A DNA stretch of 32,000 nt, taken from assembly GCA_964543385.1 (NCBI GenBank), contig CAZIYE010000001.1, positions 630,001 to 662,000 of the forward strand, read 5' to 3'. Shown here one piece after another: positions 1 through 32,000 of this stretch. Source of the stretch: an uncultured Candidatus Saccharibacteria bacterium. Lineage in GTDB: Bacteria > Patescibacteriota > UBA1384 > XYA2-FULL-43-10 > 1-14-0-10-43-13. Each line of letters begins with the position of its first letter. Position 1 is the stretch's first letter. The position numbers and the translations under genes are program-made. The notes beneath the pieces are model-generated. The model saw only the letters and a program-made list of their open reading frames with translations, was not told where the DNA came from and ran no database searches.

Positions 1-2
1 CT

Positions 3-287
3 CCATTGTTGGAGATGGTAAAAAGTGGCAATATTGACCGCGACAAGATAAAACCGGAGTTTTCATCCGTGTATGATCAGCTCTCTCTTCAGGTAATTGC
101 CGATATAGATCCATCCGCTGATCTTGCGATACAAGAAGAGCTATTATATTTATTGGGGAGGCAAAAATCAGAGAAAAAGGAAAACATCAAAGAAGAGTTC
201 GCTAGGAAAATCAAAGTAGCCGAACGTGCGGGAGACAAAGAGAAGTTAAGGGAGCTTCTAGTCGAGTTCTCTGCCTTGATAAAGTAG
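3..287 (+). CDS. 3' end of a gene entering from upstream of the window, possibly the C-terminal region of DNA primase DnaG
   Basis: Open frame from the window edge to TAG at 285-287. K/E-rich helical tail. It sits directly upstream of rpoD, matching the conserved dnaG-rpoD order. No catalytic motif is visible, so the product call rests on position only. Confidence 0.4.
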   Translation, partial: PLLEMVKSGNIDRDKIKPEFSSVYDQLSLQVIADIDPSADLAIQEELLYLLGRQKSEKKENIKEEFARKIKVAERAGDKEKLRELLVEFSALIK

Positions 288-350
288 CACTAAAATGGTA
301 AAGTCAATACTAACTAATAAATAAGAGGGATACTGCGGATCTACGATCTG

Positions 351-419
351 TTGTCATTCCGGACATGATCCGGAATCTTCAAGTTGTTGCTAGATCTTGA
401 ATCAAGTTCAAGATGACAA
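351..419. repeat. 69-nt double-hairpin palindromic element: TTGTCAT, hairpin 1, hairpin 2, ATGACAA
   Basis: Hairpin 1 is ATTCCGGA (356-363) paired with TCCGGAAT (369-376). Hairpin 2 is ATCTTGAA (394-401) paired with TTCAAGAT (407-414). Terminal inverted TTGTCAT (351-357) and ATGACAA (413-419). Single copy in this window. Confidence 0.7.
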
Positions 420-453
420 TGTTTTAGGTCGGAACCTGCGGTTTAGGAGTTTA

Positions 454-1575
454 ATGGCAAAAAAAATTTTTGTTCCCAAGAAGGAAGAAATTCTTACTTT
501 TTCCGAGGCAGTTAATGATCTCTTAATGAAAGGCCGTGCTCACGGCTATATTTCTATGCAAGAGATGATCCAGGCAATATCAGAACCCGAAGAAAATGTC
601 GAAGAGTTGGATATGATTTTCGATTACATGTACCGCAAGGGTATAGAGTTCAAAGAAGAAGTAGAAAAACCAAAAGGAATTTTAGCTTCTGTTATGCAAG
701 CCAAGAAAGAAAAAGGTTTGTTGGAAGAGCTGGGTTTAGGGGATATTGCAGACGACTCGGTCCGAATGTATTTGCGTGAAATTGGCAAGATTAATCTCTT
801 GACGAATGAAGAAGAAGTCAAGCTTGCAAAGAGAGTCGAAAGAGGAGACATCTGGGCTAAAAAAAGATTGGCTGAAGCAAATTTGCGCTTAGTAGTATCA
901 ATTGCGAAAAAATATATTGGTAGAGGACTCTCTCTGCTTGATCTAATCCAAGAAGGGAATACTGGTTTGATGAGGGCGGTGGATAAATTTGACTATCGAA
1001 AAGGGTTTAAGTTTTCGACTTACGCTACCTGGTGGATCAGACAGGCTATTACTCGCGCTATTGCTGATCAAGCTAGAACAATTCGCATTCCTGTACACAT
1101 GATTGAAACTATTAATAAGCTCATTCGAGTTGAAAGACAGCTCGTCCAAGATCTTGGTCGTGAACCTACTCCGGAAGAAATCGCTCAGGAAATGGGTCTT
1201 GATGTAGATAAAGTTGAACATATTATAAAAATCTCTCAAGAAACAGTCTCACTAGAGGCACCGGTTGGCGAAGAAGAAGATTCTAGGCTTGGTGATTTCA
1301 TCGAGGATACTAAACATGTTTCACCTGAAGAGCAGACCTCTCAGACATTGTTAAAAGACAAAATTCAAGAATTCCTAAATGGCTTGCAGCCACGTGAGCA
1401 AAAAATATTGAAAATGCGTTTTGGCCTAGAAGACGGCAGAACTCACACTCTCGAAGAAGTAGGTCAAGAATTCGGAGTTACTCGTGAACGTATTCGACAA
1501 ATTGAGGCGAAAGCTTTGTCGAAATTAAAAAAAGCTGAACGTTCAGCTGATCTCGAAGAATATTTACAGGGGTAA
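454..1575 (+). CDS. rpoD: Primary RNA polymerase sigma-70 factor RpoD
   Basis: [14 protein letters not shown] (region 2.3/2.4), region 3, and [14 protein letters not shown] (region 4.2 HTH). Start moved to ATG 454, which has AGGAG at 445-449. The ORF-track TTG start at 397 lies inside the palindromic repeat. Confidence 0.95.
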
Positions 1576-1624
1576 TATAGAATATTATAAATTATAGCCA
1601 GAGAAATTAGGTTAATATCTTTTC

Positions 1625-2362
1625 ATGTCTATTAACGATATTAGGGGCAAAAAAGTTTTAATCACTGGCGGCACTACTGGTATCGGTCGTGCAACGGCTG
1701 TGTTGTTGGCAAAAAATGGCGCCGATGTATTTATATTTGGTCGTCATCAGAATTTTCTGGATGAAGCTCTTTTTGATATTAGAAGAATTGCAAAGAGAGA
1801 AGTATCCGGTATGGTTGCGGATGTGGCTGACCATGAATCGATAAAAAGAGTTTTTACAAATATAAAAGAACTCTGGGGCAAGATTGATGTTCTGGTAAAT
1901 AACGCTGCTCTTCCAGCCGAAAGCGTTAATAATTCTGATTACGAATATGTCCAATATGTAATCAAAGTAAATATTGCAGGATATCTTCTCTGCTCAAAAT
2001 TAGCGCTCGAGGTTATGCTGCCATCTCGTAGTGGTCACATTATAAATATTGGTTCTATGAGCGCGGAGTCCAGAGAGGGCGGGGATGATCTTTATGTTAC
2101 AACAAAGTCAGCAATTTTAGGTTTTAACGAATCTTTGAGAAAGACAGTCAATCGTAAGGGAATAAAAGTTTCTCTTATCGAACCGGGATCGGTTGGCACT
2201 AATATGATAAGCGAGTCATCAATCCAGCAAGAAAAAAAGGAGTCCGCCGGAGAGATGCTTAAGGCGGAGGATGTTGCAGAGTGCATAATATTTTGTCTGA
2301 ACAGACCAAGTCGTTGCGATATTGTAGAGATACAGGTAAAACCAAGCCATCAAATTATCTAA
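1625..2362 (+). CDS. Short-chain dehydrogenase/reductase (SDR) family oxidoreductase
   Basis: TGGTTGIG cofactor motif, NNAA, and a Ser...YvttK catalytic pattern. 245 aa is a typical length. Confidence 0.85.
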   Translation: MSINDIRGKKVLITGGTTGIGRATAVLLAKNGADVFIFGRHQNFLDEALFDIRRIAKREVSGMVADVADHESIKRVFTNIKELWGKIDVLVNNAALPAESVNNSDYEYVQYVIKVNIAGYLLCSKLALEVMLPSRSGHIINIGSMSAESREGGDDLYVTTKSAILGFNESLRKTVNRKGIKVSLIEPGSVGTNMISESSIQQEKKESAGEMLKAEDVAECIIFCLNRPSRCDIVEIQVKPSHQII

Positions 2363-2373
2363 CAACCGAAGAT

Positions 2374-2394
2374 ATATAACGCTATTCGTTATAT
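2374..2394. terminator. Hairpin between convergent genes, possibly a bidirectional terminator
   Basis: ATATAACG (2374-2381) pairs with CGTTATAT (2387-2394) around a 5-nt loop. The context is AT-rich. Confidence 0.4.
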
Positions 2395-2679
2395 TTATAT
2401 CAATTTCACCGGAGGACGGTTTGATTGTCCACTATTTTCGGTGGATTGAGCAGGCGGCATATTCCAAATGATCCCGTCGTCTACACTAGTATCGGTTACG
2501 CTGCTGTCAGAATAATCCATGATTTTATCATCAATTGCTGTGTCCTGTATTTCCCGCTTCAATACATTCTTTACTGCCAACAGACTGAATAAATTAACTA
2601 ACAACACAGAGAAGATCAAGGCTGCATTTATACTGCTGATAATTTTAAAAGTTTTGTTTTTTGGCACTGATTTATTCAT
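2395..2679 (-). CDS. Hypothetical small membrane-anchored protein
   Basis: 94-aa ORF with one N-terminal hydrophobic helix (IISSINAALIFSVLLVNLFSLLAV). No recognisable domain. Confidence 0.5.
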   Translation of the reverse strand: MNKSVPKNKTFKIISSINAALIFSVLLVNLFSLLAVKNVLKREIQDTAIDDKIMDYSDSSVTDTSVDDGIIWNMPPAQSTENSGQSNRPPVKLI

Positions 2680-2845
2680 TAGAAATTGCTCTCATTGTAA
2701 CTATATTTTAACTATGTACAAGGAAGTTTAAATTTTTCCTGTTTCAGATTCACTGTAACTATATCCAAATAGATGAATCTTTTTGAGCTTTATTTTGTTA
2801 GAAACAATGATATGACTATTTTACGTTTAATTTTCCTCGCCAATT

Positions 2846-2854
2846 TGTTATAAT
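2846..2854 (+). promoter_or_regulatory. Extended -10 promoter element (TGtTATAAT) for the ABC transporter operon
   Basis: TG at 2846-2847 and TATAAT at 2849-2854, about 30 nt upstream of ATG 2885. GGAG RBS at 2877-2880. Confidence 0.5.
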
Positions 2855-2884
2855 AGCTATCGTTCATTAAATATTCGGAGAAGT

Positions 2885-3802
2885 ATGGATAACGTCATCG
2901 AAGTAAAAGATCTTATAAAAAAGTATGGCAAATTTACTGCTGTTAATGGTATTTCATTTGCAGTGAAAAAAGGGGAAATATTTGGCCTTCTGGGGGAAAA
3001 TGGTGCCGGCAAGACTACAACATTGGAAATAATCGAGGGATTACGTAGTAAGACGTCGGGGGAAATAAAAGTTCTGGGTCATGAGATTTCAGATTTTGCG
3101 GATGATGAAGTCAAAGAGAGGATAGGCGTCCAGCTCCAATCGTCGGCATATTATAACTTTTTGACCCTTAAAGAAATTTTGGAATTATTTGGTGGTTTCT
3201 ATAATAAAAGACTTGCACCCGATGAACTTCTCGAAATGGTCAATCTTAAATTCAAAGAAAATGCCTTAGTTAAGGATCTCTCCGGAGGACAACGTCAACG
3301 TTTTTCAATTGTTGCGGCCTTGGTAAATGACCCTGATATAGTTTTCCTTGATGAGCCGACTACGGGTCTTGATCCAATTGCTAGACGCAAGCTTTGGGAT
3401 ATCATCGTAAAAATTAAGAAACAGGGCAAGACCATAATCATTACGACTCATTATATGGAAGAGGCAGAAGTTCTCTGCGATCGTATTGCCATTATGGATA
3501 AAGGAAAAGTCCTAAAAATGGGCGAGACTCACAAACTGATTGAAGGCACAAAAAACCCGTATAAGATAAGTTTTGTTTTGGAAAAACCCAATGAAAAGGA
3601 AACGGAGTCTTTGAGGAAATTTGGAGAATTAGAAAATCTAGCTGGAAAATCAAATCACTTCGAGATGCATCTCAAAAACCAAGAAAATGTTAATAAATCA
3701 ATTCAGATAATACATAAGTTGAACCCTGAATCTTTGACGGTTGGCAGGGCTTCGCTTGAAGATTTGTTTGTGGAATTAACCGGTAAAAATATCGAGGAGT
3801 AA
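2885..3802 (+). CDS. ABC transporter ATP-binding protein (ABC-2/DrrA-like exporter type)
   Basis: Walker A GENGAGKTT, signature LSGGQRQR, Walker B IVFLDEPT, H-loop TTHYMEE. Confidence 0.95.
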   Translation: MDNVIEVKDLIKKYGKFTAVNGISFAVKKGEIFGLLGENGAGKTTTLEIIEGLRSKTSGEIKVLGHEISDFADDEVKERIGVQLQSSAYYNFLTLKEILELFGGFYNKRLAPDELLEMVNLKFKENALVKDLSGGQRQRFSIVAALVNDPDIVFLDEPTTGLDPIARRKLWDIIVKIKKQGKTIIITTHYMEEAEVLCDRIAIMDKGKVLKMGETHKLIEGTKNPYKISFVLEKPNEKETESLRKFGELENLAGKSNHFEMHLKNQENVNKSIQIIHKLNPESLTVGRASLEDLFVELTGKNIEE

Positions 3803-3803
3803 A

Positions 3804-4889
3804 ATGTTCAAATTATTTATACCCAATTTAAAAATGTTATTTAGGAATTCTCAATCTGCTTTTTGGGCGTTGATGTTTCCTCTGATGTTCACCTTTATTT
3901 TTGGTTTCTTTTTTGGTAAAAATTCGACTACTGGTAATATAATTTTGATAAATCAGTCTGATACAGAGATTTCCAAAACCTTAGAAAAAACTTTAACGGA
4001 TGCCAATCTGTTTAAAGTTGATACAAGCTACACTGATATAGAGAAAGCGAGAGACCAGGTTGAGAAGGGCAAGGTCGCAGCTACCTTGGTGATTCCTCAG
4101 AATTTTGGGGAGATGACTCCAGGTGCTCCAAAAACCCTAAATGTGATCGAAGACCCGGCTAATACAACGACCAATGCGGTTCTTTTGGGATTCTTGGATA
4201 AGTTCAATACAAATTTAACTTTCCAATTAAACAAGATTGAAGCCCCGGCTTTTTCTGTTCACGAAGAAAAGACTAATACCAGAAATCTTGGTTATTTCGA
4301 TTTTGTTCTGGCTGGTCTTCTGGGACTGGCGCTGATGAACGCTTCAATAGTCGGAATCGCTGTCGGTATGTCTAAATATCGTGAAGACAAAATCTTTAAA
4401 CGTCTGACAACGACGCCAATGAAATCTTGGTGGTTTATAGTAAACGAAGTATTGTCCAGATTGGTTTTGAATTTTCTTCAGGTCAGTATCATATTGGCTG
4501 TCGGCAGATTTATATTTGATGCTCATATTTATGGCAATTATTTTGTCATATATGCGCTAGCTCTACTAGGTGGGATCTTGTTCCAACTCCTAGGTTTCGC
4601 TATTGCTAGTATCGTCAAAACTACCGATGCAGCCCAAGGTGCAGCCATGGCTATCACCATACCGATGATGTTTTTGGGTGGAGTATTTTTTCCTATAGAT
4701 GGTTTGCCAAACTGGCTTTTCTCTATAGTACAATATCTGCCGATCGCACCGCTTCTAAGAATGCTTAGAGGAGTCGTCTTGGAGGGCAATTCACCATTTG
4801 ATAACCCTATAAATATTATTATTGTTTTGAGTTGGATCGTTGTATGTCTATTTTTTGCAAGCTGGAAATTCAGGCTCAATGAGGAATAA
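3804..4889 (+). CDS. ABC-2 type transporter permease
   Basis: Starts 1 nt after the ATPase stop. It has an N-terminal TM helix, a large extracytoplasmic loop and a C-terminal cluster of about 5 TM helices, as is typical of ABC-2 permeases. Confidence 0.85.
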   Translation: MFKLFIPNLKMLFRNSQSAFWALMFPLMFTFIFGFFFGKNSTTGNIILINQSDTEISKTLEKTLTDANLFKVDTSYTDIEKARDQVEKGKVAATLVIPQNFGEMTPGAPKTLNVIEDPANTTTNAVLLGFLDKFNTNLTFQLNKIEAPAFSVHEEKTNTRNLGYFDFVLAGLLGLALMNASIVGIAVGMSKYREDKIFKRLTTTPMKSWWFIVNEVLSRLVLNFLQVSIILAVGRFIFDAHIYGNYFVIYALALLGGILFQLLGFAIASIVKTTDAAQGAAMAITIPMMFLGGVFFPIDGLPNWLFSIVQYLPIAPLLRMLRGVVLEGNSPFDNPINIIIVLSWIVVCLFFASWKFRLNEE

Positions 4890-4984
4890 AAATCAGAGAT
4901 AGTTTCTCTGTCTGTAAGTAGTTCTATTGAATAAAATCTTGAATCAGATTAGATGGATAATACCAGATAAAAAGCGAGGTATTA

Positions 4985-5413
4985 ATGAAGTTCAAGATTT
5001 ATGTTTATGCACTCATCCTTTTCGATCACGAGGATAAAATACTCTTGCGCCATAAAAAAGATAGTAATCTATATCATCTTCCTGGTGTAGAAGTAATTAT
5101 TGGTCAATCAGCAGAAAAATGTCTCAAAACTTATCTAGACGACCAACTGAAAATTGTGTCCTCCGATCTATTTTTTATCGGAACCATGGAAGAAATTAAT
5201 GAGAATGATCATATCTACGCTTTGTTCTTTAAGGCCACTCAATTAGAGGACATATTATCTTTGCCAAATGATGACTTTATTTATGAATGGAAAAATATCC
5301 CGTTACCGAAAGATTTAAAATCCGATCCTGAGTATTTGAAAGAAGACCTATCACGATGGTTAAAAGGCAAGGCAATTTTCCTATCAACAGAAAACAGAGC
5401 GTTCTCCATGTAG
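4985..5413 (+). CDS. Nudix-fold protein with a degenerate Nudix box
   Basis: LPGVEVIIGQSAEKCLKTYLDDQLKI aligns with the Nudix box GX5EX7REUXEEXGU, but REXXEE is replaced by TYLDDQ. Confidence 0.55.
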   Translation: MKFKIYVYALILFDHEDKILLRHKKDSNLYHLPGVEVIIGQSAEKCLKTYLDDQLKIVSSDLFFIGTMEEINENDHIYALFFKATQLEDILSLPNDDFIYEWKNIPLPKDLKSDPEYLKEDLSRWLKGKAIFLSTENRAFSM

Positions 5414-5439
5414 CGCTGCCATATGTTTTGTTTGGGTAA

Positions 5440-5814
5440 TTAGTTTCTCCAAAGACCGTGTAGGTTGCAATAGGCTCTAATAGTATAAGGATTAGACAAT
5501 TTCTCAAATTTTGCTTCGGGCTTATCTCCCGGCTTTAGGAAATGGCGGATTGATTTGTCATTGCATATCAATTCTATCCATTCAATATAGTGTGCTTCCT
5601 CCATTGGATGTAAGATTTCACCAACTCTAACAATTATTTCATCTCCTTTTTCTTCAACAATTGGTACATGTTTCTCTTTGGCAGCATCGACAGAATTTTC
5701 CTTCACTAGCTTCATCTCTTCGCCACAGCATATTAAAGAGCCGGCGCCACCATGAACCATGCTAACTATATTGCCGCAAATATTGCAACGATAGATCTCA
5801 TTTATCTTTGTCAT
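5440..5814 (-). CDS. dfx: Desulfoferrodoxin (2Fe superoxide reductase)
   Basis: N-terminal desulforedoxin-type CNIC...CC site. C-terminal His and Cys ligands (KHVP, HPMEEAHY, CNLH). 124 aa. Confidence 0.92.
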   Translation of the reverse strand: MTKINEIYRCNICGNIVSMVHGGAGSLICCGEEMKLVKENSVDAAKEKHVPIVEEKGDEIIVRVGEILHPMEEAHYIEWIELICNDKSIRHFLKPGDKPEAKFEKLSNPYTIRAYCNLHGLWRN

Positions 5815-5826
5815 AGTTTTCCTTTT

Positions 5827-6096
5827 TTAATCTTCTTTACCCCAATATTTCTCTGCTTCATCTTCCATTTTTTCCAGCCTGTCGTAATAGTCAGGAAATT
5901 CTTTAAGATGGGCCAAAGCGATTTTTCCAGTTGTCAAAGGATCGTCATTGGAAACGTTGGTTTCAACGTCTCTCAATCCGTGTTCTAGCTCTACGTTCAT
6001 ACCTTGTCTAAATTGATCGACATCGAATTGGTCCCAAGTTATGCCAAGCTTTTCGCCGACTTCTTTTGCATCCTCGGCAGAGAATTTATTTTCCAT
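5827..6096 (-). CDS. Small conserved protein of unknown function, probably co-transcribed with dfx
   Basis: 89-aa acidic protein with an NVELEHG motif. A 12-nt gap separates it from dfx. I think this matches an uncharacterised DUF, but I cannot verify that. Confidence 0.6.
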   Translation of the reverse strand: MENKFSAEDAKEVGEKLGITWDQFDVDQFRQGMNVELEHGLRDVETNVSNDDPLTTGKIALAHLKEFPDYYDRLEKMEDEAEKYWGKED

Positions 6097-6278
6097 ACGA
6101 TCTCCTTATATTAAATTGACCTAGTATTAATATAACAAATTAAATGGTTATCTTTCTAGCCTAGCAATCATCATCTATCTAATATGTTCTAAACAACAAT
6201 GAATTCACTTCTCGACAGTGATATATTAATATTGCCTTCCAAATTGGGAAAAGGCGATAGCGCTGCTAATTCATTAAA

Positions 6279-6464
6279 ATGAGTATAAATATGCCTAAAT
6301 ATGTTTGTGCAAATGATGACGACTTCGCATCAACCAGTGATGCAACAGCCATGGAACATCTTGAGAACAATCCAGATCATAAACTAGTGAGGATAGACAG
6401 AGACGCCTATACCGGGAATGTGGAGACGATGTTGATAGACATCCATAGCTCTGACGTTAAATAG
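6279..6464 (+). CDS. Hypothetical small protein
   Basis: 61-aa ORF followed by a hairpin at 6496-6518. No recognisable domain. Confidence 0.35.
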   Translation: MSINMPKYVCANDDDFASTSDATAMEHLENNPDHKLVRIDRDAYTGNVETMLIDIHSSDVK

Positions 6465-6495
6465 TGAATTAACATTATAATGACGGATTTTCGCG

Positions 6496-6518
6496 GAGTA
6501 GATGATAGTTATCTACTC
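6496..6518 (+). terminator. Hairpin after the small ORF
   Basis: GAGTAGAT (6496-6503) pairs with ATCTACTC (6511-6518), followed by TATTT. Confidence 0.45.
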
Positions 6519-6521
6519 TAT

Positions 6522-6575
6522 TTGACAAAGCCAAAGTAACCCATTATGATGTCTTTATACCTATACCATAGGTAT
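6522..6575 (+). promoter_or_regulatory. Sigma-70 promoter plus a candidate CsoR operator
   Basis: TTGACA (6522-6527), 17-nt spacer, TATGAT (6545-6550). An ATACCTAT-acc-ATAGGTAT inverted repeat at 6557-6575 lies just downstream of the -10 element, where a repressor would block initiation. Confidence 0.65.
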
Positions 6576-6603
6576 ACGTATTAAATACTAATTGGAGATC
6601 AAA

Positions 6604-6876
6604 ATGGACAGTAAGCATGAAAAAACGATAATCAATTTCAAGAAGGCTCGTACACATGTGGATAAGATTATTAAGATGATTGAAGAAGGTGAATATTGTA
6701 TCGACGTGATGCAGCAAAATCTTGCCGTCATTGGTCTTTTAAAATCGGCCCATCAGATGTTAATGGAAGGACATCTAAATACCTGTTTTAAAAATGCAAT
6801 GAAGACAAACAATGAGGAAAGAAAACAGAAAATGATCGAAGAGATTCTCAAAGTATCGAAACTAGCAAACAAATAA
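6604..6876 (+). CDS. csoR: CsoR/RcnR-family metal-sensing transcriptional repressor
   Basis: DUF156-type helical protein with Cys (YCIDV) and His...Cys (GHLNTC) ligand positions. Start set to ATG 6604, with GGAG at 6594-6597. Confidence 0.85.
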   Translation: MDSKHEKTIINFKKARTHVDKIIKMIEEGEYCIDVMQQNLAVIGLLKSAHQMLMEGHLNTCFKNAMKTNNEERKQKMIEEILKVSKLANK

Positions 6877-6884
6877 GAGGATTC

Positions 6885-8243
6885 ATGAATAAAACAATAG
6901 TTCCAATTCGGGGGATGCATTGCCGGTCATGTGAGATTTTAATTGAAGAAAAACTCAAGGAATTGCCGGAGATTAAAAGCGTCCAGATAAATTACAAAAA
7001 GAAGCAAGCTATTATTTACTCAAAAGGTGAACTTGATTTAAATACAGTCAAACTATCTATAGAAGAAGCTGGCTATGAAGTTGGCGGCGATGATAGCAAA
7101 AACTGGATTAGTAGGGATCTGACAGTTTATAAGGACATTCTGATTTCCTTAATGATTTTGCTGGGTATATATTTCTGGTTTAGGATTTTGAATATCTCTG
7201 GCTTTGGTGGAGGGAATGTTAGTAATCCATCAAATCTCTTTGTCGTCCTAATGATTGGATTAACTGCAGGTATCTCAACCTGTATGGCTCTAGTTGGTGG
7301 ATTAGTTCTTGGGATCTCAGCTAGGTATTCAGAAAAACATCCCGAAGCTTCGCCAACACAGAAATTTCGGCCTCATATATTCTTCAATATTGGGAGAGTC
7401 GTTTCCTTCTTTATCTTCGGAGGCCTTATTGGCTTGATAGGTAATGTTTTTCAATTAAATGGTCTTGCTTTGGGTATTATGACTATTGCTGTTGGTATTA
7501 TCATGCTAGCCCTCGGTCTGCAATTAACGGAATTGTTCCCAAAATTATCAAACGGAGGGATTACTCTTCCTTCTGGCATTAGTAAATTTCTTGGAATAAA
7601 AAAACACCATGTAAAAGAATACAGTCATTGGAATTCTGCACTTGTTGGTGCATTGACTTTCTTCTTACCATGCGGTTTTACTCAGGCAATGCAGGTCTAT
7701 GCAATCAGTACTGGAAATCTTTGGTCTGGCGCATTGATCATGGCTATTTTCGCTATCGGCACAACTCCGGGATTATTAAGCATAGGAGGACTAACTTCAT
7801 TTATGAAGGGTTCCTTTGCAAAAAAGATCTTCAAATTTGTCGGAGTTGTCGTTGTAATTTTAGCATTGTTTAATATCAACAATGGCTACAATCTAACCGG
7901 TTGGAAAATCGGTTTTAGTGAAAGTAATATTTCTAGCTCTGCAGATCCCAACGTAACAATAGAAAATGGTGTGCAAGTTGTCCGGATGACACAAGTATCA
8001 AACGGTTATAAGCCGAATAAAGTTACAATCCAAAAGGGGATGCCGGTGAAATGGATTATTAAGGCAACTGATCTTAATTCATGCTCTTCTAGTATTTTAG
8101 TTTCAAAACTTAACATTAAGAAATATCTAACAATTGGCGATAATATTTTTGAATTTACACCGAAAGAAACTGGAGAAATTAAGTTCACTTGTGCGATGGG
8201 GATGTACCCTAGTAAATTTATTGTAATTGAGGATGGCAAATGA
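6885..8243 (+). CDS. Heavy-metal-associated (HMA) domain fused to a polytopic membrane domain and a C-terminal cupredoxin-like domain
   Basis: N-terminal GMHCRSC HMA motif. Multiple TM helices with conserved Cys (ISTCMA, LPCGFTQ), resembling DsbD_2/TauE-like proteins. C-terminal beta-rich domain ending FTCAMGMY. The names for the last two domains are from memory. Confidence 0.75.
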
Positions 8244-10585
8244 AAGTAAATATATCTATATCGGGCATGCACTGTGCTTCTTGTGCTTCTCTGATAGAAG
8301 AGGCACTTAAAAAAAATGTTGGAGTTAAGCAAATCATTGTCAACTTTGCGGCCGAAAAGGCCTCCGTTATTTTCGATGATGATCAAACAAATATAGATAA
8401 TATATTAGCTATAATAAAAAAATCTGGATACGACGCCGTGTTAACCAATGAAGGTAATATCAGATCGGACGATAAAAAAAAGCAACAAGAAATTGATAGA
8501 TGGTGGGGAAAGTTTATTTTTGGATTAACTTTTTCTATCCCAATGCTATATTTTATGATTCTTGATTTCTTCCCAGATCTCCCGGGAGGAAATTTATTGC
8601 CTCCATATTTTGGGATTATCTCGCTTATTCTAACCGTTCCTATTCAATTTATTATTGGAGCCGGATTCTATAAGGGCATGTGGTCAAGTCTCAAGATGAG
8701 GACATTTAACATGGACTCATTGATTGCTATTGGTACCTCGACTGCTTTTTTCTATAGTTTGATAAATTTCATACTATATATGATTTACAAAGGCTCAATC
8801 TTGGGCTTAGATGGAACAAAGATTTCAGATCTATATTTTGAGACTGCAGCATTTCTGATTACATTTGTTGTCTTGGGAAAGTGGCTTGAGGCTAAAGCCA
8901 AAGGCAAAACTAGCGATGCAATTAAGAAATTAATGGGTTTGCAAGCTAGAAACGCAAGAGTAATCCGTGATGGCAAGACTCTCAATATTGAAATTGATGA
9001 AGTAATTCACGGAGATATTATTTTGGTCAGACCCGGCGAGAAAGTGCCTGTTGATGGTGTTATTACCAAAGGATTCTCTGCTCTGGATGAATCCATGGTT
9101 ACTGGAGAAAGCTTGCCGGTTGAAAGGCGGGTTGGAGATAAAGTAATAGGTGCTACTCTTAATAAAACTGGTAGTTTTGAATTTGAGGCTACTAAGATCG
9201 GCGCAGAAACTACTTTATCTCAAATTATCCGTTTGATTGAAGAAGCGCAAGGTTCAAAAGCCCCGATTCAAGCCTTTGCTGACAGAATTTCCTCTTGGTT
9301 TGTACCGGTAGTTATTAGTTTGGCAATCATAACTTTAATAGTTTGGTTGCTATTAGGTGCAGGACTTCCTTTTGCTCTGATGGCTTTTACCGCTGTTATT
9401 GTGATTGCTTGTCCTTGTGCACTTGGTCTTGCTACTCCGACTGCAATTATGGTCGGAACAGGTAAAGGCGCAGAGCATGGTATTCTAATAAAGGGCGGTG
9501 AGCCGCTAGAGGCTGCCGAAAAAATTAAGGCAATAGTTTTTGATAAAACAGGCACTCTAACAAATGGTAAGCCTGAGGTTACTAATATCTTATCTTCCTC
9601 TAGTACTGATGAAGACGACATACTCCAAATTTCCGCTTCCTTAGAAAAATCCTCAGAGCATCCTTTGGCTGAAGCTATTTATAGTTATGCCAATGAAGAA
9701 GGAATTAAACTTGATGAAGTTACTGATTTCAAGGCAATCCCCGGTCATGGTGTCGAAGGCAAGATAAATGGTAAAAAATATTTCTTTGGAAACCGAAGAC
9801 TTGCTACAGATGTTGTTGGTCTAGATATTAGTAAGATCAATCGCAAGATGTCAAGAATCGAAGAAGATGGTAAAACTGTAATGATTTTAACCTCTAAAAA
9901 AGAAATCCTAGGTTTGATAGGTGTAGCTGATACAGTCAAAGAGACTTCGAAAGAAGCTGTAGAAAAACTCAAAAAGATGGGTATCGATGTTTGGATGATT
10001 ACCGGTGATAATCAGCGAACTGCTAATGCAATCGCTAAGGAAGTTGGCATTACCAATATTCTTGCTGAAGTGCTTCCTGAGGACAAAGCCAACGAAGTCA
10101 AAAAACTTCAGGAAAGTGGCAAAATTGTGGCAATGGTCGGAGATGGTATTAACGACGCCCCTGCTCTGGCTCAAGCCGATCTTGGTATTGCTATGGGCTC
10201 TGGTACTGATGTAGCCATAGAAGCCGGTGGCATTGTTATTATTAAGAACGATCTAAGAGATGTGGTAAAAGCGATTGAACTTTCCAGAGAAACTATGGGC
10301 AAAGTCCGCCAGAATATGTTTTTTGCTCTTTTTTATAATGTGATTAGTATTCCTATTGCCGCCAGAGTTTTTGTTGACTTGGGTCTTATATTAAAGCCTG
10401 AGCTAGCTGGTTTAGCCATGGCAATGAGCTCAATTTCTGTCGTCTCGAACTCGATATTGCTTAGAGGTTTCAGGCCTCATAAAAAAAACTGGCTCTCCAC
10501 TATTGCTCCAATAATTATGACTTTCGTATTTACTATATTGTTTCTGTGGTTCGCTCGTCTTAGCTCTGAAATGTCAGGAAAATAG
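8240..10585 (+). CDS. copA: Copper-translocating P1B-type ATPase
   Basis: HMA GMHCASC, TGES, CPC ([11 protein letters not shown]), [20 protein letters not shown]. The ATGA overlap with the upstream gene suggests translational coupling. Confidence 0.95.
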
Positions 10586-10706
10586 GTAACCAACGCTTTT
10601 TTAGAATTGAAAGATTAGCCATGGTGATACCAACTTTTTCCGATAATTCCGTTACGCGCATTTTGCGCATAGCTAACATGATATCAACATTTATTATTAT
10701 CGCCAT
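10560..10706 (-). pseudogene. Truncated YozG-like (XRE-type) HTH transcriptional regulator
   Basis: Hand translation gives MAIIINVDIMLAMRKMRVTELSEKVGITMANLSILKK, then unrelated residues ([11 protein letters not shown]) and a stop. AAGGAG RBS at 10711-10716. The 3' part runs into the copA 3' end. Homologues I recall are about 65-75 aa and continue after ...NLSILK... Confidence 0.55.
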
Positions 10707-10956
10707 TTTTCTCCTTAAACCGTCAATAGAGTGATTAGAGTTTAAATTTGAACACTAGTCAGTAAATGTATGCTAAGTATTTGTTATTCATCTCTGAATA
10801 TGTTATTACAAAGTTAATCGGTTTTAATACTCCTGTCCTGCCCTTGGGGTACAATAAAAGGAATCCGATCTCGAAAATCAAGGGCCCCAAACTATTCATA
10901 ATCCCTTATGGGAGGTCGGGTTGAATAGTCTATCAATCTAACATCTTTGGAGAGTT

Positions 10957-11160
10957 ATGGACGACAAAGAATTCAACAAAGCCTTCGATGAAGCTACAAA
11001 GAAGAAAATGCTTGAGGAGCCAGACATCTGGTGGAAACCACGAAGACACAGATGGGATGAATGGGGCTCGCCGGTAGGATTGTCTCTCGGTTGGACACTA
11101 TTTATAGTTCCACTTGGCGTTTTCCTTTGGCTACTTCATCTTGCTGGACTCATAGGCTAG
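10957..11160 (+). CDS. Hypothetical small tail-anchored membrane protein
   Basis: 67 aa with a C-terminal TM segment (LGWTLFIVPLGVFLWLLHLAGLI). GGAG RBS at 10948-10951. A strong terminator follows. Confidence 0.55.
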   Translation: MDDKEFNKAFDEATKKKMLEEPDIWWKPRRHRWDEWGSPVGLSLGWTLFIVPLGVFLWLLHLAGLIG

Positions 11161-11166
11161 AAACAT

Positions 11167-11198
11167 AAAATCGTCCCGATATATATCGGGACGATTTT
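11167..11198 (+). terminator. Rho-independent terminator
   Basis: AAAATCGTCCCGATAT pairs with ATATCGGGACGATTTT to give a perfect 32-nt palindrome with a T-tract. Confidence 0.85.
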
Positions 11199-11225
11199 AT
11201 TAGGTAGTGCTCCAGAATTATCAGT

Positions 11226-11254
11226 TTGACTTTTTTCTTATTATCTGTTATTAT
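11226..11254 (+). promoter_or_regulatory. Sigma-70 promoter for the cold-shock gene
   Basis: TTGACT (11226-11231), 17-nt spacer, TATTAT (11249-11254). This leaves an approximately 75-nt 5' UTR, as is common for csp genes. Confidence 0.55.
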
Positions 11255-11334
11255 CAAATAGAATAATTTTGGGAAAATAGTCGATTTTCTCGGATAGATT
11301 TAATTTGATAACAACATAAACAATCATAAACACT

Positions 11335-11532
11335 ATGACAGGTACAATCAAAAAATTGACAGACAAGGGCTTTGGCTTTATTACTTCTCCAGAGTTGGGA
11401 AAAGATTTATTTTTTCACAAAAACTCTTGTGTAGATAATTTTGACACTTTCGCCGAAGGAAACGAAGTTTCTTTTGAGTCGGAAGATTCTCCAAAAGGAC
11501 TAAACGCAGTCAATGTTACATTGGTTAAATAA
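11335..11532 (+). CDS. csp: Cold-shock domain protein (CspA family)
   Basis: KGFGFI (RNP1) and LFFH (RNP2-like) motifs. 65 aa. Confidence 0.92.
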   Translation: MTGTIKKLTDKGFGFITSPELGKDLFFHKNSCVDNFDTFAEGNEVSFESEDSPKGLNAVNVTLVK

Positions 11533-11549
11533 CCGATATCCATTGTCCA

Positions 11550-11585
11550 AAAAAAACTCCTAGCATAAAAACTAGGAGTTTTTTG
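11550..11585 (+). terminator. Rho-independent terminator
   Basis: CTCCTAG (11557-11563) pairs with CTAGGAG (11572-11578). The stem is flanked by an A-run and a TTTTTT run. Confidence 0.8.
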
Positions 11586-11676
11586 TATTGGATAAGTAAT
11601 ATTAATTGGCTCTACACAACGGCCGAAGTTCGAGTTATAATTAGTTGAATGCAATGAGATAGACAAAATAGAAACT

Positions 11677-12666
11677 ATGAATAAAAAAAATTTTAGCAAG
11701 GGAGTAGAAGGACTTGTCGATCCAATAACTGTTGGGTCGCTTCATTTTATCCAACCGTTTAATCAGTTGTTGCCAAAGAAAATTCAGAAAAAAGTTGTTC
11801 AATCATCATCAAAAAAGACCTCCTATATGGGATTTGTAGTCGAACCATATAGCTTTTTTCTGTTTTACGAAATTTCTGATTTAGAAAAAGCCACAAATTT
11901 ATTGCCTGATGGTTTCAAAATGATAAAAACAAAAGTATTTGAGGAAGATGAGCCTAAATATTATTGCGTTTTTGGCTGTTTTCGGGCTCATACCAGTGCA
12001 TTTTGGGGTGTGAGAGCAGAATTTTACATTATTGCAGAAGATAAGCAAACTGGATTACTGAGCTGGATAATAGTTGACTATGATACTAATACTATTAGTT
12101 ATGACAGCGGGAATGGATTGCGCTCGCCCAATAGCAGCCGTGCCGTTGTAACAATTAATCATCGCGGAATGCTTTTTGTTGATATTAAAAGAGACGACGA
12201 TAACAGAGAGCTGGTTTGCGACGCAAATATCGAAAAAGGTGAGATGACGAAGCTTGACCAAAGGTTGTGGCTGGAGGGAAATCTCTCGATTGGATATGGT
12301 CGTGTTTTGTCAGAAAATGATGCCGATATTTTTTCTCTTAAGTTTGAGCCACTTGAGGTTGAGAAAGCGTTGAAAATCCCAACTGATAGTTTGGAGATCG
12401 AATCGAATACTTGGTATCCTGGATTATTTAAATCATTACCCTCGCAGATAGTTTGCTTTCCTTATGCACAGCATTTCGTTTCTGATAGTCCGGGGCATTC
12501 CAGTAATCTTAAAAACAGAGACGAACTAATCGCAGCTGAGGAGAATATAGATTTCTCTAAGTTAGAAGTTTTCTCTACCAAGTCATTCAAGGTAATGTTT
12601 ATAGTCGGATCGATAGTATCTTTTCTTGTCACCATGACTTTTTTCCTTCTCTGGTTGCTCAAATAA
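11677..12666 (+). CDS. Hypothetical protein with a C-terminal TM anchor, possibly with an acetoacetate-decarboxylase-like (DUF2071-like) fold
   Basis: 329-aa ORF with a C-terminal helix (VMFIVGSIVSFLVTMTFFLLWLL). The fold suggestion is a weak impression from the LPDGF...FGCFRA...EFYIIA region only. Confidence 0.5.
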   Translation: MNKKNFSKGVEGLVDPITVGSLHFIQPFNQLLPKKIQKKVVQSSSKKTSYMGFVVEPYSFFLFYEISDLEKATNLLPDGFKMIKTKVFEEDEPKYYCVFGCFRAHTSAFWGVRAEFYIIAEDKQTGLLSWIIVDYDTNTISYDSGNGLRSPNSSRAVVTINHRGMLFVDIKRDDDNRELVCDANIEKGEMTKLDQRLWLEGNLSIGYGRVLSENDADIFSLKFEPLEVEKALKIPTDSLEIESNTWYPGLFKSLPSQIVCFPYAQHFVSDSPGHSSNLKNRDELIAAEENIDFSKLEVFSTKSFKVMFIVGSIVSFLVTMTFFLLWLLK

Positions 12667-12895
12667 TTTGGCCAGTGTTTGGACCAAAAAAGGCCATCTG
12701 GGGATCAGTATTTTTATGTCTCTACACCGTGTTAGAAGTTGGAACTAGTTCTCAGCTGGCAATCGAATGAATATCAACTAAAAGGCTTAAAAGTGAGAAT
12801 AATAGTATTAAATATCAGCAAAATCTCAGTCTGTTTTTTTTGCATATTCGTGTTAGCATGTTGTTATGATATTAGGAAATTAAAAGGAGTCGAAA

Positions 12896-13819
12896 ATGGA
12901 ATTGACAAGTTCAACTATTGAACCAAAAAAGAACTCAGGTCTCATCAAAATGATCATTCTTATCGCAGCCGGAGTTTTGGTCTTGGGGAGTGTTTCATCC
13001 GTCGGTGCAGCGTATTATCAGTCTAATAAATTGATAAAAGAAGGGGATTCATTTAAAAATAATGGTGAATATTCTGCGGCCGCATCCAAATATGATCAAG
13101 CCATCAAAAAATGGAAAATGAATGAGTCTAAGGTCTCCACAAAAGTTGATGAGACAAAAACATTAATAAGCGAACAGGAAAAATATGACTTGGGTGAGAT
13201 TGCATACCAAAGACAAGATTGGCAAAATTGTAGCGATGAACTAAAGAAAGTATCCCCAGTTCACAAGAATTATAGTTCAGCTCTTTCTCACTCGCAAATC
13301 TGTCAGCAAAAGATGCAAGAAGAAGTCGATTTAGCTGCTAAAACCAAAGCAGATTTGGATGCTAAAACTGCCACCGACGCACAAATTGCTGCTGATGCTA
13401 AAGCCAAAGCTGATACTGCAGCCGCTAAAAAAGTCGCTGAAGCGAAAGCCAAGGCTGCTGAAGACGCCATAATTCCAACTCCGATCGATATTGTCATCAC
13501 GGCGCTCGACAGTGACAATAATAATAAGGTTATGGGCATTTACGAAGCACCAGCTGGTACCCCTGGTGCTGTCTATAATGGATATTACGAATTTGGTATC
13601 CCATTAAATAAATTTAAACTTACATACCCTTCTGTTTCTGGAGCGGTATCAGCCAGAGGTATTTTAGAAGAAGGTGCATCCACAATCACTGATTTGGGTG
13701 ATCTAAATTTGCAATTTAACGATGCTAAAATCGGTCTTAATGTTATCAGAGTTGAGGTTTTAAATTCAAAAGGCCAAATTATTGCTACTGGTAAAACAAG
13801 AATTGTTCGATATCCATAA
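12896..13819 (+). CDS. Hypothetical membrane-anchored protein with an Ala/Lys-rich low-complexity segment
   Basis: N-terminal TM helix (MIILIAAGVLVLGSVSSVGAAYY). Central AKTKADLDAKTATDAQIAADAKAKADTAAAKKVAEAKAKAAEDA stretch. C-terminal beta-rich domain. AAGGAG RBS upstream. Confidence 0.65.
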   Translation: MELTSSTIEPKKNSGLIKMIILIAAGVLVLGSVSSVGAAYYQSNKLIKEGDSFKNNGEYSAAASKYDQAIKKWKMNESKVSTKVDETKTLISEQEKYDLGEIAYQRQDWQNCSDELKKVSPVHKNYSSALSHSQICQQKMQEEVDLAAKTKADLDAKTATDAQIAADAKAKADTAAAKKVAEAKAKAAEDAIIPTPIDIVITALDSDNNNKVMGIYEAPAGTPGAVYNGYYEFGIPLNKFKLTYPSVSGAVSARGILEEGASTITDLGDLNLQFNDAKIGLNVIRVEVLNSKGQIIATGKTRIVRYP

Positions 13820-13942
13820 GCGACTCATTGACGAATCACTTATCGGTATAATTGCTTTTTGTAATCTTATACCTGAAATTTTGATATAGCATTTTAAAAT
13901 ATTTCGCATACAGTTAGTTGCAGAAAACCCTAATTAATATAT

Positions 13943-14035
13943 GTTCAAGTCCGTTGATCCATACAAAAAATAAAATAACTAGTCCTAGACTAGTTATTTC
14001 TATGGATCTGTGTAGTTGCAGAAGTTCGAGCTATT
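13943..14035 (+). repeat. Hairpin module copy 1: tRNA 3'-end-like fragment, 12-bp-stem hairpin and conserved right flank
   Basis: GTTCAAGTCC plus 13 nt (13943-13963). Hairpin AAATAACTAGTC-cta-GACTAGTTATTT (13973-13999). The right flank ends GAAGTTCGAGCTATT (to 14035). It is clearly homologous (not scored), with small indels, to copy 2 over about 90 nt. Confidence 0.8.
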
Positions 14036-14096
14036 TCTTGAGTATCGCAACTTTACCATATCTCAAATTGTGAGTTCCTGACAGGACCACTTCCAA

Positions 14097-14975
14097 TCAC
14101 ACATGAGGTGTTTCTTTTATCTCTGAATAAGACAATGTCTCTGGCCAAATCATATTTCCGTCCAAATCATAGACAGGTAGGCATTTTTCTGGACTTACTG
14201 TCGCTAAATGTTTCATGGTGTCAATTACTTCATTAACAGTTAAATCACTGCGAACATCTACGACAATACCCTTAAATTTCCCTTGACTAATCCTGAACGG
14301 AGTCGAAAAACCCGTTCCTTGATCTGTTTGATGATTGGAGTTGCTTTGCGGATCGAATCCGTTTTTGAGCTTCTGAAAATAATATGATGATTTCCCTCTG
14401 TCTGACTCTGAAGAAAAAGTGTTCATTACTTTAAAATCTGGCCTGCCAACTTCTTTAATACCGCTTAATGTTCCTGGCGGCAACTCCCTGTGTTTGCTTA
14501 TATCCAAAATTAGAGTGGCAGTATAATTTGCCATGTGTGTCTGTTTTATTTGCAAAGGCCCTTTTATGCCAGATATTCTTCCAACAATATTAAACCAAAC
14601 TCGGTTTCCGGGGATATCCCATTCTCTGGCACTTTTAGCCCAACCTGTAGCAAGGGCTTCTCTTCTTAATTCAAACGATGGATTGTTCTTCATTCTTTCT
14701 GGGGTACCCTTATTGCCCAATAGACCCATGTTTAAAATTTCCTGAAGCCTATCTCTTTCGACACCGTTACGAATTGAAGTAAAAGCAGTCCCGTACTCAT
14801 CTATATCGCATAGTTTTGACATAATCAAATCTTTGACTTCAGGACTCAGATTCAATTCTGGATTGACGGCATTATCCTCTTGGTTAGACTCGGTAGATAG
14901 TTTTGAAGCCTCCATGCGTTGCATTTCAGCCAAGGCTTCTGGCGGCAAATAACTTAATTCTTCATCCATTTGCAT
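14097..14975 (-). CDS. Hypothetical protein (292 aa) with no recognisable domain
   Basis: Long ORF bracketed by hairpin-module copies 1 and 2. No motif that I can name. Confidence 0.6.
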   Translation of the reverse strand: MQMDEELSYLPPEALAEMQRMEASKLSTESNQEDNAVNPELNLSPEVKDLIMSKLCDIDEYGTAFTSIRNGVERDRLQEILNMGLLGNKGTPERMKNNPSFELRREALATGWAKSAREWDIPGNRVWFNIVGRISGIKGPLQIKQTHMANYTATLILDISKHRELPPGTLSGIKEVGRPDFKVMNTFSSESDRGKSSYYFQKLKNGFDPQSNSNHQTDQGTGFSTPFRISQGKFKGIVVDVRSDLTVNEVIDTMKHLATVSPEKCLPVYDLDGNMIWPETLSYSEIKETPHV

Positions 14976-15049
14976 ACCTAATTTATTTACAAATTTGTAT
15001 TATCTTATTCAAAGAATTCTGGCCAAATATTACCACAATTACACAGTCA

Positions 15050-15139
15050 GTTCGAGTCCAAAGTGGAGGAAACAAAAAATAACTAGTCCTAGACTAGTTA
15101 TTTTCATGGCTCTGCACAGTGAACGAAGTTCGAGCTATT
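15050..15139 (+). repeat. Hairpin module copy 2
   Basis: GTTCGAGTCC plus 13 nt (15050-15070). Hairpin AAAATAACTAGTC-cta-GACTAGTTATTTT (15076-15104). Right flank ...GAAGTTCGAGCTATT (to 15139) overlaps the last codons of the Nudix gene. Confidence 0.8.
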
Positions 15140-15545
15140 GTAGCTTGATTTTTCTATCCAATACCATTTCAAAGAAAGTTTTGGTGGCTGTTTTCAATGG
15201 GAGATCCATTATTTCTTTTAGTGAGAACCAACCGAATGATGATGCTTCGTTCTTATCTAAAACAACTTTTTCATCTTTAATTAACTCTGCTTGCCAAAAT
15301 GAGAGACTTTTTACTTTATAGTCTGCAGGAAGGGTGATTAGTTTGTTCAAAGATTTTACTCTTAGTCGTGTCTCTTCAAAGACTTCTCTTTCAACTGATT
15401 CTGTTTCATCTTTGTCTAGTGAATTTATCCTTCCGTGGGGAGGAGACCACAATCCAGTCGATGGCTTTCGATTATCCTCTAAAAGCAATATTTTGTTGTC
15501 AGGGTTCTTGATGATTACTACAACTCCATGTTCTGTTGAATCCAT
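15135..15545 (-). CDS. Nudix hydrolase
   Basis: The sequence from GRINSLDKDETESVE through REVFEETRL is a near-canonical Nudix box (REUXEE present, spacing off by one). 136 aa. Confidence 0.8.
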   Translation of the reverse strand: MDSTEHGVVVIIKNPDNKILLLEDNRKPSTGLWSPPHGRINSLDKDETESVEREVFEETRLRVKSLNKLITLPADYKVKSLSFWQAELIKDEKVVLDKNEASSFGWFSLKEIMDLPLKTATKTFFEMVLDRKIKLQ

Positions 15546-15592
15546 TATCTCCTTTACATTAATAAATTAATCTTATCAATTTAGGGCGACCA

Positions 15593-15650
15593 GTTCGAGT
15601 CCAGTCTGATTTATACAAAAAATAACTAGTCTAGGACTAATTATTTTTAT
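15593..15650 (-). repeat. Hairpin module copy 3, in inverted orientation, serving as terminator of tRNA-Asn
   Basis: Hairpin at about 15617-15648 (AAAAATAACTAGTC-tag-GACTAATTATTTTT) with one C/A mismatch. Its loop is the reverse complement of the loop in copies 1 and 2. A plus-strand fragment, GTTCGAGTCC plus 13 nt, lies at 15593-15613. Confidence 0.75.
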
Positions 15651-15725
15651 TGGCTCCCTGAGCTGGACTCGAACCAGCAACATCTTCGTTAACAGCGAAG
15701 CGCTCTGCCATTGAGCTATCAGGGA
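15651..15725 (-). tRNA. tRNA-Asn: tRNA-Asn (anticodon GTT) with encoded CCA
   Basis: Hand-folded cloverleaf: acceptor TCCCTGA/TCAGGGA, D stem GCTC/GAGC, anticodon stem CTTCG/CGAAG with loop CTGTTAA, T stem GCTGG/CCAGC with loop TTCGAGT, discriminator G, then CCA. 75 nt. Confidence 0.93.
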
Positions 15726-15733
15726 ATAAATTG

Positions 15734-15982
15734 TTATTTTTCAAACAATGTTTTGATAAAATTTCTGCCAGCGTGGGATTTTAAATATTTTTCTCTTCCC
15801 AACGCTTCTTTTCTATTATCAAATCTTTCAGTATAAAAAATTTTCCATGGCTTGTATTTTCTGCTGAAATGATTCGATCCAGAATTGTGTTCAAGTAATC
15901 TTTTTTCAAGGTTATCAGTTACTCCAGTATAAGTCTTTGGCGATTTTTCACTGATTAGAATATAGATATAACTATCTGCCAT
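15734..15982 (-). CDS. GIY-YIG nuclease superfamily protein (UPF0213/YhbQ-like small URI-domain protein)
   Basis: YIYIL...YTGVTDNLEKRLLEHN...PWKIFY...REKYLK matches the GIY-YIG core (GIY-x10-YIG-like, R, E, N). Its stop lies 8 nt upstream of the tRNA-Asn 5' end. Confidence 0.88.
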   Translation of the reverse strand: MADSYIYILISEKSPKTYTGVTDNLEKRLLEHNSGSNHFSRKYKPWKIFYTERFDNRKEALGREKYLKSHAGRNFIKTLFEK

Positions 15983-15985
15983 TGC

Positions 15986-16067
15986 CCGTCCTTGCTGATT
16001 AATCAGCCAAGGCCGAGGTCTCGGCTCGCTTCGCGAGTCGGAAGCTATCAGGGAAAATGTATTTTTC
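15986..16067 (-). mobile_element. GC-rich three-hairpin leader of the GIY-YIG gene plus a duplicated tRNA-Asn 5' end, a putative insertion junction
   Basis: 16043-16054 equals tRNA nt 1-12 (TCCCTGATAGCT), and 16055-16067 resembles the sequence upstream of the real tRNA. Minus-strand hairpins are CTCGC-gaa-GCGAG, CCGAG-ac-CTCGG, and CCTTGGCTGAT-ta-ATCAGCAAGG. The 3' arm of the last hairpin contains the AAGGA RBS. Confidence 0.6.
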
Positions 16068-16304
16068 TAATAGCAATTCTAGCAAAAAAAATGACTTCTG
16101 TAAATAAACCTATCTACTAGGATGAATAAGCTAGGAGTATGGCAGATATAAACATGTCATACCAGTTGACTCTTTTGCGGTCAGAGAGATGGTTTGCCTC
16201 AAAAGCATTCATCTTACTCCTTTCTTCGGTAATGACTTTGGAGACCTATTTTACCTCTTGGTCAATAGATGTCAAGAAAAATATATAGATATTACATCTC
16301 TCTA

Positions 16305-16354
16305 TTGACATACAATCCATCTAGGATTATAGTTCAAATGTTATTGAACTATAA
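16305..16354 (+). promoter_or_regulatory. Sigma-70 promoter overlapped by an 11-6-11 inverted repeat, a candidate ArsR operator
   Basis: TTGACA (16305-16310), 17-nt spacer, TATAGT (16328-16333). TTATAGTTCAA (16327-16337) pairs with TTGAACTATAA (16344-16354), covering the -10 element and the likely transcription start. Confidence 0.65.
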
Positions 16355-16371
16355 ATATTATAGTAGATATT

Positions 16372-16644
16372 ATGAATAATAAAATAGAAGAATTATCTTT
16401 TTTGATAAACGAAAACAAGCTAAGAGTTATCTCGGCAATCTACAAATGTACTAAGGATGTCTGCGCTTGCAATTTAGTTGATAATCTTGGCATGCCTAAG
16501 AACCTTCTTTCGTATCACATAAAAACTTTGAGAGAAGCAGGATTTATAGAAGAGGTTAAATGTGGTCGTTTTAAAAATTATTGCATATCGAAAAATAAAA
16601 TTAATAGAATCAAACAAATCTTAGAATTAGTTGAAATGTTATAA
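16372..16644 (+). CDS. arsR: ArsR/SmtB-family metalloregulatory transcriptional repressor
   Basis: Winged HTH (LLSYHIKTLREAGFIEE) with a CAC pair (DVCACNLVD) at the position of the ArsR ELCVCDL metal site. 90 aa. Confidence 0.85.
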   Translation: MNNKIEELSFLINENKLRVISAIYKCTKDVCACNLVDNLGMPKNLLSYHIKTLREAGFIEEVKCGRFKNYCISKNKINRIKQILELVEML

Positions 16645-16652
16645 GGAGGTCA

Positions 16653-17882
16653 ATGAAAAAAGATCAGACTTTTATGATTATTAAAGAAAGAGTAAATCAG
16701 GTCGGAAATATTTTAAATCTTAGTGATAAAGAGATCAATCTGCTTCTATCTCCCAAGAGGATTGCAAAGGGTAATCTAGTCGTTGAGGGTGAGAAAATCC
16801 CTGCTTGGCGGATTCTATATAATAATGCGCTTGGTCCTGGCAAAGGCGGAATTCGTTTCCATCCTGAGGCCAGTAAAGACGAAGTCGAATCGCTAGCCTT
16901 TTGGATGACTCTGAAGAATTCGCTTGTAGGATTACCATACGGTGGTGCTAAAGGTGGTGTAAGATTCAATCCAAAGGGTAAAAGTAAGGAATACTTAGAG
17001 AAGGTTAGCAGAGCTTATATCGATAAATTTTATCCTTTCTTGGGAGAAAATATTGATATTCCGGCCCCTGATGTTTATACAAATCCCCAGGTAATGGCTT
17101 GGATGCTCGATGAATATGAGAAAAAAGTTGGTCATCATGCGCCTGCCATGATTACGGGAAAGCCAATAGAACTTGGCGGACTTCAACTCCGAGCGGACTC
17201 TACGGCAAAAGGTGGCAAGATAATTTTAGAAGAAGTAATTCATCACGACGGGATTGGGAAGAATCCAACAATTGCTATACAGGGATTTGGAAATGCCGGT
17301 TATAATATTGCAAGGATGCTTGATAGTGATGAATTTAAAATCATTGCTGTAAGTGACAGCAAAGGTGGTATTTATGATAAAAATGGTTTAGACATCAAAC
17401 GGGTTTCTGAAATTAAAATAAAAACAGGTACAGTTACTAGCTATAAGGCGAAAAATATCTCAAACAATGATCTCTTGGAACTTCCTGTTGATATTCTAAT
17501 ATTAGCTGCTTTGGAAAATCAGATTACCAAGGAAAATGCTGGGAGAGTAAAAGCTAAATATATAATAGAGTTAGCAAACGGGCCAGTTGATTTCGAAGGA
17601 GATAAAATTCTGGACGAGAGAGGAATTATCGTTGTTCCGGACATATTGGCAAATGCCGGTGGCGTGATCGTTTCATATTTTGAGTGGGCTCAGAACAAAA
17701 CTGGCAATATCATGGACCATGACTATCTTAGTCAAAAACTATTTTTAACCCTCGAGAGTGCCTGGCATCAAGTTTATGAGCTTTATAAAGATAATGAAGG
17801 CATAGATCTAAGGACCGCGGCATACATTATCGCTATAAAAAGAGTCCTAGAGGCCGAAAGATCAAGAGGCAATTTAAAATAG
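16653..17882 (+). CDS. gdh: Glutamate dehydrogenase (Glu/Leu/Phe/Val dehydrogenase family)
   Basis: GPGKGGIRFHP, GGAKGG and GFGNAG dinucleotide motifs. 409 aa. 8 nt downstream of arsR. Confidence 0.92.
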   Translation: MKKDQTFMIIKERVNQVGNILNLSDKEINLLLSPKRIAKGNLVVEGEKIPAWRILYNNALGPGKGGIRFHPEASKDEVESLAFWMTLKNSLVGLPYGGAKGGVRFNPKGKSKEYLEKVSRAYIDKFYPFLGENIDIPAPDVYTNPQVMAWMLDEYEKKVGHHAPAMITGKPIELGGLQLRADSTAKGGKIILEEVIHHDGIGKNPTIAIQGFGNAGYNIARMLDSDEFKIIAVSDSKGGIYDKNGLDIKRVSEIKIKTGTVTSYKAKNISNNDLLELPVDILILAALENQITKENAGRVKAKYIIELANGPVDFEGDKILDERGIIVVPDILANAGGVIVSYFEWAQNKTGNIMDHDYLSQKLFLTLESAWHQVYELYKDNEGIDLRTAAYIIAIKRVLEAERSRGNLK

Positions 17883-17954
17883 CTGGTAATTGCTAAAAGA
17901 GACAGCGAACTATATAATTGTTGTATAAACATTAGCTTATTGACTTGGAGGGAA

Positions 17955-18830
17955 ATGAAGCCTATTTGGGTTGTTCTAATCACAGTTCTCGCGACTGCTG
18001 TTTTGGTCGGTGGTGGCACTTATTATTTTCTTAATCAAAAATTGGAAAAAGATAAGACTTCTTTACAAAAACAGATAGATGATTTAAAAGAGGTGACTGT
18101 AACTGCAGATACAGCAGATGCTGCTATTGTTGATACTACTTCCGCTCCAGTTGTCGATGTGACAGCTGATTGGAAAAACTTTACAGATAATACTCATTCG
18201 TTGAGTTTTAAATATCCAGCCACATGGGGGATGAAGTCCAGCCAAGATGCTAAGAAAAATGAAGAAGAAATGGTCTATGTCGATCAAAGCATAACAGTAC
18301 TCAGTAATGGAAAAACTGAAGAAAATAGCAATATCGGTTTGACTTATACATATATTACCAATATATCTGACTATGATAAGAACATCGTAGCGCATAACAA
18401 AGACATCGATGAGCTGCTAAGTGTATATAACAATAAAGAAGTTGGTGCTAATACTGCAAAAGAGAATATTTGGTTGCCATCTTCAAATGCGGCTATCATC
18501 GCAACTTCTAGTCCAGAGTATATAGAATCAAAGGACGGTACTTTTCGTGGGATTGTCTATTTCGCCAATATCGGCCAAGGTTTTAGTACGGGTTTGGATT
18601 GTGTAATAGTGATGACAAATGGCAAAAAAATATTCCAATTGCATTCTAGCGGAGGATCTGTAAAATCAGATTATTATAAGGGGATATTCTCTGGCGATGC
18701 AGTAGTCTCTGAGAAGTTAATCCAAGAGTTTTTCACATATATTAAGACACTTACATCAAAGAATGTAGAGGAAACAGTAATAAAAGATTACAACGATATC
18801 TATAAAAATATTGCTCTAAGCTTAAAATAA
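17955..18830 (+). CDS. Hypothetical N-terminally anchored or secreted protein (paralog A)
   Basis: Start set to ATG 17955, with GGAGG at 17947-17951. It has a TM helix, a coiled LQKQIDDLK segment, then ADWKNFTD...SFKYPATW shared with the next gene. Confidence 0.7.
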   Translation: MKPIWVVLITVLATAVLVGGGTYYFLNQKLEKDKTSLQKQIDDLKEVTVTADTADAAIVDTTSAPVVDVTADWKNFTDNTHSLSFKYPATWGMKSSQDAKKNEEEMVYVDQSITVLSNGKTEENSNIGLTYTYITNISDYDKNIVAHNKDIDELLSVYNNKEVGANTAKENIWLPSSNAAIIATSSPEYIESKDGTFRGIVYFANIGQGFSTGLDCVIVMTNGKKIFQLHSSGGSVKSDYYKGIFSGDAVVSEKLIQEFFTYIKTLTSKNVEETVIKDYNDIYKNIALSLK

Positions 18831-18854
18831 CAAAAGATAAAAAAAGGAAGTTAG

Positions 18855-19490
18855 ATGAAAACCTGGCTATTGGTGCTAATTACAGTCATAGTGACTGGTG
18901 GTGCCGTCGGAGGGGGAATTTACTATTATCTAGATCAGAATTCTGACAAAGATATCGCGGCTTTGCAAACACAGCTCGATGCGCTTAAAAAACCGGCTGC
19001 TACTACTGTTGTAGATTCAACTGCTGATTGGAAGACATATACGAGCACAAAATATGGTTTTTCTGCAAAATATCCCAAGGACTGGACTGTTGTTGACTCT
19101 GCAGACAATAATGTTTCTTTCAGGAGTGCCGACACAGCCGCAAAGTTCAAAGAAATCGCCGACAGTAATATAGCCGTTGGTGGTCCAACGAGCGATATGG
19201 TAGTCGCCTATTATCCTACTATCAAAGATGCCGATGTAAATGCAGTCAAATCCGCCAAGACTATCGCAGATCTCGCAAACGATAAGGGTGCAGCTAGATC
19301 AGGCGCCACAAAAATTACGTTTGCTGGCGGCGAAGCTTACGAAGATATTATGGCAGGAATGACCTCAGTTTATGAGATATTGGCAGGGAACAATAATCAT
19401 GTTTATAGTTTGACTTTTAACGTCGAAACAAAAGCCGAATTGACAGCAACACAGAAATTGATTATTTCTAACTTCACTTTCACTAAATAG
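18855..19490 (+). CDS. Hypothetical N-terminally anchored or secreted protein (paralog B)
   Basis: Same N-terminal architecture: MKTWLLVLITVIVTGGAVGGGIYYYL, LQTQLDALKK, ADWKTYTS...SAKYPKDW. A terminator follows. Confidence 0.7.
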   Translation: MKTWLLVLITVIVTGGAVGGGIYYYLDQNSDKDIAALQTQLDALKKPAATTVVDSTADWKTYTSTKYGFSAKYPKDWTVVDSADNNVSFRSADTAAKFKEIADSNIAVGGPTSDMVVAYYPTIKDADVNAVKSAKTIADLANDKGAARSGATKITFAGGEAYEDIMAGMTSVYEILAGNNNHVYSLTFNVETKAELTATQKLIISNFTFTK

Positions 19491-19507
19491 CTGATCCAAA
19501 ATATATA

Positions 19508-19539
19508 AAAAGCGCCCGAGCTTTGAAGGGCGCTTTTTA
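19508..19539. terminator. Rho-independent terminator, potentially bidirectional
   Basis: AGCGCCC (19511-19517) pairs with GGGCGCT (19528-19534). The stem is flanked by an A-run and a T-run. Confidence 0.8.
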
Positions 19540-19658
19540 TAATCAGTTGAATTACTGTTTACTTTCAACTTGGCAAATCACATGGAATGCCCATACTATT
19601 ATGATACCTGTTATAATGTAGTTGATTAATGTTGCCATAATCAAAATATAATTCTTAG

Positions 19659-20078
19659 TTATTTTTCTTTCTCGGTTTCTTCATCTTCTTCTGTTGATTT
19701 TTCAATCTCTTCTTCCTCGATTGCACTGCGGCATATATCGGCGCAGTTACGGCAAACAAGAGCACAGTTTTTCATGTGTTCATCATTAAATAATGTTTTA
19801 CAGGATTCGGCGCAGTCATCACATATAAAAGCACAAATACTGAGGAGATCACCGGCATACTCTGAACCACGAATTACAAAGTTTTCTGCTACGATACATA
19901 TCTCTGCGCAATCCAAGAGCCAAAGAACATGCTCTTTTTTGGCAAAGTCTCCACCTTCGTCCAAGGAGTGCATTACTCCCTCTAAACAACTTTCATGGCA
20001 TTGCGCTAGATTTGCCAGCAAACTCCTATCTTCAGCATCAATTTCCATGTCATTTGCATCCATTTTTTCTTTTTCCAT
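19659..20078 (-). CDS. Cys-rich four-helix-bundle protein (DUF326, YhjQ/Csp3-like putative copper-binding protein) with an acidic C-terminal tail
   Basis: Repeated Cys-spacing pattern (CHESC, CAEIC, CAFICDDCAESC, CALVCRNCADIC). The tail is EEEEIEKSTEEDEETEKEK. Confidence 0.75.
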   Translation of the reverse strand: MEKEKMDANDMEIDAEDRSLLANLAQCHESCLEGVMHSLDEGGDFAKKEHVLWLLDCAEICIVAENFVIRGSEYAGDLLSICAFICDDCAESCKTLFNDEHMKNCALVCRNCADICRSAIEEEEIEKSTEEDEETEKEK

Positions 20079-20219
20079 ATTTCTCCTTGTGATAATTATC
20101 TCGATTGACTCTTAATTTACCGAAGAATATCGATAGCAAATATATAAGAAAATCTAGAAATTAGGCATTTATGGAGCAAAAAGTCATAGGAAAGTTAGAA
20201 GTAAAAGTATTCGCAAACA

Positions 20220-20636
20220 GTGACCATAATAAATATGCAAAGTATATTTGAGACACTTCAAGATTCTTTAGATTTCAATCAGCTCCTAAAAGCCATCAAT
20301 GAAACAAATTACTGGGAGATTTTTAATGGTAAGGGGCCCTTTACTCTTTTTGCACCAAATGATGAAGCTTTTGAAAATCTACCAGATAATCATTTCACTA
20401 AACTTTTTTGGAATAAGAGCAACCTAGCAGATATTATCAGTCAGCATGTAGTGATCGGGAGGTTGAAGGTTACTGATCTCCTCAAAATGGATGAGGTTTC
20501 AAATTTAAACAATAGAACTCTGGCTACCGAGAGATATAACGAAGGTTTTATCGTTGGCGGGGCCAAAATAATTAGAGGAGATATAGAATGCCTAAATGGC
20601 ATCATTCATGAAATTGATTTAGTGCTAATGCCCTAA
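20220..20636 (+). CDS. Fasciclin (FAS1) domain protein
   Basis: GPFTLFAPNDEAF and NGIIHEIDLVLMP are the conserved H1/H2-type FAS1 motifs. The start is uncertain (GTG 20220 or ATG 20235), neither has a clear SD, and there is no signal peptide. Confidence 0.8.
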   Translation: MTIINMQSIFETLQDSLDFNQLLKAINETNYWEIFNGKGPFTLFAPNDEAFENLPDNHFTKLFWNKSNLADIISQHVVIGRLKVTDLLKMDEVSNLNNRTLATERYNEGFIVGGAKIIRGDIECLNGIIHEIDLVLMP

Positions 20637-20679
20637 CCGTTTGGAGTTGAAGGTTTTCATTGGTATAATCTAAGACAAG

Positions 20680-21165
20680 ATGGAAATCATTGTCTTTATT
20701 TTTTTACTGATAGTATTGCTTATTGGCTTTTTGGGGATAATGTTTCCTGTCCTCCCAGGATTGCCTTTTATGTTTTGTGCGGTTTTGGTTTATGCAATAT
20801 TTGATCATTTCAATCATGTTTCTGGCAATGAATTAATTATACTCGGAATATTCGCAGCAATTTCTCTTCTTGTTGATTATTTAGCAGGTGCCTTAGGGGC
20901 AAAAATGTTTGGTGCTTCAGCTAAAGGTACAGTAGGTGGTATAGTCGGGTCTATTATCGGCTTGTTGCTCTTCCCGCCGTTAGGAATATTCATCGGTCTT
21001 GCTTTGGGCGTCCTTATTACGGAACTAGTATTCGCTAAGAAAACTATTAAAGAGTCGACAAAAATCACTACAGGAGCGCTATTGGGAGCACTAGCTGGAA
21101 TAGTGATTAATCTTATTGTAGGCTTAGCTTTTCTAATTACATTCATAATCTCTTATTGGAACTAA
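20680..21165 (+). CDS. DUF456-family membrane protein
   Basis: Four hydrophobic segments. PVLPGLPFMF and DYLAGALGAKMFGAS are typical of DUF456/YqgC-like proteins (from memory). Confidence 0.65.
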   Translation: MEIIVFIFLLIVLLIGFLGIMFPVLPGLPFMFCAVLVYAIFDHFNHVSGNELIILGIFAAISLLVDYLAGALGAKMFGASAKGTVGGIVGSIIGLLLFPPLGIFIGLALGVLITELVFAKKTIKESTKITTGALLGALAGIVINLIVGLAFLITFIISYWN

Positions 21166-23055
21166 ATGAATTTCAAGAAAGAAAAAGTTATTTTCGCAAT
21201 TTCGGGTGTTGCCGGTGCTGGCAAAGATACTTTACTCGATTTTTTGCGAGAAAAGGGTTGTGCTATTTCCGTTTCTTATACCGATAGGCAAGCGAGAGAA
21301 GGAGAAATCGACGGCAAATCTTACAACTTTATTTCTGAAGAAGAATTTACAAAAGCAGTCGAAAACGGTGAATTCATAGAGTGGGAGAGAACAAGAGGGG
21401 AAATCCGTTACGGCAAGATGAAAAGTGAATTTGAATCTGCCTTAAATTCCGGTAAGACTTCGGTAATGCAAATAGATGTTCTGGGAGCCCAAAAATTCAA
21501 AAAGATGGGCTATGAGATAGTAACCATTTTTGTTATTCCTCCAAGTCTGGAAGAGGCGATGAATCGTTTAAAAGTTCGAAACACTGATACAGAAGATCAG
21601 CTAAAAATCAGAGTTGAACGTTATGAGCTCGAAATGTCTTACAAAGATAAATATGATCATGTTGTTGTAAATGATGATTTGGAAAAAGCAAAACAAGAGA
21701 TTTTGGATATAGTAGAAAAAGAGTCAAAGAAATTTGAAAAGAAAAAGAGACTGACCGAGATTGTTAGAAACTCTTATGTAATTCTCTCTTTATTTGCAGT
21801 GATTGGATTTGGTTTTTTTCAGTCTTATCAATATGAGAAGACTTCTATTACAAAAAGACTGACGACGCTGCAGGTCGAACCCCCTAAAGAAGAAGTAAAT
21901 AACGTAGTGGAAACCCCTCCGGAGGAAATAAAAAAAGAAACTCCAGTAGTGATAACTCCGGTAGTAAAGCCGCCGTCAAAAGAAGTCAAAAAGAAAATTG
22001 CAGCTAGTCCCCCCAAATATACGCCACCGCCACAAAATGTTGTAGGTGAGACTAAAACAAATAGTGATGGATCTACAACGACGGCTGTATCGACAGGCGG
22101 TGAAGTCAATGACTCTGATCTCCAAAAAATTGCCCAGTCAGAAGTCCAAGCTAGTACGCCTCTAGATATTCCTTATAACGACGAGACCACTAGATTTGCC
22201 GATCTAAAACCTATTCTATTGAACTACATGAATTCTGTTTTGAAGTGGAAGGACGAGGTCAAGGAGCTAAAGGAAATAGCCATAAGAGATGCAGGAGCTA
22301 GTGGCTGGCTTGGCGTTTACCAAGGTAATTACATCCAGGAGGCTGATGATGGCAAGATTAGTGGTTCCGGAATGATAGTCATAAATACTTACTATATAGA
22401 AAGAGATTATTGTGCCGGAGACCGTGATTTTGATGGATGCGAGGGGGAATATGCAAAATATATTCTAGCTCATGAATATGGTCATCACTACACGATATAC
22501 CACAAACTTGTAGATTGGGGATTACTGCCAAATGAACGTTTTCCTGACAGTTATTATAATACTAGACCTTTGAGCAAAACTTCGACTGCGACAGACTACT
22601 CTTTGGGTTGGCAAAATTGCGAAGCAGAAATTATAGCCGAGGATTATTCATATTTTTATTCAGGTTATGGTCTGCATCGCATGTCTGGTACATATGGCAA
22701 TCCATCTCTACTTACAAAAAATTGGCTTGACAATATCGGTAGTCCTGCGCCAACATTTACTATCATCTCTCCTGAAGGCGGTGCTAATCTGGCTGGCAAT
22801 ATAACGTTAAAAATTGAGGCGGCTAGCAACTCCGCTATACAAAACGTCTTATTTTATATTGGTGATAATCTGATAAGTCTTCCTGATAATAAGTCCCTTG
22901 AAATAATAATTGACACAACCGCTTATGCTAATGGTGGGTACGTCCTTAAAGCTGTTGTCGATAACGGAATCTTATCCACAACAAAAGAAATAAATGTGAC
23001 TATCTATAATGTTCCTCCTGCTGAAACTCCGCCGCCTACTACAGAGATACCTTGA
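21166..23055 (+). CDS. gmk: Guanylate kinase domain fused through one TM helix and a Pro/Lys-rich linker to an extracytoplasmic HExxH-containing domain and an Ig-like domain
   Basis: Residues 1 to about 185: P-loop GVAGAGKDT, SYTDRQAREGEIDGKSYNF, IDVLGAQ, IFVIPPS...RL. TM at about residues 203-220. HEYGH at residues 436-440 (nt 22471-22485). The C-terminal beta domain is about residues 525-615. Confidence 0.8.
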   Translation: MNFKKEKVIFAISGVAGAGKDTLLDFLREKGCAISVSYTDRQAREGEIDGKSYNFISEEEFTKAVENGEFIEWERTRGEIRYGKMKSEFESALNSGKTSVMQIDVLGAQKFKKMGYEIVTIFVIPPSLEEAMNRLKVRNTDTEDQLKIRVERYELEMSYKDKYDHVVVNDDLEKAKQEILDIVEKESKKFEKKKRLTEIVRNSYVILSLFAVIGFGFFQSYQYEKTSITKRLTTLQVEPPKEEVNNVVETPPEEIKKETPVVITPVVKPPSKEVKKKIAASPPKYTPPPQNVVGETKTNSDGSTTTAVSTGGEVNDSDLQKIAQSEVQASTPLDIPYNDETTRFADLKPILLNYMNSVLKWKDEVKELKEIAIRDAGASGWLGVYQGNYIQEADDGKISGSGMIVINTYYIERDYCAGDRDFDGCEGEYAKYILAHEYGHHYTIYHKLVDWGLLPNERFPDSYYNTRPLSKTSTATDYSLGWQNCEAEIIAEDYSYFYSGYGLHRMSGTYGNPSLLTKNWLDNIGSPAPTFTIISPEGGANLAGNITLKIEAASNSAIQNVLFYIGDNLISLPDNKSLEIIIDTTAYANGGYVLKAVVDNGILSTTKEINVTIYNVPPAETPPPTTEIP

Positions 23056-23163
23056 TGGGCTGGATAAAAAAAGTAAGCATATAAGAAATATATGTTTATA
23101 AATAATAAAGAAACTATCTCCTAGACTAGCAATATCAAGTTGTTGATAAATAAAGTTCTCTAA

Positions 23164-23212
23164 CCACTACATATAGTGTTTTAGTCTACCACTTTGCCAC
23201 TACATATAGTGG
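23164..23212 (+). promoter_or_regulatory. Tandem NrdR boxes upstream of nrdD
   Basis: CCACTACATATAGTGT (23164-23179) and CCACTACATATAGTGG (23197-23212). Both are 16-nt palindromic boxes, with starts 33 nt apart. Both resemble the NrdR-box consensus as I recall it (acaCwAtATaTwgtgt). Confidence 0.8.
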
Positions 23213-23398
23213 TTAATTCTTTTGAAACTATTGACCGAACAAATGGCGAATAGTAACATATTAATTACCGAAAAAATGTTGTTAAGCTGTTCAATCAGCG
23301 GTGAGAAAGCGTTAAGAATTGGCCGTTCTAACCAAATTTTCTCTCCCTGATGAATGACCGGTAACAACTGGTAATTATTAAAAATCTGGAGGGCCTAA

Positions 23399-25651
23399 AT
23401 GTTCACAAAAATTAGAAAAAGAAATGGTAAAATAGTTGAATTCAGCGTCGACAAAATTGCAAAAGCTATTGCAAAAGCTGGTGCATCAACTGGCGAATTC
23501 GATGAAGATGTAGCTAAAAAATTGGCAGAGAAAGTTGCTAATGAGGCACCCGCAAAAGTTCATCGAAAAATCCCAACTGTTGAAGAAATGCAGGACGTTG
23601 TCGAGGATGTATTACTCTCTTCTAAATATAAAAAGACCGCCAAGGGATATATCGTTTATAGAGAAAAACATGCGGAAATGCGCGAACTAGCTGAATCTCA
23701 ACGTGTAGATCTGATGGACCAATATCTAGGCAATCTCGACTGGCAGGTCAAAGAAAATTCAAACATGGCCTACTCATTACAGGGTTTGAACAACTATGTC
23801 GCCTCTGAAATCTCCAAGAGTTATTGGCTTCATAAAGTATATCCTGAAGAGGTTGCACGAGCCAATTCCGAAGGTGATATGCATATTCATGATCTTGATA
23901 AATTGTCCACCTATTGTGTTGGTTGGGATCTCCAGGATCTTCTAAGAGAAGGTTTCAAGGGTGCAGAAGGTAAGATCGAATCTAGCCCAGCAAAACATTT
24001 AAAAACTGCACTAGGTCAATTGGTCAACTTCTTTTATACCCTTCAGGGCGAATCAGCCGGTGCTCAAGCTGTTTCTAGCTTTGATACTCTTATGGCTCCA
24101 TTTATCCGTTATGACAATCTCAGCAAAGAAGAAGTCAAGCAAGCCCTCCAAGAGTTCATGTTCAATATGAATGTCCCTACCAGAGTTGGTTTTCAGACTC
24201 CATTTACAAACGTAACAATGGATTTGGTCTGCCCTTCGACTATTGCAGATGAGCCTGTTATCATCGGCGGTAAACCTCAGAAGGAAACTTACAAAGAGTT
24301 TCAAAAAGAGATGAATATCTTCAATCAAGCATTTACTGAAGTTATCTCTGCTGGTGATGCTCGAGGTCGCGTCTTTACTTTCCCAATCCCAACTTACAAT
24401 ATTACCAAGGATTTTGATTGGAACAATAAAGAAATTGATGGTCTCTGGGAAATGACCGCCAAATATGGTATCCCTTATTTCTCAAACTTTGTGAATTCCG
24501 ATATGAGCCCAGATGATGCTAGAAGTATGTGTTGCAGACTTCGTCTCGACAATAGAGAGCTTCGAAAACGTGGCGGTGGTTTATTTGGCGCAAATCCGCT
24601 CACTGGTTCAGTCGGCGTAGTTACTATTAACTTACCTCGTCTTGGCTATCGTTCACGAGACAAAAGAGAGTTCCTTTTTAATCTTTCCTACGTCATGGAT
24701 CTTGCCAAAGATTCCTTGGAGATGAAGAGAAAAGTTCTAGAGAATATGACTGAGTCAGGACTGTATCCTTATACTAAATTCTATCTTAGAAATATTAAGG
24801 CACGTGACGGCAGATATTGGGGTAATCACTTCTCGACTATTGGGCTTCTTGGTATGAATGAAGCGGCGCTTAACTTGATCGGTCGTGATATTGCTACTGC
24901 TGATGGTCTACAATTCGCCAAAGAGGTTCTCGAGTTCATGAGAGAGCGCATGGCAAAGTATCAGGAAGAGACAGGCAACTACTATAATCTTGAAGCAACC
25001 CCTGCCGAAGGCACCTCATTCCGTTTGGCTCTAAAAGATAAAGAGCGATATCCGGAAATCATGGTTGCTAATGAAAGCTCTTATCGAGAAAACAACGTCC
25101 CACCTTATTATACTAACTCCTCTCATATCCCTGTTGATTACACCGATGACGCCTTCGAACTTTTGGATCTTCAGGACGATCTTCAGACCAAATACACTGG
25201 CGGCACGGTCATACACACCTTTGTCGGCGAGGAAATAAAAGATGTCGAATCAGTCAAAGCTTTCGTCAAAACAGTCTGTCAGAACTACCGCTTACCATAC
25301 TTTACCATCACTCCAACATTTTCGGTCTGCCCACAACATGGCTATATTGCTGGCAAACATATGACTTGCGACAAATGTGGCTCAAAAAACGAAGTGTATT
25401 CCAGAATAGTTGGCTATATTCGCCCAATCCAGCAGTGGAATGCAGGCAAACGCGCTGAGTTTGAAGACAGAAATACTTACAATATCAGCAAGAAAAAGTG
25501 TGTAAAAACCGAAGATGAATTCGAGACAAAGAAGATGCCTTTTGCAGAAACACTCGAATCGACGGTTGAAAAAGCTACTGAAAAAATCAGAAATAAAGTA
25601 TTGGCTACTGCGGAGGTGGGAGTCGAGACTGAACAAGGGGCGCTGGTTTAA
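23399..25651 (+). CDS. nrdD: Anaerobic ribonucleoside-triphosphate reductase (class III RNR)
   Basis: N-terminal ATP-cone. Zn ribbon CPQHG...CDKCG. Glycyl-radical motif RIVGY (Gly672, nt 25412-25414). GGAGG RBS. Confidence 0.95.
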   Translation: MFTKIRKRNGKIVEFSVDKIAKAIAKAGASTGEFDEDVAKKLAEKVANEAPAKVHRKIPTVEEMQDVVEDVLLSSKYKKTAKGYIVYREKHAEMRELAESQRVDLMDQYLGNLDWQVKENSNMAYSLQGLNNYVASEISKSYWLHKVYPEEVARANSEGDMHIHDLDKLSTYCVGWDLQDLLREGFKGAEGKIESSPAKHLKTALGQLVNFFYTLQGESAGAQAVSSFDTLMAPFIRYDNLSKEEVKQALQEFMFNMNVPTRVGFQTPFTNVTMDLVCPSTIADEPVIIGGKPQKETYKEFQKEMNIFNQAFTEVISAGDARGRVFTFPIPTYNITKDFDWNNKEIDGLWEMTAKYGIPYFSNFVNSDMSPDDARSMCCRLRLDNRELRKRGGGLFGANPLTGSVGVVTINLPRLGYRSRDKREFLFNLSYVMDLAKDSLEMKRKVLENMTESGLYPYTKFYLRNIKARDGRYWGNHFSTIGLLGMNEAALNLIGRDIATADGLQFAKEVLEFMRERMAKYQEETGNYYNLEATPAEGTSFRLALKDKERYPEIMVANESSYRENNVPPYYTNSSHIPVDYTDDAFELLDLQDDLQTKYTGGTVIHTFVGEEIKDVESVKAFVKTVCQNYRLPYFTITPTFSVCPQHGYIAGKHMTCDKCGSKNEVYSRIVGYIRPIQQWNAGKRAEFEDRNTYNISKKKCVKTEDEFETKKMPFAETLESTVEKATEKIRNKVLATAEVGVETEQGALV

Positions 25652-25666
25652 TCCCCATTTGATATT

Positions 25667-25715
25667 TCGAACATATTGTTCGAGCGTAAGCGAGAACTGT
25701 CAGCAGTTCTCGCTT
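25667..25715 (+). promoter_or_regulatory. Two intercistronic hairpins between nrdD and nrdG
   Basis: TCGAACA-tat-TGTTCGA (25667-25683) and AAGCGAGAACTG-tcag-CAGTTCTCGCTT (25688-25715, 12-bp stem). No strong T-tract follows. Confidence 0.5.
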
Positions 25716-25735
25716 CGTTTAAACAAAAGGACCAA

Positions 25736-26428
25736 ATGGAAATAGCAGGGATACAAAAACTTACATTAGTAGACTTTCCAGGTCATGTTGCGGCAACGGT
25801 TTTTACTAGAAGTTGTAATTTTCGCTGTGGTTTTTGTCATAATCCGGAGCTTGTCTTGCCAGCACAATATAACGAGCTTCTGTCTGAGCAACAGATAGTT
25901 GATTTCATGATATCGCGCTTTGGCAAATTAAATGGAATATGTATCACCGGAGGAGAACCTACCCTCCAAAAGGACTGTGATAAATTTATTTCCCATATGA
26001 GGGCTCTTGGCTTTGACGTGAAATTAGATACCAACGGCAGCAATCCCAAGATGCTTAAAAAAATTATCAAGGATGGTGATGTAAATTACATTGCTATGGA
26101 TATCAAAGGTCCTTATCAAAAATATAATGAGATTACCTCTTCAAATGACTCGTTGCTCACAGAAAAAGTAAAAGAGAGTATTGAACTCATAATGAATTCA
26201 GGAATAGATTATGAATTCCGCACCACTGTCTGCCATCCTCTCCATGAGGTGAATGATTTTAAAGAAGTGGGAGAGATGATCAAGGGTGCAAAACACTATT
26301 TTATACAACAATTTGTCAAGTCCAAATCAATCAATAGTGAGATGGACTACAAGCCACTTAAAGACTTTGAGGTTGAAGAAATAAAAAACATTATGACACA
26401 ATATGTCAATGAAGTGTCTATTAGATAG
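25736..26428 (+). CDS. nrdG: Anaerobic RNR activating protein (radical SAM)
   Basis: CNFRCGFCHN (CX3CX2C) and GGEPT. Start set to ATG 25736 (AAAGGA upstream). The ORF-track TTG start at 25676 would read through the hairpins. Confidence 0.9.
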   Translation: MEIAGIQKLTLVDFPGHVAATVFTRSCNFRCGFCHNPELVLPAQYNELLSEQQIVDFMISRFGKLNGICITGGEPTLQKDCDKFISHMRALGFDVKLDTNGSNPKMLKKIIKDGDVNYIAMDIKGPYQKYNEITSSNDSLLTEKVKESIELIMNSGIDYEFRTTVCHPLHEVNDFKEVGEMIKGAKHYFIQQFVKSKSINSEMDYKPLKDFEVEEIKNIMTQYVNEVSIR

Positions 26429-26440
26429 AAGAAGGGGTTT

Positions 26441-27376
26441 ATGTTTGAATCATTTGTAAAATCTATTATCATGAAATTTATTCCTGAAGGTCATCTTTTT
26501 GATGCGGTTAGTTTTTTTATTTACGATGTTATCAAAATTTCACTCCTGATGATTATTATCATTTTTATTGTCTCCATTGTCCGTACTTATTTACCACCAG
26601 CTAAAATAAAAAAAATTCTCTCGCACAAAAATTCAATTCTCGGTAATATCTCGGCAAGTTTTCTAGGCATCATTACGCCATTTTGTACTTGTTCGGCTAT
26701 TCCACTATTCCTTGGTTTTCTTGAAGCCGGAGTACCATTAGGCGTGACTTTTTCATTTTTAGTTGCCAGCCCGATGATAAATGAGATCGCAATTGTACTA
26801 TTGCTCGGAACTTTTGGCTGGAAGATTGCCCTTATTTATGTAGTTAGCGGACTCCTGATTGCAATTATTTCCGGCTTGATTATCGGCAAAATGAATGTCG
26901 AGAGTCTCATAAACGAAGATTTCGCGACCAGAAAAATTGCCGATCCAGTAGTTTACAAGAGTTTTAAGGACAGAGCTATCTATGGTAATGATTATGCATT
27001 TAGTATTTATAAGAAAGTGTTACCATATCTGCTGATCGGTATTGCTCTCGGTGCTTTTATGCATGGCTATGTGCCGGCAGATTTCTTATCAAAATATATA
27101 GGAGAAGGGAACTGGTTTGCGGTTCCGCTTGCAGTTTTATTTGGAGTACCACTTTACTCAAATGCAGCTGGAGTAATCCCGCTGATTTCTGTACTGACAG
27201 AAAAAGGTGTGGCAATCGGCACAAGTCTTGCCTTTATGATGGCAGTAGTCGGACTTTCGTTGCCAGAGTTCATGATTTTAAAGAGGATAATGAAACCAAA
27301 ACTAATAATTATTTTTGCCGCTACCGTTGCAACCGGAATTATTTTGACCGGATACCTGTTTAATGCAATCATCTAA
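26441..27376 (+). CDS. COG0701-type predicted permease (ArsP-like family)
   Basis: Polytopic membrane protein with the ITPFCTCSAIPLF motif. 12 nt downstream of nrdG. Confidence 0.75.
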   Translation: MFESFVKSIIMKFIPEGHLFDAVSFFIYDVIKISLLMIIIIFIVSIVRTYLPPAKIKKILSHKNSILGNISASFLGIITPFCTCSAIPLFLGFLEAGVPLGVTFSFLVASPMINEIAIVLLLGTFGWKIALIYVVSGLLIAIISGLIIGKMNVESLINEDFATRKIADPVVYKSFKDRAIYGNDYAFSIYKKVLPYLLIGIALGAFMHGYVPADFLSKYIGEGNWFAVPLAVLFGVPLYSNAAGVIPLISVLTEKGVAIGTSLAFMMAVVGLSLPEFMILKRIMKPKLIIIFAATVATGIILTGYLFNAII

Positions 27377-27383
27377 AAAGCGA

Positions 27384-27423
27384 AAAGGACGCGAGAGCCT
27401 ATGAGGGCAGGTTGCGTCCTTTT
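27384..27423. terminator. Bidirectional terminator hairpin at the left edge of the GC-rich island
   Basis: AAAGGACGC (27384-27392) pairs with GCGTCCTTTT (27414-27423). It lies between convergent genes. Confidence 0.7.
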
Positions 27424-27446
27424 GAAGAGGGGGTATCGTACGAGGA

Positions 27447-27791
27447 TTATTGCACGATACAGAAGGGGAGTTTGCCGATGTGAATCAGCCCATCGACCTC
27501 GGGGAGACCGGTGACTTTGTGATTACACCACCAGACATTCGAGATGGAGCTGGCGCTGGAAATCGTGATAGCACCGACTTTTTCCACGATCTCCATCAGG
27601 TCGATTTCGGTCTCCATCGTGAAGATGGGCAGTTCGGTCAGCTTCGGGTTATTCGTGCAGCTGCCGCCGTGTGGGCAGTACACGATCTGGAGTGGCGTGG
27701 TCTCTTCGGCAAAGGTAGCCGATAAACCGGCGAGGGCTTCGCGAAGGGCATCCGCTGTGGGTTTGCCGCTGAGCAGGTATCTTTTCAGCAT
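27447..27791 (-). CDS. Hypothetical Cys/His-containing protein (114 aa) with high GC3
   Basis: AGGAGA RBS. Third codon positions are predominantly G/C in this frame. C39-x-H41-x3-C45, C89-x-H91, H104 and C111. No family recognised. Confidence 0.7.
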   Translation of the reverse strand: MLKRYLLSGKPTADALREALAGLSATFAEETTPLQIVYCPHGGSCTNNPKLTELPIFTMETEIDLMEIVEKVGAITISSASSISNVWWCNHKVTGLPEVDGLIHIGKLPFCIVQ

Positions 27792-27898
27792 AGTTTTCTC
27801 CTATTTCGGCAGTTGCCAAGATTGGCTTAACTGTTTATAACACAATATTATTAAATTGGCTACCATAATCCTTAATGAATAGTCGCCAGGAAGTGAAA

Positions 27899-28231
27899 TC
27901 ACCGCCTGGCGAATGGAACAACATCGAGATCGATTACTTTCCATTGGGCAATCCAGTCATCCTCATCCTCTGCTGGGATTTGGGCCAATGCGAGCCATTC
28001 GCCAAATGGCTTATTGTTTTCGATCCGTCGGAGTAGGCGGTCGAAGTGGACACCCTTGATCTGCCTGACTGAGACATAAAGCTCGATATATCCAAAGCCG
28101 ATATAATAGTTCCAGATTGTTACATTAAATCGGCGCGTGTTACCTTTGGTGGTTTGGACTGTGATTTTGAGCTTTCTCTCAATGGGCGATTTTGGCAAAC
28201 CAAGAGCATTAAGAATTTCTACTTCTCTCAT
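27899..28231 (-). CDS. Hypothetical protein (110 aa), upstream partner of the 114-aa ORF
   Basis: AAGGGGG RBS. Same strand as the 114-aa ORF, with a 107-nt gap to it. No family recognised. Confidence 0.6.
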   Translation of the reverse strand: MREVEILNALGLPKSPIERKLKITVQTTKGNTRRFNVTIWNYYIGFGYIELYVSVRQIKGVHFDRLLRRIENNKPFGEWLALAQIPAEDEDDWIAQWKVIDLDVVPFARR

Positions 28232-28355
28232 GGTAGGCCCCCTTTAGATAGATAGTACATTTAAATATCTTCAATTCATTATGCTTTATCCTAATTTTGC
28301 AATGAGATGGGAGATATGAAATAATTTTAGTGGCATTAAGTTAACAAGGATTCAT

Positions 28356-28802
28356 ATGACAGACAGGAAAATGGGCATCGGTTTAGGAGTGATGATTTTA
28401 AGCGATAGCAAAGTGTTGCTTGGCCAACGTCATATCGATCCCAGTAAGGCGGATTCAGAATTGCATGGCGAAGGAACCTGGACAATGCCAGGAGGCAAAT
28501 TGGAATTCGGCGAAAGCTTTGAAGATGCCTGTATTCGTGAAACCAGTGAAGAAACAGGACTCATAATTAGAAAAGAAGACCTTAAACTGATTAGTCTGAC
28601 CAATGATATTGTTCCGACAGCCCATTTTGTAACAGTAGGCTTCCTCTGCGAAATTTTTGAGGGCACGCCAAAAGTGATGGAGCCAGATGAGATTACTGAT
28701 TGGAACTGGTTTGACCTAAACAACTTGCCTGCAAAAGTTTTCCCACCAAGCCAAAAAGTATTAGATAATTATATCGCTGGCAAGATCTATAGGACTGAAT
28801 AA
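28356..28802 (+). CDS. Nudix hydrolase with a canonical Nudix box
   Basis: GGKLEFGESFEDACIRETSEETGL matches GX5EX7REUXEEXGU exactly. AAGGA RBS. Confidence 0.9.
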   Translation: MTDRKMGIGLGVMILSDSKVLLGQRHIDPSKADSELHGEGTWTMPGGKLEFGESFEDACIRETSEETGLIIRKEDLKLISLTNDIVPTAHFVTVGFLCEIFEGTPKVMEPDEITDWNWFDLNNLPAKVFPPSQKVLDNYIAGKIYRTE

Positions 28803-28810
28803 AAATAAAA

Positions 28811-28842
28811 GACCGGATCACACTGCAAGAGTGTGTCCGGTC
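28811..28842. terminator. Hairpin between the convergent Nudix gene and the acidic ORF
   Basis: GACCGGATCACAC pairs with GTGTGTCCGGTC, with one bulged base. Confidence 0.6.
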
Positions 28843-28908
28843 ATAAGTAGTCCATTGGGCATTCGCCCAGATGAGAGTCGGTAACTGATTGACATGAGTC
28901 AATCTTGA

Positions 28909-29142
28909 TTAGACGTTTGCGGCCTCGTCGCTGTAGAGCTCCTCGAGACGGCGGACACGCTGCGCTTCGCGTTCGATTTGATCGAGACGGATGAACTCAA
29001 GCCAAGCACGGTCTTCGGCTTCGGTCATTGGTTCGTCGAATTCGTATTTATCGTCTTTCGCCGGAAAGTCGATAAATACGTCGAAGTCAGAGAACCCAGG
29101 GGTGTCACTGTCATTTCCGAATCCATAACCATCGTATTGCAT
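28909..29142 (-). CDS. Hypothetical highly acidic small protein (77 aa)
   Basis: AAGGAG RBS 6 nt upstream. C-ending codons dominate. 22 D/E against 8 K/R, counted by hand. Confidence 0.65.
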   Translation of the reverse strand: MQYDGYGFGNDSDTPGFSDFDVFIDFPAKDDKYEFDEPMTEAEDRAWLEFIRLDQIEREAQRVRRLEELYSDEAANV

Positions 29143-29261
29143 GAGGGTCTCCTTACGGGATTTGGTATGATAAAATTACACTAAAGTGTAGAAAATAGCA
29201 ATAAATTAGGGGCATTATGGAAAATAATATAGATAAGGCAAAAGATTATTTCTTTTAAACG

Positions 29262-29774
29262 ATGGAAGAAGCCAAGGATGATCCGTGGCATTTGGTTGGT
29301 CATGTTCCCGAAGCAGTTAAGTGGACAGAGAAAATTATTTCCAAATATCCCGCAGCCGATAGGGAAGTTGCTTTAATTTCTGTTTGGCTTCACGATTCAG
29401 CTCATTATGAAGGCGATTGGGAAGTTGATCATGCAGTCAAAAGCGAAAATAAGGCAAGAAAATTTCTTCAAGAATTAGGTCCAACTAAAGATAAAATAGA
29501 TAAGATATGTCACTGCATCCGAGCACATCGCTGCAGGGATGTTTTGCCGCAAACCATTGAGGCAAAAATAGTGGCTTGTGCTGATTCGGCTAGCCATATG
29601 ACAGATATTCTCTATATAGATATGATAAAGAACGACAAGACACAATACGCACTCGAGAAATTAGAACGTGATTACCGTGATCTTTCCGCTTTTCCTGACG
29701 TAAAAAATAACCTCGCTCCTGTTTATGAAGCCTGGAAAAGATTAATAATAAGTCTGGCTGATATCAATATCTAA
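29262..29774 (+). CDS. HD-domain metal-dependent phosphohydrolase, 5' end possibly disrupted
   Basis: H...LHD...H...D pattern (GHVPEAV, WLHDSAHY, IRAH, CADSASH). ATG 29262 has no SD. An in-frame 13-codon ORF with an RBS (29217-29258) ends at TAA one codon upstream. Confidence 0.8.
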   Translation: MEEAKDDPWHLVGHVPEAVKWTEKIISKYPAADREVALISVWLHDSAHYEGDWEVDHAVKSENKARKFLQELGPTKDKIDKICHCIRAHRCRDVLPQTIEAKIVACADSASHMTDILYIDMIKNDKTQYALEKLERDYRDLSAFPDVKNNLAPVYEAWKRLIISLADINI

Positions 29775-29793
29775 GAATTTTTGTTGGGGGGAT

Positions 29794-29823
29794 GCCAACC
29801 CAACGGATTACCGGAGGGTTGGC
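29794..29823. terminator. GC-rich hairpin between convergent genes
   Basis: GCCAACCC (29794-29801) pairs with GGGTTGGC (29816-29823). Confidence 0.5.
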
Positions 29824-29831
29824 GTGCGTGC

Positions 29832-30170
29832 TTAGCGCCATGTGAGAATGCTGCTTGATAACTCGCGGTATGATTGTGCAGTGGTGTTTGTCGGTCTACC
29901 GCAGGTTATCACGATCTTTCCTTTGAAGGACTTAAAGATCGCAGTAATCGCTGCCGTGGCGGCAGGGTTGTCGCCAATCTCGCAGAGATGGGCGTTGAGG
30001 ATGATGCGGTCGATCTGCTCATGATTCTCCTCGAGCAGATATAGCGCATCGATTGGGGAGGTGGCAGGCATCAATTCCATGTTATTGCCTTGAATGCTCC
30101 GGTCGTCTCTGATTTCTGATTCATATTCCAGAACCAGAATGGCTTTGTTAGCTTTATTCTTTTCATTCAT
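29832..30170 (-). CDS. Hypothetical stand-alone receiver-like (pseudo-receiver) protein
   Basis: ILVLEYESEIR...ATSPIDALYLLEE...IDRIILNAHL resembles a CheY-like REC domain. The acidic pair reads EY and the phospho-acceptor position appears to be Asn. The assignment is by eye only. Confidence 0.45.
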   Translation of the reverse strand: MNEKNKANKAILVLEYESEIRDDRSIQGNNMELMPATSPIDALYLLEENHEQIDRIILNAHLCEIGDNPAATAAITAIFKSFKGKIVITCGRPTNTTAQSYRELSSSILTWR

Positions 30171-30363
30171 CAGATGGGGGTTCCTTTCAAATGTGATTCT
30201 GCTAACTAGTCGTAGTTTATAAAATCAGATCGATTCAGAGTAGGTAGAAAAACACAAAAATATAGCCAATTTAGTAATTTTTTGTAATTTTTCATAAAAT
30301 AAATATTTTATCGTAATCTCAGTCATTTTTGATCGGTTCTTACTTTTAGGATAGTATTATTAC

Positions 30364-30930
30364 ATGACTTACAAAACACATAAAACGGTAGCGCTTTTGG
30401 CATCATCGGTGTTATTTATCCATGTACATAAAATTGAACTAACTGTCCCAATGATTCTATTGCTAGCTATAATAACGGTCTTGGGATCTAGCGTCCCAGA
30501 TCTAGATACGCCATCTGGCAAAGTTTGGAGTAAAATTCCAGCGGGATCTCTTATCGGCCGCATAATAAACCCTATCTTTATAGGTGGGCATCGTCATCTT
30601 TCTCACTCAATATTGGGTTTTGGCATTTTTATTGCTCTGTTTGGCCTATTAATAAAACTATTACCTCAATATCCTATGCTTAGTAATCTACACTCCGCTG
30701 ATTTAATGCTAGCTTTTTCGGCTGGCTATCTTTCTCATATATTTGCTGACTTGTTTACTGAAGCTGGCGTACCTCTACTCTTTCCAATGGGTTATCACTT
30801 TGGTATTCCACCGGATCCTTTTAAAAGAGTTAGAATAAAAACAGGCAGGTGGTTTGAAAACTTAGTTATTTATCCTGCTGTAAATATTGCATTGATTGTG
30901 ATAATTTATGACTATCTTAAAAATAGGTAG
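30364..30930 (+). CDS. YdjM/DUF457-family membrane-bound metal-dependent hydrolase
   Basis: HKTVALL, PDLDTPSG, HRHLSHS and SHIFADLFT motifs, with TM helices. Confidence 0.75.
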   Translation: MTYKTHKTVALLASSVLFIHVHKIELTVPMILLLAIITVLGSSVPDLDTPSGKVWSKIPAGSLIGRIINPIFIGGHRHLSHSILGFGIFIALFGLLIKLLPQYPMLSNLHSADLMLAFSAGYLSHIFADLFTEAGVPLLFPMGYHFGIPPDPFKRVRIKTGRWFENLVIYPAVNIALIVIIYDYLKNR

Positions 30931-30936
30931 GTAAAT

Positions 30937-31680
30937 ATGATTTGGCTATATTCAATTGTTAGCGTTTGTATTGTTTCTTCCGTTTCTCTGATAGGGATTT
31001 TTGCATTAGTCTTAAACCAAAAATTTTTAAATAAAATACTACTTTTTTTGGTTGCTTTCTCTGCAGGAGGCTTACTTGGAGACGCCTTTATTCATCTTTT
31101 GCCAGAGAGTATAGAGAAAAGTGGTCTAAACCTTTTTGTTGCCCTATCGGTTCTCTCCGGTATTATCATCTTCTTCATACTAGAAAAATTTTTGCGTTGG
31201 CGGCATTGTCATGATGTGAGCTGTAATGGCCATGCGCATCATCTTGGTACTATCAATCTTATTAGTGACGGGGTGCACAATTTTATTGATGGTTTATTGA
31301 TAGGGGCAAGCTTTATGGTTTCAATTCCGCTTGGCGTTACTACAACTCTAGCTGTGGTTTTGCATGAAATACCACAGGAACTTGGTAATTTTAGCGTGTT
31401 ATTGCATTCAGGCTATACCATAAAGAAGGCACTATTTTACAATTTTGTTTCGGCACTTACTGCTATTGTTGGTGTTGTCATTGTTCTTCTGGTAGGGGAA
31501 AGAGTGATGGCATTTAGCGATTTTATGATTCCTTTCACAGTCGGTACATTTATGTATATCTCCCTTTCGGATCTTATTCCTGAATTGCACAAGGAGATGG
31601 GGCGGAAGAAGTCGCTTTTGCAATTAGCGTCATTCGTTTTAGGTATCGGGTTGATGGCGGCTCTCTTGCTCAACGAATAG
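30937..31680 (+). CDS. zupT: ZIP-family divalent metal (zinc) transporter
   Basis: HNFIDGL and HEIPQELGNF signature helices, plus a His-rich loop (HCHDVSCNGHAHH). Confidence 0.88.
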   Translation: MIWLYSIVSVCIVSSVSLIGIFALVLNQKFLNKILLFLVAFSAGGLLGDAFIHLLPESIEKSGLNLFVALSVLSGIIIFFILEKFLRWRHCHDVSCNGHAHHLGTINLISDGVHNFIDGLLIGASFMVSIPLGVTTTLAVVLHEIPQELGNFSVLLHSGYTIKKALFYNFVSALTAIVGVVIVLLVGERVMAFSDFMIPFTVGTFMYISLSDLIPELHKEMGRKKSLLQLASFVLGIGLMAALLLNE

Positions 31681-31850
31681 TAAAAATATTGTAGATTTTT
31701 TAAAAAAAAGAGTGTAGAGTTAGAGCTGCAAGAGTGGTCGACCTTGCAGATTATATGACATAATTTGGATAGATTTAAATTAGGGTGCGTTCTGGTTCAT
31801 GCTAATTTGCTAAAATTTGGCTTTTGCGACTAATTTAATCTAAAGAAAAA

Positions 31851-32000
31851 ATGGATCAAGATAACAAGCATGAGGACTTTGCACCTGCAAAGCCCAATCA
31901 AAAGCTTTTCATTGGCGGGTTAGCATGGGCTGCAACCGATGAGGATCTAAAGAAGGCTTTCGAACCTTTTGGTGAGGTTGTAGCTGCTTCTGTTGTTCGA
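31851..32000 (+). CDS. RNA-binding protein with an RRM domain (5' part; continues beyond the window)
   Basis: Hand translation gives MDQDNKHEDFAPAKPNQKLFIGGLAWAATDEDLKKAFEPFGEVVAASVVR. KLFIGGL is the RNP2 motif. Not in the ORF track because no stop falls inside the window. Confidence 0.75.
   Translation, partial: MDQDNKHEDFAPAKPNQKLFIGGLAWAATDEDLKKAFEPFGEVVAASVVR

Follow-up and report, generated by a model that had tools for sequence, protein, structure and literature searches.

A row of one-gene units with tRNA-tail-like hairpin modules at their borders behind tRNA-Asn of a Patescibacteria genome: a probable site of serial insertion

The window, a stretch of 32,000 nucleotides from a 0.9 Mb Patescibacteria genome (completeness 98.7%), contains one tRNA gene, tRNA-Asn(GTT), which is also the only tRNA-Asn gene of the genome. 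We observed that this gene anchors an array spanning positions 11606–15725, which comprises four units when two extra decayed module arms are counted. Each unit consists of one small accessory gene with modules at its borders, and the cargo genes are unrelated to one another. The intact target tRNA stands at one border of the array, and the decay of the modules grows with distance from it. The features are listed below from the tRNA side outward; "type B" denotes a degenerate tRNA-tail arm.

15734..16067, minus strand: GIY-YIG gene, 82 aa (Pfam PF01541), on the other side of the anchor
15651..15725, minus strand: tRNA-Asn(GTT), anchor of the array (ARAGORN; Rfam RF00005, 70.2 bits)
15593..15650, minus strand: module W3, with A-run, hairpin and T-run at 15618–15648 and mirror T-loop/T-stem box at 15593–15604
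15135..15545, minus strand: cargo of unit 1, 136-aa Nudix hydrolase (Pfam PF00293, E = 6e-13)
15047..15139, minus strand: module W2, with type B arm at 15106–15139 (end GAGCCA), hairpin at 15075–15105 and mirror box at 15050–15060
14097..14975, minus strand: cargo of unit 2, 292-aa protein, no family match in Pfam or NCBIfam
13943..14035, minus strand: module W1, with type B arm at 14001–14035 (end GATCCA), hairpin at 13972–14000 and mirror box at 13943–13952
12896..13819, plus strand: cargo of unit 3, 307-aa ORF, no family match, opposite to the tRNA
12715..12749, minus strand: relic type B arm, hairpin decayed (nhmmer E = 7e-6)
11677..12666, plus strand: cargo of unit 4, 329-aa ORF, no family match, opposite to the tRNA
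11606..11638, minus strand: outermost relic type B arm (nhmmer E = 8e-7)

The 292-aa ORF and the Nudix ORF are indeed bracketed by modules, as an earlier note on this DNA had described. Homologs of the 292-aa protein occurred in just 2 of the 43 other genomes of the order, an ortholog of the Nudix protein lies at the equivalent position in metagenome contig L037, and no modules were found beside homologs of either protein elsewhere. A search for a defence role of the cargo returned a weak PADLOC candidate match, for the Nudix protein only. Next to the outermost relic arm lies an unrelated terminator hairpin (11548–11582). On the other side of the anchor, the GIY-YIG gene sits inside a split duplicate of nucleotides 1–22 of tRNA-Asn (a 13-nt repeat), an arrangement conserved in other genera; this insertion points to both ends of tRNA-Asn as insertion targets.

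Read in the direction of the tRNA, a module of ~100 nt is composed of a true or degenerate tRNA 3' end (...GCCA), an A-run, the hairpin, a T-run and a mirror-image copy of the T-loop, which has the sequence GTTCGAG/CTCGAAC (in W1, the variant GTTCAAG). In the first module, the stretch of tRNA-Asn from the T-loop to CCA doubles as the 5' arm. Throughout ~20 modules, the mirror box lies at a fixed 34 nt from the centre of the loop. A T-loop box stands at this distance on both sides, and the plus-strand fragments retain exact tRNA geometry. The mirror box of W3 is complementary to the T-arm of tRNA-Asn at 12 of 12 positions. W1, W2 and W3 are direct repeats in the orientation of tRNA-Asn, and the four arms are likewise in direct orientation. 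Only the last 6–8 nt of the arms of W1 and W2 match tRNA-Asn, the remainder being conserved sequence; matches to the tRNA tail reach 11–18 nt in the relatives G010 and G023.

The plus-strand tRNA-like fragments that the earlier note had described are present, namely GTTCAAGTCC.. (13943), GTTCGAGTCC.. (15050) and GTTCGAGTCC.. (15593), and between each of them and the A-run lie 11 nt and then 3 nt where CCA would be, as in a true tRNA. Their 5' halves are absent, because Rfam (E <= 5) gave no further tRNA-like match in 11300–16400. In copies 1 and 2, the left-hand fragments are not the true counterparts of the tRNA-Asn tail. That role falls to the right-hand arms, whose ends are TGGATC in copy 1 and TGGCTC in copy 2 (GATCCA and GAGCCA on the complementary strand). 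The inversion proposed for copy 3 holds for its 3-nt loop only, whereas its flanks make the whole copy a direct repeat of copies 1 and 2. The homology of copies 1 and 2 does extend beyond the hairpin, amounting to 83% identity over 70 nt and 68% over ~100 nt.

The 23-nt hairpin itself occurs three times in the window (13975–13997, 15079–15101 and 15622–15644), in line with the earlier claim that it exceeds chance: the chance expectation was 0, and 0 of 100 shuffles gave a match. Copies 1 and 2 fit the pattern exactly and copy 3 has 1 mismatch, with stems of 12–14 bp and plus-strand loops of CTA, CTA and TAG, respectively. Genome-wide, the hairpin has 4 occurrences, the fourth directly after tRNA-Ala(GGC), and all 4 follow a true or relic tRNA tail. 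Since every genomic copy is found downstream of a tRNA 3' end, the hairpin does not behave as a generic REP-like terminator scattered over the genome. The conserved arm has only 4 occurrences in the genome, on a single strand and all at the tRNA-Asn locus. Most tRNA operons of this genome end in the same manner (CCA, A-run, palindrome, T-run), but their sequences differ.

Compensatory changes at 8 of the 14 hairpin pairs were seen in a set of 22 modules, and G.U pairs were in excess on the strand in the tRNA direction. W1 and W2 passed a terminator scan on the minus strand and, in form only, the hairpin agrees with an intrinsic (Rho-independent) terminator, that is, a stem-loop with a T-run at the 3' end of a transcription unit. 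Its predicted role is that of an intrinsic terminator of tRNA-Asn that works in both directions. A scan of representative genomes from all prokaryotes gave 6 stretches with the exact hairpin, 1 in Patescibacteria (G010) and 5 in unrelated taxa, and there were 7 matches in metagenome contigs. Exact or near-exact copies are present in 6 of 23 family genomes, and the number of modules per genome ranges from 1 to ~13.

Similar arrays stand behind tRNA-Asn, tRNA-Trp and tRNA-Ala(TGC) in related genera, with unrelated cargo in G010, G022, G008, G002, L034 and L037. Their units hold one to two genes each, with domains that include HD, FecR, methyltransferase, RidA, Imm5-like, Ppx and histidine phosphatase, and unit orientation is also mixed in G010 and G022. 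The 230-aa ORFs of G022 and G008, a candidate for cargo common to two arrays, proved unrelated. Some modules contain small inserted GC-rich hairpins, and a DDE transposase gene adjoins the G002 array. The ends of the arms fit the local tRNA (GAGCCA at Asn, CTGCCA at Trp, TCCACCA at Ala), and a single conserved type of arm is found with unrelated genes across several genera.

Contig L037 is collinear with the window over 15047–15725 at 79% and is unrelated beyond. The two have in common tRNA-Asn and the Nudix unit with the module on either side of it, and the homology stops at 15047, 3 nt past the distal end of a module. The common unit is thus the one proximal to the tRNA, and the distal units differ. 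Between congeners (G022 vs. G019 and G014 vs. G021), the downstream side of tRNA-Asn is non-syntenic and the upstream side is syntenic. Variable content beside a conserved tRNA-side flank was seen in the pairs window/L037, G022/G019 and G014/G021, and also in G001/G000 at tRNA-Trp.

Could the modules be the scars of successive insertions at the tRNA? Of the three explanations that the earlier note had offered, serial integration at a tRNA hot spot is the best supported, because the modules are direct repeats in the tRNA orientation, synteny behind tRNA-Asn breaks down even within a genus, the relative L037 diverges at a module border, and recombinase genes abut tRNA-Asn in relatives. We therefore consider that the locus is probably a hot spot for integration at a tRNA 3' end that arose through serial insertion. 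The three hairpin copies and the two decayed ones would then be junction relics of successive insertions of small units behind tRNA-Asn. Each incoming unit would bring a site of ~100 nt that mimics a tRNA tail and its terminator (the ...GAGCCA arm, the hairpin and the mirror-image T-loop box), and would insert by recombination with the resident tRNA-tail/terminator region. Such an insertion would keep the tRNA and its terminator working and push the older junction outward to decay, and the outcome would be accessory units of one gene each in series, every one of them with its terminator and with direct-repeat borders in the tRNA orientation. The recombination event itself is one that we infer.

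Which enzyme might carry out this insertion? The first candidate would be a large serine recombinase that works in trans or has meanwhile been lost, because these genomes have no other dedicated integrases and, in relatives, genes of this kind have their ends within tRNA-Asn. They occur in 31 of 44 genomes of the order, and those of G008, G021 and G031 end 30–42 nt inside tRNA-Asn, convergent with the tRNA. The array of G029 holds a decayed recombinase C-terminus together with a decayed tRNA-Asn tail. The present genome has two serine recombinase genes, both on other contigs, namely contigs 2 and 3. One large serine recombinase ORF of this genome stops 6 nt after tRNA-Arg, and the best NCBIfam matches of this genome's copy are XisF and Ccr recombinases, both well under the model cut-offs. 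A search with Pfam and NCBIfam models found no recombinase or integrase gene in or beside the array (window positions 11300–16400).

A coding origin of the conserved arm, as the tail of a lost opposite-strand recombinase gene (WLCTVxEVRAI...), was unsupported, with no codon-position periodicity and no synonymous excess, and none of 44 genomes had an intact gene ending with the arm. A phage or free-element origin was rejected. No viral contig was found with the hairpin or the arm, the 44 viral contigs that have a tRNA-Asn tail all lack the module, and the single viral-contig match of the mirror-arm pattern looked, by eye, like part of an ordinary opposite-strand tRNA gene.

Several observations count against serial integration: there is no recombinase at the array, the junctions at tRNA-Asn in relatives that still have a recombinase gene lack the hairpin module, the tRNA identity of W1 and W2 is short, and units 3 and 4 run opposite to the tRNA. 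The mirror T-loop box at a fixed distance is not a feature that simple serial integration predicts. Furthermore, a strict model in which the newest unit lies next to the tRNA predicts that relatives have distal units in common, but L037 has the proximal one in common, and therefore insertion or replacement must also happen at internal modules. Once DNA has been taken up, RecA-dependent exchange between conserved modules probably also shuffles units.

It is also conceivable that such exchange is all that happens. The hairpins would then be ordinary tRNA-type terminators reused behind adjacent genes, and the array would be remodelled only by homologous recombination over conserved stretches of ~30–70 nt after uptake of related DNA, with the arms as passive leftovers. 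The hairpin region is identical over ~31 nt between genera in which the adjacent genes are ~67–79% identical, which is enough for RecA-mediated exchange; tRNA-Asn, ~90% identical, would serve as a second anchor, and the proximal unit common to L037, with differing distal units, suits replacement rather than strictly proximal addition. We regard this explanation as unlikely, since it leaves unaccounted for the origin of the modules, the conserved arm family with tRNA-tuned ends beside unrelated genes, and the mirror box exactly 34 nt from the loop centre, and the patchy presence of the hairpin among the family genomes points to spread over vertical conservation. An integron-like mechanism, in which the module is an attC-like site that folds as a single strand, a host enzyme (Xer-type or other) acts on it and the tRNA-Asn tail is the attI-like primary site, would fit the units of one to two genes with an imperfect-palindrome site at one end, the fixed anchor of the arrays and the diversity of their cargo. 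The tRNA-adjacent modules fold at −16.8, −16.4, −17.7 and −14.6 kcal/mol compared with a cross-pair mean of about −8.5, and the one-strand G.U excess would also suit strand-specific DNA folding. However, strong folding is confined to the tRNA-adjacent modules, and the arms of internal modules pair no better with each other than across modules (permutation p = 0.34), which led us to reject an attC-like fold of the whole module. The box is GTTCGAG/CTCGAAC and not RYYYAAC...GTTRRRY, and the orientation of units is mixed, with units 3 and 4 on the opposite strand. The single tyrosine recombinase of the genome lies 130 kb from the array, has Xer models as its best matches and scores 127.7 bits against the integron-integrase model TIGR02249, below the cut-off of 265. 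Hence, we find this mechanism rather improbable here.

The module might instead be a small non-autonomous mobile repeat of the MITE/REP type that inserts by itself at tRNA tails and terminators, the genes being bystanders. A ~100-nt imperfect palindrome with conserved ends and variable copy number would suit such a repeat, as would the GC-rich hairpins within some modules and the transposase gene beside the G002 array. We nevertheless judge this very unlikely: every copy in this genome is at a tRNA 3' flank in one orientation relative to the tRNA, the Y1/RAYT transposase (PF01797) was not found in this 98.7%-complete genome, the arm ends co-vary with the local tRNA, and relatives differ in unit content and not merely in the presence of the module. 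The earlier note had also listed decayed convergent tRNA genes; on this view, the fragments come from tRNAs that used the terminator of tRNA-Asn from the other side, and the exact tRNA geometry of the plus-strand fragments is what such remains would retain. However, the 5' half is absent in all ~20 modules and the homology always begins at the T-loop, an intact convergent tRNA was not seen in any of the relatives inspected, and internal modules remote from tRNAs contain the fragment too. Together with the fixed 34-nt position of the box, this led us to reject the idea as extremely improbable. The remaining suggestion of that note, modules that travel with gene cassettes, is compatible with serial insertion; one conserved arm type stands beside unrelated genes in several genera.

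How does the array compare with known systems? Its relatives in form include the "additive" flexible islands of Alteromonas and the Islander collection of tRNA-integrated islands. Like these tRNA-anchored islands, it has an intact tRNA at one end and putative partial tRNA copies that would mark older, outward-pushed junctions, with cargo that varies between relatives beside a conserved flank and with decayed elements inside; some elements of that kind use large serine recombinases. Prochlorococcus tycheposon remnants, too, form tRNA-anchored genomic islands from successive integrations (bioRxiv 10.1101/2020.12.28.424599). Unlike in such islands, the units here have one or two genes without integrase or replication genes, and the junction is not a plain 40-nt partial tRNA but a ~100-nt composite of degenerate tail, terminator and mirror box, in which the true tRNA identity of the relics is only 6–18 nt.

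Integron cassette arrays and CALINs (clusters of attC sites without integrase) resemble the array in their small, mostly single-gene units with a palindromic site at one end, beside a fixed site, and in their diverse cargo, mostly of unknown function. On the other hand, the array lacks an integron integrase, its site motifs are different, its internal arms are unpaired, its orientation is mixed and its site doubles as a tRNA-type terminator. Large serine recombinase elements include phiC31, Bxb1, A118 and the ccr type of SCCmec. In relatives, a gene of this family heads the same site, convergent with and ending inside tRNA-Asn, but the array here has no such gene and the recombinase-bearing junctions have no hairpin module. 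The attachment sites of known large serine recombinases, at 40–50 bp, are shorter than the module of ~100 nt. The pdif modules of Acinetobacter plasmids exploit Xer and have 11-bp arms and a 6–8-bp spacer. They share with the array small gene modules between short dyad-symmetric sites, and in pdif the orientation can alternate and the recombinase comes from the host in trans; the hairpin centre here is 3 nt, unlike the 6–8-bp spacer, and the likeness is one of form. The literature that we searched contained no published description of these modules.

More tentatively, the modules may belong to a cassette-capture system of Patescibacteria that has no integrase in cis. In such a system, the ~100-nt mimic of a tRNA tail and terminator, with its mirror box, would target the terminators of tRNA operons (Asn, Trp, Ala, Glu), and a trans-acting enzyme would insert, swap and possibly flip units. 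We see this as possible, but the odds are against it. If true, it would be a functional analogue of the integron anchored on tRNA genes, and cassette capture would rank among the chief ways in which these minimal genomes gain genes.

Patescibacteria have genomes of ~1 Mb with few recognisable mobile elements, and their routes of gene gain are unclear. Stacks of one-gene units that recur behind tRNAs with precise borders would show where these bacteria store and exchange accessory genes, and the combination of arm, hairpin and mirror box would provide a sequence signature for finding such genes in metagenomes. For the large serine recombinases that abound in the group, the locus offers a target that can be tested, and the mirror-image T-loop box at its fixed distance is a concrete feature open to experiment.

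The genome under study (0.9 Mb, 38% G+C, four contigs, the window being contig 1, 630001-662000) carries 43 tRNA genes, and the tRNA-Asn of the window is its sole tRNA-Asn gene. The three hairpin copies claimed beside it in the earlier note are real: ATAACTAGTC, a 3-nt loop and GACTAGTTAT occur at 13975-13997, 15079-15101 and 15622-15644, with no copy expected by chance. The fourth and last copy in the genome lies at 49395-49417 of contig 1, directly 3' of tRNA-Ala(GGC). Furthermore, the earlier description of three plus-strand fragments starting with GTTCRAGTCC, of a right-hand flank common to copies 1 and 2 and of two bracketed genes on the minus strand is correct, and the tRNA 5' halves are indeed missing, none being found at a permissive Rfam threshold either.

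How is the repeated module built, and how are its copies oriented? When 22 modules of the genome under study and of its relatives are aligned and read along the direction of tRNA-Asn (minus strand), the module divides into three parts, namely a 5' arm, an A-run with the hairpin and a T-run, and a 3' arm. The 5' arm is either a genuine tRNA tail, running from the T-loop to CCA, or a degenerate form of such a tail, and the degenerate arms belong mostly to one conserved family, termed type B, which is 4-5 nt longer and has the layout TAG, CTCGAAC, TTC, ~6 variable nt, ACTGTG and YAGAGCCA. The conserved core of the 3' arm, TGGACTCGAAC, is the reverse complement of the tRNA T-loop and 3' T-stem. 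In nearly all modules, this mirror box begins 33-34 nt from the loop centre, and the true T-loop lies at an equal distance on the opposite side of the hairpin. In all three window modules (W1, W2 and W3, around copies 1, 2 and 3), the tail-type arm lies to the right of the hairpin and the mirror arm to its left, which makes the modules direct repeats. Copy 3, previously read as inverted, is so in its 3-nt loop alone, the arms of the whole module being ordered as in copies 1 and 2. Its tRNA tail had been paired with the mirror arms of those copies, which was a mistake; the tail corresponds instead to their right-hand arms, the ends of which read GAGCCA and GATCCA in reverse complement.

A profile search of the whole genome for type B arms returned exactly four copies, all on the minus strand and all at the tRNA-Asn locus. 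Consequently, the stack comprises four units (a unit being the gene or genes between two modules) and extends over 11606-15725, further than the earlier note had it.

11606-11638, minus strand: outer type B arm, now without a canonical hairpin
12715-12749, minus strand: outer type B arm, now without a canonical hairpin
14001-14035, minus strand: type B arm
15106-15139, minus strand: type B arm
15651-15725, minus strand: tRNA-Asn(GTT), anchor of the array
Unit 1: Nudix gene
Unit 2: 292-aa orphan, no family match
Unit 3: 307-aa ORF, plus strand, no family match
Unit 4: 329-aa ORF, plus strand, no family match

Judged by form, the hairpin would be a tRNA-type terminator. Most tRNA operons of this genome finish with CCA, an A-run, a palindrome and a T-run, the sequence differing for each, and W1 and W2 are positive on the minus strand in a simple terminator scan. 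Across modules, compensatory changes affect 8 of the 14 pairs of the stem. On the tRNA-direction strand of the hairpin, G.U pairs are more frequent than A.C mismatches, an excess consistent with selection acting on that strand's transcript.

A genome-wide repeat was ruled out, as every module-like match sits 3' of tRNA 3' ends: behind tRNA-Asn, tRNA-Ala(GGC) and tRNA-Trp (a related hairpin), and as a relic ~450 nt downstream of tRNA-Ala(TGC) (contig 1, 283083-283182). The arm of this relic, GACTCGCAATAGTGCGTTCCACCA, has clear orthologs in relics behind tRNA-Ala(TGC) in two related genomes, G008 and G015. The exact or near-exact hairpin is found in 6 of 23 family genomes, and the module covariance model is positive in 11 of 17 sampled family genomes and 32 of 151 class genomes, with matches often clustered at 0.5-3 kb spacing. 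Arrays occur at tRNA-Asn in G010 (four or five modules), G022 and the metagenome contigs L034 and L037, and at tRNA-Trp in G002, G023 and the congener G001; G014 has a tRNA-adjacent module behind tRNA-Glu, with a second hairpin downstream. The final 6-7 nt of the arm agree with the local tRNA (GAGCCA, CTGCCA or TCCACCA), and the G002 mirror box is a copy of the Trp T-loop. The cargo differs and is unrelated between arrays. GC-rich small palindromes (e.g., CCGCCAGCTGGCGG) sit inside modules or tRNA-like relics of several genomes (loci L034, ~475-500; L015, ~2650-2680; L013, ~9700-9730; L048, ~2270-2300) and look like a separate mini-insertion family.

Contig L037 is collinear with window positions 15047-15725 at 79%, sharing tRNA-Asn, W3, an orthologous 136-aa Nudix gene and all of W2. 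The homology ends 3 nt past the mirror box of W2, beyond which the window continues into the 292-aa gene and L037 into two unrelated genes. Congeners share synteny upstream of tRNA-Asn and none downstream. At tRNA-Trp, G001 has a module-bounded insertion that is absent from the genome under study; there (L082, 760-1670), the tRNA tail is partly duplicated together with its terminator, and a module is present that has a Trp-type arm and mirror box; the duplicate and the module are both missing at the same site here.

Other insertions were seen at tRNA-Asn. An 82-aa GIY-YIG gene lies 8 nt upstream of it, within a split duplicate of tRNA nt 1-22 (15714-16067): the first 12 tRNA nt are repeated at 16043-16055, followed by a ~60-nt GC-rich, hairpin-rich insert and a D-loop piece with the ATG of the ORF. 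The same arrangement occurs in another family (G023, locus L006). The tRNA-Asn gene is split by ~210 nt in G022 (L014, 4690-4987) and by ~540 nt in G027 (L055, 6675-7294), and therefore gave no ARAGORN call; these insertions look like introns or inserted elements.

Which enzyme might build such arrays? The array contains no recombinase gene. The genome encodes a single tyrosine recombinase, of the Xer type and at a distance of 130 kb, as well as two large serine recombinases, both on other contigs; it has no Y1 transposase. Large serine recombinases are present in 31 of 44 genomes of the order, and in G008 (L063), G021 (L056) and G031 (L054) the gene is convergent with tRNA-Asn and stops 30-42 nt inside it. 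The last nine residues in G008 and G021, WLPELDSNQ, are an antisense reading of the tRNA-Asn tail, and the G031 tail is related. On contig 2 of the genome under study (~900-2540), a large serine recombinase ORF converges on tRNA-Arg(TCG) and stops 6 nt after it; its C-terminal coding region includes, 108 nt downstream of the tRNA, a 20-nt direct repeat of the tRNA 3' end (L024, 252-456; contig 2, ~821-1025). Inside the G029 array lie a recombinase C-terminus and a tRNA-Asn tail, both decayed. The hairpin module is absent at the recombinase-bearing junctions, and the link between enzyme and module is, therefore, circumstantial.

The stack resembles tycheposons, in which serial integration at tRNA genes is accompanied by partial tRNA copies and decayed elements (bioRxiv 10.1101/2020.12.28.424599); searches of the literature yielded no account of this composite module, nor of arrays of this kind in Patescibacteria. 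The locus reads as a hot spot for insertions at the tail and terminator of tRNA-Asn. It would fill by serial insertion of small units bearing a look-alike of that region; units would later be exchanged, and older junctions would lie farther from the tRNA and show more decay. The simplest serial-insertion model is at odds with two details, namely the proximal unit common with L037 and the mirror box. As the shared unit is the tRNA-proximal one, insertion or replacement would have to take place at internal modules too. The crossover may occur in the hairpin or at the CTCGAAC box, the L037 breakpoint favouring the box. The mirror box could be a putative recombinase binding site, because it is the best-conserved portion of the 3' arm. 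Alternatively, it could have arisen when two tail-plus-palindrome units, aligned in the opposite sense through the palindrome, recombined, an event that would also flip the loops.

Follow-up and report, generated by a model that had tools for sequence, protein, structure and literature searches.

The sole tRNA-Asn gene of an ultra-small bacterium is interrupted within its D-arm by a cassette that carries a GC-rich hairpin block and an open reading frame (ORF) for a GIY-YIG nuclease, and the 5′ part of the tRNA is present twice, leaving one intact tRNA downstream. We judge it fairly likely that this locus belongs, as a compact example, to a family of very small, selfish, homing-type cassettes residing in tRNA genes of Patescibacteria-like bacteria, each consisting of a conserved hairpin block and the gene of a single-domain GIY-YIG nuclease. 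At the present locus, the split tRNA copy is what now follows the native tRNA promoter; the start codon of the ORF lies in duplicated tRNA sequence, and duplicated leader sequence furnishes the stop codon.

The host genome (0.9 Mb, 98.7% complete, 38% G+C) contains 43 tRNA genes, among which ARAGORN identified tRNA-Asn(GTT) as the only tRNA gene for Asn. On the minus strand of the window, which is the whole 32,000-nucleotide stretch of DNA that was analysed, the order is promoter, 21-nt leader, segment A, hairpin block X, segment B, ORF, 17-nt spacer, tRNA-Asn(GTT), and finally an AT-rich palindrome with a T run:

16076–16104, minus strand: native tRNA-Asn promoter, with −35 TTTACA, a 17-nt spacer and extended −10 TGcTAGAAT (promoter scan).
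16055–16075, minus strand: original tRNA leader (left flank), resembling the spacer before the intact tRNA (local alignment).
16043–16054, minus strand: segment A, the left copy of tRNA-Asn nt 1–12 (exact 12-mer).
15985–16042, minus strand: hairpin block X, 58 nt and GC-rich (covariation and DNA fold).
16025–16037, minus strand: hairpin 1 of X.
16013–16024, minus strand: hairpin 2 of X.
15990–16012, minus strand: hairpin 3 of X.
15989–15993, minus strand: AAGGA, Shine-Dalgarno-like, part of the 3′ arm of hairpin 3; the ATG follows after 6 nt (sequence and fold).
15975–15984, minus strand: segment B, the left copy of tRNA-Asn nt 13–22, which holds the ATG of the ORF (read from the sequence).
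15734–15982, minus strand: ORF of the single-domain GIY-YIG nuclease, 82 aa (Pfam PF01541).
15726–15742, minus strand: leader-like spacer, which gives the ORF its last two codons and its stop codon (sequence and alignment).
15651–15725, minus strand: intact tRNA-Asn(GTT) (ARAGORN; Rfam tRNA, 70.2 bits).
15617–15648, minus strand: AT-rich palindrome with a T run after it, a candidate terminator for the joint transcript of ORF and tRNA (further copies occur elsewhere in the genome).

An initial annotation, made from the letters alone, had described a duplication of tRNA nt 1–12 at this locus. Its coordinates all proved correct, as did the distance of 8 nt between the stop codon of the ORF and the tRNA, and the exact 12-mer corresponding to nt 1–12 has just two occurrences in the 0.9-Mb genome, at 15714–15725 and 16043–16054. 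It had, however, missed nt 13–22, which recur directly after X, so that the upstream copy comprises tRNA nt 1–22 split by X. The extension of the duplication into the upstream flank, which had also been claimed, is real at the present locus: the left leader and the right spacer align with a local score of 13, a value attained by 0.05% of random 21-mers and by 0.2% of AT-rich ones from the genome (p ~5e-4 to 2e-3). This feature is nevertheless exceptional: among 40 comparable loci, 38 have a duplication that starts with tRNA nt 1, and leader sequence is duplicated only in the remaining two, the present locus and L011. The spacer before the intact tRNA is homologous to the spacers of L003 and L156.

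The junctions, between nt 12 and 13 and between nt 22 and 23, are common to the 11 Asn-lineage loci that were examined besides G037, including L002, L003, L005, L077, L080, L087, L156, L157 and L158; the G037 member differs, with its ORF following tRNA nt 1–7 and X placed in a second tRNA copy. Two simple accounts of the junctions were rejected. A straight cut across the D-stem fits the Asn members and fails for the Gln, Asp, Ser and Leu members, and a duplication running from the transcription start, which would have hinted at an RNA intermediate, is contradicted by L005, where it reaches the −10 box, and by the prevailing start at nt 1.

The promoter scan placed the native promoter at 16104–16076, with 10 of 12 matches and the TG. 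The arrangement TTTACA-N17-TGCTAGAAT precedes empty tRNA-Asn genes in relatives, such as L030, by about 21 nt, and TTTACA-N17-TGnTAnAAT stands at an equal distance before empty tRNA-Asn genes in relatives, that of G018 being nearly identical letter by letter. Between the native promoter and the tRNA, the scan found no other promoter-like site on the minus strand. With no second promoter before the tRNA, ORF and tRNA-Asn probably form a single transcript, in which the ORF would be expressed as an oversized pre-tRNA leader and from which RNase P would free the tRNA. Just upstream of the tRNA promoter, we also noted a 31-codon ORF (16117–16212, minus strand) with a strong Shine-Dalgarno sequence and a hydrophobic tail, and a promoter-like site at 16275–16248.

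The 82-aa product of the cassette matched Pfam PF01541 over residues 4–73 with 63.8 bits (cut-off 22.6, E = 1.9e-17), and no other Pfam domain scored above its curated cut-off. The catalytic residues of the superfamily (the Tyr of each motif, Arg, His/Asn and Glu) are conserved, with Y7, Y18, G20, R28, H32, N33 and E64 invariant in a five-sequence alignment. A search of the PDB yielded UPF0213 proteins only, the closest solved structures by sequence being EF2693 (PDB 1YWL, E = 2e-6) and BH0048 (PDB 1ZG2, E = 6e-5). Comparison with the ORF of L156 gave a dN/dS of 0.04 at a dS of 0.96, demonstrating strong purifying selection on the protein. A 69%-identical protein carries the NCBI label Patescibacteria; a scan of reference genomes with the single protein returned two distant matches only, and exact-protein look-ups returned the same strain only, with the cassette.

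Homologous cassettes occupy many tRNAs in tRNA-specific lineages, with filled and empty sites among relatives. Homologues of the protein were present in 40 of 41 related genomes, at 2–16 per genome. When samples were picked on protein similarity and nothing else, a same-strand tRNA gene directly adjoined 31 of 43 ORFs from relatives and 54 of 73 from metagenomes (72–74% of the 116), where by rough estimate less than 1% would be expected by chance. Most of these ORFs are on the 5′ side of the tRNA and some are on the 3′ side. Upstream of most 5′-side ORFs lies a split 5′ copy, A-X-B, made from the resident tRNA; it was seen at Asn, Gln, Leu, Asp, Ser, Arg, Gly and Met tRNAs, and the insertion point of X ranges across the family from nt 6 to nt 27 or later. 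Many family ORFs are without a stop codon of their own, reading into the tRNA and ending at its conserved TAG (nt 8–10). Hairpin types follow protein clades, and protein clades track tRNA identity, with 36 label changes on the tree compared to 61–67 in the five shuffles inspected. The present protein falls within a clade of nine tRNA-Asn-linked sequences (SH-aLRT 92); L156, L157 and L158 are further Asn-lineage relatives that the tree does not include.

Comparing the tRNA-Asn loci of relatives, as the initial annotation had proposed, revealed 14 empty sites and 10 filled ones, and the filled sites hold at least four separate GIY-YIG lineages at different insertion points. The closest copy, L156, has a 91% identical protein and 88.6% identical DNA over 413 nt, the similarity running from nt 1 of the left copy to 8 nt past the tRNA. 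For the three neighbour genes of L156, no homologue was found in the host genome, and one of them has orthologues beside a tRNA-Asn that is empty in G018 and filled by a cassette of a different lineage in G010, so that an empty site and two filled ones share a gene neighbourhood. We considered the unrelated flanks of L156 as proof of recent transfer; this argument is weakened by a dS of ~1, at which unalignable flanks are expected anyway, and transfer need not be recent. In the same-genus genome G001, we found no syntenic empty site: synteny breaks just left of an ArsR gene, and no tRNA-Asn was found.

In L003, L077, L079 and L080, the left remnant carries another natural acceptor-stem variant than the working tRNA, with all differences confined to nt 4–7. 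Chimeric remnants of this kind are expected if the left arm comes from the recipient and the rest from the donor, and they are consistent with copying by cutting and repair of an empty allele. The proposal that the insertion regenerates an intact tRNA, and that its target-site signature supports mobility, is supported by the position of the promoter, the empty sites and the recurrence at many tRNAs in protein lineages specific to their targets. Further GIY-YIG copies, for which a search of the host genome had likewise been envisaged, did not appear in it, the ORF and X each being single-copy; with one ORF-bearing copy and no X repeats, nothing indicates activity in this genome.

Block X, which had been described as a GC-rich stretch of about 60 nt, was confirmed as 58 nt that are unique in the genome, and its three predicted hairpins passed a covariation test. 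Across eight homologous leaders, 91% of cells were paired, compared to 29–44% when partners were slid, and 7 of the 23 pairs, which belong to the three hairpins and to a closing stem joining the two ends of the block, showed compensatory changes. Folded as DNA, X gave z = −3.5 relative to shuffles. In relatives, X opens with a CGTC box 2 nt past the tRNA-arm junction; in the present copy the box reads CGAC (A at 16038). X is under strong purifying selection and far more conserved than synonymous sites: relative to L156 it differs at 3 of 58 positions, two of which are a compensatory pair in hairpin 3 and the third the T-to-A change of the present copy in the CGTC box, whereas the synonymous-site p-distance is 0.54. 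Segments A (0 of 12) and B (0 of 10) show no differences and the tRNA shows 6 in 75, putting X and the non-functional arms on a level with the tRNA in conservation at the present locus. Such near-invariance argues that X and the arms are not a decaying scar. The CGTC box is otherwise invariant, and the present copy may be less active than its relatives.

This conservation bears on the possibility that the gene is a fixed relic or has been domesticated, having entered tRNA-Asn once, long ago, and being now inherited vertically, with the split copy as a mere scar and the nuclease in the service of the host, for example in Ssn-like processing of single-stranded DNA during transformation or repair. 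Several observations would suit such a history, namely the single copy in the host genome, the strong purifying selection on the protein over a synonymous divergence of ~1, the same junctions throughout one protein clade and the mutated CGTC box. A scar should decay, yet A, X and B are nearly invariant; moreover, the cassettes are patchy among close relatives, with several independent lineages at the same tRNA, relatives hold 2–16 paralogues at different tRNAs, and some left remnants are chimeric. We therefore regard a relic as unlikely. Coincidence, in the form of a chance repeat beside an ordinary gene, has a practically negligible probability: apart from the AT-rich flanks nothing speaks for it, and it is refuted by the recurring architecture, which is found in dozens of loci, along with the confinement of the 12-mer to two sites and a flank similarity of p ~1e-3.

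X could also act chiefly at the RNA level, as a leader that conceals the ribosome-binding site and thereby represses synthesis of the nuclease, a role suggested in the initial annotation for the last hairpin. The placement of AAGGA in the 3′ arm of hairpin 3 held up, the motif is paired in the minimum-energy fold of the leader, and hairpin 3 shows compensatory changes. Masking as the main role of X did not hold up, and we consider it improbable, as the closest relatives have not kept the Shine-Dalgarno-like sequence, which L002, L003 and L005 lack or show in weak form, the 103-nt RNA leader folded as a whole is unremarkable (z = −1.4), and the sequence of X is conserved, not only its pairing, most of all in hairpins 1 and 2, far from the ribosome-binding site. 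A search of the leader with the covariance models of Rfam 15, up to E = 1, matched the tRNA itself and no family for the leader. X also occurs in tRNA copies with no ORF behind it, in the second tRNA-Asn copy of G037 and likewise in L157, and ORF-less A-X-B scars lie directly upstream of tRNA-Asn in G013 and, in the host genome but outside the window, upstream of tRNA-Thr(GGT) (G000:C1 ~212826–212945, minus strand). Together with the poorly conserved Shine-Dalgarno-like motif, its occurrence without an ORF points to a role of X at the DNA level. A different function for the conserved tRNA arms beside X would be that of a guide, as RNA or single-stranded DNA, which pairs with the tRNA gene and directs the nuclease. 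The protein has no DNA-binding domain, and the arms always match the resident tRNA and are conserved even though they lie outside any working tRNA, as a guide would have it; however, long perfect matches are more simply due to duplication, there is no sign of the arms acting in trans, and one arm is missing in L004, L008 and L013, making a guide very improbable in our view.

Returning to the homing-type cassette as the preferred reading, spread between homologous tRNA genes would occur by homology-dependent copying akin to the gene conversion of homing, the homology being supplied by the tRNA sequence that flanks the cassette on both sides. Because a GIY-YIG hydrolase cannot join strands, such copying must rely on host repair. 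Whether the encoded nuclease sets it off, by cutting at or beside the hairpin or the D-arm, probably in single-stranded DNA, is a question on which we lean slightly towards no. We think that X may be the nuclease's own site, at which cutting would promote copying into homologous tRNA genes, and the putative driver of its spread would be an Ssn-like nuclease of the cassette's own. Against homing stands the intact tRNA, which still holds the presumed target sequence. As a more specific proposal, which we offer tentatively and hold to be doubtful, X and the 82-aa nuclease would make up a self-contained homing system acting on single-stranded tRNA-gene DNA, such as the displaced strand of heavily transcribed tRNA genes. 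The enzyme would cut at the hairpin or D-arm, the split tRNA copy would serve as landing homology and repair template, and X alone could be copied into further tRNA copies. Were this proposal true, few known autonomous mobile elements would be smaller, and Ssn-type enzymes would have a natural partner in such a system.

Of the bacterial nucleases that await characterisation, single-domain GIY-YIG proteins are some of the most common, and to our knowledge a hairpin-specific activity on single-stranded DNA was shown for some of them only in 2025. Seg proteins, another group, are free-standing GIY-YIG homing endonucleases of T-even phages, of which SegB is encoded within a tRNA gene cluster; their genes are thought to spread by gene conversion after cutting an empty allele, and the proteins have about 200 aa or more, with DNA-binding domains. 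The present ORF resembles them in being a free-standing GIY-YIG gene by tRNA genes with a patchy distribution among relatives, located outside any intron or intein and present or absent at the same site. It differs in that the 82-aa catalytic domain lacks a separate DNA-binding domain of the Seg type, and Seg genes are not known to have a hairpin block, a split tRNA duplicate or tRNA-derived start and stop codons.

The Ssn family (SsnA of Neisseria meningitidis, CDD cd10448) consists of site-specific single-strand DNA nucleases, single-domain GIY-YIG proteins that cut just 5′ of an oriented hairpin motif flanking their own gene, in a hairpin-gene-hairpin layout that the authors likened to an insertion sequence; tRNA goes unmentioned in that paper (PMC11893778). 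Common to both are the single GIY-YIG domain in a protein of ~80–95 aa (82 aa here, below 150 aa) and the position of the gene beside a GC-rich hairpin that is conserved and oriented and has its CGTC-type box at the 5′ side. The two also differ: X sits within a duplicated tRNA fragment, and the Ssn motif is a genome-wide repeat, whereas X is single-copy in the genome. The published SRM pattern matched the X of relative L005, gave no match to the X of the present copy or of L156, and had one match across the host genome compared to about one expected.

UPF0213 proteins (EF2693, BH0048) are of equal size and have the same single domain, and their PDB entries report no tRNA-gene link, unlike the present cassette. 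In islands and prophages of the integrase type, the tRNA likewise stays functional, with the element supplying or duplicating the displaced part; such elements span kilobases, work with tyrosine or serine recombinases and are directed to the 3′ part of the tRNA, whereas the present cassette has ~330 nt and one ORF, lies on the 5′ side, duplicates the 5′ end and has no recombinase. IS200/IS605 and REP/RAYT elements are similar in being very small and in having DNA-hairpin ends recognised on single-stranded DNA, and employ HUH transposases, which act through covalent intermediates. A full-text literature search turned up no account of tRNA-nested GIY-YIG cassettes, which look like an undescribed kind of very small selfish DNA. 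A ~330-nt cassette that nests in tRNA genes and borrows their promoter along with start and stop codons, while the tRNA is kept alive, would be a new, minimal route by which selfish DNA could maintain itself in the smallest bacterial genomes. Assembly breaks and odd tRNA annotations in these genomes would be accounted for by such cassettes, which would also give natural enzyme-plus-hairpin pairs of differing specificities.

Several further arrangements were seen among the relatives. Extended cassette forms occur in L004 (G037:C18; oriented 1487–1967) and L157:1501–2079, in which another tRNA-Asn allele comes after the ORF and an intact tRNA-Asn; this second allele is without its first 5–6 nt and carries X between nt 12 and 13, which suggests that X may be copyable into a tRNA alone, or that the cassette may bring a replacement tRNA. 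A tRNA-Asn with an insertion of ~200 nt in the anticodon loop, missed by ARAGORN, is present at L087:495–700, L157:1870–2079, G015:C4:77958–78249 and G022:C15:4693–4984; stretches of the insertion are conserved between L087 and L157, the two that were read, and it may be a group I intron. At L002:1380–1500, the main block is preceded by a second, partial hairpin block, nested in the left copy after tRNA nt 4. The scar in G013 (L035, G013:C4) is an A-hairpin-B arrangement without an ORF, 70 nt upstream of an otherwise 'empty' tRNA-Asn, and the scar at tRNA-Thr(GGT) comprises tRNA nt 1–10 with one mismatch, ~56 nt of GC-rich hairpin block, nt 11–32 copied exactly and a 23-nt spacer, after which the intact tRNA follows. 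Near-canonical NTS/SRM hairpins of the Neisseria type (TGTCAT-CCCGCG-loop-CGCGGG-ATCC) were found in ultra-small genomes at L020:554 (G017) and L027:1391 (G021), one of them ~85 nt upstream of an empty tRNA-Asn.

In the window itself, the AT-rich palindrome is present in three copies (13966–14035, 15070–15139 and 15613–15682), each adjoining a piece that resembles a tRNA 3′ end and terminates in CCA, the third piece being the true 3′ end of tRNA-Asn. The copies bracket a NUDIX gene and a 292-aa ORF as single-gene units, and the same palindrome also follows a tRNA-Ala gene elsewhere in the host genome. About 60 nt beyond tRNA-Asn, across the palindrome, the plus strand carries an inverted copy of the T-arm of tRNA-Asn (~15588–15612, 13 of 15 nt).

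Follow-up and report, generated by a model that had tools for sequence, protein, structure and literature searches.

A mosaic of GC3-rich small genes and host-like hydrolase genes in a probable gene-turnover pocket downstream of nrdD-nrdG

Positions 27426–30190 of the window, the whole 32,000-nucleotide stretch of DNA that was analysed, can be considered, with a probability of roughly 0.6, a mosaic within a gene-turnover pocket located downstream of nrdD-nrdG, in which the GC3 excess of the small genes stems from repeated arrivals. The host is an ultra-small or small-genome bacterium of the Patescibacteria (CPR) type. The compositional anomaly is patchy: ORF1, ORF2, ORF4, and ORF6, four small minus-strand genes rich in G+C (chiefly C) at third codon positions, are interleaved with compositionally native genes encoding an HD-domain phosphohydrolase and a Nudix hydrolase. 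An older layer, comprising HD, Nudix, the ORF2 family, and the pseudo-receiver ORF6, would have been inherited vertically. A younger layer would consist of ORF1 and ORF4, self-contained single-gene units each with its own SD sequence and its own hairpin; both lie on segments missing from the nearest relative, L007.

Composition and continuity of the stretch

The GC content of 27426–30190 is 44.7%, compared with 37.7% in the rest of the window, and is the maximum among all 2765-nt intervals; those outside it have a mean of 37.6% (sd 1.2%) and a maximum of 41.6%. Its tetranucleotide distance from the remaining sequence is also the largest, and the composition changes in sharp steps at 27430 and 30180. 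The GC-rich stretch described in an earlier, sequence-only reading of this DNA is real, and the hand counts of 60-nt lines given there proved exact on recomputation (32/60 at 27481, 32/60 at 27541, 39/60 at 28921, and 16/60 at 26461); the line at 30241 has a count of 11/60. The six ORFs were likewise found where that reading had placed them, and so was the non-host codon usage that made the four small ones look like real genes. GC3 reaches 0.713 in ORF1, 0.495 in ORF2, 0.577 in ORF4, and 0.584 in ORF6, against 0.340 ± 0.026 (maximum 0.382) in the 24 genes outside the stretch, with C accounting for most of the excess. GC3 is at the host level in the HD gene (0.322) and close to it in the Nudix gene (0.409), and the other small or minus-strand genes of the window are of ordinary composition. 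Since GC3 deviates in four of the six genes only, what is seen is four GC3-rich small genes among two native ones and not a block-wide property; the proposed foreign composition of about 2.8 kb stands insofar as this is the richest stretch in the window, but does not extend to the HD and Nudix genes.

The sharp steps at both ends might point to a chimeric metagenomic assembly, in which the DNA of a GC-richer organism was put into the contig, but this is extremely improbable. Three assemblies from different samples (L001–L003) are 100% identical to the window at the locus; L001 and L002 (SRR12261224 and SRR12261226) span both junctions, and L003 (JGI 3300045131) the left junction only. An identical sequence in three independent assemblies argues that the stretch is no chimera, and the mis-join that had been considered earlier can be set aside. 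Additionally, the proteins are present on a 671-kb contig too, host-like and GC-rich genes alternate within the block, and ORF2 and ORF6 are kept between the same flanking genes in relatives.

The locus in related contigs

The pocket lies beside nrdD-nrdG, the genes of the anaerobic (class III) ribonucleotide reductase, with an ArsP-type permease gene next in the window. Seven related contig families, several of them short, were compared. The backbone guanylate kinase/Big_7–nrdD–nrdG–[pocket]–RRM–CsoR–ferredoxin–YkuD is found in L085, L087, L089, and the window's own genome, and shorter pieces of it in L004 and L007. While the flanking genes are fixed, the content of the pocket differs in every lineage, in agreement with the accessory character that had been proposed for the region. 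Homologues of ORF2, ORF6, and HD occur at the locus, the Nudix gene is represented in one relative (L089) by a remnant, and genes for DUF559 or GIY-YIG endonucleases are located within the pocket in L085, L086, and L087. L007 lacks only two sub-segments, whose boundaries are approximate. The first (27385–27875, GC ~55%), placed by a side-by-side reading of window positions 27340–28380 and L007 positions 2880–1780, carries ORF1, and in L007 the stop codons of the permease gene and of the ORF2 homologue are 26 nt apart. The second (28318–29788) carries Nudix, ORF4, and HD; here the L007 sequence ...ttaagatg runs straight into gatgccaacccaacgg of the ORF6 terminator. In L007, where parts of the supposed island are absent, the flanking genes are not adjacent, since homologues of ORF2 and ORF6 still separate the permease gene from ydjM. 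Relative to L007, dS is 0.89 for ORF2 and 1.16 for ORF6, similar to the flanking genes (0.77–2.0), which indicates vertical descent.

These synteny data already contradict the reading of the stretch as one horizontally acquired six-gene module for defence, anti-defence, or nucleotide-signal turnover, which is now very hard to credit. Its attraction lies in the GC content and tetranucleotide distance, the highest in the window, in two nucleotide hydrolases standing side by side with a receiver-like protein, in the match of the Nudix protein to the PADLOC single-gene candidate PDC-S07 (E 4.9e-13), and in that of the HD protein to phrog_3921, a phage family of unknown function (E 2e-10). Yet the six genes, whose failure to co-occur had been named in the sequence-only reading as grounds against a system, are found together in no related locus; ORF2 with a receiver-like gene, often with HD too, is the sole recurring set. 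ORF2, ORF6, and HD are long-standing occupants that have homologues at the locus, dS is host-like in the first two, and HD and Nudix are native in composition, so that a single foreign island is not upheld. No integrase or transposase was found among the six genes and no flanking direct repeats in a repeat scan, and the only tRNA gene of the window lies at 15651–15725. Gene orientation alternates, and beside each gene lies either a hairpin or intergenic DNA, hence the genes do not form an operon. Nor is the pocket a recognisable defence system: PADLOC gave no match for five of the six proteins, and the generic PDC-S07 match of the sixth, Nudix, is no bigger than expected from general Nudix similarity.

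Among known structures, the locus resembles genomic islets or gene-turnover hotspots, the accessory pockets that pangenome comparisons have revealed between core genes, in its fixed core flanks, lineage-specific content, many small genes of unknown function, atypical composition, and indels relative to the nearest relative. It differs from them in lacking an integrase, a tRNA gene, and repeats at its ends, in that the ORF2 family, the pseudo-receiver, and HD date back as far as the clade itself, and in an excess limited to the co-oriented small genes and recurring across lineages. With integron cassettes, or attC clusters lacking an integrase, it shares a series of small, co-oriented ORFs at a fixed chromosomal site, without recognised function and varying from one relative to the next, but here native genes of the opposite strand are interleaved, no integrase is present, and the repeat scan revealed no attC-like imperfect palindromes after the ORFs, the repeats being unrelated short hairpins.

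The six genes and their products

Pfam recognises only the Nudix (E 1.6e-21) and HD (E 3.3e-8) proteins, while ORF1, ORF2, ORF4, and ORF6, described earlier as unrecognisable, have no match in Pfam, PHROGs, NCBIfam, or PADLOC. ORF1 (27447–27791, minus strand) encodes 114 aa with four Cys and three His residues. It is separated from the convergent permease gene by a bidirectional terminator hairpin (27383–27423, AAAAGGACGC...GCGTCCTTTT), an inverted repeat whose flawless 10-bp stem encloses 21 nt of loop, in which 27383–27392 pair with 27414–27423; the permease terminator placed at 27384–27423 in the sequence-only reading is thereby substantiated. The ORF1 segment has its own promoter-like AT-rich leader, SD sequence, and terminator. 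ORF4 (28909–29142, minus strand) encodes a very acidic protein of 77 aa. Both are strain-specific orphans: no relatives of ORF1 were found in a 5.8-billion-protein search, the fetched loci, viral contigs, plasmids, phages, or the PDB, and none of ORF4, a singleton cluster, in the fetched loci, viral contigs, phages, or plasmids.

GC-rich DNA within an AT-rich genome has few stop codons and so gives rise to long spurious ORFs. ORF1, ORF4, or both might accordingly be noncoding, a GC-rich patch, structured RNA, or decayed remnant with a spurious ORF, which we consider improbable. Such an origin would fit the lack of homologues in the databases searched for each, the presence of ORFs of 91, 98, and 56 aa that overlap ORF1 in other frames, the choice of the opposite strand for the ORF1 region by the gene caller of one assembly, and the folding of that region with its flanks at z -4.1 on the minus strand. 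The coding parts by themselves, however, fold at z -2.0 (ORF1) and -0.6 (ORF4), and Rfam gave no match in 27300–30400 even at E ≤ 1, the only match in the window at gathering scores being one tRNA. Moreover, when read in the annotated frames, GC follows a strong three-base period (p = 5e-5 for ORF1; p = 7e-5 for ORF4, with 0.65/0.32/0.58 by codon position), and a canonical SD sequence, AGGAG in ORF1 and AAGGAG in ORF4, stands 7 nt ahead of the ATG. Judged by codon periodicity and SD sequence alone, each of the two is probably a real gene.

ORF2 (27899–28231, minus strand, 110 aa) is the founding member of a small, clade-restricted β-rich family that is represented at this locus in six further contig families. 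Three homologues have identities of 84, 79, and 57%, and a profile search among 1.84 billion representatives added more, with five credible relatives. Its dN/dS of 0.13 relative to L007 denotes purifying selection. An AlphaFold model (pLDDT 78.5) has one helix and six strands; a Foldseek search of the PDB and BFVD yielded no convincing match, and a sequence search of the PDB no match at all. A hairpin at 27883–27912 overlaps the 3' end of the gene, and its GCCAGG...CCTGGC stem is also present in L007. Between ORF2 and Nudix lies a divergent promoter region (28232–28355), assigned by sequence reading and promoter-like matches at 28296–28325, whose ORF2-proximal half is conserved in L007, ATAGTACATNTAAATAT...TTCATTATGC being common to both.

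Both hydrolases score above the Pfam cut-offs, as expected from their earlier description as nucleotide-hydrolysing enzymes. The Nudix hydrolase (28356–28802, plus strand, 148 aa; PF00293, 77.1 bits, cut-off 21.1) is of the MutT/NUDX1 type associated with 8-oxo-dGTP and nucleotide-pool sanitation. It has a complete Nudix box (GX5EX7REUXEEXGU, here G46-KLEFG-E-SFEDACI-RETSEETGL), and its best solved relatives, matching at full length with E 1e-21, are plant NUDX1 and MutT-type enzymes. It cannot be named MutT itself, since it scores below every NCBIfam equivalog cut-off (for the 8-oxo-dGTP diphosphatase, 44.9 bits against 148 for NF008044 and 43 against 97.9 for TIGR00586), and that class of substrates is putative here. 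The remnant in L089 (8646–8711) corresponds to 22 C-terminal aa with 68% identity. A hairpin at 28811–28842 (GACCGGATCACACT-gcaag-AGTGTGTCCGGTC) separates the convergent Nudix gene and ORF4.

The HD gene (29262–29774, plus strand, 170 aa) encodes a YedJ-like phosphohydrolase (34.2 bits, cut-off 22) with the H...HD...D metal ligands at H14, H44-D45, and D108. Its nearest solved relatives, of similar size and with the same ligands, are PDB 2pq7 and the uncharacterised YedJ (3gw7), but they are distant from it (E 4.5e-4), and the family discussed here is tied to nrdDG in relatives. Homologues were found in L087 (HD182, E 5e-55), L004 (HD187, E 1e-47), and L089 (HD184, E 1e-47), the last beginning 1 nt after nrdG, and the gene order in L087 is nrdG–DUF559–HD; the YedJ-like HD gene would thus belong within or straight after the nrdDG operon in relatives.

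ORF6 (29832–30170, minus strand, 112 aa) encodes an α/β pseudo-receiver. Its terminator hairpin (29794–29823) is conserved in L007, with a near-identical sequence downstream of the homologue, which lies beside ydjM and is 50% identical; another homologue is present in L087 (s89, E 8e-9). The dN/dS of ORF6 relative to L007 is 0.32, again denoting purifying selection. Its receiver-like nature, suggested by the sequence-only reading, is supported by the match of a profile of eight ORF6-type proteins to the receiver protein 3jte (E 1.2e-5) and by an alternating β-α pattern. In Foldseek, KaiA N-terminal pseudo-receiver and receiver domains came out best (E 0.014, TM about 0.5); the AlphaFold model (pLDDT 64) has four predicted β-α units, where a flavodoxin-like receiver fold would have (βα)5, and a disordered tail. 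Unlike CheY-type receivers, ORF6 has Asn59 (IILNAH) aligned to the acceptor Asp of 3jte, its homologues having N, Y, W, or S there, and LEYESE or GFDSEL replaces the DD pair after β1. No match to PF00072 (Response_reg) was obtained for ORF6 or any relative, and a canonical CheY-like receiver was rejected on these three counts. On its sequence, ORF6 is a receiver-like protein devoid of the phospho-acceptor Asp, with no phosphorylation predicted at the canonical position. Neither a histidine kinase nor an output domain adjoins it.

The HD and Nudix enzymes may trim or sanitise the (deoxy)nucleotide pool from the class III reductase, and the pseudo-receiver and ORF2 proteins may act as separately transcribed accessory factors making protein-protein or nucleic-acid contacts; the six genes would not constitute a single machine.

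Origin of the third-position excess

A different account of the excess is that a persistent local force keeps the small genes rich in C and G at synonymous positions across lineages, as a native property and not a trace of import; the candidate forces are codon-usage or mRNA-stability selection and, if the pocket is prone to recombination, GC-biased gene conversion there. This is a possible explanation, though we think it unlikely. The small co-oriented genes lie above the backbone in GC3 in the window, L004, L087, L089, and L086 (the last compared with one backbone gene), as do most of those in L085, although synonymous sites are saturated between most of the lineages. Over such a time amelioration should have erased the excess of genes imported long ago, so the recurrence counts against simple old imports. 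In ORF2 and ORF6 together, 33 third positions have G/C in the window and A/T in L007 and 10 the reverse, against 101 and 173, respectively, in four flanking genes (Fisher p = 1.4e-6), and this reversed synonymous direction is a hint that a force specific to these genes is at work, and not passive decay. Compared with dinucleotide shuffles, the small genes also form more stable folds (mean z -1.9, controls -0.3; Mann-Whitney p = 2e-4), but these scores may stem from compositional heterogeneity within genes, and the ORF2 alignment contains no conserved RNA structure (consensus -6.8 kcal/mol, covariation term -0.28). The DUF559 and GIY-YIG endonucleases could drive repeated break repair; a regional conversion bias is nevertheless at odds with pocket HD genes that are AT-richer than the backbone (GC3 0.28–0.32). 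The ORF2 homologue of L007 shows no excess (0.35), and the ordinary composition of the window's other small or minus-strand genes also speaks against a maintained GC3.

The turnover pocket, our preferred reading, would receive small genes repeatedly from GC-richer pools, with slow amelioration afterwards. The average excess of GC3 over the local backbone is about +0.20 in the orphans, +0.17 in the fast-evolving pseudo-receivers, and +0.07 in the conserved ORF2 family, an order that fits arrival followed by amelioration. None of the small genes could be traced to a donor lineage. Near the pocket in L089, a FabH gene with 60% GC makes an import from a GC-rich donor visible.

In most of the related lineages the small co-oriented genes at the locus are GC3-rich, which is an oddity for the import view.

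Composition of the six-gene stretch and integrity of the assembly

The GC content of positions 27426-30190 of the window is 44.7%, against 37.7% in the remainder and 38.3% in the window as a whole; the maximum among other stretches of 2765 nt is 41.6%, and the tetranucleotide distance from the remainder of the window is the largest for this stretch. The sequence-only reading had described it as an island of foreign composition with six small genes, and the details of that description were borne out: its G+C counts in four 60-nt lines (32, 32, 39 and 16) were reproduced exactly, the line at 30241, taken uncounted to be very AT-rich, contains 11 G+C in 60 nt, the permease terminator is present as a perfect 10-bp stem at 27383-27423, and all six ORFs were confirmed with the same coordinates. 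The island itself was upheld only in part, for the departure in GC and tetranucleotides is real but not uniform. The third-codon-position GC (GC3) of the 24 backbone genes outside the stretch is 0.340 ± 0.026, with a maximum of 0.382; the four small minus-strand genes reach 0.713 (ORF1), 0.495 (ORF2), 0.577 (ORF4) and 0.584 (ORF6), whereas the plus-strand Nudix and HD genes, at 0.409 and 0.322, are compositionally native. What looked like an "island" is therefore four small minus-strand genes of high GC3, with two native plus-strand genes lying among them. The third-position excess of the four is mostly C (0.31-0.46 versus 0.17 in the backbone), and a general strand or small-gene effect was rejected, as the other minus-strand and small genes of the window are ordinary.

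The exact ORF2 protein is also encoded in three other assemblies, SRR12261224, SRR12261226 and JGI 3300045131, whose contigs show 100% identity with the window; both junctions of the stretch are spanned in SRR12261224 and SRR12261226, and the left one in JGI 3300045131. With three identical assemblies, a chimeric metagenomic assembly was rejected and retains practically no probability. A 671-kb contig also records five of the six proteins.

The interval after nrdG in related contigs

The longer loci with an ORF2-family gene share a common backbone, guanylate kinase/Big_7 - nrdD - nrdG - [pocket] - (ydjM, CYTH or ZIP) - RRM - CsoR - ferredoxin - YkuD, and each lineage has a different set of genes in the pocket. 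In contig L007, the nearest relative, the order is permease, ORF2 homologue (79% identity), ORF6 homologue (50% identity) and ydjM, without ORF1, Nudix, ORF4 and HD; relative to L007 the window has two extra segments, about 27385-27875 (ORF1) and about 28318-29788 (Nudix, ORF4, HD), and the 3'-end hairpins of ORF2 and ORF6 are conserved between the two. Contig L004 carries nrdG, an ORF2 homologue (57% identity), HD187, which is 45% identical to the HD protein of the window, a second HD gene and two GC-rich small ORFs. In L087, nrdG-DUF559-HD182 is accompanied by a 50-aa ORF, an ORF2 homologue, HD379 and an 89-aa relative of ORF6 (E 8e-9). In L089, HD184 lies 1 nt downstream of nrdG, and the pocket holds an ORF2 homologue, four more small co-oriented ORFs and, between two small ORFs (8646-8711, minus strand), a remnant of 22 aa with 68% identity to the C-terminal end of the window Nudix protein, apparently a Nudix gene that has decayed in this orthologous pocket. 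L085 contains DUF559 and five small co-oriented ORFs, including an ORF2 homologue (36% identity) and a receiver-like protein, and L086 a GIY-YIG gene, an ORF2 homologue and two receiver-like ORFs.

Between the window and L007, dN/dS is 0.13 for ORF2 (dS 0.89) and 0.32 for ORF6 (dS 1.16), compared with 0.051 for nrdG (dS 1.24), 0.034 for the permease gene (dS 0.77), 0.107 for ydjM (dS 1.82) and 0.041 for ZIP (dS 1.99). ORF2 and ORF6 are thus real genes under purifying selection, and their divergence time is about that of their neighbours. Together with the HD family, which in relatives is associated with nrdDG, the old residents of the locus therefore number three of the six genes, and the remnant in L089 adds the Nudix gene as a fourth. 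Residents of this age within the block contradict a single recent import. The locus is a mosaic, in part vertically inherited, and is best read as a gene-turnover pocket beside nrdDG, with a probability of roughly 0.6; among known arrangements it comes closest to accessory islets flanked by conserved core genes.

The earlier proposal of one foreign module of six genes, possibly serving defence, anti-defence or nucleotide signalling, is highly improbable, given that three or four of the genes are old residents and that the six are never found together in related loci, an outcome which that proposal itself named as counting against a six-gene system. Nor do they form a six-gene operon, since their orientations alternate and a hairpin or an intergenic gap flanks each gene. 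A defence system was rejected, PADLOC giving only a generic Nudix hit, and so were integron-like cassettes, as there are no attC-like repeats.

Endonuclease genes, DUF559 (Vsr-like) or GIY-YIG, adjoin nrdG or ORF2 homologues in three of the related contigs (L085:11073-11393, L087:9114-9479 and L086:1883-2107) and are absent from the window; these could be homing-type endonucleases of the free-standing kind, through which the pocket would become prone to recombination. Contig L090, a variant from the L089 lineage, has at the place of nrdG (1287-1766) a 159-aa gene without a Pfam hit instead of the 235-aa radical-SAM activase, which could reflect a truncation or a frameshift. L004, L085, L087 and L089 have no ArsP-type permease gene between nrdG and ORF2. 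A synteny search through this gene was uninformative: it gave 76 loci, mostly of distant lineages with unrelated neighbours, and L024, the single close locus, ends inside it. Its relatives (L021-L083; about 40-65% identity) span a great variety of lineages, among them other candidate phyla, Melainabacteria, Cloacimonadota and methanogenic archaea, a distribution suggesting that the gene itself is widely exchanged. It is also worth mentioning that metal-handling genes are abundant in the window (6885-10585, 19659-20078, 26441-27376 and 30937-31680), encoding an HMA/DsbD/cupredoxin protein, a copper-type P-type ATPase, a copper storage (Csp) protein, the permease and a ZIP transporter, and that in the identical contig L001 CsoR follows shortly after the point where the window ends.

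Proteins encoded in the pocket

Pfam recognises only two of the six proteins, Nudix (E 1.6e-21) and HD (E 3.3e-8), both of which are ordinary superfamily members. In the Nudix protein the Nudix box is complete; its nearest solved enzymes are NUDX1 and MutT-type (E 1e-21), and it falls below the cut-off of every NCBIfam equivalog; the HD protein shows remote YedJ-like similarity (PDB 2pq7, E 4.5e-4). Judging from their families, the two enzymes would draw their substrates from the pool of (deoxy)nucleotides that the class III reductase supplies. There are only two copies of the 12-mer TTAGKGGCATTA in the window, at 28327-28338 and 29206-29217, one shortly before the Nudix start codon and one shortly before that of HD. 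As an operator common to both genes it was rejected, since two matches were also reached in 7 of 100 shuffles and the HD homologues of relatives lack a conserved copy upstream; the repetition is probably due to chance.

ORF6 (29832-30170, minus strand) is best called a pseudo-receiver. A profile built from ORF6 and seven similar small proteins of related loci matches the receiver-domain protein 3jte (E 1.2e-5), and the structure modelled for ORF6 (pLDDT 64) is similar, with a TM of about 0.5, to receiver domains and to the N-terminal pseudo-receiver of KaiA. It resembles pseudo-receivers, yet lacks the defining receiver features: in the alignment, Asn59 stands opposite the phospho-acceptor Asp, and conservation does not extend to the acidic pair after β1. 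By analogy with its family, such a protein would not be phosphorylatable at the canonical site and would therefore act through binding partners. The pseudo-receivers of this clade are a small, clade-restricted family absent from Pfam.

The ORF2 family is very small (about eight known members), clade-restricted, undescribed and likewise absent from Pfam; ORF2 has three close homologues, and five credible relatives were found among 1.84 billion cluster representatives. Its AlphaFold model (pLDDT 78.5) consists of one helix followed by six strands, for which Foldseek found no convincing match in PDB and BFVD (best TM below 0.55, E ≥ 0.01), and the ORF2 profile matched none of the PDB sequences. 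The 116-aa ORF s116 of L085 was rejected as a paralogue (probability 0.2%), and P0018, a 501-aa repeat protein matched by the profile at E 2e-4, was judged from its sequence to be a low-complexity artefact. A search of viral contigs gave no support for a phage origin of the family.

ORF1 and ORF4 are probable, unconfirmed genes. Their three-base GC periodicity is significant (p about 5e-5 and 7e-5, respectively), and both have a canonical SD 7 nt upstream of the ATG, so that a non-coding nature of either is very unlikely. No relatives of ORF1 were found in a 5.8-billion-protein collection, the fetched loci, viral contigs, plasmids, phages or PDB, and none of ORF4, a singleton cluster, in the fetched loci, viral contigs, phages or plasmids; these searches of viral contigs, phages and plasmids lend no support to a phage or plasmid origin of the two. 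ORF1 as a further pseudo-receiver was rejected (hhalign probability 0.2%), and no known RNA families were found in the GC-rich patches. The ORF1 patch (27450-27840) also contains overlapping plus-strand ORFs of 91 and 98 aa, and the gene caller used for SRR12261224 placed an 81-aa plus-strand gene at 27480-27725 instead of ORF1.

Origin of the GC3 excess

In most lineages GC3 is higher in the small co-oriented genes of the orthologous pocket than in the backbone around them. The richest small ORFs (sNN, NN being the length in aa) have GC3 of 0.67 (s100) and 0.65 (s128) in L089, where the local backbone has 0.38, 0.69 (s50) in L087 (backbone 0.37), 0.65-0.66 in L004 (0.46), 0.72 (s118) in L085 (0.49) and 0.75 (s133) in L086, in which the backbone is represented by one gene only (0.28). 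The excess is missing from s116 of L085 and both L007 homologues and is only marginal in s67 of L089; the HD genes interleaved in the pocket, with GC3 of 0.28-0.32, are AT-richer than the backbone.

By our averaging of these values, the mean excess is about +0.07 for the ORF2 family, +0.17 for the pseudo-receivers and +0.20 for the orphans, a gradient consistent with genes that were imported and have since been ameliorating. For the composition, the chief competing explanation is that native small genes are subject to a maintained force, either selection or biased gene conversion. Its standing comes from three observations, the first two of which agree less well with import and amelioration: the excess persists despite synonymous sites saturated between most lineages; among the 43 synonymous third-position differences of the AT/GC type in ORF2 and ORF6, the window is GC-richer than L007 at 33, compared with 101 of 274 in four flanking genes (Fisher p = 1.4e-6); and 25 small GC-rich ORFs (ORF6 and those of L004, L085, L087, L089 and L086 among them) fold more stably than dinucleotide shuffles (mean z -1.9, against -0.3 for 21 controls, p = 2e-4), ORF6 reaching z = -4.5. 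Such z-scores could, however, arise from within-gene compositional heterogeneity, and conserved RNA structure within ORF2 was rejected (seven-sequence alignment, consensus -6.8 kcal/mol, covariation term -0.28). A maintained force is considered unlikely. A wider proposal, in which the ORF2-family β-protein, the pseudo-receiver(s) and the nrdDG-linked HD protein would form an undescribed Patescibacteria-specific module sensing or regulating the nucleotide pool beside class III ribonucleotide reductase, its small genes kept unusually C/G-rich at synonymous sites in different lineages by an active force, whether selective (on codon usage or on mRNA structure) or biased gene conversion, is quite unlikely.

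A sharp GC step in a metagenome-assembled genome is thus not necessarily the mark of one foreign island or of a system; in this case what lies behind it is four small genes that differ in age, with native enzymes between them. Should an active force keep the pocket genes GC3-rich, this would bear on base-composition evolution in AT-rich, reduced genomes; as the evidence stands, neither the clade-restricted families nor the GC3-rich pocket changes current understanding.

Horizontal transfer and genomic islands have been reported as common in Patescibacteria (PMC12455944). In L089, a FabH-like (ACP_syn_III) gene at 17245-18231 has 60% GC and a GC3 of 0.69, while the genes of that contig average a GC3 of about 0.38; it is clearly foreign and shows that the clade does import from GC-rich donors.
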